A stretch of DNA of 64,000 bases from an uncultured Actinomycetes bacterium (GCA_963841735.1 CAWJDT010000001.1:1248001-1312000), one strand, 5' to 3'; positions 1-64,000 are shown, counted from the stretch's first letter. The notes: a model not told the origin generated them from the letters alone. Translations and numbers: made by a program.

Positions 1-523
1 TGTAGTCGGCCGCCTGGCAATTGTGGAGGCACAAGAAGCTTAGCTCCGTAAGCCCCGCAAGGGGAGTGATATCGCCGACGTTGTCACCACCTAGGTTAAG
101 ACTCTCGAGATGCACTAGTCCGGCAAGGGGGCTGACATCCGTGCTCGCGTGGAACGCGAGTTCCAGGTTCTTTAGATTCACGAAATACTTCAGGGCGCTT
201 ATGTCCTTGATCTGCATGTCTTCGGGCGACTGCCACGGGATGTTGAGACGCAACTCCGTCAATGTCGCCGCCTCGGCAGGGGTGATATCGCCGGTGGGTT
301 TGTTGAGGGCCGCGCGGATCCCTTGCTCGAGCACGGGGTCGTTGAAAACCACGACCTCCGCCACGGTGGTGGGTGGTGTCGTGGACGCAGTGGTCGGCGG
401 TAGGGTAGCGGCTGTTGAGGCCACTGTGCTCTCGGCCGGCTCTCCGGCTACGGAAGAGCCGCAAGCTGCCAGTCCCACCGCCAGGATCGCTAGGACGACA
501 ACCGACAACAGCATCCGTTTCAT
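1..523 (-). CDS. Leucine-rich repeat (internalin-like) lipoprotein, partial (3' end runs off window)
   Basis: Not in ORF track. Manual translation from ATG 523 (GGGAG RBS): MKRMLLSVVVLAILAVGLAAC (lipobox), Thr-rich linker, FNDPVLEQGIRAALNKPTGDIT cap, then LRRs (IKDISALKYFVNLKNLEL, DVSPLAGLVHLESLNLGG, DITPLAGLTELSFLCL). Confidence 0.85.
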   Translation of the reverse strand, partial: MKRMLLSVVVLAILAVGLAACGSSVAGEPAESTVASTAATLPPTTASTTPPTTVAEVVVFNDPVLEQGIRAALNKPTGDITPAEAATLTELRLNIPWQSPEDMQIKDISALKYFVNLKNLELAFHASTDVSPLAGLVHLESLNLGGDNVGDITPLAGLTELSFLCLHNCQAADY

Positions 524-831
524 GAATCGACTCCCTTGATTGGTTGAAGCCACCGATGGGTGTATGACCCGCAAGAACGATAACACGCGGAGTGGCGGAA
601 AGGGGCTCCCAGTAGGGAGGCCGTTCTAGGTATCGGGAGTCACAATCACCTTGCAGAATCGGAGGCGCTATTCCCTATGGAGCGACCGGGCATCGCGCAC
701 TTGAGCAGGTTCGCGCCGTAGACCACCAGCTGATTGGCCTCTTGCCGCCCCATGCTCTTGGGCCCCGCAGTTTGCAGGGGTCTTGCGCCGTTCTAGGCGA
801 GCACCAACCGGAAGACAATGTCGGTGGTTGT

Positions 832-854
832 TTCAAGTCGGGTCCCCGCTACCA
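832..854 (+). other. Orphan 3' fragment of tRNA-fMet (att-like remnant)
   Basis: TTCAAGTCGGGTCCCCGCTACCA resembles the T-loop/acceptor/CCA end of initiator tRNA (TTCAAATCCTGTCCCCGCTACCA); no D arm or anticodon arm upstream. Confidence 0.6.
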
Positions 855-858
855 TATG

Positions 859-889
859 AAAGGCCCGGATTTCCGGGCCTTTTTCTTTT
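859..889 (+). terminator. Rho-independent terminator (possibly bidirectional)
   Basis: AAAGGCCCGG-ATTT-CCGGGCCTTT stem followed by T-tract, right after the tRNA fragment. Confidence 0.8.
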
Positions 890-979
890 GCCGGGATTGT
901 CGCCCCAGGCTGCTTTGAACACGCTTGACCCCTACCCAGATGCAACAGGGTTGTATTCAGTGGATATGGACGGCTCGCA

Positions 980-1041
980 CCACTTCGGCTGAGGAGGCCG
1001 GAATCAGGCAAACGAGTCTCCGCTGAAGCCGGGGCGGTTCA
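980..1041 (+). mobile_element. IS3-family (IS51/IS6110-like) right-end remnant
   Basis: 1014-1041 GAGTCTCCGCTGAAGCCGGGGCGGTTCA matches the IS6110-type IRR pattern GAGTCTCCG-N6-CCGGGGCGGTTCA; no transposase ORF present. Confidence 0.7.
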
Positions 1042-1067
1042 ATTCGTCTCGCTCAGCGAAGCCGAAA

Positions 1068-2957
1068 CTACTTCACCGCGTAGAGATAGCCGTCGGCACT
1101 GCCGAAGTAGGCCACCCCGTCGGAGACGGCCGGAGAGGACACGATGCTGCTAGGGGTATCGAATCTCCACATCTTCTGTCCGCTCCTGCTGTCCAGCGCA
1201 AAGACAGCGCTGTAGGTGGTGCAGTAGAACATCCCGTCCGAGACGATTGGGGAGGAGGTAGGCCTGAAGGAAGCCGTCCAAGGCGCAGTCCATTTGACAT
1301 TGCCCCCGCTTGCGTCCAGCGCCATGCAGCCCTCGCCACTGCCGCCTAAATAGACGGTCCCGCCTGAGATGGTCGGGGAGTAGGACACAACGTCGCCGCC
1401 CATCTCAATCTTCCACTCCTCCACCCCACTCGTGCCGTCCAATGCGTAGATGTGGCCCTCAACGGAGCCGAAGCACACCGTGCCTTCCGAAGCTGCCGGC
1501 GCCGACACAGCCCAGTCACTCTGGAACGTCCACTTCACCTGCCCGCTCCTGCCGTCCAGCGCATAGATACGCCCGTCTTCGCCCGTGCCGAAGTAGACCA
1601 TTCCGTCGGAGACGACCGGGAGCGACACGTCTCCATTCGTCTCGAACTTCCATATCTGCTTGCCGGTGCTGCTGTCTAGCGCATAGACGTAGGCCGCGTT
1701 GTTGTCGGTATACGCGCAGAAATAGACCACCCCGTCCGAGAAGATCGGTCCCCTTCCGTCCATGTTGTTCTTCTCGAATGTCCACCTCTGCTGCCCGGTC
1801 ATCCTATCCACCGCGTATAAGAGGCCGTCATTGCAGTCGAAGTAGACCGCATCCTCGGAGACGGCCGGGGGGGACCGCCGCGGAGACCAAGTATCATCCA
1901 CGGTTGGGAAGAATCTCCATTTCTCCTCCCCGCTGGTGCTGCGGAGTGCGCATAGGTATTGGTTACCGCTACAGAAGTAGACCATGCCGTCCAAGACGGC
2001 CGGGGACGACCAATCTTGTCCCGCCTGCGTCTGGAACTTCCAGAGAAGCTCGGGCACAGGGGTGGTCGAGGCCGCGGTGGTCGTGGTCCCGGGAGCGTCC
2101 GTGGTGTAAGCCGCGACGCTGGTGGAGGTGAGATTGTCGGTGGTGCCGTCCTTCTCGCCCCCGGTCAGCACGGTGAACAGTACTATGCCCGCCACTACGG
2201 CGACTGCCACGGCACCCAAGGCAGAAAGCACCCAGGGACGACGGTACCAGGGCCTGGCGGTCGGCACCGCGTGCTCAAGCCGGGCTGCCTTGGCAGCGGC
2301 GTCGACTGCTGCCTTCGCGTCGGCTCCTGTCTTGGCCGCAGCTTTTGTCGGAGCCTCTTCTGTTGCCCCGGCCGCGGCTGCACCTACAGCCTCTGCCTTC
2401 GCCCGTGCCTTCGCCGCAGCTTCCGCTTCCGCTTCAGCCCGGGCCTCCGCCCGGGCCTTATCCAATGCCGCCGCCCTGGCCTCCGCGTCCGCCTCGGCCC
2501 TCGCTTCCGCCTCCGCCTTGGCCTTTTCCTGCGCCGCGAGGGCGGCTCTTCCAGTCCGGTCCAACAGACGCTGCACTGTATTAGCCAGATGTTCGAGGTG
2601 TTTCTCCAGAGGCGGAGTGAGCGCATCCAACCAGTGGGTGCTGCTTATGTAGTACTCCATGGCTTCGGAGGGAGGCACGTCCTCTATGCGGAAGGGCAGT
2701 ATGGGCATGTCCCGGGTCGCCGCCCTTTCGATCTCCCTCATCACGTGCCCGGACCTGTTCGACTTGGAGGAGAAGACGAGGACCATCACGTCGGCACCAT
2801 GGATGGCCCGGATGAGCTGCTGCGCGTAGTTCTGGCCGGGTAGGACATCGCGAGGGGCGACCCAACAGCGGATGTGGCTTGCTTCCAGAGCGGCGCACAC
2901 CGCGTCCGCGGTGGCCTTGTCTTCGGTCGAATAGCTTATGAAGACGTCGTGCGCCAT
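1068..2957 (-). CDS. TIR domain - Ala-rich linker - TM - PQQ/BamB-like beta-propeller membrane receptor
   Basis: N-terminal HDVFISYS...CWVAPRD...SGHVMREIERA (TIR, catalytic Glu present); AEAEARA linker; TM VLSALGAVAVAVVAGIVLFTVL; about 8 repeats of SSPAVSDGVxYFGSxDGxxYALDxxSGxxKWxF. Confidence 0.9.
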   Translation of the reverse strand: MAHDVFISYSTEDKATADAVCAALEASHIRCWVAPRDVLPGQNYAQQLIRAIHGADVMVLVFSSKSNRSGHVMREIERAATRDMPILPFRIEDVPPSEAMEYYISSTHWLDALTPPLEKHLEHLANTVQRLLDRTGRAALAAQEKAKAEAEARAEADAEARAAALDKARAEARAEAEAEAAAKARAKAEAVGAAAAGATEEAPTKAAAKTGADAKAAVDAAAKAARLEHAVPTARPWYRRPWVLSALGAVAVAVVAGIVLFTVLTGGEKDGTTDNLTSTSVAAYTTDAPGTTTTAASTTPVPELLWKFQTQAGQDWSSPAVLDGMVYFCSGNQYLCALRSTSGEEKWRFFPTVDDTWSPRRSPPAVSEDAVYFDCNDGLLYAVDRMTGQQRWTFEKNNMDGRGPIFSDGVVYFCAYTDNNAAYVYALDSSTGKQIWKFETNGDVSLPVVSDGMVYFGTGEDGRIYALDGRSGQVKWTFQSDWAVSAPAASEGTVCFGSVEGHIYALDGTSGVEEWKIEMGGDVVSYSPTISGGTVYLGGSGEGCMALDASGGNVKWTAPWTASFRPTSSPIVSDGMFYCTTYSAVFALDSRSGQKMWRFDTPSSIVSSPAVSDGVAYFGSADGYLYAVK

Positions 2958-2998
2958 CGCTATGCCCCTGACGCTGAACGGCCGTGGTGAATAGAGGG

Positions 2999-3007
2999 AC
3001 TATAACA
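2999..3007 (-). promoter_or_regulatory. Extended -10 element for the TIR-PQQ gene
   Basis: TGTTATAGT on the minus strand, about 40 nt upstream of ATG 2957. Confidence 0.45.
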
Positions 3008-3051
3008 CCGCGCGATACGGACCAGACAGCACACTGTGCCCTGGTGCGAAC

Positions 3052-3525
3052 CTACGAGCGATCGACACCCAGCCCCGCGCGGGCAAGAAGCTGCGGGAGG
3101 CGGACGACCCGCTCGCGGTCCTTTTCTCGCTCGGACTCGGAGAGTTCCTCATACGGGATCATGCTGGGATGGGTCTTGCCGGCGCTATCTCTAACCGGAC
3201 CCCGGCGCCATCCACTTGCTCCTCGCATTCGCATCCACCGCTGGTGCTCTTCCTTGGCGAGCAGCTCCAGTTCGGGGGGGTCGATTTCGAGGGGTTCGCC
3301 GCCATCTCGGATCGGAACGATGATCGCTCCTATCTTGCCCAGCATTTCGGCAATGTCGTTCGCCCGGCGGCGGACGGACATCTTTTTCGTTCGCGAGAGT
3401 GCGTTCCACGCCTGCGCCTCTGGCGGGTTTCCGCCACCTTCCGGGGAGTTGCTCCCCCACAGAGGGTCTTCGTGGATCACACGGGCCAGGGTCTCCCGGA
3501 CTTTGGGGTCAAGGGGAGACGCCAT
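3052..3525 (-). CDS. Stand-alone RyR (ryanodine receptor repeat) domain protein
   Basis: LELLAKEEHQRW...GWRRGPVRDSAGKTHPSMIPYEELSESEREKDR is the RyR repeat signature; a degenerate first repeat (LARVIHE...WNALSRTKKMS) precedes it; start overlaps SLATT stop (TGATG). Confidence 0.88.
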   Translation of the reverse strand: MASPLDPKVRETLARVIHEDPLWGSNSPEGGGNPPEAQAWNALSRTKKMSVRRRANDIAEMLGKIGAIIVPIRDGGEPLEIDPPELELLAKEEHQRWMRMRGASGWRRGPVRDSAGKTHPSMIPYEELSESEREKDRERVVRLPQLLARAGLGVDRS

Positions 3526-4010
3526 CAGGCACCCTCACCCCCAGGTGGGGACGATGATTCACCCTGCAAGTTCTTCCAGGTCACGTTCTCAGACCCCATG
3601 AGCGACTCGCATCTCTGGACCAAGACAGCCGCGGGGTCCGTGATGCCGGCGTACGGGCCGCTGCTGAAGCGAAAGAGCTGAGCTTCCCGCTCAAGCGATT
3701 CGCAAGTCATGCGATGCAGCGACCACTCCTCCTTGTGCCGAAAGGCCGCGAGTAAAAGCGTAGCGATGGCTCCTATCACGGCCACGGCGATGGGAAGGAT
3801 CTCGACTAGAAGCTGGACCACGTCGTCGCGGGGCGGTGGTGAATAGATCATCTCAACGGCCAGCAGCAGGGGCGTCAGTGAGGTTGCCGCCACCGACAGG
3901 ATCACGAGTCTACGGTAGGAACGCTTGCTGGCCGCCGCTTTGCGGTTGTGGTAGTCGATCTGGCCGGCAAGACGGTTCTGGAGGTACTCTTCGGCGCCTG
4001 GTGTGTTCAC
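3525..4010 (-). CDS. SLATT (DUF4231) 2-TM effector protein
   Basis: YLQNRLAGQIDYH..KA, two hydrophobic helices, WSLHRMTCESLEREAQLFRFSSGPY and ENVTW motifs. Confidence 0.85.
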   Translation of the reverse strand: MNTPGAEEYLQNRLAGQIDYHNRKAAASKRSYRRLVILSVAATSLTPLLLAVEMIYSPPPRDDVVQLLVEILPIAVAVIGAIATLLLAAFRHKEEWSLHRMTCESLEREAQLFRFSSGPYAGITDPAAVLVQRCESLMGSENVTWKNLQGESSSPPGGEGA

Positions 4011-4111
4011 GGTGTCGGGTCCTCCATCAGGTTATGAGCTTCCCAGTGTGCCCAGCTGACTTCGCCACTCGCGCTCTCGATGGCATCGATCAAGAAGATA
4101 TCGTACGCCAT
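4007..4111 (-). CDS. 34-aa mini-ORF coupled to SLATT (possible TIR-like gene remnant)
   Basis: GGAGG RBS, MAYDIFLIDAIESASGEVSWAHWEAHNLMEDPTP*, stop overlaps SLATT GTG start (GTGA). Confidence 0.4.
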   Translation of the reverse strand: MAYDIFLIDAIESASGEVSWAHWEAHNLMEDPTP

Positions 4112-4432
4112 CGATCCGTCCTCCGCTGTCCGTCTGACGATCAAATGCGCTTTGAGTCTAGCATCGGCCGTCTTGGGCTGTTGCCGGGGATGCGAAGCTG
4201 GAACACAGCTTGTCCACGACGTAGTATGGCTTTGGCACTCCTACATTGATGCCCACCGGCGGTGTGGCCCTCGATTCTCAGGGGGCCTGGTTCTGCCGCA
4301 TCACAATCCTTCGCGGTGGAATTCGGCATAAGCTCCAGGCCGGCCCGCCGGCCGTAGAGTGCTATCCGCTGCGGCAGGGAGCAAAGCCGAGCACGTAGTC
4401 GCCAAAGAGACTTCTTTAACATAGGGGCAAGC

Positions 4433-5773
4433 ATGTCAAACGAGACCAGTGTGAAATCAGCGAGGATGTTCTACGGGTACTGGATAGTAGCCGTGAGCAT
4501 GATCACCATCCTGCTGACGTTTGGTGTTCGAACCAGCATCGGCAACTTCGTCGTTCCTTGGCAGAACGCAGTCGAACAGGGTGGCTTCCTTTGGAGCAAG
4601 ACGCTCATATCGGGGGCCATTACCCTGTCCATCCTGATTCAGGGCATCTTCGGTATCGTCATAGGCCGTTATGTCGACAAGATCGGCGCTCGCTGGGTAA
4701 TGACGATCTGTAGCGTGTTTTTGGGAGTCGGAATCCTGCTCATGTATTGGATGAGTTCGGTCTGGGAGTACTACCTTCTCTACGGCATCGTTGTGGGTAT
4801 CGGCGCCAGCGGGGCTTTTGTGGCCACAACGGCCACCGTGTCTCGGTGGTTCCACCGTAAACGGGGGGCCATGACCGGTATCGCGCTGCTTGGCATTGGA
4901 CTGGGCGGCGTCATATTCAACCCGGTCACCGCACGGCTGAACAGCGCCTACGGGTGGAGAACCTGCCTGCTCATCCTCGGCATCGTCGTGCTTGTCGTGG
5001 GCGTTGCGGTGGCACAGTTGTTCCGCAGAGATCCACACGATATGGGCCTGAGCCCGGACGGCGGTGCCAAGGGAGAGGGAATGCCCTTCATGACCTGGGG
5101 GCTTACGGTCAAGCAGGCAATCGCCACCTGGCAGTTCTGGGTGCTGGGGCTTTCCTTCTTCTGCGCCGGCTTCTGTCTGTTCGTGGTCGCGACCCACCTG
5201 ATCCCGCAGATCATCCAGATCGGCTTTGCAGTCGATCAGCCGACGGGTGATAAGTACGTAACCACTTCGGCCAACGTGATGGCCGTGTTTGTGGCGGCCC
5301 AGATCGTGGGCTCGGTGTTGCTCGGTGCTCTTATCGACAGGATCGGCAACAAGTCCGTCCAGGCCATCAGTTTCGTTCTTTTGGCCGCATCGCTCTTCTG
5401 GCTTGCCTGCATTCACGCGCTGGGAGGCTTCTGGGGCTCCATGGCCGTCGCCGGGTTCGCGATCGGCGGCACCTCGGCCACTCAGTCGGCGAAGGCTGTC
5501 GAACTCTTCGGTGTCAGGATGGTGGGCATGCTCATGGGTCTGCTCACTGTGATGACCAGCATCGGCGGCGCGGTGGGCCCGGTGGTTACGGCGGCCATGC
5601 AGGATGCGGGCAGGTCCACCAACAGCTACGGCCGGGCGGTCTATCCCTACTCAGGAACGTGGCTCTTGACCGCCATAGTGGCCGTCGTGGGACTTCTGGC
5701 GGTACTGGCGCTCAGGCCGGTGAAGAACCGGGAAGCGTCTGCCGTATCATCGAGGCCAAGATGGGCGCCCTAA
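4433..5773 (+). CDS. MFS transporter (OFA/MCT-like)
   Basis: 12 TM; GRYVDKIGAR and GALIDRIGNK motif-A repeats; FYGYWIV N-terminus. Confidence 0.9.
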   Translation: MSNETSVKSARMFYGYWIVAVSMITILLTFGVRTSIGNFVVPWQNAVEQGGFLWSKTLISGAITLSILIQGIFGIVIGRYVDKIGARWVMTICSVFLGVGILLMYWMSSVWEYYLLYGIVVGIGASGAFVATTATVSRWFHRKRGAMTGIALLGIGLGGVIFNPVTARLNSAYGWRTCLLILGIVVLVVGVAVAQLFRRDPHDMGLSPDGGAKGEGMPFMTWGLTVKQAIATWQFWVLGLSFFCAGFCLFVVATHLIPQIIQIGFAVDQPTGDKYVTTSANVMAVFVAAQIVGSVLLGALIDRIGNKSVQAISFVLLAASLFWLACIHALGGFWGSMAVAGFAIGGTSATQSAKAVELFGVRMVGMLMGLLTVMTSIGGAVGPVVTAAMQDAGRSTNSYGRAVYPYSGTWLLTAIVAVVGLLAVLALRPVKNREASAVSSRPRWAP

Positions 5774-6231
5774 CTGGCAGAAGTTCGTGGATCCGTCTCG
5801 CGGTCGTGGCCGTCTGGGCGATCGCATTCGCCTTGGTGGAGGCGATGGTCGTCTACTACCTGCGGAAGTTGTTTGCGCTCCAGTACGGCCTACGCTTCGC
5901 ACCGGCCGACTTCCATTTCCCACCCGACTATCTGCCCTACGAACAGGCGCGCGAGGCGGCGACCATGGTCATGCTGCTGGCGGTCGGCTACGTCGTCGGC
6001 CGCACTTGGTGGCAGCGGTCAGCCTACTGGCTTTTCGCCTTCGGCGTGTGGGACATCTTCTACTACGCGTGGCTGTACGTGCTGCTGCGCTGGCCGTCGT
6101 CATTGGGCACGCGCGACCTTCTCTTCCTAATGCCTGGCGAGTGGTGGGCACCCGTGTGGGAGCCCGTGCTGGTCTCATGCGCATTCATCGCCGGTGCCAT
6201 CCTGATTCTGGCGCGGTCGCGGAAGACCTAG
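5761..6231 (+). CDS. Conserved hypothetical membrane protein
   Basis: About 4 TM; EQAREAATMVML, FAFGVWDIFYY and DLLFLMP..WWAPV motifs; ATG 5761 chosen over the longer ORF. Confidence 0.7.
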   Translation: MGALTGRSSWIRLAVVAVWAIAFALVEAMVVYYLRKLFALQYGLRFAPADFHFPPDYLPYEQAREAATMVMLLAVGYVVGRTWWQRSAYWLFAFGVWDIFYYAWLYVLLRWPSSLGTRDLLFLMPGEWWAPVWEPVLVSCAFIAGAILILARSRKT

Positions 6232-6528
6232 CACTCTCGCACCCGGGATGGTCACAGAACCATCGAGGACAACCGAGCTGCGGCACCGAGCTCTGCGTTC
6301 GCTGTGCCCCCAAGCCGCCCACAAAAGTCTTCTGTAGGCCGGGCACATGGTTGAAAGTGTCAGTCCGCCAGGTGGGTCAGACGCAGCTCCCGGGCGCGCT
6401 TCTCCCGTACGCCCTGTAAGCAATCGGCTGGGGCCCCTTAATCAAGGCCGAGGCCACTCACCAGGGCAGTGTTTTGGCAGCGGCTGTTCCGGATACTTTT
6501 ACCACATCTACAATGAGGAGGAGAAACG

Positions 6529-7005
6529 ATGAGCTTGGATCATCACCCTCCTCATAGACCGCCTTCGAAGAAGGTAGCGACCCCGGTCTCGGTTGCCGTC
6601 TCCTTCGGGGATCTCAAGAGCATCAAGAAAGGGGCAGACATGAAGGTGCTCGTTGGCGGAGTGATTGCGGTCGCCGCGATCGCGTATGTGATCAAGAAGC
6701 TGCTCAACCGCAGGTGCGAACCGGCAGTGTCTGACCTTGGCGACGGCCTCGATGCTCCCAGTCGCAAGCTTGCGCGGGGATGGAACGTGCGAGGGCGACG
6801 TTCTTTCACGCGCGACGATATCGAGAAGCTCAGGCGACTGATCCGGCGGAAGGAGACCGCGGATCGCCCCGCGCAGAAGATCTTGCGCAGCAAGATGCGC
6901 CAGATGGGCTTCTACATCACCGACTTCGAGCGCGATCACTCTGGATTCACCACTTCGGACCTCGATCACCTCGTCAGCTCGGGATCCATCGAGATCCAGG
7001 AGTAG
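6529..7005 (+). CDS. Hypothetical protein, TM anchor plus small basic helical domain
   Basis: Strong GAGGAGG RBS and TACAAT upstream; alternative start at 6640; TM VLVGGVIAVAAIAYVI. Confidence 0.6.
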   Translation: MSLDHHPPHRPPSKKVATPVSVAVSFGDLKSIKKGADMKVLVGGVIAVAAIAYVIKKLLNRRCEPAVSDLGDGLDAPSRKLARGWNVRGRRSFTRDDIEKLRRLIRRKETADRPAQKILRSKMRQMGFYITDFERDHSGFTTSDLDHLVSSGSIEIQE

Positions 7006-7147
7006 CGTTTCTTCGTCTACAGAAGCCAAAGTCCCGGCAACCGTTAGTTCGCAGCCCCCGGCGAGGCCCCGCCCAAGCTCAGCGCATGACCACAGTCTGT
7101 CGATAGTCCCCCGTATGGACGCAACTTTGCCGATGCAGACGTAGATA

Positions 7148-9769
7148 ATGAGCCTCGATCAACTTTTCGACGGTTGGTCTTCCGCCGTAGCCCCCTACGC
7201 GCTGGGGCTGATGGTTGCCGCGCTGCTCTGTGCATCCCTGGCTGCCGTGGGTTGGGGGTGGCGCGCGAAGCCGGGGGGGCCGCAGTTTGTCGCGATGATG
7301 ATCGCGGCTGCGATTTGGGCGCTCCTGTATGCCCTTGAGCTGACCGCACCCAGCCTGGCTGGGAAGGTCGTATGGGCAAAGGCCGAGTATCTCGGCATCG
7401 TTGTGCTACCTGTTACATGGTTCCTATTTGCCCGCGGTCACACCGGAGGCCCAAAGAGGCGGGGCTGCCGGCTTGTGGTCTTGGTCAGTATCATTCCGGC
7501 TGTCACGGTCGCACTTGCCGGCAGCAACGAGTTCCACGGTTTGTTGTGGAGCGAGGTGTCGCTGAGCACCTCAGGGCCATTCCCCGCACTCGCCTTGGAG
7601 TACGGCCCCTGGTTCTGGGTTCATATGGTCTACTCCTACGCACTGCTCGCCTTGGGGAGCTTCCTGCTACTCAGGGCGGTATATCGCTTTCCCCAGGTCT
7701 ACCAACGACAAGCGGGGATGTTGATGATCGCGGCGCTTGCACCATGGGTGGGGAACGCACTGTTCATCTTCGGCGCGGCGCCTGCGGGGAGCCTCGACCT
7801 GACCCCGTTTGCCTTCACCGTCACCGGAGCGGCCTTGGCCGTCAGTATGTCGCGGTTCCGTCTGTTCAGCCTCCTGCCGGCTCTGCTTCCGACGGCGCGG
7901 AATCAAGTGCTCCAAACGATGAAGGACGGCGTCCTGATACTGGATGTCGACGGGCGAGTGGTGAGCGTCAATCCTGCCGCCAACAAAATGATCGGCGAGC
8001 GAGCCTCTGATGTCATCGGCCAGCCGGTGTCGGGAATCCTGGGCGATTGTCTGGCTACCCACCTTGCGACTGACGACGGGCCCGATTCGCAGTTCGAGAT
8101 ATCCCTGGGCGATAAAGCATTCCCGCGCAGCTACGATGTGGTCTCCTCGCCTGTTGGCCTTGGCCGTGGTATCGGCGTCGGTCGGCTCCTGGTCCTACGG
8201 GACATCACTACTCGCGCGCAGGCTGACGAAGCGTTGCGGGAGAGCGAAGAGCGCTACAGAGAGCTCTTCGAGCTCGAATCGGATGCGATCGTGCTCGTGG
8301 ACAACGAATCCGGCAAGATTCTGGAGGTCAACGCCGCGGCGATGGTGCTTTACGGTTACAGCCGGGAGGAATGGCTTTCTATGAATCACACCGACGTATC
8401 CGTAGAGCCCGACAAGACCCGCCAAGCCGCGGTGGACCAGCTGACGCGCATACCTGTCAGACGGCACAGGAAGAAGGACGGCACTGTCTTCCCGGTAGAG
8501 ATCACGGGCCGGCACTTCGATTGGAGGGGACGTTCCGTTCACATCGCCGCCATTCGTGACATCACCGAGCGCGTTGAGGCGGAGCAGGCTCTCCACGAGC
8601 GCGACGACCAGCTTCGCCAAGGGCAGAAGATGGAGGCCGTCGGCCAACTCGCCGGCGGTATCGCCCACGACTTTAACAATCTGCTCACTGCCATTATCGG
8701 CTACAGCGACCTGATCCTCGCTTCAAGCGAAGGCGTGGGTGATGCACTGCGAGCCGACGTGCAGGAGATCAAAGTCGCCGCTGATCGGGCCAGTGCCTTG
8801 ACCCGCCAGATCCTAGCCTTCTCTCGTCGCCAAGCCCTAAGGCCCGAGGTGGTATGTCTGAACGAGATCGTGGCCAGTACCGAACGGTTACTGTGTCGCA
8901 CTCTCGGCGAAGACATCGACCTGGTCACGCTGCTTAGCCCCGAATTGGAGCTGGTGGAAGTGGACGCGTCTCAATTTGAGCAGGTGCTAATGAATCTGGC
9001 CCTCAACTCTCGTGACGCCATGCCTAACGGGGGGAAGCTGACTATAGAAACGGCGAATGTGGAATTGAGCGACGAGTACTGTGCCTCGCACCTGGGGTCT
9101 AGGGCGGGCCTCTACGTCATGCTGGCCGTCTCCGATACTGGCGACGGCATGGACGAAGAGACGAGTTCGCGTGTCTTTGAGCCCTTCTTTACCACTAAGG
9201 AGCCGGGAAGGGGGACCGGGCTCGGGCTGTCCACCGTCTACGGCACCGTAAAACAGAGTGGCGGCAGTGTCCTAGTCAGCAGCGAGCTGAGGAAGGGCAC
9301 GACTTTTACAATATACCTGCCCCGAGTCGATGTACCGATCAAGAACCGGCCCACCTCCGCTGCCAGGTCAGGCTTGACGGGTGGTCTGGAGACGATCTTG
9401 GTGGTGGAAGACGAATCCTCGGTCCGGGATCTTGTCGCGCGGGTTCTCCAACGTCTTGGCTACCAGGTGATAGGCGCAGCGAACGGTGACGATGCTCTGG
9501 TCATTCTGGAAGACGGCAAGTGTTCGGTCGATATGTTGCTGACCGACGTGGTCTTGCCGGGAACCATGCAGGGTAACGAGCTCGCACAGGCAGTCGGCCC
9601 GCTCTACCCGCACTTGCCGGTGCTCTATATGTCGGGGTACACCCGTGACGCCATCGTCCACGCGGGCCGGCTGGACGAAGGGGTCAACTACCTCGAGAAG
9701 CCCTTCACGCCCGATGGACTAGGCCGCCGAGCGCGCGAGGTTCTGGACTCCCAAGCTGTTGGCGGGTAG
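7148..9769 (+). CDS. Hybrid sensor histidine kinase (HisKA_7TM-PAS-PAS-HisKA-HATPase-REC)
   Basis: 7TM N-terminus, two PAS domains, [13 protein letters not shown]-box, [15 protein letters not shown]-terminal receiver (LLTDVVLP). Confidence 0.95.
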
Positions 9770-10043
9770 CACCCCCCGTTTCTGGAGTCAGTGGAGGATG
9801 ACGGTGATGGGACAGGTCAAGGCGCTCTTGCCTAAGGCGACGGGAGGGCGATCGAGAGCGCGACATCACCCGCTGCGGGGGTCCACACCCGAGATCATCA
9901 GTGGGTTCTCGGATTAGTCAGGCACACCGAGGTGTGGCCAGCCGGTGTGGACTCTAACCGGCCAAGAGGTCTGCCCGCACGGCGCCTGCGAAAATGGTTC
10001 GAGACTGGTCGCTGACGTCTTGCGTTCGAACCCAGCGGTCGCC

Positions 10044-10880
10044 CTACTTGACGTTGGCACTTCCCTTGACTGCTTGACCGGGAAAGATCCCGTGGGCCTG
10101 CAGGTAGGAGCCGTACCACGCCATCTGGCCAAGCACTTGAGCTCCAGCCTTGGGCGTCGCAAGCACGATAGGGCAGTAGCGGCCTTCGCCGGAGAAGACT
10201 GATCGCTCCAGCGGCTCGAGCGGCACGTTGATGACCGGCTTGTCGCAGACTGCAATCAGCGCGCCTATCCGCCGCATGAAGGCCGCATCCCACGCATGGA
10301 GCCCTTCCTTGCTCGGCGGGATACCTCTGGCCACCGAATCGCGGCTCGCGGCAGGACTTCCGACCACCCCCAGCACGAGCACGGCATCAACCGCGTCGGA
10401 TCGTGTGATCAGCTCCAGCACTCGCTCGATCGCCTCCGCGTCTCCAGAGGTGACCATGTCGATAGGGTTCCCGTGGCTCCAAAAGGGCGGAAGGATCTGA
10501 TCCAATTCCGCAAGGAGGTCGGGGGCAGATCGGCGAGCACCAGCCCGTTGCGGGCGACCTCGTCGGCAGCGATGACGCCCCAACCTCCCCCCAGCGTGAC
10601 CACAGCCACCCGGCGTCCCCTGGGGAGCGGCAGATGAGCCAACGAGACGGCAAGATCGATGCCCTCCTCGGGAGAGGTGGTGCCGACAGCCCCAGTCTGC
10701 CGGGCCGATGCCTCGCGGACCGCGGCGGTGCCGGCCATGGCCCCTGTGTGAGACGCCGCGGCATGGCTACCGAATGCGGTCATGCCTCCCCGAACGACCA
10801 CGATCGGCTTGTGGGGTGTCGTTCGGCGAGCGACGTCCATCAGCCGGCGACTGCAACACCTATCTGGGTCAATACCGAGG
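10044..10880 (-). pseudogene. Truncated, frameshifted ADP-forming acetate/acyl-CoA ligase alpha subunit
   Basis: KPIVVVRGG...AAASHTGAMAG, RVAVVTLGGGWGVIAAD, then frame change near 10525 to LPPFWSHGNPIDM; N-terminal CoA-binding domain absent. Confidence 0.8.
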
Positions 10881-11190
10881 CCGGCACGTAGCCGGCAAAA
10901 ACAACGTGTTAGGCGAAGCCTTGCGCTACTGCAGTTTCGAGCTTGGCGATCAGGAAATCGTGGGGCTGCTTTCGGATGGACCTGTCGAACTGCTGGACAT
11001 CGCGGTCGATCAAGGCTAGAAGCTAGGACGTGGCGACAATCTTCCGTTCGGTTGAATCCCACGTGCTCATCCGGGGGCAGACTCGACACCTGGCAACGGA
11101 CCGGGACGGTTCGACCCAGCGCAGTCCGGGTATCCACGAAAGGAAGAGTCACACACACCAACAGGGTGCGTCAGCATCGGGAGATAACTA

Positions 11191-12342
11191 GTGGACTCAC
11201 TTGGCAAGGACTACGCAGCGGGGCTCTTCTGGGACTGCGAACCACCCTGCCTCTCGCTCTACCAGCCGACTCATCGGCACCGTCCGGAAAACCAGCAAGA
11301 TCCAATCCGGTTTGGGAACCTCGTGAAGGCGCTGGAGAAATCGCTGCTGCAGAAGTATCCGACGCGTGAGATCCGGACTCTCTTGGACCCCTTCCTCGCA
11401 TTGCTGCAAGACCGCGACTTCTGGGCGCATACCCTTGAGGGACTGGCGGTGATGGGCGCAAAAGACGTGTTTCGAGCCTACAGACTCCAGCAGCCGGTTG
11501 CCGAGCTGGCCGTCGTCGCCGACAGCTTTCACACAAAGCCTCTGTTGCGCATGCTCCAGTCGGCCGATCGCTATCAAGTGCTCGGCCTGAGCCAGCAAGA
11601 GATCAAGCTCTTTGTGGGTAACCGTGACGCCTTGGATGAGATCGAGCCGGCCCCCGGTATTCCGCGGACGATCACCGAGGCGCTGGGGGAAGAACTGACC
11701 GAGCCACACCAGACCGTCGCTTCATACGGCGGTGTGGGCGGATCCCACCCGGCCATGCATCATGGCCAGGGCGGGAGGGAGTCTGAGAGGGACATTGACG
11801 CGGAACGCCTTTTCCGCGCTGTCGACCGGGGGATCCTGGAGCACCACTCGCGGCCATCGGCCATTCCTCTGATCTTGGCGACGTTGCCGGAGCATCGTCG
11901 ACTATTTCATCAAGTCAGCCATAACCCGTTCTTGATGGAGGAGGGGATCGACGTCTTCCCAGACGTCCTGTCCGTAGACGAACTCCGCCAGCGGGCCTGG
12001 CAGGTCGTCGAACCTCGCTACCTGGAACGGCTGGACGCGCTGATTGAGGAGTTCGGCACGGCCAAGGCCAACGATCTCGGTGAGGAAGATGTGATGCGCG
12101 TCGCCAAGGCGGTTATCGCCGGACGGGCCGCGACTCTGCTTATAGAAGCCGACCGCCAGATTCCCGGCCGAATCGACGCAGAGACCGGAGACATCGAGTT
12201 TGCGGACGCGGCTGACCCGGAGGTAGATGAGGTGCTCGATGACCTGGGAGAGTTGATCTTGAAGATGGGCGGAAAGGTCGTGGTCGTCCCCGCTGAGCGG
12301 ATGCCGACCAAAACGGGGATAGCCGCCATCTACCGCTACTGA
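11191..12342 (+). CDS. baeRF3 family (aeRF1-like; Balon-related) ribosome-associated factor
   Basis: PCLSLYQPTHR, DSFHTKPLLR, YQVLGLS, GRAATLLIEADR, DDLGELILKMGGKVVVVPAERMP..TGIAAIYRY. Confidence 0.85.
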   Translation: MDSLGKDYAAGLFWDCEPPCLSLYQPTHRHRPENQQDPIRFGNLVKALEKSLLQKYPTREIRTLLDPFLALLQDRDFWAHTLEGLAVMGAKDVFRAYRLQQPVAELAVVADSFHTKPLLRMLQSADRYQVLGLSQQEIKLFVGNRDALDEIEPAPGIPRTITEALGEELTEPHQTVASYGGVGGSHPAMHHGQGGRESERDIDAERLFRAVDRGILEHHSRPSAIPLILATLPEHRRLFHQVSHNPFLMEEGIDVFPDVLSVDELRQRAWQVVEPRYLERLDALIEEFGTAKANDLGEEDVMRVAKAVIAGRAATLLIEADRQIPGRIDAETGDIEFADAADPEVDEVLDDLGELILKMGGKVVVVPAERMPTKTGIAAIYRY

Positions 12343-12355
12343 AGAGGACGTACAC

Positions 12356-12673
12356 ATGGATATTCAGATCAATACCGACAGCAACATCAAAGGCGACAAC
12401 GCGCTCACTCAGCGGGTCGAGACCATTCTGAGAGAGACCCTAGACCATTTCAGCAAGCACATCACGCGGGCTGAAGTCCACCTAACAGATGAGGATAGCA
12501 GCAGCAAATCCAGCACCAACGACAAGCGCTGCTTGCTAGAGGTCCGCCTCATCGACCATCAACCGATCGCGGTGAGCCATCAAGCCTCTACTCTGGAGCG
12601 GGCCGTCGATGGCGCTGCTAAGAAGATGAAGCATTTGCTCGTCAGCACGCTCGGGCGGTTGGGCAGTCGCTAG
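12356..12673 (+). CDS. Short HPF/RaiA-family ribosome-associated protein
   Basis: MDIQINTD...ITRAEVHLTDE...DKRCLLEVR...AVDGAAKKM. Confidence 0.85.
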   Translation: MDIQINTDSNIKGDNALTQRVETILRETLDHFSKHITRAEVHLTDEDSSSKSSTNDKRCLLEVRLIDHQPIAVSHQASTLERAVDGAAKKMKHLLVSTLGRLGSR

Positions 12674-12692
12674 TGGGCGGCGTCCCAGCGTC

Positions 12693-13967
12693 TCAGGTAT
12701 CGCCGGAGGACTGGGGGACGTGCTGATCACGATTCTTGTGCCCCACGAGATACTTGATAGTCGTCCCCTGCACCAACACCGAGAACACCACCACAACGTA
12801 GGTGATGGTTATCACGAGGGTGCGGTTCTGCCCCACGGGCAGAGACAACGCCAGTGCGACAGGGATCGCCCCACGAATACCCGCCCAGGTGATAAGCGGA
12901 AGCGCGCGACGGGCACGAGAGCCTCGTGGTCTTAGCGCCAGCATCGGGACCCCCACGGAGACAAAGCGGGCGAACAAGACAATCGGGATGGCCGCGATCC
13001 CCGCGACCAAGCCCAGCCACGAGAACTGGTCGACGAACAGGAGCACCTCCAGACCTATGATGACGAAGAGGACCGCGTTGAGGATGATGTCGACCATCTC
13101 CCAGAATCTGTCGAGGTTCTGTACCGTCGTGGCCGACATGCCGCGGGCCCGTCCCTGGTTGCCGATGACTATCCCCGCCACCACCATGGCGAGCGGACCC
13201 GAGATCCCCAGGGCCAAGGCGCTCGCGTACCCGGCGCTCACCAGAGCGAGCGTGATGATGATCTCAATGGGGAAGTCGTCAATCGTCTTGAGGATCATGT
13301 AGCCCATCCAGCCAAGGCCGAGGCCGAAGACGAAACCGCCGATCGCTTCCCGCAGGAACAGGGTAAATGCATGCAGCGCCAGCGAACCCGTGTGGTCACC
13401 GGTCACGGTCCCTAGAAGGACGACGAACACGACAACGGCGAAGCCGTCGTTGAACAGTGATTCGCCGGTGAGGAGCGCCTCGAGATTCTTGCTGGCCCGG
13501 GCTCTGCGCATGATGGGAAGCACGGCAAGAGGATCGGTCGGCGAGATGAGCGCGCCAAACAGAAGACAGTAGCCCAAGGGAAGACTCAGGCCGATGGCAC
13601 TCACCAAACCGAACATCGCAAACCCGACGATGACCGTTGAGCCGAGCACGCCGATCGTGGCAAGCGAGAAGACCTGCCAGCGGACCGCGGTGAGGGATTC
13701 CAGGCTGAGGTTCAGCGCGCCTGCGAAGAGGAGATAGCTGAGAAGGCCGCCAAGGAGAAGGCGGTTAAGGTCCACGTCGCCCAAGAACTGCCGGGCCGGG
13801 GCGATGACGGGAAGGCCGGCTAGGTGCAGAGCGATCAGAAGGAGAGAGACGATCAAAGCCAGCAGCATGAGGCCGATCGTCGGGGCGAGCTTGAGGAACC
13901 GACTGTTGAGATAGCCAAATAGGGCCGCCAGAGAGATGAGAACGGCGATCGCGGTAAAGACGTTCAT
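12693..13967 (-). CDS. Na+/H+ antiporter (CPA1/NhaP)
   Basis: LLFGALISPTDPLAV, GESLFNDG, WAGIRGAIPVALAL; real start MNVF at 13967. Confidence 0.92.
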   Translation of the reverse strand: MNVFTAIAVLISLAALFGYLNSRFLKLAPTIGLMLLALIVSLLLIALHLAGLPVIAPARQFLGDVDLNRLLLGGLLSYLLFAGALNLSLESLTAVRWQVFSLATIGVLGSTVIVGFAMFGLVSAIGLSLPLGYCLLFGALISPTDPLAVLPIMRRARASKNLEALLTGESLFNDGFAVVVFVVLLGTVTGDHTGSLALHAFTLFLREAIGGFVFGLGLGWMGYMILKTIDDFPIEIIITLALVSAGYASALALGISGPLAMVVAGIVIGNQGRARGMSATTVQNLDRFWEMVDIILNAVLFVIIGLEVLLFVDQFSWLGLVAGIAAIPIVLFARFVSVGVPMLALRPRGSRARRALPLITWAGIRGAIPVALALSLPVGQNRTLVITITYVVVVFSVLVQGTTIKYLVGHKNRDQHVPQSSGDT

Positions 13968-14122
13968 CGGTTCTGATGATGACGTGCATCGCGGCGGTCT
14001 GCAACCGCGTGTCTTAGAATCGCGGTTCCTGGGAAAAAGCCTCAATGTGTAGCAATGTCGGTAGCCGATCCTTCCATGCGTTATCGGGAAGCCTGGCTCC
14101 TCGTGAACAATCGGAGGATCAG

Positions 14123-14629
14123 ATGGAATCCAGCTCGTTAGAAGAACTGATAGCGCAACTGGGCGACCGGGACGGAGGCAAACGCCAGCGGGCGCGCGAG
14201 ACGCTGGTCGCAGTGGGTGAACCGGCGATACCGTCGCTGGTGGCGCTGCTGGCGAACTCCCAGGTCCGTCTGCGCTGGGAGGCCGCCAAAGCCCTGACGG
14301 AGATCCCCGATCCCGCCGCGATTCCCGGCTTGGTCTCGCTCCTTGCCGATCCAAAGTCCGAGATTCGTTGGTTGGCGGCTATCGGGCTCATAAACCTAGG
14401 CAATCGTTCCGTTCCCCACGTGTTGCAGGCCCTAACGGAGCAAGCAGAGTCAAAGGGCTTTCGGGATGCCTCCCACCACGTCCTGCACGACTTGTCTGAA
14501 CGGAATGTTGTCGTTCGGGAGATTTTGGCGCCCATGCTCGCCGTCCTGGGTGAGACCGAACCGGCCGGGGTCATCTCTTCCCGGGCCGAGATGACGCTCC
14601 ACGAGTTGCGGGCGCTGAGTGGCGGATAG
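14123..14629 (+). CDS. HEAT-repeat protein
   Basis: GEPAIPSLVALL...RWEAAKAL...DPAAIPGLVSLL..RWLAAIGL; GGAGG RBS before ATG 14123. Confidence 0.85.
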   Translation: MESSSLEELIAQLGDRDGGKRQRARETLVAVGEPAIPSLVALLANSQVRLRWEAAKALTEIPDPAAIPGLVSLLADPKSEIRWLAAIGLINLGNRSVPHVLQALTEQAESKGFRDASHHVLHDLSERNVVVREILAPMLAVLGETEPAGVISSRAEMTLHELRALSGG

Positions 14630-14644
14630 GTGTAGCTGGGCCGC

Positions 14645-16291
<1,647 letters not shown>

Positions 16292-16486
16292 CAGGTGGGG
16301 GCAAGGTCTATGAGCTCACCGGCAGTGTGATGTGGGAGGGTGGCGAGCGCCAGGGCGAGAATTGGGCCGGAGCTGACTTGACGGCTGAAACAGACGACGC
16401 CACTCACTTTCGGGAGGAGCTCGATTCCTTTCCGGTTGTGGGTCCATTAGCGGATTGAATCTAACTCTGAAAGGACTTGCCTGGGA

Positions 16487-18466
16487 ATGGAGAATCAGAG
16501 TTCGAATCACCACGCGATGATGGTGGCGGGCTTCCGTCGCCGGTTCTGGGTCTCACTCATCATCACTGTCCCCATTCTTCTGCTCTCTCCGAACGTTCAG
16601 GGTCCCCTCCATCTCAAGGCCCTGGCTTTTTCCGGGGACCGGTACGTGCTCCTAGCCTTGAGCGCGTTCGTGTACGCCTGGGGCGGTTTCCCCTTCGTGC
16701 GTGGGGCCGTCCAAGAGCTGCGAGTGCGGCAACCGGCCATGATGACCCTCATCGCCGTCGCCATTTCCGCCGCCTTCGTCTACAGCGCGGCGGTGGTCCT
16801 CGGTGTGCGCGGAGAGATCTTCTTCTGGGAGCTGGCCACTTTGGTGGACATCATGCTCCTCGGGCACTGGCTGGAGATGCGCTCGGTCATGGGCGCCTCG
16901 CGGGCTCTTGAGGAACTCGCCCGATTGATGCCGGACGAGGCCCACTTGCTGGCCGAGGACGGAAGTGTGAGCGATATGCCACTGGCCGAGCTCAGAACCG
17001 GCGACCGTGTACTGGTTCGACCGGGTGAGAAGGTCCCCATCGACGGGCAGGTGGTCAAGGGAGGTAGCTCCTTGAACGAAGCCATGCTGACCGGGGAATC
17101 GACGCCGGTAGACAAGAGCGAGGGCGATAAGGTCATCGGGGGCTCCATAAACGGGGAGGGCTCGCTCGAGGTCGCCGTGGAGAAGACCGGGGCCGACACC
17201 TACCTGGCCCAGGTCATCGACCTGGTGAGGCAGGCCCAAGAGAGCAAGTCCCGCGGTCAGAACATTGCCGATCGCGCCGCCTTCGTGCTTACCATCGTGG
17301 CCCTGTCGGTGGGCACGATAACCTTGGTCGTCTGGCTGCTCCTCGGGCGCAGTTTCGAGTTCTCCCTGGGACGGAGCATCACCGTTATGGTGATCACGTG
17401 TCCGCATGCTCTCGGTCTGGCCATACCGTTGGTCGTGGCCGTGTCCACCGCGCTCGGCGCCAAGAGCGGTCTTCTTATCAGAGACCGTGGTGCCTTCGAG
17501 CGCTCGCGGGGGGTGAACGCGGTCGTGTTCGACAAGACCGGGACCTTGACCGAAGGCCGCTTCGGCGTGAACAACATCTGGACCTTCGGCGATCAAGCGG
17601 CTGATGAGATCCTGGCTCTGACCGCTTCTCTCGAGAGCCGCTCCGAGCACCCCATCGCTCAGGGGATAGTTCGTTCGGCCGTTGAGAAGGGGCTCAAGCT
17701 TCTGGAGGTGGACGATTTTACCTCGATCCCCGGTAAGGGAGTGGGCGCCTCGGCGCACGGAAGACAGCTGAAGGTGGTGAGTCCGGGCTATCTCACCGAG
17801 CAGGGCATCGGAGCCCCCTCTATTGACACAGAAGAGCAGCCCCTCACCGTGGTGTACCTGCTGGAGGGCGAGATTCCTCTGGGTGCGCTTGGTCTGGCCG
17901 ATGTGGTCCGGGCCGAGTCCAGGGAGGCGGTCAAAGGCTTACAGAGGCTGGGCATCAAGGCCATCATGATCACCGGAGACAACGAGGTCGTAGCCCGCTG
18001 GGTGGCTGAGGAGCTGGGCCTGGACGAGTACTATGCCGGAGTGCTTCCCGAAGACAAGGCGCAGCGAATCAAAGACTTGCAGAGCAAGGGACTAATGGTC
18101 GGCATGGTGGGGGACGGGGTGAACGATGCTCCCGCTCTTGCCCAGGCCGACGTGGGGGTTGCCATCGGAGCCGGTACCGACGTGGCCATCGAGTCGGCGG
18201 ACATCGTCCTTGTAAAGAACGACCCCCGCAACGTTCTCGATCTCTTCTCGCTTTCGCGGGCCACCTGGCGAAAGATGGTGCAGAACCTGGTTTGGGCCAC
18301 CGGCTACAACGTGGTCGCCCTTCCCCTTGCAGCTGGGGTGGCCGCCGGGGCCGGAGTGGTGCTCACCCCGGCGGTGGGTGCCGCTCTCATGTCTGTGAGC
18401 ACCATAATCGTGGCCATCAATGCCCGGCTTTTGGGAGCGAAGAAGCGGGAGGTAGCCGCGGGATGA
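16487..18466 (+). CDS. copB: Copper-translocating P1B-type ATPase (CopB-like)
   Basis: TGES, CPH TM motif, DKTGT, SEHP, GDGVNDAP, GYN, MSVS; short N-terminus. Confidence 0.9.
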   Translation: MENQSSNHHAMMVAGFRRRFWVSLIITVPILLLSPNVQGPLHLKALAFSGDRYVLLALSAFVYAWGGFPFVRGAVQELRVRQPAMMTLIAVAISAAFVYSAAVVLGVRGEIFFWELATLVDIMLLGHWLEMRSVMGASRALEELARLMPDEAHLLAEDGSVSDMPLAELRTGDRVLVRPGEKVPIDGQVVKGGSSLNEAMLTGESTPVDKSEGDKVIGGSINGEGSLEVAVEKTGADTYLAQVIDLVRQAQESKSRGQNIADRAAFVLTIVALSVGTITLVVWLLLGRSFEFSLGRSITVMVITCPHALGLAIPLVVAVSTALGAKSGLLIRDRGAFERSRGVNAVVFDKTGTLTEGRFGVNNIWTFGDQAADEILALTASLESRSEHPIAQGIVRSAVEKGLKLLEVDDFTSIPGKGVGASAHGRQLKVVSPGYLTEQGIGAPSIDTEEQPLTVVYLLEGEIPLGALGLADVVRAESREAVKGLQRLGIKAIMITGDNEVVARWVAEELGLDEYYAGVLPEDKAQRIKDLQSKGLMVGMVGDGVNDAPALAQADVGVAIGAGTDVAIESADIVLVKNDPRNVLDLFSLSRATWRKMVQNLVWATGYNVVALPLAAGVAAGAGVVLTPAVGAALMSVSTIIVAINARLLGAKKREVAAG

Positions 18467-18559
18467 AATATGCGGACACGGACGGATCGTGTATGAGTGG
18501 ACGAAGGGGCGGAGCCCGTGGGGCTCGTCGCAAGGGCTTGGTCAAAGGAGGTGCCCAAA

Positions 18560-18823
18560 TTGGCCAACAATGGGCCAAATAGCAGATTGCGTCTGGCCGA
18601 AAGGGAGAGCTCGGATGGCCCGGTCGGGGCGCTCATATGTGCGGGAGTCGCTCTTCTTGGAGCCCTCGTCTTCTGGGTACCGACTGCCTTCGCGGGCTCC
18701 TATCCGGCTGTTGCCCGCCTCGGCGGGGCGCTGTGGACATTCGTCCCTATGATGATCGTGCTAATGCCCATCGTCATCCCGCGCTTGAACAAGCTTCAGA
18801 TGGGAAGGAGGAAGCCGTCATGA
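18560..18823 (+). CDS. Small hypothetical membrane protein
   Basis: AAAGGAGG RBS before TTG 18560; two hydrophobic segments. Confidence 0.5.
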   Translation: MANNGPNSRLRLAERESSDGPVGALICAGVALLGALVFWVPTAFAGSYPAVARLGGALWTFVPMMIVLMPIVIPRLNKLQMGRRKPS

Positions 18824-19015
18824 GGCCTGAGTTTTGCGAGGAGACCGGAGACGCATGACCGGGATGAAAGTGCCCTGCGGGACCCAACATCTTGTCGCTG
18901 CCACGTCGCGTTCTGTGGAAGGTGGCCGCTCCGTTGCCGTGAAACCACTCGTAGGTGAGCCCGAGCGGGGTCTGATGCGAGCGGCTCACGCCGGGAGTGC
19001 CAGAAAGGAGGTCCC

Positions 19016-22000
19016 ATGGTAGTCGTCGTCACGCTCTCCCCGCGGGACTACGACGCGGTTCTATTCGATCTTGACGGGGTGTTGACCAGGACCGCGCGCG
19101 TGCATGCCTCCGCCTGGAAGAAGCTGTTCGACGGCTTTCTCGAGCGGCGCGCCGCTCAAACGGGCGAACCGTTCGTTCCCTTTGATATCGACGCCGACTA
19201 TTCGCGTTACGTCGATGGCAAGCCGCGCTACGATGGCGTGACATCCTTCCTCGACTCACGCGGGATCGAATTGCCGTTTGGCGAGCCCGAAGACGGTCCC
19301 GACGTGCAGAGCGTGCGTGCGCTGGGCAATCTGAAGGACCGGTATTTCCTGCAGCACCTGCAGGAGCATGGCGTCGAGCCCTATGAAGGCTCGATCGCGC
19401 TGGTGCGCCAGCTGCGGGCGCAGGATATCAAGACTGCCGTTGTGTCCTCCAGCAACAACTGCTCGGCGGTGCTCGAGGCAGCAGGCATCGCGCACCTGTT
19501 CGATGCGCAAGTGGACGGGACCGACGTGACACGCCTCGAACTCAAGGGCAAGCCCGCACCGGACGCTTTTCTGGAGGCGGCGCGGCGCGTCGGAGCAATA
19601 CCTGCGAATGCCGTTGTGGTGGAGGACGCGATCGCCGGCGTGGCGGCCGGGCGCGCCGGTCGCTTCGGCTATGTAATCGGTGTCGATCGTCGTGGGCAGG
19701 CGGCGGCTCTGCTCGAAGCCGGCGCTGACGTCGTGGTGACCGATATGGGCCAGATCCAGGTGGCAGCGGAATCGCCTTCCGAGTGGTCACTGGTATTTGA
19801 GGGTCTTGACCCGGCGCAAGAGGGCATCCGCGAAGCCTTGTGCACCCTGGGGAATGGCTTTTTCGCGACGCGCGGCGCCGACGCCGGGGCGGTGGCGGAC
19901 GGCACTCACTATCCGGGGACCTACCTGGCCGGCGGCTACAACCGGCTGAACACCGACATCGGCGGTCGCATGGTCGAGAACGAGGATCTGGTGAATCTCC
20001 CCAACTGGCTCGCACTTGAGTTTCGCATCGGCGAGCAGGGCTGGTTCGATGCGCGAACGGTGGAGCTGCTCTCGTACCGCCAGGAGCTCGATCTGCGACG
20101 GGGCATGTTGGTGCGGAACATCAGCTTCGAAGACGGCCAAGGGCGGCGCAGCACGCTCGTGGAGCGACGTCTGGTCTCCATGAGCGATATGCATCTGTGC
20201 GCGCTGGAACTGGCGCTGACCGCCGAAAACTGGTCAGCAGGTGTCACGGTGCGTTCGGCGATCGACGGACGCATCGTCAACACGGGCGCGAAGCTGTACC
20301 GCAAGTTCAACAACAAACATGTGGAGCCGCTGGAAGGCGAGGCCGTTGGCGACGATGGCGTGCACCTGCTGGTGCGCACCTGCCAGTCGAATATTCATGT
20401 CGCGCAGACGGCACGAACGCAGGCGTTCCTCCACGGGCAGCCTCTCGAAGTCCGGCGCCGGGTCATCGAGGAATCGGGATACATCGGGCAGGAGATCAAA
20501 GTAGACGTCAAGCAAGGCGAGACGTTGGTGCTGGAGAAGGTGGCCTCCTTCTACACCTCGCGCGATCATGCCATTTCGGAGTGCGGGTTGGCGTCGCGAA
20601 AGGCGATCCTGCGTGCGGGTCGCTTTGACGCCTTGATGGCGGCTCATGTCTTTGCGTGGAAACACCTGTGGCGCCGCTTCGACGTACATATCCAGCCGGC
20701 CGATCACGGGTTCAAGTTGAACGTCCCGATGCTGCTTCGGTTGAACATGTTTCACCTGTTGCAGGCTGTATCGCCCAAGTCCATCGGACTGGATATCGGT
20801 GTGCCCGCACGGGGTTGGACCGGGGAGGCATATCAGGGCCATATATTCTGGGACGAGCTGTTCATCTTCTCGTTCTTCAATTATCGGATGCCCGAGATCA
20901 CCCGATCGCTTCTGATGTACCGCTACCGGCGTTTGGGCGAGGCGCGTGCGGCCGCCGCCGCGGCTGGGTATAAGGGCGCGATGTTTCCCTGGCAGAGCGG
21001 AAGCGACGGCCAGGAGGAGACCCAGGAGCTTAACCTGAACCCTCGTTCGCAGCGGTGGGTGCCCGACAACTCCTACCTGCAGCGCCACGTGGGCAGTGCC
21101 ATCGCCCTAAACGTCTGGCAGTACTTCCAGGTGACTCACGACGTCGAGTTTCTGGATTTCTACGGCGCGGAACTGATTCTTGATATCGCCCGCTTCTGGT
21201 CGAGCATCGCCAGCTTCGATGACGAGCGCGGGCGCTACGGGATACGTGGCGTGATGGGTCCCGACGAGTTTCACGACGGCTATCCAGATTCAGCAACGCC
21301 TGGCCTCGACAACAACGCCTATACCAACATCATGGCGGTGTGGGTGCTTTGCCGGGCGTTGGAGGTGGTCGATCTGCTGTCCGACGTGCGTCGCGCCGAG
21401 CTCATGACGCGGCTGGACTTGTCGGCAAAGGAGATCGCGCGCTGGGGCGATATCAGTCGCAGGATGTACGTACCGTTTCATGACGACGGGATCATAAGCC
21501 AGTTTGAGGGCTACGAAGAGCTGCGTGAGCTCGACTGGGAGGACTATCGGAGGCGGTATGGCAATATTCAGCGACTCGATCTCATCCTCGAGGGCGAGAA
21601 CGATAGCGCCAACCGCTATAGGCTCTCGAAGCAGCCGGACGTTCTGATGTTGTTCTACCTGTTCTCCGCCGAGGAAATCGGCGAATTGTTCGAGCGTTTG
21701 GGCTATCCGTTCGAGTACGAGACCATTCCGCGAAACGTCGTTTACTATGCCGATCGTTCGTCCCAAGGCTCCACGCTGTCCCGAGTGGTTTACGCTTGGG
21801 TCTTGGCGCGCTCCGACCGGCCGCGGGCGATGGCATTCTTCGCGCAGGCGCTGCAGAGTGACGTGAACGATATCCAGCAAGGCACGACCGCGGAGGGTAT
21901 CCACCTCGGCGCCATGGCGGGATCTGTCGATCAGGTGCAGCGCGTATCGACAGGTCTCGAAGTCAGAGGCGATGTTCTGTGGCTCAATCCGGAATTGCCG

Positions 22001-22207
22001 CAGGAGATGGAGCGCCTCTACATGCGCATCCGTTACCGCGGTCATTCGCTCGATCTGAGGCTGACGCGCGACTCGCTCAGGGTTCGCAGCCGTGATGGTG
22101 CGGCGGCGCCCATTTCCTTGTCCGTCGACGGTGAGGTCTGTGAATTCGTCAGCGGAACCACCCGTGTCTTTCGATTGAACGACGATGCAACAGCCGGTCT
22201 CGGCTAG
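19016..22207 (+). CDS. Beta-phosphoglucomutase-like HAD + GH65 (trehalose/trehalose-6-P phosphorylase-like) fusion
   Basis: FDLDGV, GKPAPD, VVEDA (HAD); [27 protein letters not shown] (GH65). Confidence 0.92.
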
Positions 22208-22224
22208 AAAAGGGAGAATCGAGC

Positions 22225-24597
22225 ATGGACACAGAGACTCTTTCCCCGGAACTACTCCACAAGATGGACGCCTACTGGCGCGCCGCCAACTACCTGTCGG
22301 TGGGGCAGATATACCTCTACGACAATCCGCTGCTAAAGGAGCCGCTGAAGCTGTCGCATGTGAAGCCGCTGGTGGTCGGCCACTGGGGCACCACACCGGG
22401 CCAGAACTTCATCTATGTGCACTTGAACCGGGTCATCAAGAAATACGATCTGGACATGTTCTACGTCGCCGGCCCCGGTCACGGCGGCCCGGCCCTGGTG
22501 GCCAACACCTACCTTGAGGGCAGCTACAGCGAGATCTATCCCAACATCAGCCAGGACGAACCCGGGCTGAAGAAGCTGTTCACTCAGTTCTCGTGGCCCG
22601 GTGGGATCTCCAGCCATGTCGCTCCGTCCACGCCGGGTTCCATCCACGAGGGTGGCGAGTTGGGGTACTCGCTCAGCCATGCCTTCGGAGCCGCTCTCGA
22701 TAACCCCGAACTCATCGTAGCCTGCGTTGTGGGCGACGGTGAGGCGGAAACAGGCCCGCTGGCGACCGCCTGGCATAGCAACAAGTTTCTGAGCCCCATC
22801 AGCGACGGGGCCGTGCTGCCGATCCTGCATCTGAACGGCTACAAGATCAGCAACCCGACCGTGCTGGCCCGCATCGAGCATGAGGAGCTGGAGCAGTTCT
22901 TCTACGGCTGCGGCTGGACGCCCTACTTCGTGGAGGGTGACCAGCCGGAAGAGATGCACCAACTCATGGCCGGCACTTTGGACAAGGCCATCGAGAGCAT
23001 CCGCCAGATCCAAGCCAACGCCCGCGAAAACAACGACACCAAGCGGCCGCGCTGGCCCATGATCGTCCTCAACTCGCCCAAGGGCTGGACCGGACCGAAA
23101 GTCGTCGACGGTCTGCCGGTGGAGGGGACGTTTCGCTCGCACCAGGTGCCGATCATCGTGGATTCGGGGCATCCCGGTCATCTCGAGCTGCTTGAAGGCT
23201 GGATGAGGAGCTACAAGGCAGAAGAACTGTTCGATGAGCAGGGCCGGCTCCTGCCGGAACTGGCCGAGCTGGCCCCCAAGGGCGAGCGCCGGATGGGCGC
23301 CAACCCCCACACCAATGGCGGCAACCTGCTGCGCGACCTGCGCATGCCGGACTTCCGGGCGCAAGCGGTGGAAGTCCCTTCGCCCGGCGCGGTCGACGGC
23401 CAGGACACGCTCGTCCTGGGCAAGTTCCTGCGCGAAGTGACCAAGCTGAACATGGATCAGGGCAATTTCCGCGTCTTCGGTCCCGACGAGACCCTCTCCA
23501 ATCTCTTGGGCGCGGTCTTTGAGGTCACCGACCGGCAATGGGACGCCCGAGAAGTAGAGAACGATGAATTCTTGGCACCCGCCGGACGCGTGCTGGACTC
23601 GATGCTGAGCGAGCACCAGAGCGAGGGTTGGTTGGAAGGCTATCTGCTCACCGGACGGCATGGGTTGTTCAACTGCTACGAAGCCTTCATCCACATCGTC
23701 GATTCCATGTTCAACCAACACGCCAAGTGGCTGAAGGTCACGGCGGAACTGCCGTGGCGGCGAAAGATCGCTTCGCTCAACTACCTTCTTGCTTCCCACG
23801 TCTGGCAGCAGGACCACAACGGGTTCACGCATCAGGATCCCGGCTTCATCGACCATGTCGTCAACAAGAAGGCCGACATCGTGCGCGTCTACCTTCCACC
23901 CGACGCCAACTGCCTGCTTTCGGTCTTTGATCACTGTCTGCGCAGCCGGCACTACGTCAACGTGGTGGTGGCGGGAAAACACGCGATGCCTCAGTGGCTG
24001 GCTATGGACGAAGCCGTCAAGCACTGTACCGAGGGCATCGGAATCTGGCAATGGGCCAGTAACGACCAAGGCGCCGAGCCGGACGTGGTGATGGCCTGCT
24101 GCGGGGATACGCCCACGCTGGAGGTCTTGGCGGCGGTCTCCATCCTGCGCACGCATCTGCCCGATCTCAAGATCCGGGTGGTCAACGTGGTCGATCTCAT
24201 GAAGCTGCAGTCTGCGAGCGAACACCCACACGGCCTAAGCGACACCGACTACGACGCGCTGTTTACCAAAGACAAGCACATCATCTTCGCGTTTCATGGC
24301 TACCCGTGGCTCATCCATCGGCTGACCTATCGCCGCGCTAACCACAACCTGCACGTGCGCGGTTACAAGGAGGAGGGCACCATCACGACGGCTTTCGACA
24401 TAAGGGTGCAGAACGACCTGGACCGGTTCCACCTGGTCATGGACACCATCGATCGTCTGCCGCAGACCGGCGACAAGGGCGTCTATCTGAAGCAGCAACT
24501 GCAGGACAAGCTCATCGAGCACAAGCAGTACATCGACCAACACGGCCAGGACTTGCCGGAGATCAGGAATTGGAACTGGGATCCGGACGGGATGTAG
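22225..24597 (+). CDS. xfp: Phosphoketolase
   Basis: [47 protein letters not shown]. Confidence 0.96.
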
Positions 24598-24627
24598 ACC
24601 GCAAAAAGCACTGAGCGCAGGGGAAGA

Positions 24628-25089
24628 ATGATGCACATCGGCATAGCCGCGGACCATGGCGGGTTTGAGTTGAAGATGTACCTGACTACGGCTCTGGAGG
24701 CCGCCGGGCATGAGGTGGTGGACTTCGGTGCCCTTGAGCTGGTCACGGATGATGACTACCCAGACCTTGTGGTGCCCATGGCGCAGGCGGTGGCTAGAGG
24801 CGATGTCACCCGGGGCCTGGCTATCTGTGGCAGCGGGGTCGGGGCCGGCGTTGCGGCCAATAAGGTGCCCGGCGTGCGTGCGGCGTTGATCACGGATCCC
24901 TACTCCGCTCATCAGGGGGTCGAGGACGACGATATGAACGTGATGTGTCTGGGCGGCCGGGTCACCGGGCATGCTCTGGCCTGGGACTTGGTCCAGACGT
25001 TCCTGAGCGCACGCTTCAAAGGGACCGAACGGTTCCAGCGCCGCCTGGCGAAGATATCGGCGCTGGAAAACAAGGAGATAGAGCTATGA
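24628..25089 (+). CDS. rpiB: Ribose-5-phosphate isomerase B
   Basis: ADHGGFELK, DDYPD, ICGSGVG, NVMCLGGRV. Confidence 0.93.
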   Translation: MMHIGIAADHGGFELKMYLTTALEAAGHEVVDFGALELVTDDDYPDLVVPMAQAVARGDVTRGLAICGSGVGAGVAANKVPGVRAALITDPYSAHQGVEDDDMNVMCLGGRVTGHALAWDLVQTFLSARFKGTERFQRRLAKISALENKEIEL

Positions 25090-26219
25090 AAGACAACCCT
25101 CTGAGGAAACTGGGAACGCTCGGTCAGTCAGTCTGGCTCGACTACATCCGCCGAGATCTGATCGCGAGCGGTGGACTCCGGCGTCTGATAGAGGGCGACG
25201 GACTGCGAGGGATGACCTCGAACCCATCCATTTTCGAGAAGGCGATCACGGGCAGCCAAGACTACGATGAGGACATCCGGGTCATGGCGCTTGAGGGAAA
25301 GAGCGTCAAGGCGATCTATGAAGCCCTCAGTCAGCGGGATGTGCAGAGCGCTGCCGATGAGTTCTGGCCTCTGTACGACAAGACTGAAGGAGCAGACGGA
25401 TATGTCAGTCTGGAGGTCGACCCCCACCTGGCCCACGACACCGGAGGCGCCGTAGAGGAGGGCCGCCGGTTGTGGGCCGCGCTTGATCGGCCCAACGTCC
25501 TCATCAAGGTACCGGGGACGGCCGAAGGCCTGCCCGTCATCCGGCAACTCATCAGCGAAGGCATCAACGTCAATGTGACCTTGCTCTTCGGGATCCCCCG
25601 CTACCGGCAGGTTGTGGAAGCATACCTCGCGGGTCTCGAGGCGCGGGTGAAGCAGGGGGAGCCGGTAAAGGCCGTTGCCTCTGTGGCCAGTTTCTTTGTG
25701 AGCCGTATTGACACGCTGGTGGATCCGCTGCTGGAAGAAGTCATCGCCCAAGGGGGCGAGAAGGCGGACACGGCAAAGATGCTGCATGGTCAGGTGGCCA
25801 TCGCCAGTGCGAAGGTGGCCTATCAGATCTACAAGAAAGTCTTCGACGGCGACCGTTTTGCGGGACTAGCCGACAAGGGCGCTCGCACCCAACGCCTGCT
25901 GTGGGCCAGTACCAGCACGAAGAACCCGGAGTATAGCGACGTGAAATACGTCGAAGCGCTCATCGGGCGCGACACTATCGACACCGTCCCGGTCGAGACC
26001 CTCGACAGTTATCGCGACCACGGTGACCCGAAAGATCTGATCGAACAAGAGGTCGCGAAGGCCCGCGAGGTGCCAAGCCGGCTGCCGGACTTGGGCATCG
26101 ACATCGATGAAGTGACGCAGCAGCTTGAGGATGAAGGGGTCGAGAAGTTCAGCCAAGCCTTTGACAAGCTGATGGAGGCCCTGGACAAGGCGGTGCAAAA
26201 GCAGAGCACACGCCGATGA
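25086..26219 (+). CDS. tal: Transaldolase (type 2)
   Basis: GQSVWLD, GMTSNPSIF, NVLIKVPGT, QRLLWASTSTKNP; ATGA overlap with rpiB. Confidence 0.94.
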   Translation: MKDNPLRKLGTLGQSVWLDYIRRDLIASGGLRRLIEGDGLRGMTSNPSIFEKAITGSQDYDEDIRVMALEGKSVKAIYEALSQRDVQSAADEFWPLYDKTEGADGYVSLEVDPHLAHDTGGAVEEGRRLWAALDRPNVLIKVPGTAEGLPVIRQLISEGINVNVTLLFGIPRYRQVVEAYLAGLEARVKQGEPVKAVASVASFFVSRIDTLVDPLLEEVIAQGGEKADTAKMLHGQVAIASAKVAYQIYKKVFDGDRFAGLADKGARTQRLLWASTSTKNPEYSDVKYVEALIGRDTIDTVPVETLDSYRDHGDPKDLIEQEVAKAREVPSRLPDLGIDIDEVTQQLEDEGVEKFSQAFDKLMEALDKAVQKQSTRR

Positions 26220-26265
26220 ACGCGCAAGAGCTCACAGACACCGCCGCGATGGAAAGAAGAGGAGC

Positions 26266-28728
26266 ATGAAGGCCCACAAGGCGAAGCAGGGAACCAAGCC
26301 CAAGTCTGGGGACGATCTGCAATCCATCCCCATGCCGGAGCTGCAGGCGAAGTTGGGGTCATCGCCGGACGGCCTCAGTCAAGTCGAGGCGCAGAAGCGG
26401 CTGGCCCAATACGGGCCTAACGAGATCGAAGAGAAAAAGACCAACCAGTTCCTGAAATTCCTCACCTATTTCTGGGGTCCTATCCCGTGGATGATCGAAG
26501 TGGCCGTGGTCCTTTCGGCGGTGGCCCGGCATTGGCCGGACTTCGGCATCATCTTCGTCCTGCTTGTGGCCAACGCTGTGGTCGGATTCTTGGAGGAGCA
26601 CCAGGCGGGCAACGCCATCGCCGCTCTGAAGGCCAAGCTGGCGCTGACGGCCAAACTGAAGCGTGATGGAAAGTGGATCACCTCCGCTTCTCGCGAGTTG
26701 GTGCCGGGCGACGTCATCCGCGTACGCTTGGGCGAAATCGTGCCGGCGGATGCGCGCTTGCTCGAGGGCGACCCCGTGGAGGTGGATCAGTCCGCGTTGA
26801 CCGGCGAGTCGCTGCCCGTCACGCGCAAGGCTGGGGAGGTCGTGTTCTCGGGATCGATCATCCGTCAGGGCGAGATCGACGCGCTGGTATACGCCACCGG
26901 CGCGAACACATACTTCGGTAAGACGGCGCAGCTGGTGCAGGAGGCGCGCACCGTCAGCCATTTCCAGCGTGCAGTGCTCAAGATCGGCAACTACTTGATC
27001 ATTCTGGCGGTAGTGCTAGTGGTGGTGATTATTGCCGTGGGGCTCATACGCCATGATCCTGTGCTCACTACGCTTCAGTTCGCCCTGGTGCTGACGGTGG
27101 CCGCCATTCCCGTGGCCATGCCCACGGTGCTGTCGGTGACCATGGCGGTCGGCGCGCGCCTGCTGGCCAAGAAAGAGGCGATCGTGACTCGGCTCGCGGC
27201 TATCGAGGAACTGGCGGGTGTGGACGTGCTGTGCTCGGACAAGACCGGCACTCTGACCCAGAACAAGCTGACACTGGGCGACCCCTTCAGCGTGGGCGAT
27301 ATCCCGGCCGAGCAGGTCATCCTCTGTGCTGCGCTGGCGTCGCGGGCCGAAGACCAGGACACCATCGACATGGCGGTGCTGGCCGGCCTGAAAGACGAGC
27401 AGGCCTTGAAGGGTTACCAGGTGGTCCACTATCAGCCGTTCGACCCTGTACACAAGCGCACCGAAGCCACGGTCAAGGGGCCGGACGGCAAAGAGTTCAA
27501 GGTGAGCAAGGGCGCGCCGCAGGTCATCTTGCAGTTGTCGGCCGGCGCCGCGCAGGTGAGGAGCGCCGTCGCCAAGGCCATCGACCAATTCGCGGTGCGG
27601 GGCTTCCGCTCGCTCGGAGTGGCTCGGGCGGACGGGCAGGGAACCTGGCAGTTTCTCGGCGTCTTGCCGCTTTTCGACCCGCCCCGGGAAGAAGCCAAAG
27701 CGACCATCGCGACCGCCCGCCAGATGGGGGTGAGCGTCAAGATGGTCACCGGTGATCAAGTGGCCATCGCTCGGGAGACCGCCGGCAAACTGGGACTGGG
27801 CACGAATATCCTTGATGCCAGTGGCTTCGGCGCCACCAAGCAGCAGGAGACCGCGCAGCTGGTTGAGTCAATCGAGGAAGCCGACGGCTTCGCTCAAGTG
27901 TTCCCCGAGCACAAGTATCACATCGTGGAAGTCCTGCAAAAACGTGGCCACATCGTCGGCATGACCGGCGACGGGGTGAACGACGCCCCCGCGCTGAAGA
28001 AGGCCGACTGCGGCATCGCGGTTTCGGGCGCCACAGACGCGGCGCGCGCGGCGGCGTCCATCGTGCTCTTGACGTCCGGGCTGTCGGTGATCATCGATGC
28101 GATCAAGGAAAGCCGGAATATCTTTCAGCGCATGAACAGCTACGCCATCTACCGCATCACCGAGACGCTACGTGTGCTGTTGTTCATGACCTTGGCGATC
28201 CTGGTATTCAACTTCTACCCGGTCACCGCGGTGATGATCGTGATGCTGGCGTTGCTCAACGACGGCGCCATCCTCTCCATCGCCTACGACAACGTTCGTT
28301 ACAAGGACGAGCCCGAGTCATGGAACATGCACATGGTGCTGGGGATTTCCACGGTGCTGGGCGTCATCGGGGTCGTGTCCGCGTTCGGCTTGTTCTATCT
28401 CAGCGAGCGCGTGTTCCACTTCGACCATGCGCACATCCAGACGCTGATGTATCTAAAACTGTCCGTGGCGGGTCATCTGACCATCTTTCTCACGCGCACG
28501 CGCGGACCGTTCTGGTCTCATCGGCCCGCGCGGGTATTGTGGATAGCAGTGCTGGGTACGCAAATCGTGGCAACGCTGATAGCGGTCTACGGGTTGTTCA
28601 TGACCCCCCTCGGCTGGGGCTGGGCGGCGTTTGTCTGGGGCTACGCTCTGGTGTGGTTCGTTCTCAATGACCGGTTGAAACTGCTGGCCTACCGGGTGCT
28701 GGACCCTTCCAAAACCGTCCTTCGGTAA
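26266..28728 (+). CDS. Plasma-membrane proton-efflux P-type ATPase (P3A)
   Basis: FWGPIPWMIE, IPVAMPTVLSVTMA, CSDKTGTLT, KGAP, LLNDG (proton-binding Asp). Confidence 0.93.
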   Translation: MKAHKAKQGTKPKSGDDLQSIPMPELQAKLGSSPDGLSQVEAQKRLAQYGPNEIEEKKTNQFLKFLTYFWGPIPWMIEVAVVLSAVARHWPDFGIIFVLLVANAVVGFLEEHQAGNAIAALKAKLALTAKLKRDGKWITSASRELVPGDVIRVRLGEIVPADARLLEGDPVEVDQSALTGESLPVTRKAGEVVFSGSIIRQGEIDALVYATGANTYFGKTAQLVQEARTVSHFQRAVLKIGNYLIILAVVLVVVIIAVGLIRHDPVLTTLQFALVLTVAAIPVAMPTVLSVTMAVGARLLAKKEAIVTRLAAIEELAGVDVLCSDKTGTLTQNKLTLGDPFSVGDIPAEQVILCAALASRAEDQDTIDMAVLAGLKDEQALKGYQVVHYQPFDPVHKRTEATVKGPDGKEFKVSKGAPQVILQLSAGAAQVRSAVAKAIDQFAVRGFRSLGVARADGQGTWQFLGVLPLFDPPREEAKATIATARQMGVSVKMVTGDQVAIARETAGKLGLGTNILDASGFGATKQQETAQLVESIEEADGFAQVFPEHKYHIVEVLQKRGHIVGMTGDGVNDAPALKKADCGIAVSGATDAARAAASIVLLTSGLSVIIDAIKESRNIFQRMNSYAIYRITETLRVLLFMTLAILVFNFYPVTAVMIVMLALLNDGAILSIAYDNVRYKDEPESWNMHMVLGISTVLGVIGVVSAFGLFYLSERVFHFDHAHIQTLMYLKLSVAGHLTIFLTRTRGPFWSHRPARVLWIAVLGTQIVATLIAVYGLFMTPLGWGWAAFVWGYALVWFVLNDRLKLLAYRVLDPSKTVLR

Positions 28729-28834
28729 CCCGAGGGTCGCCCTCAGAATGCCTGTGATAGGATTCACTCACTTTGCTCCTGTAGGCGTCGCGAGGCGGGA
28801 GCGGCCTACAATCGTGACCGATAGGGAGCCTGAC

Positions 28835-30265
28835 ATGACTGGTCGCCGAGCCGTCCCACGAGTAGGGCGGCATGGTGGTGTGATCGTACTCCGTCCGACT
28901 GCGCTGATCGGGGTATTGATGCTCCTCATGGTGGTCATTGCGCTGGCCATATCCTTGGCATCGTGCTCGTCCTCCGCTTCCACTTCGCTCACGGAAACGC
29001 CGTCGGGGCAGCCCGGCACCAGTGGGCAAAGCACGTCCACCGCCTCCTCCGGGTCCTCTGTTGAAGCGCAAATAGCTCAGACGACATCGTACGAGGAGCT
29101 GAAAGCGCTCTATAAACAGGCCATCAAGGATGGGGACGGCGAGATAGCCTACTTGGCAGGCAAGAGATACATCGAGATCGCCCCCGAAGGCGACGAGGGC
29201 TATATCTGGGCCGTCACCGGTCTGCTCGAGATGTCAAAGTCCAACTACGCGCAGATAGACGACTACCTGCAGCAGGCTTTCGCGTCGCTGCCGGATACGC
29301 AGAGGTTGGTCGATTCAATCAAAGAGGCCGAGCCTGAATTGGGCGTCGCTTGGCCCTTCATCCCGGATACGACCGCGGCTGAAGACCTGAACACAAGTGG
29401 CAACACCTGCGGCAACATGAGCGCGGGTGGGCTGGCAGCCGTCCAGGGTAAGTGGGCCTACTTCAGCAGCCAGGGCGACGAGGGCAAGCTCTACAAGATC
29501 GACCTTGTGATTCCCTCCGACCGCCAGAAGCTCTGTGATGACTCCGCCGGTTTCATCAACGTCTTAGGCGACACCATCTACTACCGCAACGGGAGCGATG
29601 GGAATTCGCTGTATTCCATCCGGGCCGACGGGGCGGAGCGGACAAAGCTCGGTTCAGACGCTGTTGATTGGCTCTCCGTGGAGAACGGATGGGTCTACTT
29701 TGGCACAGAGAGCGACGGGGAGGCGGGCCTGTACAGGGTGAAGACGGATGGCACCGAAAGGACCTTGCTGGTGCCCGTACTGACCAAGTACCCGTACGTG
29801 AGCGGCGAATGGGTGTACTACGTGAGCAAGAAGGACGAGGGTTCACTCTGGCGCGTTCCAGCCGGCGGTGGCGAACCGCAAAAGCTGATCGACGGATTCG
29901 TCTACTCCTACACGATCGCGGACGGCAGGCTCTACTACTTGGCGGATGCGGAGAAATGGCTGGCCGTATATGCCGCGGAAGCTGATGGATCTGCCAAGAA
30001 GGAGATCTACACGGTCGCCGGCAAGATCAGCACCTTCAACGTGTTCAAGGGCAACCTGTTTGTTTCGGTGCGGCCCGAAGCGACAAACAGGGACGTCATC
30101 AACGTTGTGGAACTCACATCACAGAAGGTCGTGAAAGAGCTTGACGCCGTCACCGAAGGGCTCTACTGCGCCGAACGGGTGCTGGTCTATGAGGACTGGT
30201 TCGACGGTAGCAGGTTGTATAGGGTCGACCTCAACAATTGGAACGTCGCCAAGATCGACCAGTAA
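28835..30265 (+). CDS. DUF5050-type beta-propeller lipoprotein with TPR-like N-terminal segment
   Basis: Lipobox LASC, Ser/Thr linker, GNTCGNMSAGG, repeated WxYY...LYRxxxDG blades; GGGAG RBS. Confidence 0.8.
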   Translation: MTGRRAVPRVGRHGGVIVLRPTALIGVLMLLMVVIALAISLASCSSSASTSLTETPSGQPGTSGQSTSTASSGSSVEAQIAQTTSYEELKALYKQAIKDGDGEIAYLAGKRYIEIAPEGDEGYIWAVTGLLEMSKSNYAQIDDYLQQAFASLPDTQRLVDSIKEAEPELGVAWPFIPDTTAAEDLNTSGNTCGNMSAGGLAAVQGKWAYFSSQGDEGKLYKIDLVIPSDRQKLCDDSAGFINVLGDTIYYRNGSDGNSLYSIRADGAERTKLGSDAVDWLSVENGWVYFGTESDGEAGLYRVKTDGTERTLLVPVLTKYPYVSGEWVYYVSKKDEGSLWRVPAGGGEPQKLIDGFVYSYTIADGRLYYLADAEKWLAVYAAEADGSAKKEIYTVAGKISTFNVFKGNLFVSVRPEATNRDVINVVELTSQKVVKELDAVTEGLYCAERVLVYEDWFDGSRLYRVDLNNWNVAKIDQ

Positions 30266-30565
30266 GCCGGGCCGAGCCGGGGAAATCTCGGGGCTGTTAC
30301 AATCCGCTTCAGTGATGGAGTCCGTCGATAATGCGGTTATTGCCCCTGGCGCTGCCCCACTCTCTGGGACTGCTTGCGAGGTGTGGCGTGTCCTAGGCAA
30401 GGGCCATCAGGTCGCAACCTCTCAGAATACGGAGGGCCCCTGTGAGGCGATGAACGTCTCGATGCCCCCATTGCAGCCGCCGCTCTGCGCGGGACGGTCT
30501 TTGCCCGGGGACGTATTCCTGAGAGCGAGTGGCAGACCGGAGGGCAACTGAGTGAGGAAGTCATC

Positions 30566-33013
30566 ATGAGTATCAGCCAAGTCGGCCCCCCGAGGGTCTG
30601 TTCCAGTGCCCGATCGCGATGTTTGCTGCCCTTGTCGGTGGCCACGGTGGTGCTGGCAGCTGTCGTTGTTTTGCTCGTAGCGCTTGGTTCCCCGGCTTTT
30701 GCCGCATCCGACTTGGGTGACATCACGTCGGATGCGGTGCCAACGTGTGCCGAGACGGTCAACACCGCCGTCAACCTAGTGCACACCATCTCGTTTGCCC
30801 AGCCGGCAGAACACGTAGCTGTTTACTGGCTCGGCAACGAGGATGCCGACGTAACTCTGGCTTTCTCCTCGGACGGAACGAATTTCAGCGACCCCATCGG
30901 CGCGGGCCGCGACGACATGGGAGAGCCGCTCCAAAACGGCATGACATACGGTGCGGTGCTGCCCGCGCATGATGCGAAGCTGGTGCGGATCACCAGTGAT
31001 CGCCCGCTCCTCCAAGTCACGGTGCTGGGGATGTCCGACGCGACTGCGATCGCGCTCATGCCGGATATCGCGCATTCCTCGGTATCCGGTTCCGCGGTTG
31101 TCTACGCGGTCACCGATCAACCAACGGTGATCACGCGCGCCCAGTGGGGCGCCAACCCCGATTACATGACCTGGGATCCGGAGTTCTATCAGACTCGAAA
31201 GGTGATCGTGCACCACACGGCGACGCCCAACGACTATGCCGACAAGGCGGCCGCCGAGAGTCGCATCCGCTCCATTTACTACTACCACGCGGTCACGATG
31301 AATTGGGGTGACATCGGCTACAACTTCCTGATCGACAAGTTCGGCAACGTGTACGAGGGGCGCTACTCCCGCGACTACGGCGGGACCAGCCCGACCGGTG
31401 ACGGTCCGGTCAGTCCCTGGTCGGTCCCCGCCAGCGCGAGTTTCCCTGATGGCGTCACCGGGGACTTCGGCGGCGTCACCGGTGGTCACACCTATGGCTG
31501 GAATTCGGGGACGATGGGTGTGGCGATGTTGGGCACCTATACAGATACCGATATCACCCCGCAGGCCCGAGCCGCGCTCGTGGCCCTCTTGGCCTGGGAG
31601 GCGAAACGCAACGGCATCGAGCCGCTGCAGACTGAGCTTTTCACCAACCCGGTGGAGGGCACTACCATCACCGCTCCGAATATCGGCGGGCACCTGCTCT
31701 ATGGGGCGGTCAACGGCCACCCGACCGCGTGCCCCGGGGCCAAGCTCAACAGCGCCCTGCAGAGTATTCGCAACGACGTTTCGGCTCTAGTAGCTCCCGC
31801 GCCGGCCACTGTCACGGCTCTGAGTCCGGCTTTCGGCCCGGCTACCGGAGGCACACTGGTCACCATCACCGGCACCGATTTTGTCGGCATGGACGGGCCG
31901 GCGCTCGACCCGGGCGCCGTCACCTTCGGCGGCGTGAATGCCACCACCTACACCGTGGATTCCGCTACCCGGATCACCGCCACTGCCCCAGCGCACGCGG
32001 TCGGTAGAGTGCAGGTGCAGGTCACAGCCGCCGGGGGCGCAAGCGTCAACACCGCCGCCGACGACTACCTCTACAGCGTCGCCTACACCTCCATCCGCGG
32101 CGACCACCGCTATCACACGGCCCAGCTCATCAGCCAGACCCTGTTCCCGCAGGCGCTACCGGCCGGCTCCGGTCTGGTGATCGCCCCGGGTGAGACCTTC
32201 GCGGAGGCCCTGTGCGGCGCGCCCCTGGCCGCGGCCTGGGGAGGCCCGGTGCTGCTGACACCATCGACTGGTCTGGAGAACGGCACCAAGGCGGAGTTGC
32301 AGCGCCTGGCCCCGGCCCAGATCTTTTGTATCGGTCTGTCCCCGGTGGCGGTCGCGGCCGTCCAAGCTGCTCTTCCCACCGCTACCGTGACCGTCCTCAA
32401 TGGCGCCGCCGGTAACGTCTACGACATGAGCTACCAGGTGGCCAAGGCGCTGGCGGCCAAAGTGGGCACCGCCGGCAAGATGACGGAGGCTACCGCCATC
32501 ATCACCGTGGGCAACAAGTTCCCCGACGCCATCGGGGTATCGCCCCTGGCTTGTGCCAAGCTGTGGCCCGTGCTGTTGACTGACGGGCCTACCACGGCCG
32601 ATCCCGATCCAGACCTTAACCCCAAGGTCACCCAGTCGCTTGCGGAGCTGGGCATCACTTGGACCATCAAGGTGGGCACCTATGCCGGCACACCGGCCAA
32701 CATCAACTACTACAACCTCTCCGGAGCCGATCGCTACTTCACCAACGCCAACGTGGCCAATTGGGCCCAGGCCTATGCCGGTCTTACCTTCACCCACACC
32801 GCCTTCGCCACCGGGGACAAGTTCCCCGATGCCCTGGCCTCCGGACCGTACTTGGCCAAAGACGGTGGCCTCCTGTTGCTCTCGCCGCTCAACGGTTCGG
32901 TGCCCACGCCTATCGGCGCCGTGCTGTCCGCCAACAAGGCCGCAGTGCAGCACCTCACCTACATCGCCTGCATCGAGCCGGTGATAGGGCAGGTGAAGGC
33001 GCTGCTACGGTAG
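30566..33013 (+). CDS. Amidase_2 (PGRP-like) N-acetylmuramoyl-L-alanine amidase + IPT/TIG + cell wall binding repeat 2
   Basis: ITRAQWGA, IVHHTA, WGDIGYNFLIDKFG.VYEGR, TACPG; IPT (PAFGPATGGTLVTITG); CWB2 (GDHRYHT, GADRYFT, ATGDKFPDALA). Confidence 0.9.
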   Translation: MSISQVGPPRVCSSARSRCLLPLSVATVVLAAVVVLLVALGSPAFAASDLGDITSDAVPTCAETVNTAVNLVHTISFAQPAEHVAVYWLGNEDADVTLAFSSDGTNFSDPIGAGRDDMGEPLQNGMTYGAVLPAHDAKLVRITSDRPLLQVTVLGMSDATAIALMPDIAHSSVSGSAVVYAVTDQPTVITRAQWGANPDYMTWDPEFYQTRKVIVHHTATPNDYADKAAAESRIRSIYYYHAVTMNWGDIGYNFLIDKFGNVYEGRYSRDYGGTSPTGDGPVSPWSVPASASFPDGVTGDFGGVTGGHTYGWNSGTMGVAMLGTYTDTDITPQARAALVALLAWEAKRNGIEPLQTELFTNPVEGTTITAPNIGGHLLYGAVNGHPTACPGAKLNSALQSIRNDVSALVAPAPATVTALSPAFGPATGGTLVTITGTDFVGMDGPALDPGAVTFGGVNATTYTVDSATRITATAPAHAVGRVQVQVTAAGGASVNTAADDYLYSVAYTSIRGDHRYHTAQLISQTLFPQALPAGSGLVIAPGETFAEALCGAPLAAAWGGPVLLTPSTGLENGTKAELQRLAPAQIFCIGLSPVAVAAVQAALPTATVTVLNGAAGNVYDMSYQVAKALAAKVGTAGKMTEATAIITVGNKFPDAIGVSPLACAKLWPVLLTDGPTTADPDPDLNPKVTQSLAELGITWTIKVGTYAGTPANINYYNLSGADRYFTNANVANWAQAYAGLTFTHTAFATGDKFPDALASGPYLAKDGGLLLLSPLNGSVPTPIGAVLSANKAAVQHLTYIACIEPVIGQVKALLR

Positions 33014-33075
33014 GCCGGCCCCAAGGTAGGCCGGCCTGAGGAAAGTCGTCCAGGTCACCTGCTACAACCTGGCCG

Positions 33076-34242
33076 TCAGAAGCACCTGGGTGCCGGGGAG
33101 ACTCCAGGGCGCCCGGGGTAGCTCTGCGCGATCGCTAGAACCTTGGGAGCGTCCAGCGCAAGAAGACGCCCAGCGTCGTAGACCAGTGTGTCGCCCACCC
33201 TCAGCGTGGGATTCCTGATGTCGGACGTTACGTGTAGATAGTAGGGATACGCCGGGGTGGGCTTCGCATCACCTATGTGGAAATGCAGATTGCGGCAGTG
33301 TGAATGATCGATGAGACGCCGCACAAGCACGTTGGGGCATTGGTGGGGGGCCACGCTCGCCTGGGGATGCACACCGAAATGGAAGACCTGGAACTTGTAC
33401 ACGTCCTGGCCTTGACGCTCAGCCATGGAAGCCAGGAAGCGACGGAGAGCGTCGGCCTCGTAGCCCCCCTTGATGTCGGCAATGCGGCCGTCATCGATGG
33501 TGAGTTCGATCGGTCGGTCGAAATAGGGCGATATGCCGATGTAGCGCGACCACCAACTGAGCATGCTTTCGAATACGTAGACTCCCGTGCTTCCCAACAC
33601 CTGTACGGGGGTGTGAACCCACTCCGGCCAGGGATACATGTTGTCGTGGGGCCCCCGGCGCGTGGAGTAGGGGTCGCCTCCGGGTATCCCACCGGTCTTG
33701 GTTGGTTCCTGGACGGTCCCCTCCAAGTGGGTGCCGTTGGGGTCGGTCAAAGCGAAGTTCTTGCCTGGCTGAAACGCCAGGGATGCTTGGTAGCGTATCT
33801 CGCTCACCAGTTCGTGGGGAGTTTGGGCCCAGGGGGTGCACAGTAACGCGGCGGTAGTGGCGAAGTTGCGCACCATCTTGAAGTTGTTCTCGGCGAAATA
33901 GGCTCGAAAATCCGGCAGCTCGGTGGTGGGCAGGTCGAAGAAGGCGTTGCTGATGAATACGTCACAGCCCGCCATGGCCGCCAGGGCCACCTTTGGTATC
34001 CGCCAGGCATGGGGCTGCTGTCTTGCATCCAGCCACAGAACCGAGGCGGTCGCGCCTCTAGACTGCACAGCGCTCTGGATCCAAGAGATCGCTTCTTGAT
34101 CCACCATGCTGTCCCCACCGTATAGGCCGTTGACGTCGGCCGCGATGAGGACTTCCTGGCCGGCCTGCAATTGCACGCAATCGTCAAGCATGTCGCCGAT
34201 GGCGACAAGAGCTCCCGTCGGGATTCCCGCTTGCCTAGTCAT
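33076..34242 (-). CDS. M29 aminopeptidase / NicX-like fold metalloprotein
   Basis: GQEVLI, TDPNGTHL, GVYVFE, PIELTIDDGRIADIKGG.EA, HFGVHPQA, HFHIG; start 34242 after AGGAG. Confidence 0.65.
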   Translation of the reverse strand: MTRQAGIPTGALVAIGDMLDDCVQLQAGQEVLIAADVNGLYGGDSMVDQEAISWIQSAVQSRGATASVLWLDARQQPHAWRIPKVALAAMAGCDVFISNAFFDLPTTELPDFRAYFAENNFKMVRNFATTAALLCTPWAQTPHELVSEIRYQASLAFQPGKNFALTDPNGTHLEGTVQEPTKTGGIPGGDPYSTRRGPHDNMYPWPEWVHTPVQVLGSTGVYVFESMLSWWSRYIGISPYFDRPIELTIDDGRIADIKGGYEADALRRFLASMAERQGQDVYKFQVFHFGVHPQASVAPHQCPNVLVRRLIDHSHCRNLHFHIGDAKPTPAYPYYLHVTSDIRNPTLRVGDTLVYDAGRLLALDAPKVLAIAQSYPGRPGVSPAPRCF

Positions 34243-34273
34243 GTGATCTGCTCCTGTCCCGTTGGCGTCCGTC

Positions 34274-34963
34274 CTACTTTCGCAGGCTGACGAGCCAATC
34301 CCTAATCTGTTCGTCGGTACGGTACTTGCCCTGCTCGAAGCGCTCATGGTGGGTCATGGCCTGACGGTCTCTGACAAGCCGCGGCTTTGGCTCCATGGCG
34401 GGGTGGCCTAGACCCAGCATGTCGTAGATGCAGTAACCGTCGGGGATACCGAGAAGGTCTCTGATCATCGCCGACGGGTAGGCAGACCCCACCAGGCTGG
34501 CCCAGTGAGAACCGAGTCCGAGGCTGGTCGCGGCCAGCGTCATCTGAAGCAATGCGCTCGCCAGCGCCGAGATGAGATTCATCTCTTGTCGCTCAACGTA
34601 GGTGAGCAGGGGGAAAGATCTGCTGACGCGTGGGTCGCCGATCACGAGAATGAGCACCGGACTCTTCTTGAAGACCGCATCGGAGACCGGACGGGCGGCG
34701 GAGGCCCAGCGCAACTCCTCCGGCCTCGTCAGCTCGGCCTGATGGGCCAACTCCTGCTGCTCACGAGCCCATACCGCCATCTGATCTTTGGTGGTCTGGT
34801 CGCGGATGACGATGAACTCCCAGGGTTGCGAGTTGGCTCCCGACGGCGCCCAGCGGGCCACCTCGATGACCTTCTCGACCGCTTCATCGGACACCGGCTC
34901 GTCCGTGAACGCTCGGATACTGCGACGGCTCTTGACCAACTCCAGTAGACTGTCGTAGTCCAT
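34274..34963 (-). CDS. Nitroreductase family protein
   Basis: RRSIRAF, APSGANSQPWEFIVI, LAATSLGLGS; start MDYD at 34963. Confidence 0.92.
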   Translation of the reverse strand: MDYDSLLELVKSRRSIRAFTDEPVSDEAVEKVIEVARWAPSGANSQPWEFIVIRDQTTKDQMAVWAREQQELAHQAELTRPEELRWASAARPVSDAVFKKSPVLILVIGDPRVSRSFPLLTYVERQEMNLISALASALLQMTLAATSLGLGSHWASLVGSAYPSAMIRDLLGIPDGYCIYDMLGLGHPAMEPKPRLVRDRQAMTHHERFEQGKYRTDEQIRDWLVSLRK

Positions 34964-35132
34964 TCGTCTTCCCTTCCTCTCTGGACGGGCGACCAAGCCC
35001 ATCGTGATCACCGATGTGTCTTCGGATTGTAGCGGCCGGTCGGGTTGGGGACACATACTCTTGGGGAACAATGGGCCCGAGGTTGGGGTCAGACCACAGA
35101 GTGGTCCAGAATACTGATAAGGATAGAATGCA

Positions 35133-35816
35133 TTGACGCGTCCACGTCTCGCAGCGATAGTTTCCGCGATAGCGGCTTCCACGGTAGTCTTCGTGGTTGT
35201 CAGCCGTTGGCGGCTGGCGGGGACGGTTACGGGCGCCGTGCTCGTTCCCATGATCTACACGCTCGTCTCCCACTGGTCATCCCAGAGCCTCGACCACGCG
35301 GCCAAATGGCTGCGGTGCCGCGTGTTCAGAGGCAGCCCTCGGGATGATTCGTGTCCGCTCCTCTCTGAGGCTCTCCCATCCGCTGGGTCGGGGGACACGC
35401 CTCAGCTTTTGGGCGCAGGTGCTGTCGTCGGGGGTGAGCTTCCACGCAGAGAGACTAAGTGGACGCAGTGGCTTTTGGTAGGCCTCACGTCTGTCGCGGT
35501 GGCAGTGAGCATCTACGCGCTTACTTCGCAAAGTCCCGCTGAGCGGGTCATCGTCCGCGAGAGGGTGGTTGAGAAGACCATCACCGTGACGACGTTCGTG
35601 CAGATACCCGGCAAGTCCAGTGCGAACAACTCGTCCCCAACTACTTTGGCGGCCGCGGAGGACGGGACGACCTCGACGACAGTCGCGGAGTTGGGGGCGG
35701 AACCGACTTCGTCGACGACGGTTGGGCAGGCTACGACAACGACGTCTCTTTCCGACGCGCCCGCAACTACTACGCCATCGACGGCGCCAACGAGCGCCGC
35801 GCCACCGTCGTTGTAG
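35133..35816 (+). CDS. Hypothetical membrane protein with Thr/Ser-rich tail
   Basis: Three hydrophobic segments, low-complexity TTTT C-terminus. Confidence 0.6.
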   Translation: MTRPRLAAIVSAIAASTVVFVVVSRWRLAGTVTGAVLVPMIYTLVSHWSSQSLDHAAKWLRCRVFRGSPRDDSCPLLSEALPSAGSGDTPQLLGAGAVVGGELPRRETKWTQWLLVGLTSVAVAVSIYALTSQSPAERVIVRERVVEKTITVTTFVQIPGKSSANNSSPTTLAAAEDGTTSTTVAELGAEPTSSTTVGQATTTTSLSDAPATTTPSTAPTSAAPPSL

Positions 35817-35977
35817 GTCCCGGTCGGGCAGACGGAGGCTCAGACCATGGTGGCCGACGTGTTGCTGGCGGCGCCTGGGCGCCAGGATTGATTCCCTACT
35901 GTAATATGAGGCCATAGTAGGATGATCATCCCGCCACCCCGAGACCATCGGTGGACTCGTGAGGAACGGAGCCCGCA

Positions 35978-36658
35978 TTGGGATCAAGTGAGCTGACGAA
36001 GAGCAAGATCCTCCTAGTGGACGACCACCCGCTGGTCAGGAGGGCGTTGAGGGACATCCTGGAACGGGAGCCGGACCTTGAGGTGGTCGGCGAGGCGGGC
36101 GACGGCCAGGAGGCGATCGACTTGGTCGAGCGCTTCAGCCCGGATGTTGTGATCATGGACATCAGCATGCCGGTTATGAACGGGGTGGAGGCTACCAAGC
36201 GGATCAAAGCCTCCAGCTCCCTCACATCAGTGCTGATACTCACCGTCCACACCGACATCGAGACGATCTTCAGCATTCTCCAAGCGGGGGCGGGCGGCTA
36301 TCTCATCAAGTCGGTGTTCGGTCCGGAGGTCGTCCATACTATCCGCGCCCTACTGGACGGCGACATGGTATTGGCGCCCAGCGTCTCGCAAGAGGTTCTA
36401 AAGTACGCGTTCCGGCATGTGAAAAATCCCGCCAAGGTGGAATCTCAGGACAAGCTCTCAGCCAAGGGAATGGAGATTCTCTCTTCGGCGGCCAAAGGCA
36501 TGTCCAACAAGGAGATCGGTGCCAGGCTGGGGATAAGCGAGGCCACCGTCAAGAGCTACTTCGTTGATATCTTCCAGAAACTCAACGTCCGTTCTCGGAC
36601 CGAGGCCATCTTCGTCAGTCTGAAATCAGGCATTCTTACCTTGGACGACATAGTCTGA
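35978..36658 (+). CDS. NarL/LuxR-family response regulator
   Basis: ILLVDDHPLVR, DVVIMDISMP, GMSNKEIGARLGISEATVK. Confidence 0.95.
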   Translation: MGSSELTKSKILLVDDHPLVRRALRDILEREPDLEVVGEAGDGQEAIDLVERFSPDVVIMDISMPVMNGVEATKRIKASSSLTSVLILTVHTDIETIFSILQAGAGGYLIKSVFGPEVVHTIRALLDGDMVLAPSVSQEVLKYAFRHVKNPAKVESQDKLSAKGMEILSSAAKGMSNKEIGARLGISEATVKSYFVDIFQKLNVRSRTEAIFVSLKSGILTLDDIV

Positions 36659-37768
36659 AGCCGCGCACGGGATGGTCGCCCGGAGCCTCGTGCCCCGCCC
36701 AAGGTGGGAGTCGAGGTGCATCGTGCCCCCGACGGAGAGTATCCTTTGTTCCATGCCGATGATGCCTAGGCTGCCTTGCGCCACGTAGAGGACCAATCTC
36801 TCGGGCAGATGGAACCCGATGCCGTCGTCCTGCACCTCCAGCGTCAGTCGGTCGTCCTCGAAGTTCAAGAGGACGTCGCCGTGCTTGGCCTGCGAGTGCC
36901 GCTGGATGTTGTGAAGGGCCTCCTGTACGACGCGGAAGATCGTTACCTCCACTAGGCTTGACATCTTCCGCTCCTCGCCCACCACCCGAGTGTCGATGCA
37001 GCAACTGCCTTGAGTGTTGCTATGGTTGACCAACCAGCGGATGCCCGAGACAAGCCCAAAATTGTCCAGGATGCTTGGCCTCAAGTTCATGCTCAGTCTC
37101 CTGAGGTCGTCCATGCTCTGAAGGACCTTCTGCTTGACCCAGAGGTTGCCCGCGCTCTGCTCGTCATCGGTGCACGATGACGCTAGAGAATCGCACTTGC
37201 TGGCGATGACCATGAGCGTCTGAAGGGTTTCGTCATGGATCTCCAGAGCGATCCGCCGTCGCTCCGCCTCCTGAGTCTCGACCAGTTTGGCGACGAACGC
37301 CTGGCCCTCTCGCTGGCGCTCGGCAAAGTTCCGCTTCTCGCCCTCGCGCCAGCGTCTCTCTCCTTGCGCGACCGCCACCACCAATACCGGTAACAACAGC
37401 AGCATCAGGTTGTTGAACTCCCACCTGCCTCCCCACGCCATGTGCATGGGAAGCAGCCAGATGAGTGATAGCAGCCAGGCAAAAAGTCCTCCCGGCCACC
37501 CCAATGTGAGCGATCCATAGATGATCGGGACGAAGAACAGTACGCCAAGCACATGGAATCTGAGCTCCACATCCACAACGATGAAGTCCATGTTCGCCAG
37601 CCAGGGGAAGAAACTCCAGAATCCTTGGGTGAACTGCCAGTGCCTCCAGGGCCACGCCTCGTAAATCACCAAGAGTAGCGCCGACAGCACCAGCACAACC
37701 CAGAAGTGAGGGTTCGTCAAAATCCTGTGGGCGGTAGACCTAAGTTTGGCAGAACGAGTTTCGGTCAT
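36626..37768 (-). CDS. Membrane sensor histidine kinase (HisKA_3)
   Basis: ERRRIALEIHDETLQ, LRPSILD, QEALHN, DDGIGF, LGIIGM; convergent 33-bp overlap with the regulator. Confidence 0.93.
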   Translation of the reverse strand: MTETRSAKLRSTAHRILTNPHFWVVLVLSALLLVIYEAWPWRHWQFTQGFWSFFPWLANMDFIVVDVELRFHVLGVLFFVPIIYGSLTLGWPGGLFAWLLSLIWLLPMHMAWGGRWEFNNLMLLLLPVLVVAVAQGERRWREGEKRNFAERQREGQAFVAKLVETQEAERRRIALEIHDETLQTLMVIASKCDSLASSCTDDEQSAGNLWVKQKVLQSMDDLRRLSMNLRPSILDNFGLVSGIRWLVNHSNTQGSCCIDTRVVGEERKMSSLVEVTIFRVVQEALHNIQRHSQAKHGDVLLNFEDDRLTLEVQDDGIGFHLPERLVLYVAQGSLGIIGMEQRILSVGGTMHLDSHLGRGTRLRATIPCAASDYVVQGKNA

Positions 37769-38255
37769 GGTGGGCCGATTGTCTCAGTACCAACTACTTT
37801 CTGCCACCGTTCCAATCTCGCTTCGCTCACTTGGTGGGAGGGTTTCACCAAAGTTGCCCAACCAAAGTAATTGAATGCCCCCAGTGGCTCAGGTACACAG
37901 TACGAACACAACGTCGATAGCGACAGCGTCACATCGCATCGTTGAACGAGCCATTCAGAAGGAGCTGCTTGTTGGTGAAGTACAAGTTTGCCTACCGCGC
38001 GGACAACGTTTCCCTCGATTTAGTGGGCAATTGCTTCGCCGATTGTGATCTCCAGTTGGTCCATGGGGCTATCGCCGGTATGAAGGGAATCCTGGATACC
38101 GGAGACAGACGTTGTCCGGAAGGCGGATCGGACCGCGCGAAGCAGCTGGTTTACGAGATGAAGACGAAGGAGGTAGAGAGACTAAGGAGTCGTGGGGAGG
38201 AATCGTACGCATACGTGCGGGATGAAAAGGCCAAGCTACAGGAGGGAGTTGCATA

Positions 38256-39425
38256 ATGAGGGGCAAGTTAGCTGTTGGATTGTTAGCTCTCGTGTTAGTT
38301 CTGAGTGTTGTTGCGGTGGGGTGCGGGTCGGATACGACCGAAACCACAACTGCTCCAGTGACCACCGTGGGTGGGACGACGGATACCACAGTTGCCGAGG
38401 CCACGACCACGACCGAAGCCGGTCCGGTCATCGAGCTGCGCTTGGCCAACTACTTTGGCACCGACACGTTGCAGGGCCAGCTGCTGCAGCAGTTCTGCGA
38501 TGACATCAACACGCGCACCAACGGACAGGTCAAGATGACCTACTATCCCGGCGGCCAGCTGTTTGACGGTCCCGGCACGCTCGATGGCATCAAGAACAAA
38601 GTTGCCGACATCGGGTACATGACCACGGGGCACTTCTCCGGCGTGTTCCCCGTTTCTGAATCCATTACCTCTCTGAACGGCTATCCCAGCGCCTACGTGG
38701 TCTCTCACGTGGCCGAGGACTTCTACAACGAGTTCCAGCCCGAAGAGTGGAACGACTATCACGTGCTGTTCGTCGACGGCCACAGCCCGATGATGCTCTT
38801 CTCGATGAAGCCGATCCGCACTCTGGCGGACTTTGCCGGCACCAAGTGCCGCGTCAAGGGTCTCCAGGCTGAACAGGCCAAGCTGCTGGGTTCCTCTACC
38901 ATAGATATCCCGGCCGGTGACCAGTTCGACGCGCTCCAGAAGGGCGTCATCGACAACTCGGCTATCTCGATGGAAGCTGCCAAGACCTGGAGTCTGGCGG
39001 ATATCGCCCCCTACCTGACCCTCACCTGGCAGGTGTTCTCGCCGCCGCAATACTACCTAGTTATGAACAAGACCAGCTGGGACAGCCTTCCCGACAATGT
39101 CAAGACGGTCTTCGACGAGGTGTCGGCTGAATACGTAGAGAAAGCCGCCTTGATGTGCAACCAGGTGGACCTCGACGGTGCTGCCTACGCAGAGGAAAAG
39201 GGCATGGAGTTCATCGACCTGGCGCCCGAAGAAGCCCAGAAGTGGGTGGACGCGGTTGCACCGGTGAGCGAGGCCTACGTTCAGAAGATGATCACAGCCG
39301 GATTCCCGGAAGCAGAAGTCCGTGGTTGGATCACCTACATCCAGGACAGGACCGCTTTCTGGCTTGCCGAGCAGGCGAAAGCCGGTATCAAGTCCCCCAT
39401 GGGGCCCGCAGAGATCAAGCAGTAG
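38256..39425 (+). CDS. dctP: TRAP transporter solute-binding lipoprotein DctP
   Basis: Lipobox AVGC, Thr linker, TNGQVKMTYYPGGQL, ALQKGVID, VMNKTSWDSLP. Confidence 0.9.
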   Translation: MRGKLAVGLLALVLVLSVVAVGCGSDTTETTTAPVTTVGGTTDTTVAEATTTTEAGPVIELRLANYFGTDTLQGQLLQQFCDDINTRTNGQVKMTYYPGGQLFDGPGTLDGIKNKVADIGYMTTGHFSGVFPVSESITSLNGYPSAYVVSHVAEDFYNEFQPEEWNDYHVLFVDGHSPMMLFSMKPIRTLADFAGTKCRVKGLQAEQAKLLGSSTIDIPAGDQFDALQKGVIDNSAISMEAAKTWSLADIAPYLTLTWQVFSPPQYYLVMNKTSWDSLPDNVKTVFDEVSAEYVEKAALMCNQVDLDGAAYAEEKGMEFIDLAPEEAQKWVDAVAPVSEAYVQKMITAGFPEAEVRGWITYIQDRTAFWLAEQAKAGIKSPMGPAEIKQ

Positions 39426-39491
39426 TAATCAAGAAGGCGTTCTTCTCCTGCTGAAGAGCTAGGGAAGAACTACCACCTTGTCGTCACCGCA

Positions 39492-39522
39492 CACCCTACG
39501 TCGTCACCAACGGCGTAGGGTG
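39492..39522 (+). other. Intercistronic stem-loop between dctP and dctQ
   Basis: CACCCTACGTCGT...ACGGCGTAGGGTG inverted repeat. Confidence 0.6.
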
Positions 39523-39551
39523 TGCGTGACCGAGGGGAAGGCGAATCGTAC

Positions 39552-40085
39552 ATGACACAAAAAGGCGAGCGGCTTGTTGGAAGAATAAGCGACGCTGCAG
39601 TGAATGCGGCGACCCTGTTCATGCTGGTCATATTTGTGATCCAAGTCATCGACATCATAGGGTCAAAGCTGTTCAACAAACCGTTGAACGGGGTTGTTGA
39701 GTTGACGGGGTATTTCGTCGCCGTACTAGTGCCGGCCGCCGCGGCGAAAGTGTTTCTCACCCATCAGCACGTCCGTATCGAAATGGTCACGCAGAAGTTG
39801 CCGGCCCGCGTGAACAACGCGATAGACAGGGTGGTCAATCTTGTTCTGGGCGGTCTACTAAGCGTGTTGACCTGGAAGACCGTGGCGTTTGGAATAAGCA
39901 AACAGCAAAGCGGCCAATACAGCGACACGCTGCATTTTCCGTTCTACCTCGTGATCTATTTTGAAGCGGCAGCTCTTGCAGTCTTCTCTTTGGTTCTGCT
40001 GTATTCCTGCGTGGTGCTACCCAAGGTCGAGGACCACGAGAAGGAAGAGAAGACTGAGGAGGTGGCTTCCGATGGCCCCGTTTGA
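39552..40085 (+). CDS. dctQ: TRAP transporter small permease DctQ
   Basis: 4 TM, HVRIE motif, between dctP and dctM. Confidence 0.88.
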   Translation: MTQKGERLVGRISDAAVNAATLFMLVIFVIQVIDIIGSKLFNKPLNGVVELTGYFVAVLVPAAAAKVFLTHQHVRIEMVTQKLPARVNNAIDRVVNLVLGGLLSVLTWKTVAFGISKQQSGQYSDTLHFPFYLVIYFEAAALAVFSLVLLYSCVVLPKVEDHEKEEKTEEVASDGPV

Positions 40086-41373
40086 AATAGGCATCCTGTG
40101 CATTGGAATACTGCTTCTATTGATATGCCTGAGGGTCCCGGTAGCCTTTGCTTCTATGCTGGCGGGTCTCGTGGGCTCGGCCTGGCTGCTTTCGCCGGAC
40201 TCGGCCCTGAATTATGTGGTGTCCGACATCTACTCCCAGTTCAACACGTACACTTTCAGTGCCGTGCCGATGTTCATTCTGATGGGCTACTTTGCAGCCA
40301 GTTCTGGCATAACGGATAAGCTGTTTGATGTGGCCTACAAGTGGATGGGTAGGCTGCCCGGTGGTCTGGCCATCGCCGCCATCGCGGCGTGCGCCGCCTT
40401 CGCCGCTGTGAGCAGCTCCGGACCGGCCACCGCTGCGACGATAGGCAAGATCGCCTACCCGCAGATGAAGAGGTTCGGCTACGACAGCGGTCTGGCGACG
40501 GGCGCTATCGCCGCGGGCGGAACCTTGGGACCGGTCATCCCGCCCAGCGGCGCGATGGTCGTCTACGCGATTCTTACAGGGCAATCAATCATCGACTGCC
40601 TAATAGCCGGGTTGATACCCGGGTTCATCATCGCGTTCCTCATGATCGCGACCACCTACTATCGGTGCAAAAGGAATCCTGCGCTGGGCCCGCCCGGACC
40701 CAGGGTCACCATGAAGGAGAAGGTCAAGGTCCTGCCTGGAGTGCTCGAGACCCTGGTCCTGTTCGGATTTGTCATCGGTGGGATGTACGCAGGGTGGTTC
40801 ACCCCGACCCAGGCGGGTGCGGCCGGCGCCTTCGGTGCCTTGCTGATCACGGCCATAGAACGCAAGTTCAAACCAAGAATGGTCTGGGATTCGGCGAAAG
40901 AGGCGGGGCGGTTGGCCTGCATGGTTCTGTTCCTGATCGCCGGTTCGGTGATATTCGGACATCTGCTGAGTTTGTCCACCTTTACCAGTACGGCTGTCGA
41001 TGCCATACAGGGTCTGCCGCTACCGAGTGTCATGATCATCATCCTTATATGTATCTTCTACATCATAGGTGGATGTTTCATCGACTCACTCGGCTTGTTG
41101 GTGTTAACGGTGCCTATCATTGCTCCGATAGTGCACGGGCTTGGTTACGACCTGGTTTGGTGGGGCGTAGTCATGTGCGTGCTGGGAGAGCTTGGCGCCA
41201 TAACTCCGCCACTGGGTGTCAATGTGTTCGTCATAAGATTCATCGCCAAGGATGTGCCGCTGAGTACGGCTTTTAGAGGCATCTGGCCGTATTTCGTGGC
41301 GATCTGTGTCGGCATGGGTTTGGTGATAGCGTTTCCGCAACTCGCTACTTGGTTGCCAAGCCTCTCGCATTGA
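40072..41373 (+). CDS. dctM: TRAP transporter large permease DctM
   Basis: AVPMFILMG, GTLGPVIPPS, GWFTPTQAGA, ITPPLG. Confidence 0.93.
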   Translation: MAPFEIGILCIGILLLLICLRVPVAFASMLAGLVGSAWLLSPDSALNYVVSDIYSQFNTYTFSAVPMFILMGYFAASSGITDKLFDVAYKWMGRLPGGLAIAAIAACAAFAAVSSSGPATAATIGKIAYPQMKRFGYDSGLATGAIAAGGTLGPVIPPSGAMVVYAILTGQSIIDCLIAGLIPGFIIAFLMIATTYYRCKRNPALGPPGPRVTMKEKVKVLPGVLETLVLFGFVIGGMYAGWFTPTQAGAAGAFGALLITAIERKFKPRMVWDSAKEAGRLACMVLFLIAGSVIFGHLLSLSTFTSTAVDAIQGLPLPSVMIIILICIFYIIGGCFIDSLGLLVLTVPIIAPIVHGLGYDLVWWGVVMCVLGELGAITPPLGVNVFVIRFIAKDVPLSTAFRGIWPYFVAICVGMGLVIAFPQLATWLPSLSH

Positions 41374-41383
41374 AGATGCTTTC

Positions 41384-41450
41384 GACCGGGTCTGGTCGCC
41401 GGGTTTCTTGCCGGTCGCGATGCGACCGGCCCCGGCGGCCGGACCCGGTC
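41384..41450. terminator. Long nested GC hairpin after dctM
   Basis: GACCGGGTCTGGTCGCCGGG pairs with CCCGGCGGCCGGACCCGGTC, enclosing GCCGGTCGC-GAT-GCGACCGGC. Confidence 0.55.
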
Positions 41451-41483
41451 TCTCGTTACACTACCGCGTAAGGCGAGGGGTCG

Positions 41484-42713
41484 ATGGAAGGCAACATAGT
41501 GACGCCGCAGAGGTATCTGGGCAAGAAGGGTCTCATCATCTTCCTGGCAGCGCTCAGTTCCTTTACGGTGCTGTCTACCGACCTCTATCTGCCCGCTCTC
41601 CCCGGGATGACCGCCTACTTTGGTGTCCCGGAGTATCAGACCAACCTGACCCTCATTCTCTTCTTTGTGTTCTACGCCGTCGCTCTCCTAGTGTGGGGGC
41701 CACTCAGCGATCGTTTTGGGCGCAGGCCGGTCCTTCTTGTGGGTCTCATCTGTTACGCGGCCGCAGGCGCCCTTTGCGCGTTGTCGTCCAGCATCTTCCA
41801 GCTGATGGTCTTTCGTGTCTTTCAGGCGATCGGGGCCGGGGCAGCGGGTACTGTGGCGACCGCCATCGTCAAGGACTCATATAGGGGCAGGAGGCGTGAG
41901 GTCACCCTGGGCGTCATCCAGTCGATCACCGTTCTGACTCCGCTGGTGGCGCCGATAGTTGGAGGGCTCATACTGAGGTTCACTTCGTGGCGGGGCGTGT
42001 TCGTGGTACAGGGGATCTTGGGCCTTGCGGTGCTGGCCGGCGCGATCCTGTACCAGGAGACCGTAGGCGAGAGACTTACGGGCAATCCCCTGGCTTCGCT
42101 CTTGCGTCTGGGCACCGTTCTCAAGAGCGGGAGCTTCGCCCTTCTCCTTGTCAACTTCTCGTTGCTCGGCATGGCCAGCATGGCCTTTATCTCGTCGTCT
42201 TCCTACATCTACGAAGTCACCTTCGGCACCAGCAGCCAGGTATACAGTTACTTCTTCGCCCTGTTTGGCGCAGGTATCGCGTTGGGCCCGCCGATCTTCC
42301 TTTGCCTTTCGCGCCGGTTTGAGCGCACGGCCATCCTCAGCGGGTGCTTCGTGGCATGCGCGGCGAGCGGCCTACTCGTCATCCTGGTCGGCCGCCTGGG
42401 GCCGTGGCCCTTCATCGCCACATTCTTCCCCAGTGCCATCGCTTTCAGCTGTATGCGCGCTCCCGCCGCTTATCTGATGCTCGCTCAGCGCGAAGGAGAC
42501 GCGGGCTCGGCGTCCGGGCTCATCATCGCCTCGAACATGGTGATGGGCAGCCTAGGTACCGTCGTTGTCTCGCTTGGATTGTGGGGCCGGGTGGAGCTGG
42601 TTGGCACCCTCGTGCTCGGCCTGGCGGTGCTGAGCTTGGGCTTGTGGCTGAGCCGAGGGCTGCCGCGCATACGTGCCCAGGCGTCCTCGGAGACGGCAAA
42701 GCCCCTATACTAG
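41484..42713 (+). CDS. Bcr/CflA-family MFS efflux transporter
   Basis: TDLYLPALP, WGPLSDRFGRRP, SWRGVF. Confidence 0.92.
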   Translation: MEGNIVTPQRYLGKKGLIIFLAALSSFTVLSTDLYLPALPGMTAYFGVPEYQTNLTLILFFVFYAVALLVWGPLSDRFGRRPVLLVGLICYAAAGALCALSSSIFQLMVFRVFQAIGAGAAGTVATAIVKDSYRGRRREVTLGVIQSITVLTPLVAPIVGGLILRFTSWRGVFVVQGILGLAVLAGAILYQETVGERLTGNPLASLLRLGTVLKSGSFALLLVNFSLLGMASMAFISSSSYIYEVTFGTSSQVYSYFFALFGAGIALGPPIFLCLSRRFERTAILSGCFVACAASGLLVILVGRLGPWPFIATFFPSAIAFSCMRAPAAYLMLAQREGDAGSASGLIIASNMVMGSLGTVVVSLGLWGRVELVGTLVLGLAVLSLGLWLSRGLPRIRAQASSETAKPLY

Positions 42714-42802
42714 ATGGGAGCACTGCGAGGCAGTTCAAGCTCGAGCGCGAAAATGTGGTGCCCACGTCCAAGGGGGCAGGCGCGCCGACGCAGGAGGTCA
42801 CC

Positions 42803-43321
42803 GTGAGTCACGGACATGGGGCGGACGGGTTTATGGGGCATAGGCTTGGACCGGGAGTGCGGCCCTTCGAGAGGGGCGGCATCAAGTTCGCCATCATGGA
42901 GCTTCTCAAAGACAAGCCGCGGCATGGCTATGACATCATCCGGGCGATGCATGACCACTCCCGGGGTTTGTATAGCCCCAGCGCAGGATCGATTTACCCC
43001 GTCCTGCAGGTGCTCGAGGACCGAGACCTAGTGACTTCAGGAGACGAAGGAGGCAAGCGGGTCTATTCGCTCACGCAGGCCGGTCTCGCCTTCCTGGAGG
43101 AGAACAAGCAGGAGGCCGAGAGACATCGGGATCGCTGGGTGGCGCACTTGGGCCCCGGTGGGCGTGCTGAGGGCTTGAGTGCGATGAGTGACCTGCAGCA
43201 GGCCTTCGAGGACATGACGAGAGCGGTTCACGCGACCGCGGTGGACGCCGCCAAGCGGAAAGAGATCCGCGAGGTGCTGGAATCTGTTGCCAAGAAGCTT
43301 GGGGACATAGCCAAGCGCTAG
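42803..43321 (+). CDS. PadR-family transcriptional regulator
   Basis: PRHGYDII, YSPSAGSIYPVL, KRVYSLT..G; AGGAGG RBS before GTG 42803. Confidence 0.9.
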   Translation: MSHGHGADGFMGHRLGPGVRPFERGGIKFAIMELLKDKPRHGYDIIRAMHDHSRGLYSPSAGSIYPVLQVLEDRDLVTSGDEGGKRVYSLTQAGLAFLEENKQEAERHRDRWVAHLGPGGRAEGLSAMSDLQQAFEDMTRAVHATAVDAAKRKEIREVLESVAKKLGDIAKR

Positions 43322-43397
43322 CTTCGTCATCCGGCCGGCGGCCGCTACTAGGGTGGGGGCCCACAGGGCAGCACTTTATACCTAGAAACGTTGTAGA

Positions 43398-44408
43398 GTG
43401 GCGGCCATGAGACTCAGACGCGCCACGGTCGCCCTTGCGGTGCTTGTCGCCGGTGTTTCGCTTGGGCTCGCTGTCTCTTCCGGCACCGTCCACGCCGTGG
43501 ATACCGGGCAGGGGGACGGTGGCGAACTGAAGCCCAACGAGATGGGCCAGGTTCTTGTTCTTATGTACCATCTGATAGGCTCCACCGGCGGCGTGTATAA
43601 CCGCAGTCCCGAGCGGTTCAGGCAAGATCTGGTCGATCTGAAAGCGGCGGGCTACTATCCCGTGAACCTACACGACTTGGTCTCCGGTCGGAACGACGTG
43701 CCCGCGGGGAAATCCCCGGTAGTCATCACGTTCGACGATTCCAGTGAGGGTCAGTATCGTATCTTGCGAGACGGCACGCTTGATCCTAACTGCGCCGTCG
43801 GCATCATGAAGGCGGCAGCGCAAGCCGGGGGATGGGCCGAGCGGGCTTCCTTCTTTGTTCTGCTTCAGGTCTATCCCACCGGCCACCTGCTCTTCGGGCA
43901 GGCGGAGTATAGGGAGTCGAAGCTGCGCGACCTGGTCTCCTGGGGATACGAGGTGGGAAGTCACACCGTCACTCATCTCGATCTCGGGAGTGCTTCGCGC
44001 AGGCAGGCAACCAAGGAGCTTGCCGAATCCAGGAGTATGCTCAAGCAGCTGATAGGCGGTGGCTACCAGGTCACGAGCCTGGCGGTACCCTACGGAGCTT
44101 TTCCGCACGATGTCAGCTTGTTGCAGCGGTGGAGCTTCTTGGGTGATCCGTACGCCTACTCAGCCGTTCTGAGGGCGGGCGGCGGTCCATCCCCTTCCCC
44201 CTTTTCGGACAAGTTCGATCACCTCCACATCAATCGGATAGCTGTGGCGGGCAATGAGCTGGGTGGCACGATCACGTACTTTCAACAGCACCCTGAACTC
44301 CGCTACGTGTCTGACGGCGATCCCGGCACCATCTGCGCACCCCTTGAACTTGCGCCTTCCCTGGGGACGCTAAGGCCACAGCCGGGCCGAACGGTCGTGC
44401 GCTACTAG
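43398..44408 (+). CDS. Secreted polysaccharide deacetylase (CE4)
   Basis: Signal peptide, VLMYH, ITFDDS, EVGSHTVTH, AVPYG. Confidence 0.88.
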   Translation: MAAMRLRRATVALAVLVAGVSLGLAVSSGTVHAVDTGQGDGGELKPNEMGQVLVLMYHLIGSTGGVYNRSPERFRQDLVDLKAAGYYPVNLHDLVSGRNDVPAGKSPVVITFDDSSEGQYRILRDGTLDPNCAVGIMKAAAQAGGWAERASFFVLLQVYPTGHLLFGQAEYRESKLRDLVSWGYEVGSHTVTHLDLGSASRRQATKELAESRSMLKQLIGGGYQVTSLAVPYGAFPHDVSLLQRWSFLGDPYAYSAVLRAGGGPSPSPFSDKFDHLHINRIAVAGNELGGTITYFQQHPELRYVSDGDPGTICAPLELAPSLGTLRPQPGRTVVRY

Positions 44409-44664
44409 CAGCCGCAGCCAGCACGCCTTCGCTCCTTTCCCCGACCCTGTTCCTCCCGGTCGGGTAACATCATCAGTGTTGTGTGTCGCATCCGCTTGGT
44501 CTGCGTCGCACACTGGATGCGCGGAGTTGCAAGGTTTGAAGATCCCTGCTGCCGGGCATTCTCACGGCGAGTCCCAAGAGAGGTAGCGCGGCTGACTAAA
44601 GAGACAGCGAGCGGAGTTACTTGGGGCTCGTGTCTTTGCATATGGCGATTCGCTAGGGGGTGTC

Positions 44665-47600
44665 ATAGTCTTCCGAAGGCTCAGACTCACGTCAGAACAC
44701 GGGGACCGGCCCCGTGGCGAACCGGCCGTCTTCTTGCTGCGCTCCACCGAGTCGCTGGGCCCTGAACTCCTCAGTGCCGAACAGCTGAAGGACCACGCTG
44801 TCGCCCTCGCGACGAGCCACCCCGTCGATAGGCGTTCGGGCGAGGACAGACTTCTTTCCCGGTTGGCGGATAACGAGCGCGTTCTGGTGACTGCCTACGA
44901 CTCTGTCACGGCCGCCGCGACGCCGGGACAGCGGATCATGCCGGCAGAGGCCTGGTTGCTCGACAACTTCTATCTCATCGAGCAGCAGATCGCTCTGGCC
45001 CGCCGGCACCTGCCCCGCGGATACAGCCGGCAACTGCCGCGACTGGCCGGCGGCCCCTTGGCCGGTCTGCCGCGGATCTACGACATCGCCCTGGACTTGA
45101 TCTCCCATCAAGACGGCAGGGTCGATCGCGACAATGCCGCCGCCTTTCTTGAGGCCTACCAGACCGTGGATGCGCTCGACTTGGGGGAGCTGTGGGCCTT
45201 CCCCATCATGTTGCGGCTGGCTTTGCTCGAGAACATCCGCCGTGTGGGGGTACGCATCGCCGACCGGCGCAAGGAAAGGGATGTGGCTCTCGCCTGGGCC
45301 GACCGCATGCTTGCGGCCGCCGAAGGCGAGGCGAAACGGCTCATCCACGTGCTGGCCGATTTCGCGGATGCCGATGTTCTGCTGACAGCTCCCTTCGTCG
45401 AGGAATTCTACGCGCGGTTGCAGATACAGGGTCCGGCCCTGGCTTTCGTGCAGACGTGGTTGGAGCATCGGCTTGCCGAGCAGGGTGTGAGTGCGGTGCA
45501 ACTCCTGGAGGCGGCCAGTCGTATGGCGGCCGCCGACCAGATCTCCATCGCCAACAGTGTGGCGAGTCTGCGTTTCATCTCGGCGATGGACTGGGGGGAG
45601 TTCGTCGAGGAACTGAGTCTTGTAGAGCAGCTACTGCGCACGGACCCCGCTGGAGTCTACGCTTCGCAGGATTTCCCCACGCGTGATCGCTACCGGCACG
45701 CCATCGAGGCGGTGAGGCAAGGCAGCGGGCGTAGCGAGTTGGAGGTGGCGCGGGCCGCCATCGTTCTGGCTCATGCCTCGGCAGAGCGCTCCGGTCCAGG
45801 CCAGTCAGCCGATCCGTCGGCACGCACGGCCCACGTAGGCTACTACCTCATCGACAAGGGCCGCCGTGTCTTGGAGCGGGCCATGGGTACCAGAGTCCCG
45901 TTGCTGGCCAGAGCTACCCGGGTGGCTCGCCCGCTCCGTCTGTTCTTCTACCTGGCGCCCATCGTGCTCTTGACCGTGTTGGCCGTTGCTTTCGCGCTGG
46001 TATATGTGGCGGGGCTCGATGCGGGTGTCGGGCGCCTGATCTTCTTTGGGCTCGTCGGTCTCATCGGGGCTTCCGCGCTGGTGATACCCGTTGTCCATGT
46101 GCTGATAACGCTTACCGTGCCTCCCCGGACCCTACCGCGATTGGATTTCTCCACCGGGATACCGGTGCAGCACCGGACCATGGTGGTAGTACCCACCTTA
46201 CTCAGTCGCGAAGAGGACGTATCTGATCTTCTGGAGGCTCTGGAGATTCGCTATCTGGGCAATCGTGATCCCAATCTGTACTTCGCTTTGCTCACGGATT
46301 TCGGCGATGCTTCCGAGGCTACCCAGCCGAGTGACGACAACTTGATCGCTCTGGCCCGGGCGGGTGTCCAGGCGCTCAACCAAGCTTACCGCGACGACCG
46401 CCTCGGCATCTTCTATTTATTCCATCGCCCAAGGGTGTGGAATCCGCGGGAGCGGGTCTGGATGGGCTGGGAACGCAAACGGGGCAAGCTGGAACAGTTC
46501 AACGCACTTCTGTTGGAGGCCCGACAGGATGACGTCCAGTCGGCCACGGCGCCGCTCGGAGCGGGGCCGCCGGCAGAGGTAGGCGCGGCGCGGACCGCGG
46601 TCCCGCCTTCCGCGGCAGGCTCGGCGTTCTCGGTCATAGTCGGCGATCGGTCGGTTCTTGGATCGATCAGGTACGTGATCACTCTCGACACCGACACGCA
46701 ACTGCCTCGCGACGCGGCATTCACGCTCATAGGCAACATGGCTCACCCGCTCAACCGGCCTGTGTACGAGGCCAAGAAAGGCCGCGTGGTCGAGGGCTAC
46801 GCCATTCTCCAACCGCGCGCGTCGATCAGCCTCACCAGCACCAGCGGCTCCATGTTCACGCGCCTGTTTGCCGGTGAAGCGGGCATCGATCCGTATACGC
46901 GGGAGATCTCCGATGTCTATCAGGACCTCTTCGGCGAAGGTTCGTTCATCGGCAAGGGTATCTACGACGTCGAGGCGTTTTCGCAGGCCGTTCGCGGACA
47001 TTTTCCGGAGAATCTCATCCTCAGCCACGATCTGCTGGAGGGGGGCTACGCGCGCTCGGCTCTGGTGACCGACGTCGATCTCATCGAGGAGTATCCCGTC
47101 AGCTATGCCATGGAGGCCAGCAGGAGGCATCGGTGGACGAGGGGGGACTGGCAGCTTGCCGGCTGGCTGCTCCCTCGCGTGCCGGGGCCGCATGGCAAGC
47201 GTCGGCCCAATCCGCTCTCGCCGCTATCTATCTGGAAGCTTTTTGACAACCTTCGCCGTAGCCTAGTACCGGCGGCTCTGGTGGCATTGTTGCTGGGGGG
47301 ATGGCTGTGGGGCCCAGGGCCCTCGTGGCCGTGGGAACTGTTGGTTGCGGGGGCTTTCCTGTTGCCTGCCCTGCTAAGCGCTGCCGTAGAACTTGTCCGC
47401 AAGCCAGAAGAGTGGGGATGGGCTGTGCACTTGGCGCTGACCGGCAAGTCGGCAGTCCGTCCGCTCGTTCGCGCGCTCTTGGCCGTGACCTTTCTGCCGT
47501 ACGACGCGCTGATCTACCTGGACGCCATTGTCCGCTCGAGCATGGGGATGCTGTTTACCAGGCCTGGCCTGCTCATGTGGCACTTGCCCTCCTACAGCCG

Positions 47601-50600
47601 TCGCAACGCACTCCGCACTCCGCATGGCTTTCTTGTTGAGATGGCGATCGGCCCACTGCTGGCCGTTGCCCTGGCGGGGGTAATGGTCTTTGTGCCTAGC
47701 ATCCGCGCGTTCGATTGGCCGTTCGCGGTTCCGGTGCTGGTGCTCTGGCTTGTGTCCCCCTTCGTCGGCTGGTGGATAAGTAGGCCTCTGCATCCATCGG
47801 CGGCAAGTCTGAGCGCCCAGCAGCACGTGTTTCTGCGAGGGCTGGCGCGGCGGACATGGCGCTACTTTGCCGATTTTGTCGGTCCCGAGCATAACTGGCT
47901 GCCGCCCGACAACTACCAGGAGTACCCGACCGCAATGGTGGCCGCGCGCACGTCTCCCACCAACATGGGAATGGCAGTTGTGGCGAACCTGGCCGCGCAC
48001 GATCTCGGATACATATCTACCGGTGAGTTCTTGCGCAGGACCGAGCGAGCACTTAGGACCATGGGAAGGATGAAACGCTTCCGGGGCCATTTTTACAATT
48101 GGTACGACACGCGTACGCTGCTGCCGCTCAACCCTCAGTATGTCTCCTCGGTGGACAGCGGAAATCTGGCCGGAAGCCTGCTTGCCCTGCGGGCGGGGCT
48201 CAGAGAGCTGAAGAGCCAGCCCGTGCTGGACCACCGCGTGTTTGACGGGCTGGAGGACACTCTGTTGACGCTGGCTGCGCATACGCCGACGCCGCCTGTC
48301 CCCGAGGTAGAGAAGCAGATCAAGTCGTTGCGAGGCACGCTTCAGTCCCTGGACGGTCATTGGGACACGCGCGCGTTTCCGCAGGCCCTGCTGGAGGGGC
48401 TCCACATCGCCACCAGAGAACTGGTTGCCTCGCCGGCGGCGGAGCAGCGCGAGCGAGTTCCGCTACTGGGCTCGTGCGCTCAATCGTCAGTGCCGCAGAT
48501 TCCGCGACGATCTCACGCAGTTGGTGCCCGAACCCTGGCAGTTCACCAGTCTGCCCACATTGGAGGAGCTGGCCGCGACGGATGCGGTTGGCAACGATCT
48601 CGGGGGGCACCCGTCTGGCGGCACGAACGTGGCAGCGAAGCGGCTCGCGGTGATCGATAGGCTGATCGCCCGCTGTCATGAGCTAGCCGCCATGGATTTC
48701 GACTTTCTATACGATCCGGCGCGGGACCTTCTGAGTGTCGGCTACGACGTGGGCGAACGGCGGCGAGACCCCGGTTGGTATGACTTGCTGGCGTCCGAAG
48801 CCCGGCTGACAAGCTTCATGCTCATCGCCGAGGGTCAGGTACCTCAGAAACACTGGTTTGCTCTCGGCCGCCTGCTGACCGGTCACGGCGGCGACGTCAG
48901 TTTGATCTCGTGGAGCGGCTCGATGTTCGAGTACCTCATGCCTCGGCTCTTCCTGCCCAGCTACGAGAACACCCTGCTGGACCAGGCATGCCAGGGCGCC
49001 GTGGCGCGGCAGATGGAATACGGCCGGCAGCGTCACATCCCTTGGGGCATCTCGGAGTCGTGCTACAACGCTGTCGACATGAACCAGGTCTATCAGTACC
49101 GCGCGTTCGGCGTTCCTGGGCTGGGTTTCAAGCGGGGATTGGCGGAGGATCTGGTCATCGCTCCATACGCGACCGCGCTCGCCCTGACAGTGGTGCCTAG
49201 AGACGCATGCCGCAACCTGCAGGCCCTGGCCGCCGCCGGCTTCATGGGCGACTACGGCATGTACGAAGCCATCGATTACACCCCGTCGCGCCTGCTCCCA
49301 GGGACAGACCACGCCCCCGTGCGCTGTTTCATGGCCCATCATCAGGGAATGAGTCTGCTGGCGTTAGGGCATGCGCTGCTCGGTGGGCCGATGCAGCGTC
49401 GCTTCCTTTCCGACCCACTGGTGCGCACCACCGATCTGCTGTTACAAGAACGGGTGCCGAGGCATACGGTCGTCGTGCACCCGCGTGCGGACCAAGGGGC
49501 CGAGGCCGGCCGCGTCGTCGCCGCAGAGGCGGGCGCTGTCCATCGCGTATTCAGCGACCCAAACACGCCCCTGCCCGAGGCCCATCTGTTGTCCAACGGT
49601 CGCTACCATGTCATGGCCACCCACGCAGGTGGGGGATACAGCCGCTGGCGTGATCTGGCCGTGACCCGCTGGCGCGAGGACGCCACGTGCGACGGATACG
49701 GTACATTCATCTACCTCCGCGATCGCGAGACCGGCGACCACTGGTCGACCGCCTATCAGCCCACGCGGCGCAAGCCCGAGCGCTACGAGGCGGTGTTCGT
49801 TCAAGGGCGAGCCGAGTATCGCAGGGTAGACCACGGCATCGAAGCGCACACAGAGGTGAGTGTGTCGCCCGAGGACGACGTCGAGATCCGCCGCGTCACC
49901 CTCACCAACCTCTCCGACCAAACCCGCAAGATCGAGGTCACCAGTTACGCGGAGGTGGTCATGGCGCCCTTGAACGCCGATCTGGCCCATCGCGCGTTCA
50001 GCAACCTGTTCGTGCAGACCGAGATCCTCCCCGGGCACGGAGCCATTCTCTGCAGGCGGCGGCCGCGAGAGCCAGAAGAAGACACCCCTTGGATGTTCCA
50101 TCTCTTGGCCGTGCCTGGTGGTGTCGGCGCTGACACCTCCTATGAGACCGATAGGGCCCGCTTCATCGGTCGGGGAAGAACGGCGGCAGACCCGTTGGCA
50201 TTTGTCGGTCTCGATGGATCGACCACCCTCTCCAACACCGAGGGGCCTGTCCTTGATCCCATTGTGGCGGTCCGCGGCATTGTGACGCTGGCTTCCGATG
50301 AGTCCGCCGCCGCGAATGTGATCTCCGGAGTCGCCGAGACCCGCGAAGCGGCCATGGCTTTGATCGAGAAATATCGCGACCGGCACTTCGTCGAACGGGC
50401 GTTCGAGATGGCCTGGTTCCAGAGCCAGGAGATCTTGCGGCTGCTCAATATCTCCGAGGCGGACGCCCAGGTCTACGGCCGGCTGGCTACTTCGGTCATA
50501 CACGCCTCCGGTCTAAGGCGCGCTCATCCCGGCATCATAGAGCGCAATCTGCTTGGACAGCGCGGCCTCTGGCGCTTCGGTATCTCGGGAGATCTGCCCA

Positions 50601-53463
50601 TCGTCCTGGTGCGTATCGGTGATCTGAGCCGCATCGACCTGGTGAAGCAGGCCCTACAGGCCCACGCCTACTGGAGGATCAAGGGCCTCGCGGCAGACCT
50701 GCTGATCTTGAACGAGGACTTCTCGGGCTACCGGGCAGTCCTTCACGACGAGATCATGGGCCTCATCAACGCGGGACCCGAAGCAGTGGTAGTCGACAAG
50801 CCCGGCGGCGTCTTTGTACGGCGCGCCGAAGATCTGTCCGAAGAGGATCGGGTGCTGTTCCAGACTGTCGCCCGCGTGGTGCTCGCCGACACGTGCGAGA
50901 CTCTCACCGAGCAGGTGCAGCGGCGCGTGCCGTCCGAGCGCCTGCCGGTAGCCTTGGAGGCAACGCGGCAGGCGCCCGTAGAAGCTGTCGAGGCTCTGTC
51001 GGAGCGGGAAAGCGTCTTTCACAACGGCCTTGGCGGCTTCACGAACGACGGTCGCGAATACGTCATCAGCTTGGAGCCAGGACAGAGCACGCCTGCTCCA
51101 TGGGCGAACGTGATCGCGAGTCCCCACATGGGCACGGTTGTCAGCGAGAGCGGGAGTGCCTACACATGGGTGGAGAACGCTCACGAGTTCCGCTTGACCA
51201 CCTTCCACAACGATCCCGTGAGCGACACTAGCGGGGAGGCGTTCTATATCAGGGATGAGGAGACAGGCGCCTATTGGTCGCCCACTCCGCTCCCCGCTCG
51301 GGGCCACTCGGGGTACGAGTGCCGGCACGGATTCGGCTACAGCGTTTTCGAGCACACAGAAGCGGGTCTCTTCTCTGAGATGACCACCTACGTCGCTATG
51401 GACGCCCCGGTGAAGTTCGTTGTGATGAAGCTGCGCAACCGCTCGGGCCGCGTTCGCCGTGCTGTCGGTCACCGGATACTGGGAGCTGGTGATGGGCGAG
51501 TGGCGGCACGCCAATCTCATGCACGTGGTCACCGAGAAGGATGCCGACAGCGGCGCTCTGTACGCTCGCAATGCCTACGCGCGCCAGCGGGCCAACCGAG
51601 TGTTCTTCGCGCAGGCGAGCGAAGGCAGGCGGACTGCCACAGGGAACCGTACCGAGTTCATCGGTCGCAACGGTTCCTTGGCGGAACCGGTGGCCATGCA
51701 GCGCGGGCGGTTGTCGGGCAAGACGGGCGCCGGGCTCGATCCGTGCGCGGCCATTATGACCCAGTTCGAGCTGGCCGACGGGCAAGAGCGAGAGATCGTC
51801 TTCGTGATGGGAGCGGCCGACAGCAAGACCGAAGCCCAGACAGCTGGTGCAACGTTATGCGGGCCCCGCCGCCGCCCGCCAGGCGCTGGAGGCGGTGTGG
51901 GCTCACTGGAATCATGCCCTGGGGGCGGTGTATCTGGAGACTCCAGATAACGCTCTGAACGTGCTCGCCAACGGATGGTTGCTCTACCAGACCCTCTCCT
52001 GCCGGGTCTGGGGGCGCAGCGGCTACTATCAGTCGGGCGGGGCTTACGGCTTTCGCGACCAGTTGCAGGACACTATGGCCCTCGTCCACACGACACCGTG
52101 GATCGCTCGCGAGCACCTGCTCCGTTTCGCGGAGCGCCAGTTCCGGGAGGGTGACGTGCAGCACTGGTGGCATCCACCCGAGGGGCAAGGAGTGCGTACG
52201 CATTCTTCGGATGACTACCTGTGGTTGCCCTACGCGACCTGCCGTTACGTACTGGCAACGGGCGACACAGGGGTGCTTGACGAACCCGTGTCCTTTCTCG
52301 AGGGGCGAGTATTGGCTCCGGGCCAAGAAGCCTACTACGATCTGCCCCAGCGCTCAGCCGACGTCGCGAGCCTGTATGAGCACTGCGTGCGCGCACTCAA
52401 GCAGGGTCTGCATTTCGGTCGTCACGGACTGCCGCTCATGGGCACCGGCGACTGGAACGACGGCATGAACCTGGTTGGTCGTGAGGGCAAGGGGGAGAGC
52501 GTGTGGCTTGCCTGGTTCCTCTGCGACAACCTGCGCTTGTTCGGGGAGCTGGCCCAGCGCCGAGGAGACGATGAGGTTGCCCGCTTGTGCACGGGGCAGA
52601 CGGAGGAACTCGGAGCCAACATCGAGGCGCACGCCTGGGACGGTGACTGGTATCGCCGGGCTTACTTTGACGATGGAACGCCTTTGGGTTCTTCGGTCAA
52701 CGAAGAGTGCCGCATAGACTCCATCAGCCAGAGCTGGGCCGTGATATCCGGAGCCGGTGACCCGGCGCGCGCCCGCCAGGCCATGGCGGCTGTGGATCGG
52801 CTTTTGGTCAAGCCCGAGGCGGGTCTCATCAAGCTGCTCGATCCGCCCTTCGACACGTCTTCACTGGAACCCGGCTACATCAAGGGCTACGTGCCCGGTG
52901 TGCGCGAGAACGGGGGCCAGTACACTCATGCCGCCATCTGGGCCGTGATGGCGTTCGCCAAGATAGGCGACGTGGAGCATGCCTGGGAGTTGTTCTCGAT
53001 GCTGAGTCCCATCAATCACGGGGATCAGCCCGACAAGATCGGACTGTATAAGGTAGAGCCCTACGTCATGAGCGCCGACGTCTACGCCAATCCACCGCAC
53101 ACCGGTCGGGGAGGTTGGACCTGGTACACGGGAGCGGCGGGCTGGATGTACCGGCTGGCCGTGGAAACGCTCCTGGGTATCCACCTGGAAGTGGACAAGC
53201 TGCGGCTGGCCCCGCTGATGCCGAAGGACTGGGCATCTTTCAAGGTCCACTACCGGTACCGCGAGACCTTCTATCACATCACCATCGAACGGACGGCGGG
53301 GAGCGCCGGCGCTCTCAAGAAGAAGAAAGCGCAACTTGAGGAGGAGCGGGTGAGGCGTGTGACGATGGATGGCGTGGATCTCGACCAGACCGGGTCCCTT
53401 CAAGGTACCATCCCTCTGGTGGACGACCGGCGCGACCACTACGTCGAGGTGAAACTAGGCTAG
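44665..53463 (+). CDS. ndvB: Cyclic beta-1,2-glucan synthase (Cgs/NdvB; GT84 + glucoamylase-like + GH94), broken by three +1 frameshifts (~48440, ~51460, ~51840)
   Basis: [92 protein letters not shown] across ORFs 44734-48660, 48425-51958, 51459-51950, 51847-53463; start codon uncertain. Confidence 0.9.
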
Positions 53464-53523
53464 GTCAAACTGGGCCAGGCGCCGTGCCGCGGGGGCTCAG
53501 CGAAACGGCAGGGGGAGAGCAAG

Positions 53524-54124
53524 GTGGAGGGAGAAGCGAAGGCCTGGGAGCTTCTGGCGGCTTCTGAGCCACGGGATGTGTGCAATCGCGCTGTGGCCAC
53601 CTACTCGGAGGGTGAAGGCTACACGGTTGGGGTCTTCGGTTCCCCGGTGGTGGTCGACCCGATAGCGCGCACGATCACCGGATCGTCTTCCGAGTCGGAG
53701 TTCGTTCTTACTAAAACCGCGTATTTCTCCCGCCTTTCGATTCTGCACTACCTGTTGGGCGCGCGGCCGCTTGAGCCGACCGGACGCCTCGTCAACCCCC
53801 CTGGAGCTGAGTAGTGGCCAGTTCTTCAGCGGAGGTTCGCACGAGCTGCCCTTGGACAAGATCGCGGCTCGTTTCTGCGCCGATCGCGAGGGCTTCAAAC
53901 GGGTGGCCCTCCGCTTTGGCGGGCGGCAGGTCGCTTATGGCGACGTGGCCATGGAGCTCCTTCCCTTGCCGCGCGTGCCGGTGACGGTGGTCTTTTGGCG
54001 CGAGGACGAGGAATTCCCGGCTCGTACCTACCTGCTCTTCGACCACACCTGCGAACAGCATCTGCCGGCAGATATTCTCTGGTCGGTGGCCATGATGTGC
54101 GCGCTGGTCATGTTGAAGGGATAG
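53524..54124 (+). CDS. DUF3786-family protein (frameshift in C6 run ~53796)
   Basis: LSILHYLL + ELSSGQFF..H, LPLPRVPV...WREDEEFPA...LLFD...HLPADIL. Confidence 0.8.
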
Positions 54125-54179
54125 ACCCGCGTGGGGTAGCCGCCCCGCGCGTAGGGCAAACCAGGAGTGGCGCATGCTA

Positions 54180-54201
54180 AACTACCGGTCAACCAGTAGT
54201 T
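54180..54201. promoter_or_regulatory. Palindromic operator upstream of the Mo-enzyme operon
   Basis: AACTACCGG-TCAA-CCAGTAGTT (8/9 arms) adjacent to a TATAAG -10-like box. Confidence 0.55.
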
Positions 54202-54217
54202 AGTATAAGCTTGAGTC

Positions 54218-55129
54218 ATGCCGAGGGGCCCCATGAAGAGACCACATCTAGTCGTCGACGTAGCTCTGTGCCAGGGCTGCAACAATTGCCTGTTGTCCTG
54301 CAAAGACGAGCATGTTGGCAACGATTGGCCCGGCTACGCCCGGCCGCAGTCACGGCACGGTGAGGGCTGGATATCCCTGCCCTGCAACGAGCGGGGTCAG
54401 TATCCTCTTGTGGACGTGGCCTACCGGCCCACCCTCTGCACCCACTGCACGGATGCGCCCTGCGTGCAACGGTCGGGAGGAGCCATCGCAAAGCGTCCCG
54501 ACGGCATCGTCCTCATCGATCCGGTGAAGGCCGCCGGCCGGCGCGAGCTGGTGGATGCTTGTCCTTACGGCATGATCACTTGGGGGGAGGAGAGCGGCGT
54601 CCCCCAGAAATGCACGCTCTGCGCTCATCTTCTCGATGAGGGGTGGACCAAACCCCGCTGTGTTCAGGCGTGCAGCACAGGGGCCCTCACATTTTCGTGC
54701 GACGACGAGGTCGCATTTGCGGCCCGGGCCGCGGCCGAAGGCCTGGAGACGCTTCATCCCGGGAGACGCGAGTCCGCGACCGTGAGCTACAAGAACCTGC
54801 GCCGCTTCGCCTCCTGCTTTATCGCGGGGAGCTTGGCGGTCGAGCGGATGGGCGTGGTCGATTGCGCCGCCGGCGCGGCGGTGACGTTGCGCAAGTCCCC
54901 CGCTGTGAACGTGGAACCCGCCGGCGCCCAGCGCACGGGCGACGTCGACGAGAGCCTGCGGACCACACAGACCGACGCCTTCGGCGACTTCAAGTTCGAC
55001 GGGCTGGAGCCCGATTCCGGCGAGTACGTGGTCGAGGTGGCCCTCGACGGCCATAGTCCGGGGCGGGTCGTCGCGAGTCTTGGCCGGAGCGTCAGTCTAG
55101 GCATGATCATGCTGGGCGGTGAGCTCTAA
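54218..55129 (+). CDS. Transhydroxylase-type small subunit (3x[4Fe-4S] + C-terminal beta-sandwich), BthL-like
   Basis: CQGCNNCLLSCKDEH, CTHCTDAPC, LVDACPYG, KCTLCAH..PRCVQAC, TDAFGDFKFDGL. Confidence 0.88.
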   Translation: MPRGPMKRPHLVVDVALCQGCNNCLLSCKDEHVGNDWPGYARPQSRHGEGWISLPCNERGQYPLVDVAYRPTLCTHCTDAPCVQRSGGAIAKRPDGIVLIDPVKAAGRRELVDACPYGMITWGEESGVPQKCTLCAHLLDEGWTKPRCVQACSTGALTFSCDDEVAFAARAAAEGLETLHPGRRESATVSYKNLRRFASCFIAGSLAVERMGVVDCAAGAAVTLRKSPAVNVEPAGAQRTGDVDESLRTTQTDAFGDFKFDGLEPDSGEYVVEVALDGHSPGRVVASLGRSVSLGMIMLGGEL

Positions 55130-58095
55130 TGTCTGCCGGCGCGATTGACAAGGCACGCTTCGCCGTCACCACCTGGGGCATGGCCCAACTCATGCGGGTG
55201 CAGGCCTTCAGGTATGCCGAAGTGAGAGAGTGGCTGGGCCGGGAGAATCTGGTGGCTCAGGTCAAGATCAGGGACGATTCTCAAGGGCGCTACTACGTGT
55301 TTCATAGCGGCAAAGTCACGTCCCGGCGAGGACTCCATCCCAAACCGGATGTGCTCATGTCGTTCCAGGACGCAGCGATCGCTGCCCGCATCCTCCGGCC
55401 CAACCGCGACCAACTGGAGTTCTTGAGCGCGGCTAAGACCTTCCAGTTGGAGGTATCGGGCGCCGATCACCTGGTCACTTGGTTCACCACCACGCTCACC
55501 AAGATGCTCTCCGCCGGCAACGAGTACGGGGTCAAGATGCGCGACGGCTCCGTCCGCTACACCAACAACTCCAATGGCGGTCCCGTCTTTGTCTACGTGA
55601 AAGACGGCAAGATCGTCCGGATCACACCGATAGAGTTCGACGACACCGACGCTAAGCCGTGGATTATCCGCGCCCGGGGCAGGGAGTTCTCACCCCCGCA
55701 CAAGACCACCGTAAGTCCGCACACGCTGGCCTGGAAGTCACTCATCTACTCAGCCGACCGGCTGCTCTATCCCATGAAGAGGGTGGATTTCGACCCTAAC
55801 GGCGAGCGGAACCCCCAAAATCGCGGCATCTCCGGCTACGAGCGCATCAGTTGGGAAGAGGCTCTGAACATCGTCACCGACGAGATCAAGCGGGTCAAGC
55901 GCGACCACGGTCCCGGGGCCATCATGAACGGCAGCGGCTCGCACCAGAACTGGGGGGCAATAGGCTACTGGCTCTCGGCCCGCATCCGCTTCTTCAACTC
56001 CATAGGCTGGACCACCATCGCTCACAACCCCGACAGCTGGGAGGGTTGGTACTGGGGGGCCATGCATCACTGGGGTCACAGCACTCGTCTGGGCGGCGCC
56101 GAGACTTTCAGCACCGTGGAGGATTGCCTTAAGAACGCTGAGATGATCGTTTTCTGGTCGAGCGACCCCGAGGCCACCAGTGGCGTGTACGGCGCGCAGG
56201 AGGGGACCGTGCGTCGCAAGTGGCTAAAGGAACTTGGTATCCCCATGGTGCACATCGATCCCTTCTTCAACCACACCGCCGGCTGGATGGGCGGCAAGTG
56301 GCTGGCACCGCGCCCCGGCACTGACAGTGCCTTGGTGCTGGCCATCGCCTACGTGTGGATGACCGAGAACCTCTACGACAAGAAGTACGTGTACGACCGG
56401 ACGACGGGCTTCGACAAGTGGAAGGCTTACGTGCTCGGCCAGGAGGACGGCATTGCCAAGACGCCCGAGTGGCAGGAAGCCGAGACCGGCGTGCCGGCCA
56501 AGGACGTGCGGGCGCTGGCCCGTGAGTGGGGTAGCAAGAAGACCTACCTGGCACCGGGTGGCTACGTCGGCTTTGGCGGCGCCTGCCGGACCGCGACCGG
56601 GACCGACTGGGCGCGGGGCATGGTGTATCTCATGGCCATGCAGGGCTTGGGCAAGCCGGGCATCAACATGGGCTGTCTGCAGCAAGGGGCTCCGCTCGAC
56701 ACGCGCTTCTACTTCCCCGGTTATGCCGAGGGAGGCATGTCGGGCGATCTTGATGCCACCGGTCTTTCGCTGCACATGTACCAGCGGATGCCCCAACTGG
56801 TCAGCATGAACTCCGTGAAGCAGTCGGTGCCGCGTCTCAACATCCCCGAAGCCATCATGGACGGACACGCCGAGGCCTACGTGAACGACGGCAAGACCAT
56901 CGAGGCTCAGTTCGGCAAGTTCAGCTACCCGTCGCCCGGTCACTCGCCGGTGAAGATGTACTACAAGTACGGCGGGTCGCACATAGGCACCATGGTCGAT
57001 ACCAATCGCTACGCGCGCATGTACGCCTCAGAGAATCTTGAGTTTGTGGTGAACCAGTCCATCTGGATGGAGGGTGAGGCCAAGTTCGCCGACGTCATCC
57101 TGCCGGCCTGCACCAACTTCGAGCGCTGGGACATCGGCGAGTTCGCCAACCCGGGGGGATATGCGGAGCACGCCTTCACTCAGTGCAACTACCGGGTGGC
57201 GGTGATGCAGCACAAGTGCATCGAGCCTCTGGGTGAATCGAAGTCGGACTTTCAGATCTTCCTTGAACTGGCCGAACGGCTGGGGCTGGGCAACGCCTTC
57301 TCGGAAGGCAGCAGCGAGATGGAATGGTGTCGCCGGCTCTTCGAGGCGACGGATCTACCCCGGGTGACCTCTTGGAAGAAGTTCCTGCGCAAGGGCTACT
57401 ACGTGGTGCCGCCGCTGCCCGAAGGGCAGCGCGATCCGGTCTCGTATAACTGGTTCGCCGAGGACCGGCTCAAAGACGTGCCCGAGCTCAGCCCGCTTCC
57501 CGGTGACTACACCGAGGAGTGGAGGCGCGGTCTGCAGACCCAGACAGGCAGGATCGAGTTTGAGTCGTCGAGCTTGAAGCGCTTCGATCCTGACGACCCG
57601 GAGCGTCCTCCGGTGATGACCTACCGGGAATCGTGGGAGGGTCCGCACACGACTGAGTTGTTCGAGAAGTACCCGCTGCAACTGATCACGCCGCACCCGC
57701 GATTCTCGTTTCACACTCACCACGACGGTAAAGACGGGGCCTTGAATGATATCGATGACCATAGGGTGCTAGTCGATGGCCACTACTACTGGATAGCCCG
57801 CATCAATCCGGCCGACGCCGCGGCACGCGGCGTCGGCGAGCATGATCTGGTGCGGCTGCACAACGACAGGGGCGCAGTCATCTGCGCGGCGCACGTCACC
57901 GAGCGCATCCGCCCGGGACTGGTGCACTCCTACGAGTCTTCGGCGGTCTACGACCCTGCCGGCACACCCGGCGCGTCGGACGATCACGGGGGTTGCGTGA
58001 ACATCCTTACGCCCAGCCGCATGCAGATACGCAGATCGCACGCCACCGCTGCAAACTCCTGCTTGGTGCAGGTGGATAAGTATGCCGGCGGCTGA
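55129..58095 (+). CDS. Molybdopterin oxidoreductase, pyrogallol transhydroxylase / resorcinol hydroxylase-like large subunit with extra N-terminal domain
   Basis: GGPVFVYVKDGKI, HNPDSWEGWYWG (Ser Mo ligand), MIVFWSSDPE, FPGYAEGG, PHPRFSFH, HSYES; about 135-aa N-terminal extension. Confidence 0.9.
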   Translation: MSAGAIDKARFAVTTWGMAQLMRVQAFRYAEVREWLGRENLVAQVKIRDDSQGRYYVFHSGKVTSRRGLHPKPDVLMSFQDAAIAARILRPNRDQLEFLSAAKTFQLEVSGADHLVTWFTTTLTKMLSAGNEYGVKMRDGSVRYTNNSNGGPVFVYVKDGKIVRITPIEFDDTDAKPWIIRARGREFSPPHKTTVSPHTLAWKSLIYSADRLLYPMKRVDFDPNGERNPQNRGISGYERISWEEALNIVTDEIKRVKRDHGPGAIMNGSGSHQNWGAIGYWLSARIRFFNSIGWTTIAHNPDSWEGWYWGAMHHWGHSTRLGGAETFSTVEDCLKNAEMIVFWSSDPEATSGVYGAQEGTVRRKWLKELGIPMVHIDPFFNHTAGWMGGKWLAPRPGTDSALVLAIAYVWMTENLYDKKYVYDRTTGFDKWKAYVLGQEDGIAKTPEWQEAETGVPAKDVRALAREWGSKKTYLAPGGYVGFGGACRTATGTDWARGMVYLMAMQGLGKPGINMGCLQQGAPLDTRFYFPGYAEGGMSGDLDATGLSLHMYQRMPQLVSMNSVKQSVPRLNIPEAIMDGHAEAYVNDGKTIEAQFGKFSYPSPGHSPVKMYYKYGGSHIGTMVDTNRYARMYASENLEFVVNQSIWMEGEAKFADVILPACTNFERWDIGEFANPGGYAEHAFTQCNYRVAVMQHKCIEPLGESKSDFQIFLELAERLGLGNAFSEGSSEMEWCRRLFEATDLPRVTSWKKFLRKGYYVVPPLPEGQRDPVSYNWFAEDRLKDVPELSPLPGDYTEEWRRGLQTQTGRIEFESSSLKRFDPDDPERPPVMTYRESWEGPHTTELFEKYPLQLITPHPRFSFHTHHDGKDGALNDIDDHRVLVDGHYYWIARINPADAAARGVGEHDLVRLHNDRGAVICAAHVTERIRPGLVHSYESSAVYDPAGTPGASDDHGGCVNILTPSRMQIRRSHATAANSCLVQVDKYAGG

Positions 58096-58243
58096 GAGCC
58101 GACCCGCCGCCGGCGCCCGCCCCGAGGGCCGGGCGCCGCGAAGCCTGCCCTGTAGGAGCGCGGATTCCGAGCGCCCACGCCGAGGCTGTGCTAACGTTCC
58201 CTCGCTACAGAGCCACTGCGACCAGCGTCAGGCGGTCGGTTCT

Positions 58244-58651
58244 ATGATGCGCATGTCCACCAAGGGGCATCACGCGATAAGGATAATGGTGTTCCTGGCT
58301 GCCTCGCCGGGCCATCCCATCTCCAAACTGGAGATCGGGGCGTCGGAGAACATCTCGCCGGGGTACATCCAGCAGTTGATGGGCAGACTCGCCAGTGCCG
58401 GACTCGTGCAGAGCCACCGGGGCAAAGAGGGCGGCTTCTCGCTTGCTCAGCCGGCCGAGAGGATCACGGTGCAGCAGGTGTTGCAGGCGACGGAAGGGCC
58501 GTTCGAGCTCTCGGCCTGTGTCGCTCATCCAGAGATCTGCACTCGCACCGATACCTGTCCGGCCAACCCGCTCTGGAGCAAGGTCACCGCACTGGTGGAC
58601 GATCTGTTCGACCATACCACCATCGCCGATCTCGCTCGGCCGCCCGTCTGA
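58244..58651 (+). CDS. Rrf2-family transcriptional regulator
   Basis: MSTKGHHAIRIM, GLVQSHRGKEGGFSL, three Cys (C-x6-C-x5-C). Confidence 0.92.
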   Translation: MMRMSTKGHHAIRIMVFLAASPGHPISKLEIGASENISPGYIQQLMGRLASAGLVQSHRGKEGGFSLAQPAERITVQQVLQATEGPFELSACVAHPEICTRTDTCPANPLWSKVTALVDDLFDHTTIADLARPPV

Positions 58652-58666
58652 GGGTTACGTTGTCGC

Positions 58667-59275
58667 TCAGCCCGAGAACGGGTTTCGCGGCCAGGTGAAG
58701 TGCGGGACCCGGGTGACGCCGTAGTTGGAGGGCAGCACTCCGGTGGGACAGATCTTGAAGCACTCGCCACACTGTGCGCACTCCTTGGCGGCTATCTCTG
58801 GCTGGAACATGACCTGCCGCTCCACACCCCTGCCGACGAAACCGATGGCGTCCTTCTTCTTCACCTCGGCACAGTAGCGGACGCAGAGGCCGCAAAGGAT
58901 GCAGAAGTTGGCCTCCACAGGGAATCTGTCGACGTCGATCCCGTACTTGACCCCATACTCTCGGAGCTTCTCGACTCCCGGGGAGCGGGCAAGCAGCATC
59001 TCCAGGATAAGCCTGCGTCCCTTGCCTACGCGCTCCGACTCGGTCTGCACCTCTAGGCCTTCCTCCACCGGGTAGACGCACGAGATCACCAGCCGGGAAC
59101 GCCCTGCCTTGGCTATCTCCACGGTGCAGAGGCGGCAGACGCCTGCCGGCGTCAGCTCGGGGAGGTGGCACAGAGTGGGTATCTCGATGCCCACGTTGCG
59201 CGCCGCCTCGAGGATGGTCGTGCCTTCAGCGGCCGTGACCTTCTGGCCGTTGATGGTCAAGCTGACGTCACTCAT
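58667..59275 (-). CDS. Short NuoG/HydA-N-like Fe-S subunit (BamI-like)
   Basis: IPTLCH..GVCRLCTVE..SC [2Fe-2S]; CILCGLCVRYC and CAQCGECFKICP; no catalytic domain. Confidence 0.85.
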   Translation of the reverse strand: MSDVSLTINGQKVTAAEGTTILEAARNVGIEIPTLCHLPELTPAGVCRLCTVEIAKAGRSRLVISCVYPVEEGLEVQTESERVGKGRRLILEMLLARSPGVEKLREYGVKYGIDVDRFPVEANFCILCGLCVRYCAEVKKKDAIGFVGRGVERQVMFQPEIAAKECAQCGECFKICPTGVLPSNYGVTRVPHFTWPRNPFSG

Positions 59276-61196
59276 CGCCACTCCCTCGCTTCCCCTCGAC
59301 AGGCGTGCCGGCCGCTACAGGTTCGGGCACTGGTACGCCGGATAGTTTCTCAACCGCCCCGTAGCGCGCCGGGCAGACCTCGATGCAGGCGCCGCACTTG
59401 GTGCACTTGGCTTGGTCGATGACGTGTACGGTGTTTCTGGTGCCGGCGATGGCTTCCACCGGGCAGTTCTTGAGGCATAACATGCAACCTCGGCACTTAC
59501 CGGGGTCGATGTAGTATGCGATGAGCGCCTTGCACACGCCGCCTGGACAGCGCTTGTCGACGATGTGGGCCTGGTATTCGTCGGCGAAGTGGCGGATGGT
59601 GCTGAGCACCGGATTGGGAGCCGTTCCCCCAAGCGCGCAAAGCGAGAAGTCACCGACAACCTGGGCGATCTCCTCGAGTGTCTGGACGTCGCCGTCGCGG
59701 CCCTTGCCTTCGCAGATGCGGTCGAGCACGGCCAGCATCTGGTGGATGCCCTCGCGGCAGGGGACGCACTTGCCGCACGATTCCTCGGCCAAAAAGTTCA
59801 TGTAATACCGGGCGGTGTCGACCATGCAGGTGGCGTCGTCCATGACGATCATGCCACCCGAGCCCATCATGGAGCCGGCCTTGTCCAACTCGTCGAAGTC
59901 CACCGGCAGGTCCAGGTGATCCTCGGGGATCACTCCTCCTGAGGGGCCTCCCGTCTGGAGGGCTTTGAACTTGCGGCCCTCGGGGACGCCTCCGCCGATG
60001 TCGAACACCATCTCGCGCAGGGTGGTGCCCATGGGCACTTCCACCAGGCCGGTGTTGTTCACCTTGCCCACCAGGGAGAAGATCTTGGTGCCCTTGCTGT
60101 TCTCGGTGCCGATGCTCTTGAACCACTCGGCGCCCTTGGTGATGATCAGCGGCACGGTGGCCCAAGTCTCGACGTTGTTCAGATTGGTCGGACGACCCCA
60201 GATGCCGCTGACGGCTGTGCGCACGTACTTGGGTCTGGGCTCGCCCACCGAGCCTTCGATGGCCGTCATGAGCGCGCTGGATTCCCCGCTGACAAATGCT
60301 CCTGCCCCGCGATGCACCTTCACCTCGAAGGCGAAGCCCGAGCCCAGCACGTTGTCGCCCAACAAGCCGTACTCGCGCGCCTGCCCCAGCGCCACCGCCA
60401 AGTTCGCCACCGCCAACGGGTACTCTTGCCGCACGTAGACAAAGCCTTCGTGGGCGCCGATGGCGTAAGCGCCTATGAGCAACCCCTCGAGCACCTGGTG
60501 CGGATTGCCCTCCAGCAAGCTCCTGTCCATGTACGCTCCCGGGTCGCCCTCATCGGCGTTCACGGCCACGTACTTGACATCACCCGGCGCATCCTTGGTC
60601 GTCTGCCATTTGATGCCGGTGCGGAAGCCTCCACCGCCGCGTCCCCGTAGGTCGGACGCCTTGATCTCGTCCGCTATCGCCTGGGGCGACATCTCAAAGA
60701 GCGCTTTGGCGAGCGCCCCGTAGCCGCCCTGTAGGATGTAGCTGTCGATGTCCGTTGGGCTGATGAGGTGGTTGAGGCCGAAGACCAGGGGCATCTGGTG
60801 GGTGTAGAAGGGGATGTCTTCCTTGCGAGCGACCTTCTGCCCGCCGGCGGTCTCGTAGAGCAGCCGGTCGACCACCTGGCCCTTCACCAGCGTTTGCTCG
60901 ACGATCTCGGCCGCATCCTCCGGCTTGACCTGTAGGTAGGTGATCTCAAGGGGTAGCAGGCTGACGATGGTGCCCCTTTCGCAGAAGCCCTGGCAGCCGG
61001 TGCGGAGTATGTCCACCTTGTCGTTGAGTCCGGCTCTGAGGAGTCCCTCTTGGAAGGCCTGGAACACCCTGTCGCTGCGGGCGGCATGGCAGCCCGTGCC
61101 TGAGCAGATGGTGACGCAGGGTCTGTCGGTGTCATGGGTGGCCAGCAACCGGCTTCTGTAGCTCTGAAGATCGGCAGCTGATTCAAATCTAGGCAT
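59268..61196 (-). CDS. NuoF/HydB-like FMN/NAD-binding subunit (BamH-like)
   Basis: Thioredoxin-like 2Fe-2S, LRGRGGGGF, NADEGDPG, GGPSGG, ESCGKCVPCREG, C-terminal 2x[4Fe-4S]. Confidence 0.93.
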   Translation of the reverse strand: MPRFESAADLQSYRSRLLATHDTDRPCVTICSGTGCHAARSDRVFQAFQEGLLRAGLNDKVDILRTGCQGFCERGTIVSLLPLEITYLQVKPEDAAEIVEQTLVKGQVVDRLLYETAGGQKVARKEDIPFYTHQMPLVFGLNHLISPTDIDSYILQGGYGALAKALFEMSPQAIADEIKASDLRGRGGGGFRTGIKWQTTKDAPGDVKYVAVNADEGDPGAYMDRSLLEGNPHQVLEGLLIGAYAIGAHEGFVYVRQEYPLAVANLAVALGQAREYGLLGDNVLGSGFAFEVKVHRGAGAFVSGESSALMTAIEGSVGEPRPKYVRTAVSGIWGRPTNLNNVETWATVPLIITKGAEWFKSIGTENSKGTKIFSLVGKVNNTGLVEVPMGTTLREMVFDIGGGVPEGRKFKALQTGGPSGGVIPEDHLDLPVDFDELDKAGSMMGSGGMIVMDDATCMVDTARYYMNFLAEESCGKCVPCREGIHQMLAVLDRICEGKGRDGDVQTLEEIAQVVGDFSLCALGGTAPNPVLSTIRHFADEYQAHIVDKRCPGGVCKALIAYYIDPGKCRGCMLCLKNCPVEAIAGTRNTVHVIDQAKCTKCGACIEVCPARYGAVEKLSGVPVPEPVAAGTPVEGKRGSGDE

Positions 61197-61217
61197 TCTA
61201 GTTCCTCCCCGCGGTCA

Positions 61218-61712
61218 CTACTCAGCCGCCGCCAGCAGCTCAAGTTCTTCCTTGGTCGGTTTGCTGTAGTACTGGTCATCGACCATCATCACCGGGCCGA
61301 GGGCGCAGCAACCCAGGCAGTTGACGGTGCTCAGGCTGAAGCGCATGTCGGGCGAGGTCTCGCCTGGACGGATCTTGAAGGCCTCCACCACTCTGTCGAG
61401 CAGGCGGGTGGCGCCGCGCACCTGGCACGCCGTGCCCAGACAGACCGACACCGAGTGCCTACCTTTGGGGACCAGGCTGAAGGCTTTGTAGAAGGTGGCC
61501 ACGTGGTAGACCTTGCCCAGAGGCACATCCAACCGGCGGCTCACCAGCGCCAGATCGTCCTCCGAGAGCCAGTGCTGGCGCTGTTGCATCTCAAGCAGTA
61601 TCTGGATTAGGTTCGACGCGTCGGCGCCGTGCTTGTCGATGGTCGCGGCGGTGTCTTGCAGCGGCTGGGTGGCCTGCGCCGCCGACGCCGCCGATTTTCG
61701 AGTGGTAGTCAT
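61218..61712 (-). CDS. NuoE/HydC-like [2Fe-2S] subunit (BamG-like)
   Basis: VATFYKAF, VCLGTACQVRG, NCLGCCALGP. Confidence 0.93.
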   Translation of the reverse strand: MTTTRKSAASAAQATQPLQDTAATIDKHGADASNLIQILLEMQQRQHWLSEDDLALVSRRLDVPLGKVYHVATFYKAFSLVPKGRHSVSVCLGTACQVRGATRLLDRVVEAFKIRPGETSPDMRFSLSTVNCLGCCALGPVMMVDDQYYSKPTKEELELLAAAE

Positions 61713-61909
61713 TTCGCGGTCTCCAGCACGAGTGTTGAGTCGAGGAAGCTGACGCTGCTGATGCAGGCGTGCAGTTCCTCCGAGTCGCCGAGCAGAGAGG
61801 TAAGATGCACTCGGTCGCCGTCCACCTCGACGCGAGTGACGTTCTCCATCAGCAGCCTACCCTCGGTGTCGGTGCCGGAAGCTTTGACGTACGCTTTAGC
61901 CAGACACAT
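61709..61909 (-). CDS. cooT: CooT-family nickel-binding protein
   Basis: MCLAKAYV N-terminal Cys, LLMENVT, SLLGD; 66 aa in acs context. Confidence 0.85.
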   Translation of the reverse strand: MCLAKAYVKASGTDTEGRLLMENVTRVEVDGDRVHLTSLLGDSEELHACISSVSFLDSTLVLETAK

Positions 61910-62117
61910 CTTGCCCCTCCAATGTGACCAGAGCGGCCCGCAGGCTGGTGTTCGAGTCCTTCAGGAGCTCGACCCCACGGACCAAGTGGCCGTAGGCGTC
62001 CTCTCTACCGAGTTCACGTGCGCGTTCAGACAGCTCCACGATCTCGTCCGCGTGCTCTTCGTTGTGCTTCACGAGGTAGCGGAGTAGTGCTGTGAGATCT
62101 CCCATGGTGTGTCCCAT
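61896..62117 (-). CDS. Small helical His-motif protein, putative Ni chaperone
   Basis: LLRYLVKHNEEHADE motif; between acsE and cooT. Confidence 0.7.
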   Translation of the reverse strand: MGHTMGDLTALLRYLVKHNEEHADEIVELSERARELGREDAYGHLVRGVELLKDSNTSLRAALVTLEGQDVSG

Positions 62118-62131
62118 TTCTCCGCCCTTCA

Positions 62132-63052
62132 TCAGCCGCGCAGGTAGGCGTCGGTGTAGATCGTCTTGTTCATCAGCACCTGCACCGTCTTCCAGATGGC
62201 AGCCTGCGCAGGATCGGAGAGGTCGGCGTCCGCCGCCTCCAGTTCTTCCATGGCCGCGACTCGGTCGTGCAGAGTGAGCAGCAGGGCGCCGGCACCCGTG
62301 GAGTCGTCGCGCTGGTCGATGATGCGGATGGTGTTCATGAGTTCCTTGTCCAGCGGATCAGCGATGGCCGTATCCAGTCCCACGGCCATGAGCATCACCA
62401 GGTAGACCCGGTTGAGCAGGCTGCGCATCTCGGCGGGCACCCGGTTGGAGACGTTGCTGAGCCCGCAGGTGGTCATGGGCGCCGGATCCATGCCGAGCTT
62501 GATGTAGCGGACGGCCTCGATAGCCGGAGGGCAGTACTCCTGGCAGCCGGAAACGGTGAGCAGCAGCGGGTCGAGGTAGAGGTTCTCCATGGGGATGCCT
62601 ACTTCGATGGCCCTGGGAATGAGTTGGTCGATGGCGATGGACACCCGCTCCTCGGCGGTGAGTGGTATGCCGCTCTTGCCCATCAGGAGGGCGATGAGGC
62701 CGGCACCGTGTTCCGCGGCCACCGGCGGCACCTTCTCCAGCCGCTCGGACTCGGCTGAGGTGGAGTTGACCAGCCCCTTCCGCTTGAGCAGCGCGAGTCC
62801 GGTGCTGATGGCCTCGAGGTTGGTGGTGTCGAGAGACAAGGGCACGTCGACGACCTCCTGCACGGCCGGGACCAGCCAGCGCATGATGTCGACGCCCTCC
62901 TTCTTCTGCGGCCCGATGTTGAGGTCGAGGATGGCGGCGCCCCCGTCCACCTGCTCCTTGGCCATGGCCTGCACTGCCGCCGTGTCGCGGGCGGCAATGG
63001 CTTCCTTCACCTGCGGGGAGATGATGTGGATGTTCTCGCCGATTATCAGCAT
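62132..63052 (-). CDS. acsE: Methyltetrahydrofolate:corrinoid Fe-S protein methyltransferase
   Basis: MLIIGENI, LDLNIG, LSLDTTN, LVNS, LYLDP, GLSNVSN; acs context. Confidence 0.88.
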   Translation of the reverse strand: MLIIGENIHIISPQVKEAIAARDTAAVQAMAKEQVDGGAAILDLNIGPQKKEGVDIMRWLVPAVQEVVDVPLSLDTTNLEAISTGLALLKRKGLVNSTSAESERLEKVPPVAAEHGAGLIALLMGKSGIPLTAEERVSIAIDQLIPRAIEVGIPMENLYLDPLLLTVSGCQEYCPPAIEAVRYIKLGMDPAPMTTCGLSNVSNRVPAEMRSLLNRVYLVMLMAVGLDTAIADPLDKELMNTIRIIDQRDDSTGAGALLLTLHDRVAAMEELEAADADLSDPAQAAIWKTVQVLMNKTIYTDAYLRG

Positions 63053-63848
63053 GCTTCCTCCTTAGGCAGCGTAGATGGCGAGGCTGAGTTCAGCGCAGCC
63101 TCCAGGATGGCCTTCACGGCCGGATAGACCTTCGATGAATCGTCCAAGGCGACGAGGGGCAGGCCCTCGGCGTCGAGTCGGCTGAGGACTTGGTCTTGAG
63201 GCAGCACGCCCAACAGGGGGACGCCCAGCGCCGGCGATGCGCTCCCGGAACGCCTCCGGAAGTTCGCCGTCCACGCGGTTGACGATGAGGCCTGTACGCC
63301 CAATGCGCGTCCCCAGCGAGTCGATGAGCCGTACCACCTGTTCGGCGGCGGCCAATCCCCGCTGACTGGCATCGCTGACGATGAAGAGCCAGTCGACATT
63401 GCGCGTGGTCTGACGGCTGATGTGCTCCATGCCGGCCTCGTTGTCGATGACCACGGCTCGGTAGGAGTCGCCCAGCCGGTCGATGGCCTGGCGCAACATG
63501 TGGTTGGCCGCGCAGTAGCAGCCGGGCCCTTCGGGCCGGCCCATGGCCAGGAGGTCGACGTCGTCGCCTTCCACCAGGCACTGTTCTACCTGGTACTGGA
63601 ACCAATCGGGTTTGGACATGCCGGGTTGGAACGTGCCGCCCGTGACTTGGTCGCGCGTGTCCTCGCGGATCTGGCCCACTGTCTCGACCAGTTCCATGCC
63701 CAGGGCCATGTTGAGGTTGGAGCTGGGGTCGGCGTCGATGGCGAGGATGGGGATCGATCCCGGTCTCGCGCAGGTACTTCACCGTGAGTGCGCAGAAGGT
63801 GGTCTTGCCGGTGCCGCCTTTGCCCGCCACTGCCAGGGTGAGGCTCAT
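63046..63848 (-). CDS. cooC: CooC/AcsF-type Ni-insertion ATPase (two +1 frameshifts)
   Basis: AGKGGTGKTT, MGRPEGPGCYCAAN, IDNEAGMEHISR, LIVNRV, spread over three frames. Confidence 0.88.
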
Positions 63849-64000
63849 GGCGCACCTGCTCTGTCCGGCCGGACCGCGGCCAGCGCCTGTCCTACCGACG
63901 GGAAGAGGCTCTCGTCGGTGTGGGGGAGGAATAGAGCGGAGGTGAACGCGTCCATGAAGCGGTTGTCGGCGCTCAGCTCCAGGTAGGTCATCTTGCCGGC
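63845..64000 (-). CDS. acsV: AcsV/RACE (ASKHA) corrinoid reactivation ATPase, C-terminal end only
   Basis: Manual translation AGKMTYLELSADNRFMDAFTSALFLPHTDESLFPSV...*; ATGA overlap with cooC. Confidence 0.8.
   Translation of the reverse strand, partial: AGKMTYLELSADNRFMDAFTSALFLPHTDESLFPSVGQALAAVRPDRAGAP

Follow-up and report, generated by a model that had tools for sequence, protein, structure and literature searches.

Thoeris immune-signalling systems are the closest described relatives of the locus reported here. In type VII, as set out in the available text of a preprint, the TIR protein ThsB and the SLATT protein ThsH provide defence with canonical cADPR as the signal, and the SLATT protein is itself proposed to bind cADPR; by the same account SLATT and TIR both have an established place in defence (10.64898/2025.12.03.692087). 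Type X of that preprint combines a TIR with an ion channel, and the effector is presented without mention of RyR, a term with 0 occurrences in the main text. In the NTP-dependent conflict systems of multicellular bacteria, TIR effectors are joined to WD40, TPR, FGE-sulfatase and propeller sensors (Kaur et al. 2020, PMC7159879), and the available text of that paper mentions neither RyR nor TrkA nor PQQ. RyR domains enter from the phage side: two 2026 preprints describe, in the parts available, phage RyR domains that bind cADPR isomers with nanomolar affinity or cleave them (PMC13232231; 10.64898/2026.06.04.730250). Six of the eight phage homologues tested bound signals and only the DyoEdafos RyDEP degraded them (PMC13232231, available sections). 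Our literature search turned up no publication on RyR proteins of cellular origin as partners of TIR proteins.

Here we analyse a locus in a 64,000-nucleotide stretch of DNA from an uncultured Actinomycetes bacterium (the window), in which a TIR gene, a RyR gene and a SLATT gene probably make up a variant of the Thoeris pathway that has not been described. Compared at the domain level, the locus shares with type VII a TIR with an apparently intact catalytic Glu and a neighbouring gene for a two-TM SLATT protein, and the expected logic would also be the same, a TIR-made ADPR-derived signal passed to a membrane effector. It differs in a conserved RyR gene translationally coupled to the SLATT gene, in a receptor-like TIR protein with a predicted TM helix and extracytoplasmic propeller where ThsB is cytosolic, and in a position outside a defence island. 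The first-pass annotation had found no counterpart among named defence systems; this must be narrowed, as the combination of TIR and SLATT is that of type VII (10.64898/2025.12.03.692087).

Gene layout and predicted architecture

Four ORFs, all on the minus strand at 1068–4144 of the window (Table 1), lie where the first-pass annotation had placed four same-strand genes. The TIR, RyR and SLATT ORFs stand as genes, but the evidence does not support the mini-ORF as one: it matched no family in profile searches that included Pfam, NCBIfam and PADLOC, and it is not conserved, having no counterpart upstream of SLATT in two related loci, L017 and L066. Its start weakly resembles a TIR N-terminus, and we think it unlikely to belong to the system. 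The couplings described earlier were all recovered, namely a GTGA overlap in which the mini-ORF stop runs across the SLATT start, a TGATG overlap in which the SLATT stop and the RyR ATG have one base in common, and a gap of 94 nt that separates the RyR stop from the start of TIR. The TIR gene lies 568 nt downstream of SLATT on the same strand, with RyR in between. The three families named at the outset, TIR_2, RyR (PF02026) and DUF4231, were each matched by HMM.

Table 1. Features of the locus, numbered from the first letter of the window.
Feature	Position	Strand	Details
att-like scar	823-893	+	tRNA-Met 3' remnant 823-854, terminator hairpin 858-883, T-run
TIR-TM-PQQ propeller protein	1068-2957	-	629 aa
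Predicted extracytoplasmic beta-propeller	1074-2051	-	residues about 303-628; PQQ_2, Beta-prop_ACSF4, PQQ matches
Predicted TM helix	2166-2222	-	residues 246-264; RPWYRRPW just before
TIR domain	2550-2957	-	residues 1-136, candidate catalytic Glu E75
RyR protein, stand-alone	3052-3525	-	157 aa
SLATT_1/DUF4231 protein	3525-4010	-	GTG start, 161 aa
Mini-ORF	4007-4111 from ATG; 4007-4144 from TTG	-	34 aa; 45 aa

The TIR protein is composed of an N-terminal TIR domain, a helical linker rich in Ala, Glu and Lys, one TM segment, a Thr-rich linker and a PQQ/BamB-type beta-propeller. Its Pfam matches are TIR_2 (1.4e-21) and PQQ_2 (1.5e-41), its best NCBIfam match is the AfsK propeller region (1.5e-49), and the propeller DNA carries internal blade repeats (D1–D4) spaced 117–135 nt apart. 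The TIR domain is identical to that of the TIR beside SLATT-RyR in L017 at 96 of 136 residues (71%). E75 is invariant in 9/9 RyR-linked TIR domains. In an alignment it falls on the Glu in the C(W/L)(D/E)EL motif of Cat1, ROQ1 and RPV1, a motif that we take to be the site of the catalytic Glu; the alignment points to an intact catalytic residue, as first proposed.

A Kyte-Doolittle scan with a 19-residue window placed a single TM segment between the TIR and the propeller (score 2.71). The topology is based on this simple hydropathy scan together with the positive-inside rule, and the basic residues that flank the segment towards the TIR would fit an N-in orientation. The membrane TIR receptor of the first-pass annotation is thereby retained as a predicted single-pass protein, with the TIR inside and the propeller outside. 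The predicted combination of an ectodomain, a single TM segment and a cytoplasmic TIR recalls Toll-like receptors by analogy only; the TIR is N-terminal, which reverses the order, the ectodomain is a propeller and not an LRR, and we claim no homology to Toll-like receptors beyond the TIR. The SLATT protein, matched by NCBIfam SLATT_1 (1e-24), Pfam DUF4231 (1.8e-14) and Pfam SLATT_1 (1.4e-07), contains two TM segments by hydropathy scan, at residues 35–53 and 71–89.

The tRNA-Met remnant of Table 1 includes an exact GTCCCCGCTACCA at 842–854 and was aligned to the intact tRNA-Met and terminator beside a homologous cassette in a congener (G456); ARAGORN called no tRNA at the remnant, and the hairpin was found by a terminator scan. 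Because the cassette lies beside this remnant and in the opposite orientation to that of the congener, it looks accessory and possibly mobile. The earlier placement next to att and IS scars holds for the att-like remnant and is not supported for the rest, as we found no IS, transposase remnant or flanking repeats around the locus. Neighbours within ~12 kb are of housekeeping type (Rex-like, ABC permease, thiolase, NlpC/P60, GNAT, LRR lipoprotein, MFS, hybrid histidine kinase), and no phage genes occur in the neighbourhood. The defence-island enrichment that was anticipated did not appear: no island is recognisable here, and PADLOC (version 2.0.0, which predates Thoeris type VII) gave weak TIR matches only.

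The RyR protein and its candidate ligand site

PF02026 matches the RyR protein at 2.4e-15 (57 bits against a curated cut-off of 27.4) and covers residues 87–153 only. An AF2 model (pLDDT 90.7) shows two repeats in a Repeat12-like fold, of which the first is degenerate. Foldseek searches with this model returned human RyR3 Repeat12 (6uhb, 9l9b) with probability 1.00 and TMq 0.63–0.70 over ~200 columns, and the closest folds were RyR3 Repeat12 structures bearing ATP, ADP and AMP-PCP. In profile comparison it matched animal RyR, through the motif HExW...GW.YG..RD...HP...E.ER, as well as chains from B. thetaiotaomicron. The protein resembles animal Repeat12 (for example human RyR3 848–1055) in whole-protein fold, motif and adenine-nucleotide site, and likewise has a putative membrane-conductance partner, SLATT. 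It differs in that the animal domain sits within a 5000-aa channel and the window's RyR is a free 157-aa protein, whose two-TM SLATT partner has no homology to Ca2+ channels. The cADPR link of animal ryanodine receptors is itself debated. This debate is also taken up in the available parts of PMC13232231 and 10.64898/2026.06.04.730250.

Alignment with phage RyDEP is ungapped over 43 residues, with 22/43 identical, and places H94, W97, H119 and D136 of the window's protein on H75, W78, H100 and D117 of RyDEP. Across 20 stand-alone homologues H94, W97 and D136 never vary and the H119 position is mostly His; H94, W97, H119 and K135/D136 form a candidate ligand site. The roles of the RyDEP His, Trp, His and Asp residues are given in sections 4–5 of PMC13232231. 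The idea that a RyR domain binds a TIR-made nucleotide has gained experimental backing from phage RyR domains, in the available text of PMC13232231 and 10.64898/2026.06.04.730250.

The window's RyR shares the PF02026 fold with RyDEP (DyoEdafos gp78; PMC13232231) and RyR Tad (CB1 gp68; 10.64898/2026.06.04.730250), and its H/W/H/D ligand residues are identical to those of RyDEP. However, as far as those sources describe them, the phage proteins are homodimers of one repeat and the window's protein is a single chain with two, and the best phage matches cover 27–43% of its length at <60% identity. Unlike the phage counter-defence genes, the RyR gene here is chromosomal; since it is a cellular gene that shares an operon with SLATT and lies next to TIR, we assign it to the host's part of the pathway.

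Linkage of TIR and RyR genes across genomes

The window's genome (2.82 Mb) contains one RyR, one DUF4231 and two TIR_2 matches, and three of these four fall within 3 kb. Elsewhere a SLATT gene adjoining a stand-alone RyR is rare (2 of 43 other RyR loci examined), and in both cases, L017 and L066, the triad is kept with shuffled order and swapped TIR ectodomains. L017 reads TIR (426 aa)-SLATT-RyR with all genes overlapping; L066, from the window's genus, reads SLATT-RyR-TIR with an ATGA overlap and a TIR whose C-terminus is 3-keto-disaccharide-hydrolase-like. Relatives of the SLATT protein at 70–84% identity share contigs with RyR relatives, and no fused SLATT-RyR protein was present among 38 of the 150 representative matches listed. 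A TIR-TM-Kelch protein (P0176), a SLATT protein (P0010) and a RyR protein (P0007) have a common longest-contig value, 4477, which is a fingerprint and not proof.

In two scans seeded with RyR only, 12 of 36 RyR loci contained TIR matches (E<=1e-9). The expected rate per locus is ~1–3%, from 2–8 TIR_2 matches per 2.8–8.4-Mb genome, and the binomial tail is 1e-7 even at p=0.05. The TIR HMM was built partly from the TIRs of 7 of these 36 loci; five strong matches (L023, L028, L033, L037, L039) come from loci outside that set, and the other seven TIR-positive loci are supported independently by Pfam. Among 61 genomes of the same family, RyR occurs in 9 and TIR in 13 (both 7, RyR only 2, TIR only 6, neither 46; one-sided Fisher p=1.2e-4, for kin that are not independent). 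In the seven genomes with both, 18 of 25 TIR matches lie <10 kb from the RyR gene, and 6 of 7 fetched same-family loci have TIR beside RyR, often as arrays of 3–5 TIR-TM-Kelch genes. The six genomes with TIR in which RyR was not detected indicate that TIRs can use other partners, or that assemblies are incomplete; conversely, RyR occurs without TIR in L072, as in many loci that are short or phage-like.

The two domains are also fused, in P0232 (TIR-RyR-RyR-X-TIR). Most cellular homologues are output-type proteins that end, at the C-terminus, in the RyR module, and since these outputs are varied (2TM+TrkA_N channel-like, AAA and cyclase-AAA_16 proteins) this is as expected of a sensor domain. 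Relatives of the window's RyR module that end 2TM+TrkA_N channel-like proteins next to TIR (L018, L020, L023, L045, L048) liken the locus to Thoeris type X as described in 10.64898/2025.12.03.692087, from which it differs in having SLATT and no channel. Conflict-system genes neighbour other RyR loci (STAND/NACHT, WD40, TPR, DUF4062); STAND, NACHT, HEAT and SLATT neighbours, found around many RyR loci, are a likeness to the NTP-dependent conflict systems, as is the joining of a TIR to a propeller, from which systems the window's module differs in lacking an NTPase. TIR thus lies beside RyR far above chance, a co-occurrence on which the original idea of a shared system had been staked, and the linkage of the three large genes exceeds what chance would give.

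A proposed signalling module and its alternatives

We favour, at slightly better than even confidence, a single NAD-derived-signal module of the Thoeris kind, closest to type VII with an added RyR and a membrane TIR. An outside or envelope cue would cluster the ectodomains and bring the TIR domains together, which would then cleave or cyclise NAD+. The two-repeat RyR protein, made in fixed ratio with SLATT through translational coupling, would bind the product, which is most likely an isomer of cyclic ADP-ribose. Liganded RyR may let SLATT open or assemble in the membrane, leading to depolarisation, growth arrest or death. The gating of SLATT by RyR and the anti-phage role of the module are our inferences, and a role of RyR as buffer or hydrolase is equally possible.

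The same chemistry could serve another end than anti-phage suicide, a reading we consider rather doubtful: TIR-propellers would work from the outside in, as receptors that sense nutrients, the state of the envelope or other cells nearby, and RyR-linked membrane proteins would tune ion flux and physiology reversibly. To our knowledge, the characterised Thoeris TIRs are all cytosolic. The housekeeping-type setting agrees with this reading, as do a propeller like those of AfsK-like Ser/Thr kinases, the arrays, in relatives, of TIR-TM-Kelch paralogues with predicted extracytoplasmic sensors, and the fusion of RyR modules to TrkA_N channel-like proteins and a nucleotide cyclase. However, the distribution is patchy, with RyR in 9/61 family genomes, the cassette looks accessory, the TIR stays conserved while its ectodomain is exchanged, a pattern to be expected if immune receptors diversify, STAND/NACHT, WD40, TPR and DUF4062 conflict genes lie near other RyR loci, and SLATT and TIR are defence parts in the available text of 10.64898/2025.12.03.692087.

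It is unlikely, though worth weighing, that RyR acts as a brake, soaking up or hydrolysing the signal while SLATT itself is the sensor of the TIR product, a role proposed for ThsH. RyR would then be a cellular counterpart of RyDEP and RyR Tad, setting a threshold or ending the response much as ring nucleases do in type III CRISPR. As the SLATT of type VII is alone proposed to bind cADPR, a RyR receptor is not obviously needed, and in the preprint's account type VII functions with TIR and SLATT alone (10.64898/2025.12.03.692087). The phage homologues are sponges or glycosidases in the available text of PMC13232231, the catalytic dyad H75/D117 of RyDEP is present as H94/D136, and the one-base SLATT-RyR coupling resembles that of a toxin and its guard. 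Yet the dyad is no predictor of hydrolysis, given the record of the phage homologues (PMC13232231), and the C-terminus of channel-like, AAA and cyclase-AAA_16 proteins is the usual place of a sensor and not of a free buffer. The two roles are also not exclusive, as a sensor may degrade its own ligand.

Many bacterial TIRs are plain NADases, and the TIR could be an NAD+-depleting effector or a scaffold that sends no signal to RyR, which would sense ATP, ADP or another adenine nucleotide as animal Repeat12 does. The nucleotide-bearing RyR3 structures among the closest folds suit this account, which we nevertheless find improbable: it leaves the recurrent TIR-RyR adjacency and fusion unexplained, and phage RyR domains bind TIR products with nanomolar KD in the available text of PMC13232231 and 10.64898/2026.06.04.730250. 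That SLATT-RyR and TIR are unrelated adjacent units, as the 94-nt gap and the varying gene order might suggest, is scarcely credible against the co-occurrence statistics and P0232.

Building on the Thoeris-like module, we tentatively advance a broader proposal that we would not yet wager on: bacterial RyR domains may serve the cell itself as receptors for messengers of the cyclic ADP-ribose type that TIRs make. Their input would come from families of membrane TIR receptors that read outside cues with extracytoplasmic propellers, and their outputs would be interchangeable, whether 2TM-TrkA channel-like proteins, AAA ATPases, cyclase-STAND proteins or, in trans, a SLATT pore. If the module is as we describe it, it would match, from the side of the host, the RyR sponges and hydrolases that were described in phages in 2026, and RyR would join the short list of sensors of TIR-immunity signals, with SLOG, Macro and others. 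With TIR enzymes wired as membrane receptors, one would have to ask whether NAD-derived signalling in bacteria can be set off by events outside the cell. The small, soluble and easily purified RyR proteins would allow a direct test of Repeat12-type transduction of cADPR binding to a membrane conductance, long debated for animal ryanodine receptors. If the broader proposal is true, these genes would constitute a bacterial outside-in, TLR-like pathway ending in a ligand-gated membrane conductance, and a plausible prokaryotic root of the connection between cADPR and the ryanodine receptor in animals.

Organization and genomic setting of the module

The SLATT, RyR and TIR-TM-PQQ genes are encoded on the minus strand and are closely packed. 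Reading of the sequence confirmed the overlaps claimed in the first-pass annotation, the GTGA between mini-ORF and SLATT and the TGATG, with one shared base, between SLATT and RyR, as well as the 94-nt spacer between the RyR and TIR genes, and HMM searches recovered the three families named there, TIR_2, RyR (PF02026) and DUF4231. PQQ_2 and related propeller models cover approximately residues 303–628 of the TIR protein. All four ORFs share one strand as described; the mini-ORF was not supported as a gene of the system, and the family scans run, including Pfam, NCBIfam and PADLOC, gave it no match. Its N-terminus, MAYDIFL, resembles the TIR start MAHDVFI, a likeness that is not significant, and L017, another locus with the same triad, has a TIR gene at this place upstream of SLATT. 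An origin of the mini-ORF as a remnant of an upstream TIR gene was unsupported (hhalign, 7 columns, probability 6.8%; BLASTP E = 0.18). In the PADLOC scan TIR-type matches were weak, and the RyR and SLATT proteins were unmatched.

Coordinates of the module and its flank in the window
Feature	Position	Strand	Basis
Mini-ORF	4007–4144 from TTG (45 aa) or 4007–4111 from ATG (34 aa, end point of the first-pass annotation)	minus	ORF call
SLATT protein, 161 aa	3525–4010	minus	GTG start; DUF4231 1.8e-14, SLATT_1 Pfam 1.4e-07, NCBIfam 1e-24
RyR protein, 157 aa	3052–3525	minus	RyR PF02026 2.4e-15, residues 87–153 only
TIR-TM-PQQ protein, 629 aa	1068–2957	minus	TIR_2 1.4e-21, residues 5–113; PQQ_2 1.5e-41
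tRNA-Met 3' remnant	823–854, exact GTCCCCGCTACCA at 842–854	plus	Alignment with the intact tRNA-Met of L066
Terminator hairpin	858–883	plus	3' of the tRNA-Met remnant

Simple hydropathy scans located a single hydrophobic segment in the TIR protein (residues 246–264), two in the SLATT protein (35–53 and 71–89) and none in the RyR protein. The segment of the TIR protein comes after a stretch rich in Ala, Glu and Lys and the basic run RPWYRRPW, and before a Thr-rich linker. From hydropathy and the positive-inside rule we predict that the TIR domain is inside, that the chain crosses the membrane by one TM helix and that the propeller lies outside. Complex prediction of RyR with SLATT from the two alignments scored 0.00 in two runs, a result that is neutral as evidence.

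The neighbors of the module are of housekeeping type: a Rex-like regulator, an ABC permease, a thiolase, NlpC/P60 and GNAT proteins, an LRR lipoprotein, an MFS transporter and a 7TM hybrid histidine kinase. No defense, transposase or integrase families were found among them, and the locus is not in a recognizable defense island. The LRR lipoprotein gene (2–586, minus strand) continues past the start of the window, and upstream of the module, at a distance of 3 kb, is the hybrid kinase gene (HisKA_7TM-PAS-HisKA-HATPase-REC; 7148–9769, plus strand); neither shows an evident link to the module. The ORFs of the two intergenic regions had no Pfam family matches, and an Rfam scan of positions 560–1100 returned only sub-threshold hairpin matches.

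In L066, a locus of a congener, the flank with the tRNA-Met recurs over ~140 nt (9560–9700), there with the tRNA-Met intact, beside the homologous cassette, which is inverted relative to that in the window; this arrangement suggests either a tRNA-associated insertion spot or inversion of the cassette. Taken with the patchy distribution of the genes, the tRNA-Met remnant and its counterpart in L066 mark the cassette as accessory and its site as associated with a tRNA. The "att and IS scars" reported earlier thus stand in their att part; for IS scars, neither a transposase nor flanking repeats were found, the repeats around 1068–4144 being just those of the propeller blades, within the gene, and short pairs attributable to chance.

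The TIR and RyR families and a candidate ligand site

The TIR domain appears to retain the catalytic Glu claimed for it, as judged by the alignment of RyR-linked TIR domains, in which E75 is invariant (9 of 9). A profile search of the PDB places E75 opposite the Glu in the C(W/L)(D/E)EL motif of Cat1, ROQ1 and RPV1, which we take to be the catalytic Glu of TIR NADases. The profile of RyR-linked TIRs was needed for this, the domain alone giving one weak PDB match by sequence search. The subfamily is large, with 479 proteins at E ≤ 0.001 among 8000 candidates scored; the best 120 of these are 43–76% identical across the TIR part, and the matches listed have diverse C-termini, including PQQ, Kelch, WD40, TPR, Sel1, FGE-sulfatase, solute-binding, RDD, MFS and hydrolase domains. 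One relative of 639 aa (P0232) has the order TIR-RyR-RyR-X-TIR, where the middle part X is of unassigned family and the second TIR is TIR-like.

When 1.84 billion representative proteins were searched in full with HMMER, 7643 matched at E ≤ 0.001, 2283 of them at E ≤ 1e-10, and the typical match spanned approximately residues 9–156; the whole 157-aa RyR protein is thus a conserved unit, extending beyond the Pfam-matched half. Its AF2 model (pLDDT 90.7, pTM 0.83) is a two-repeat helical domain, for which the best structural matches are crystal structures of human RyR3 Repeat12, including ATP, ADP and dantrolene complexes (TMq 0.63–0.70). The sequence profile also matches animal Repeat12 and Repeat34 units and a B. 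thetaiotaomicron protein.

That RyR-domain proteins of phages bind TIR-made signals is shown by two 2026 preprints (PMC13232231; 10.64898/2026.06.04.730250). In RyDEP, gp78 of phage DyoEdafos, the adenine is stacked by W78 and the phosphates are contacted by H100, and six of eight phage RyR homologues bound the signals, with nanomolar constants for the two measured (PMC13232231). RyR Tad of phage CB1 is reported to bind 3'cADPR at 43 nM via H129/W132, K147/H154 and K170/D171, and also 2'cADPR and cADPR (10.64898/2026.06.04.730250). The window RyR protein aligns with gp78 in an ungapped stretch of 43 residues, with 22 identities, and places H94, W97, H119 and D136 opposite H75, W78, H100 and D117 of gp78. 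Twenty stand-alone RyR homologues share H94, W97 and D136 without exception and mostly carry His at the H119 position. In the phage genome (L073, 49285–50613), gp78 lies between ribose-phosphate pyrophosphokinase and nicotinamide phosphoribosyltransferase genes, an order that agrees with the NAD+-rebuilding account implied by the RyDEP preprint.

In other proteins the RyR module occurs in fusions. Of 38 scanned matches, drawn from the 150 representative matches listed, 11 couple TrkA_N to between one and four RyR modules, and none is a fused SLATT-RyR protein. The TrkA_N/RCK family with 1–4 RyR modules is large in the surveyed loci (L018, L020, L034, L036, L040–L045, L048 and L050). Two N-terminal hydrophobic segments around a conserved pore-helix-like stretch are present in 11 of the 13 TrkA_N-RyR proteins of the surveyed loci, and a TVGYG filter with an Ion_trans_2 match in that of L050 only; judged by sequence, these proteins look like ligand-gated channels. 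The fusions found in loci and homologues therefore show RyR as a module appended to the C-terminus of several kinds of output-type protein; in the window it is, unusually, a free protein whose coupling partner is the two-TM SLATT protein.

Linkage of RyR, SLATT and TIR genes across genomes

The window genome (2.82 Mb, 8 contigs) contains one RyR, one DUF4231 and two TIR_2 matches, three of these four within 3 kb. The other TIR_2 match (G000:C1:419684–420046, in a 272-aa open frame) is away from any RyR gene. Close relatives are few: at E ≤ 0.001, and counting the window's own, seven RyR proteins among 499 candidates and six SLATT proteins among 265. Several of these RyR and SLATT relatives have identical longest-contig values (1841, 3725 and 4477), which means that the two genes travel as a pair. 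In the loci with DNA sequence, L017 and L066, all three genes of the triad are present but their arrangement differs. The L017 genes for TIR (426 aa), SLATT and RyR overlap at their ends, and its TIR domain is identical to that of the window at 96 of 136 residues, with an unrelated C-terminal part; L066 has SLATT, RyR and TIR in the window's order with an ATGA overlap at RyR, and its TIR protein has a 3-keto-disaccharide-hydrolase-like C-terminus. A TIR-TM-Kelch protein, P0176, shares the longest-contig value 4477 with RyR P0007 and SLATT P0010, a fingerprint that does not prove adjacency. Thus, three or four distinct predicted ectodomains are found on one conserved TIR module, swapped beside the same SLATT-RyR pair. 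Synteny through the neighboring MFS gene was unusable, the best family relative being 41% identical.

A wider survey comprised two scans seeded with RyR alignments only, which yielded 16 metagenome loci and 20 genome loci, the latter from a 9-sequence RyR alignment. Pfam scans of 45 chosen ORFs in the first set and 81 of 122 listed ORFs in the second, with more distant or shorter ones left out, identified TIR_2 in L017, L018 (two genes), L020, L021, L045, L048 and L049. A TIR HMM (A5) built from nine RyR-linked TIR domains was then run on all stop-to-stop ORFs of at least 60 aa in the 36 loci and matched 12 at E ≤ 1e-9; the seven Pfam loci match by construction, and the additional ones are L023, L028, L033, L037 and L039. 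L040 gave a weak match (3e-4), and among the remaining 23 loci are contigs just 1.2–5 kb long and others that carry phage-type genes (DNA polymerase B, UvsX and ribonucleotide reductase; L024 and L032). Five surveyed genomes of 3.5, 2.8, 5.7, 3.0 and 8.4 Mb contain 3, 8, 7, 2 and 3 TIR_2 matches, respectively, and the chance of a TIR gene in a 16-kb locus is therefore ~1–3%. Against this background the co-occurrence of RyR and TIR genes anticipated by the first-pass annotation is clear, the binomial tail for at least 12 of 36 loci being 1e-7 even at p = 0.05. In the genome of L037, two of three TIR_2 matches lie within 7 kb of a stand-alone RyR gene. The marine contig L023 (5123–9313) encodes, consecutively, a TIR-TM protein (299 aa), a 376-aa protein of no assigned family, a one-repeat free RyR protein (95 aa) and TrkA_N-RyR.

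Among 61 genomes of the same bacterial family, the RyR-module profile (A3) matched nine at E ≤ 1e-5, the window genome included, and A5 matched 13 at E ≤ 1e-10. Both were present in seven genomes, RyR only in two (both short, weak matches), TIR only in six and neither in 46; the one-sided Fisher p of 1.2e-4 overstates the case because related genomes are not independent. In the seven genomes with both, 18 of 25 TIR matches are on the RyR contig at most 10 kb from the RyR gene. Seven of the eight other RyR loci of the family were examined, that of genome G446 being left out, and TIR genes adjoin the RyR gene in six, one of which is L066 with its triad, L072 having none. An AAA...RyR protein lies beside three TIR-Kelch genes in each of L067 and L068 (850 and 565 aa), a Guanylate_cyc-AAA_16-RyR protein beside TIR-Kelch genes in L069 and L070 (842 and 854 aa; one TIR-Kelch gene, cut by the contig end, and four, respectively), and a 793-aa protein with a C-terminal RyR close to TIR-Kelch genes in L071. 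A hydrophobic segment follows the TIR domain in 10 of 11 scanned TIR proteins of L067, L068, L070 and L071, and nine of those 10 have a Kelch propeller. The adenylate/guanylate cyclase-AAA_16-RyR proteins (L069, 995–3520; L070, 8332–10893) adjoin TIR-TM-Kelch genes, an arrangement possibly reflecting a relay in which a TIR signal is passed on as a second, cyclic-nucleotide one. In the family genomes G410 (C14:138210–142616) and G418 (C1 and C4) this TIR type forms arrays and no RyR gene was detected, which means either that the TIRs there have other effectors or that these genomes are incompletely assembled.

A proposed Thoeris-like pathway as the best-supported mechanism

Thoeris types V–XI were defined in a December 2025 preprint, in which type VII combines a TIR protein with the SLATT effector ThsH and the canonical cADPR signal, the SLATT oligomer being proposed to bind the signal, and type X combines a TIR protein with an ion channel and an unknown signal (10.64898/2025.12.03.692087). 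The term RyR is absent from its main text. As described there, the pipeline required high-defense-score TIR clusters and discarded PF00211-containing systems, so loci like these would have been missed. RyR, TrkA and PQQ are also unmentioned by Kaur et al. 2020 (PMC7159879). Our literature search found no report of a cellular RyR with TIR or SLATT; Tables S1–S3 of the preprint (10.64898/2025.12.03.692087; 29 putative types) may list RyR-bearing effectors.

How the RyR protein would act on SLATT can be read in two ways. As a brake rather than a receptor, it would restrain the SLATT pathway, a reading that is alive given that the type VII SLATT is self-sufficient and given the RyDEP dyad (H75/D117), present here as H94/D136. 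However, RyR is fused to outputs in other proteins, and because of this the evidence favors the receptor over the brake. A Thoeris-like pathway is the best-supported mechanism of the module: the membrane TIR receptor would generate an ADPR-derived messenger, and the RyR protein would bind it and act with SLATT on the membrane. Such a pathway may serve phage defense or another kind of outside-in signaling.
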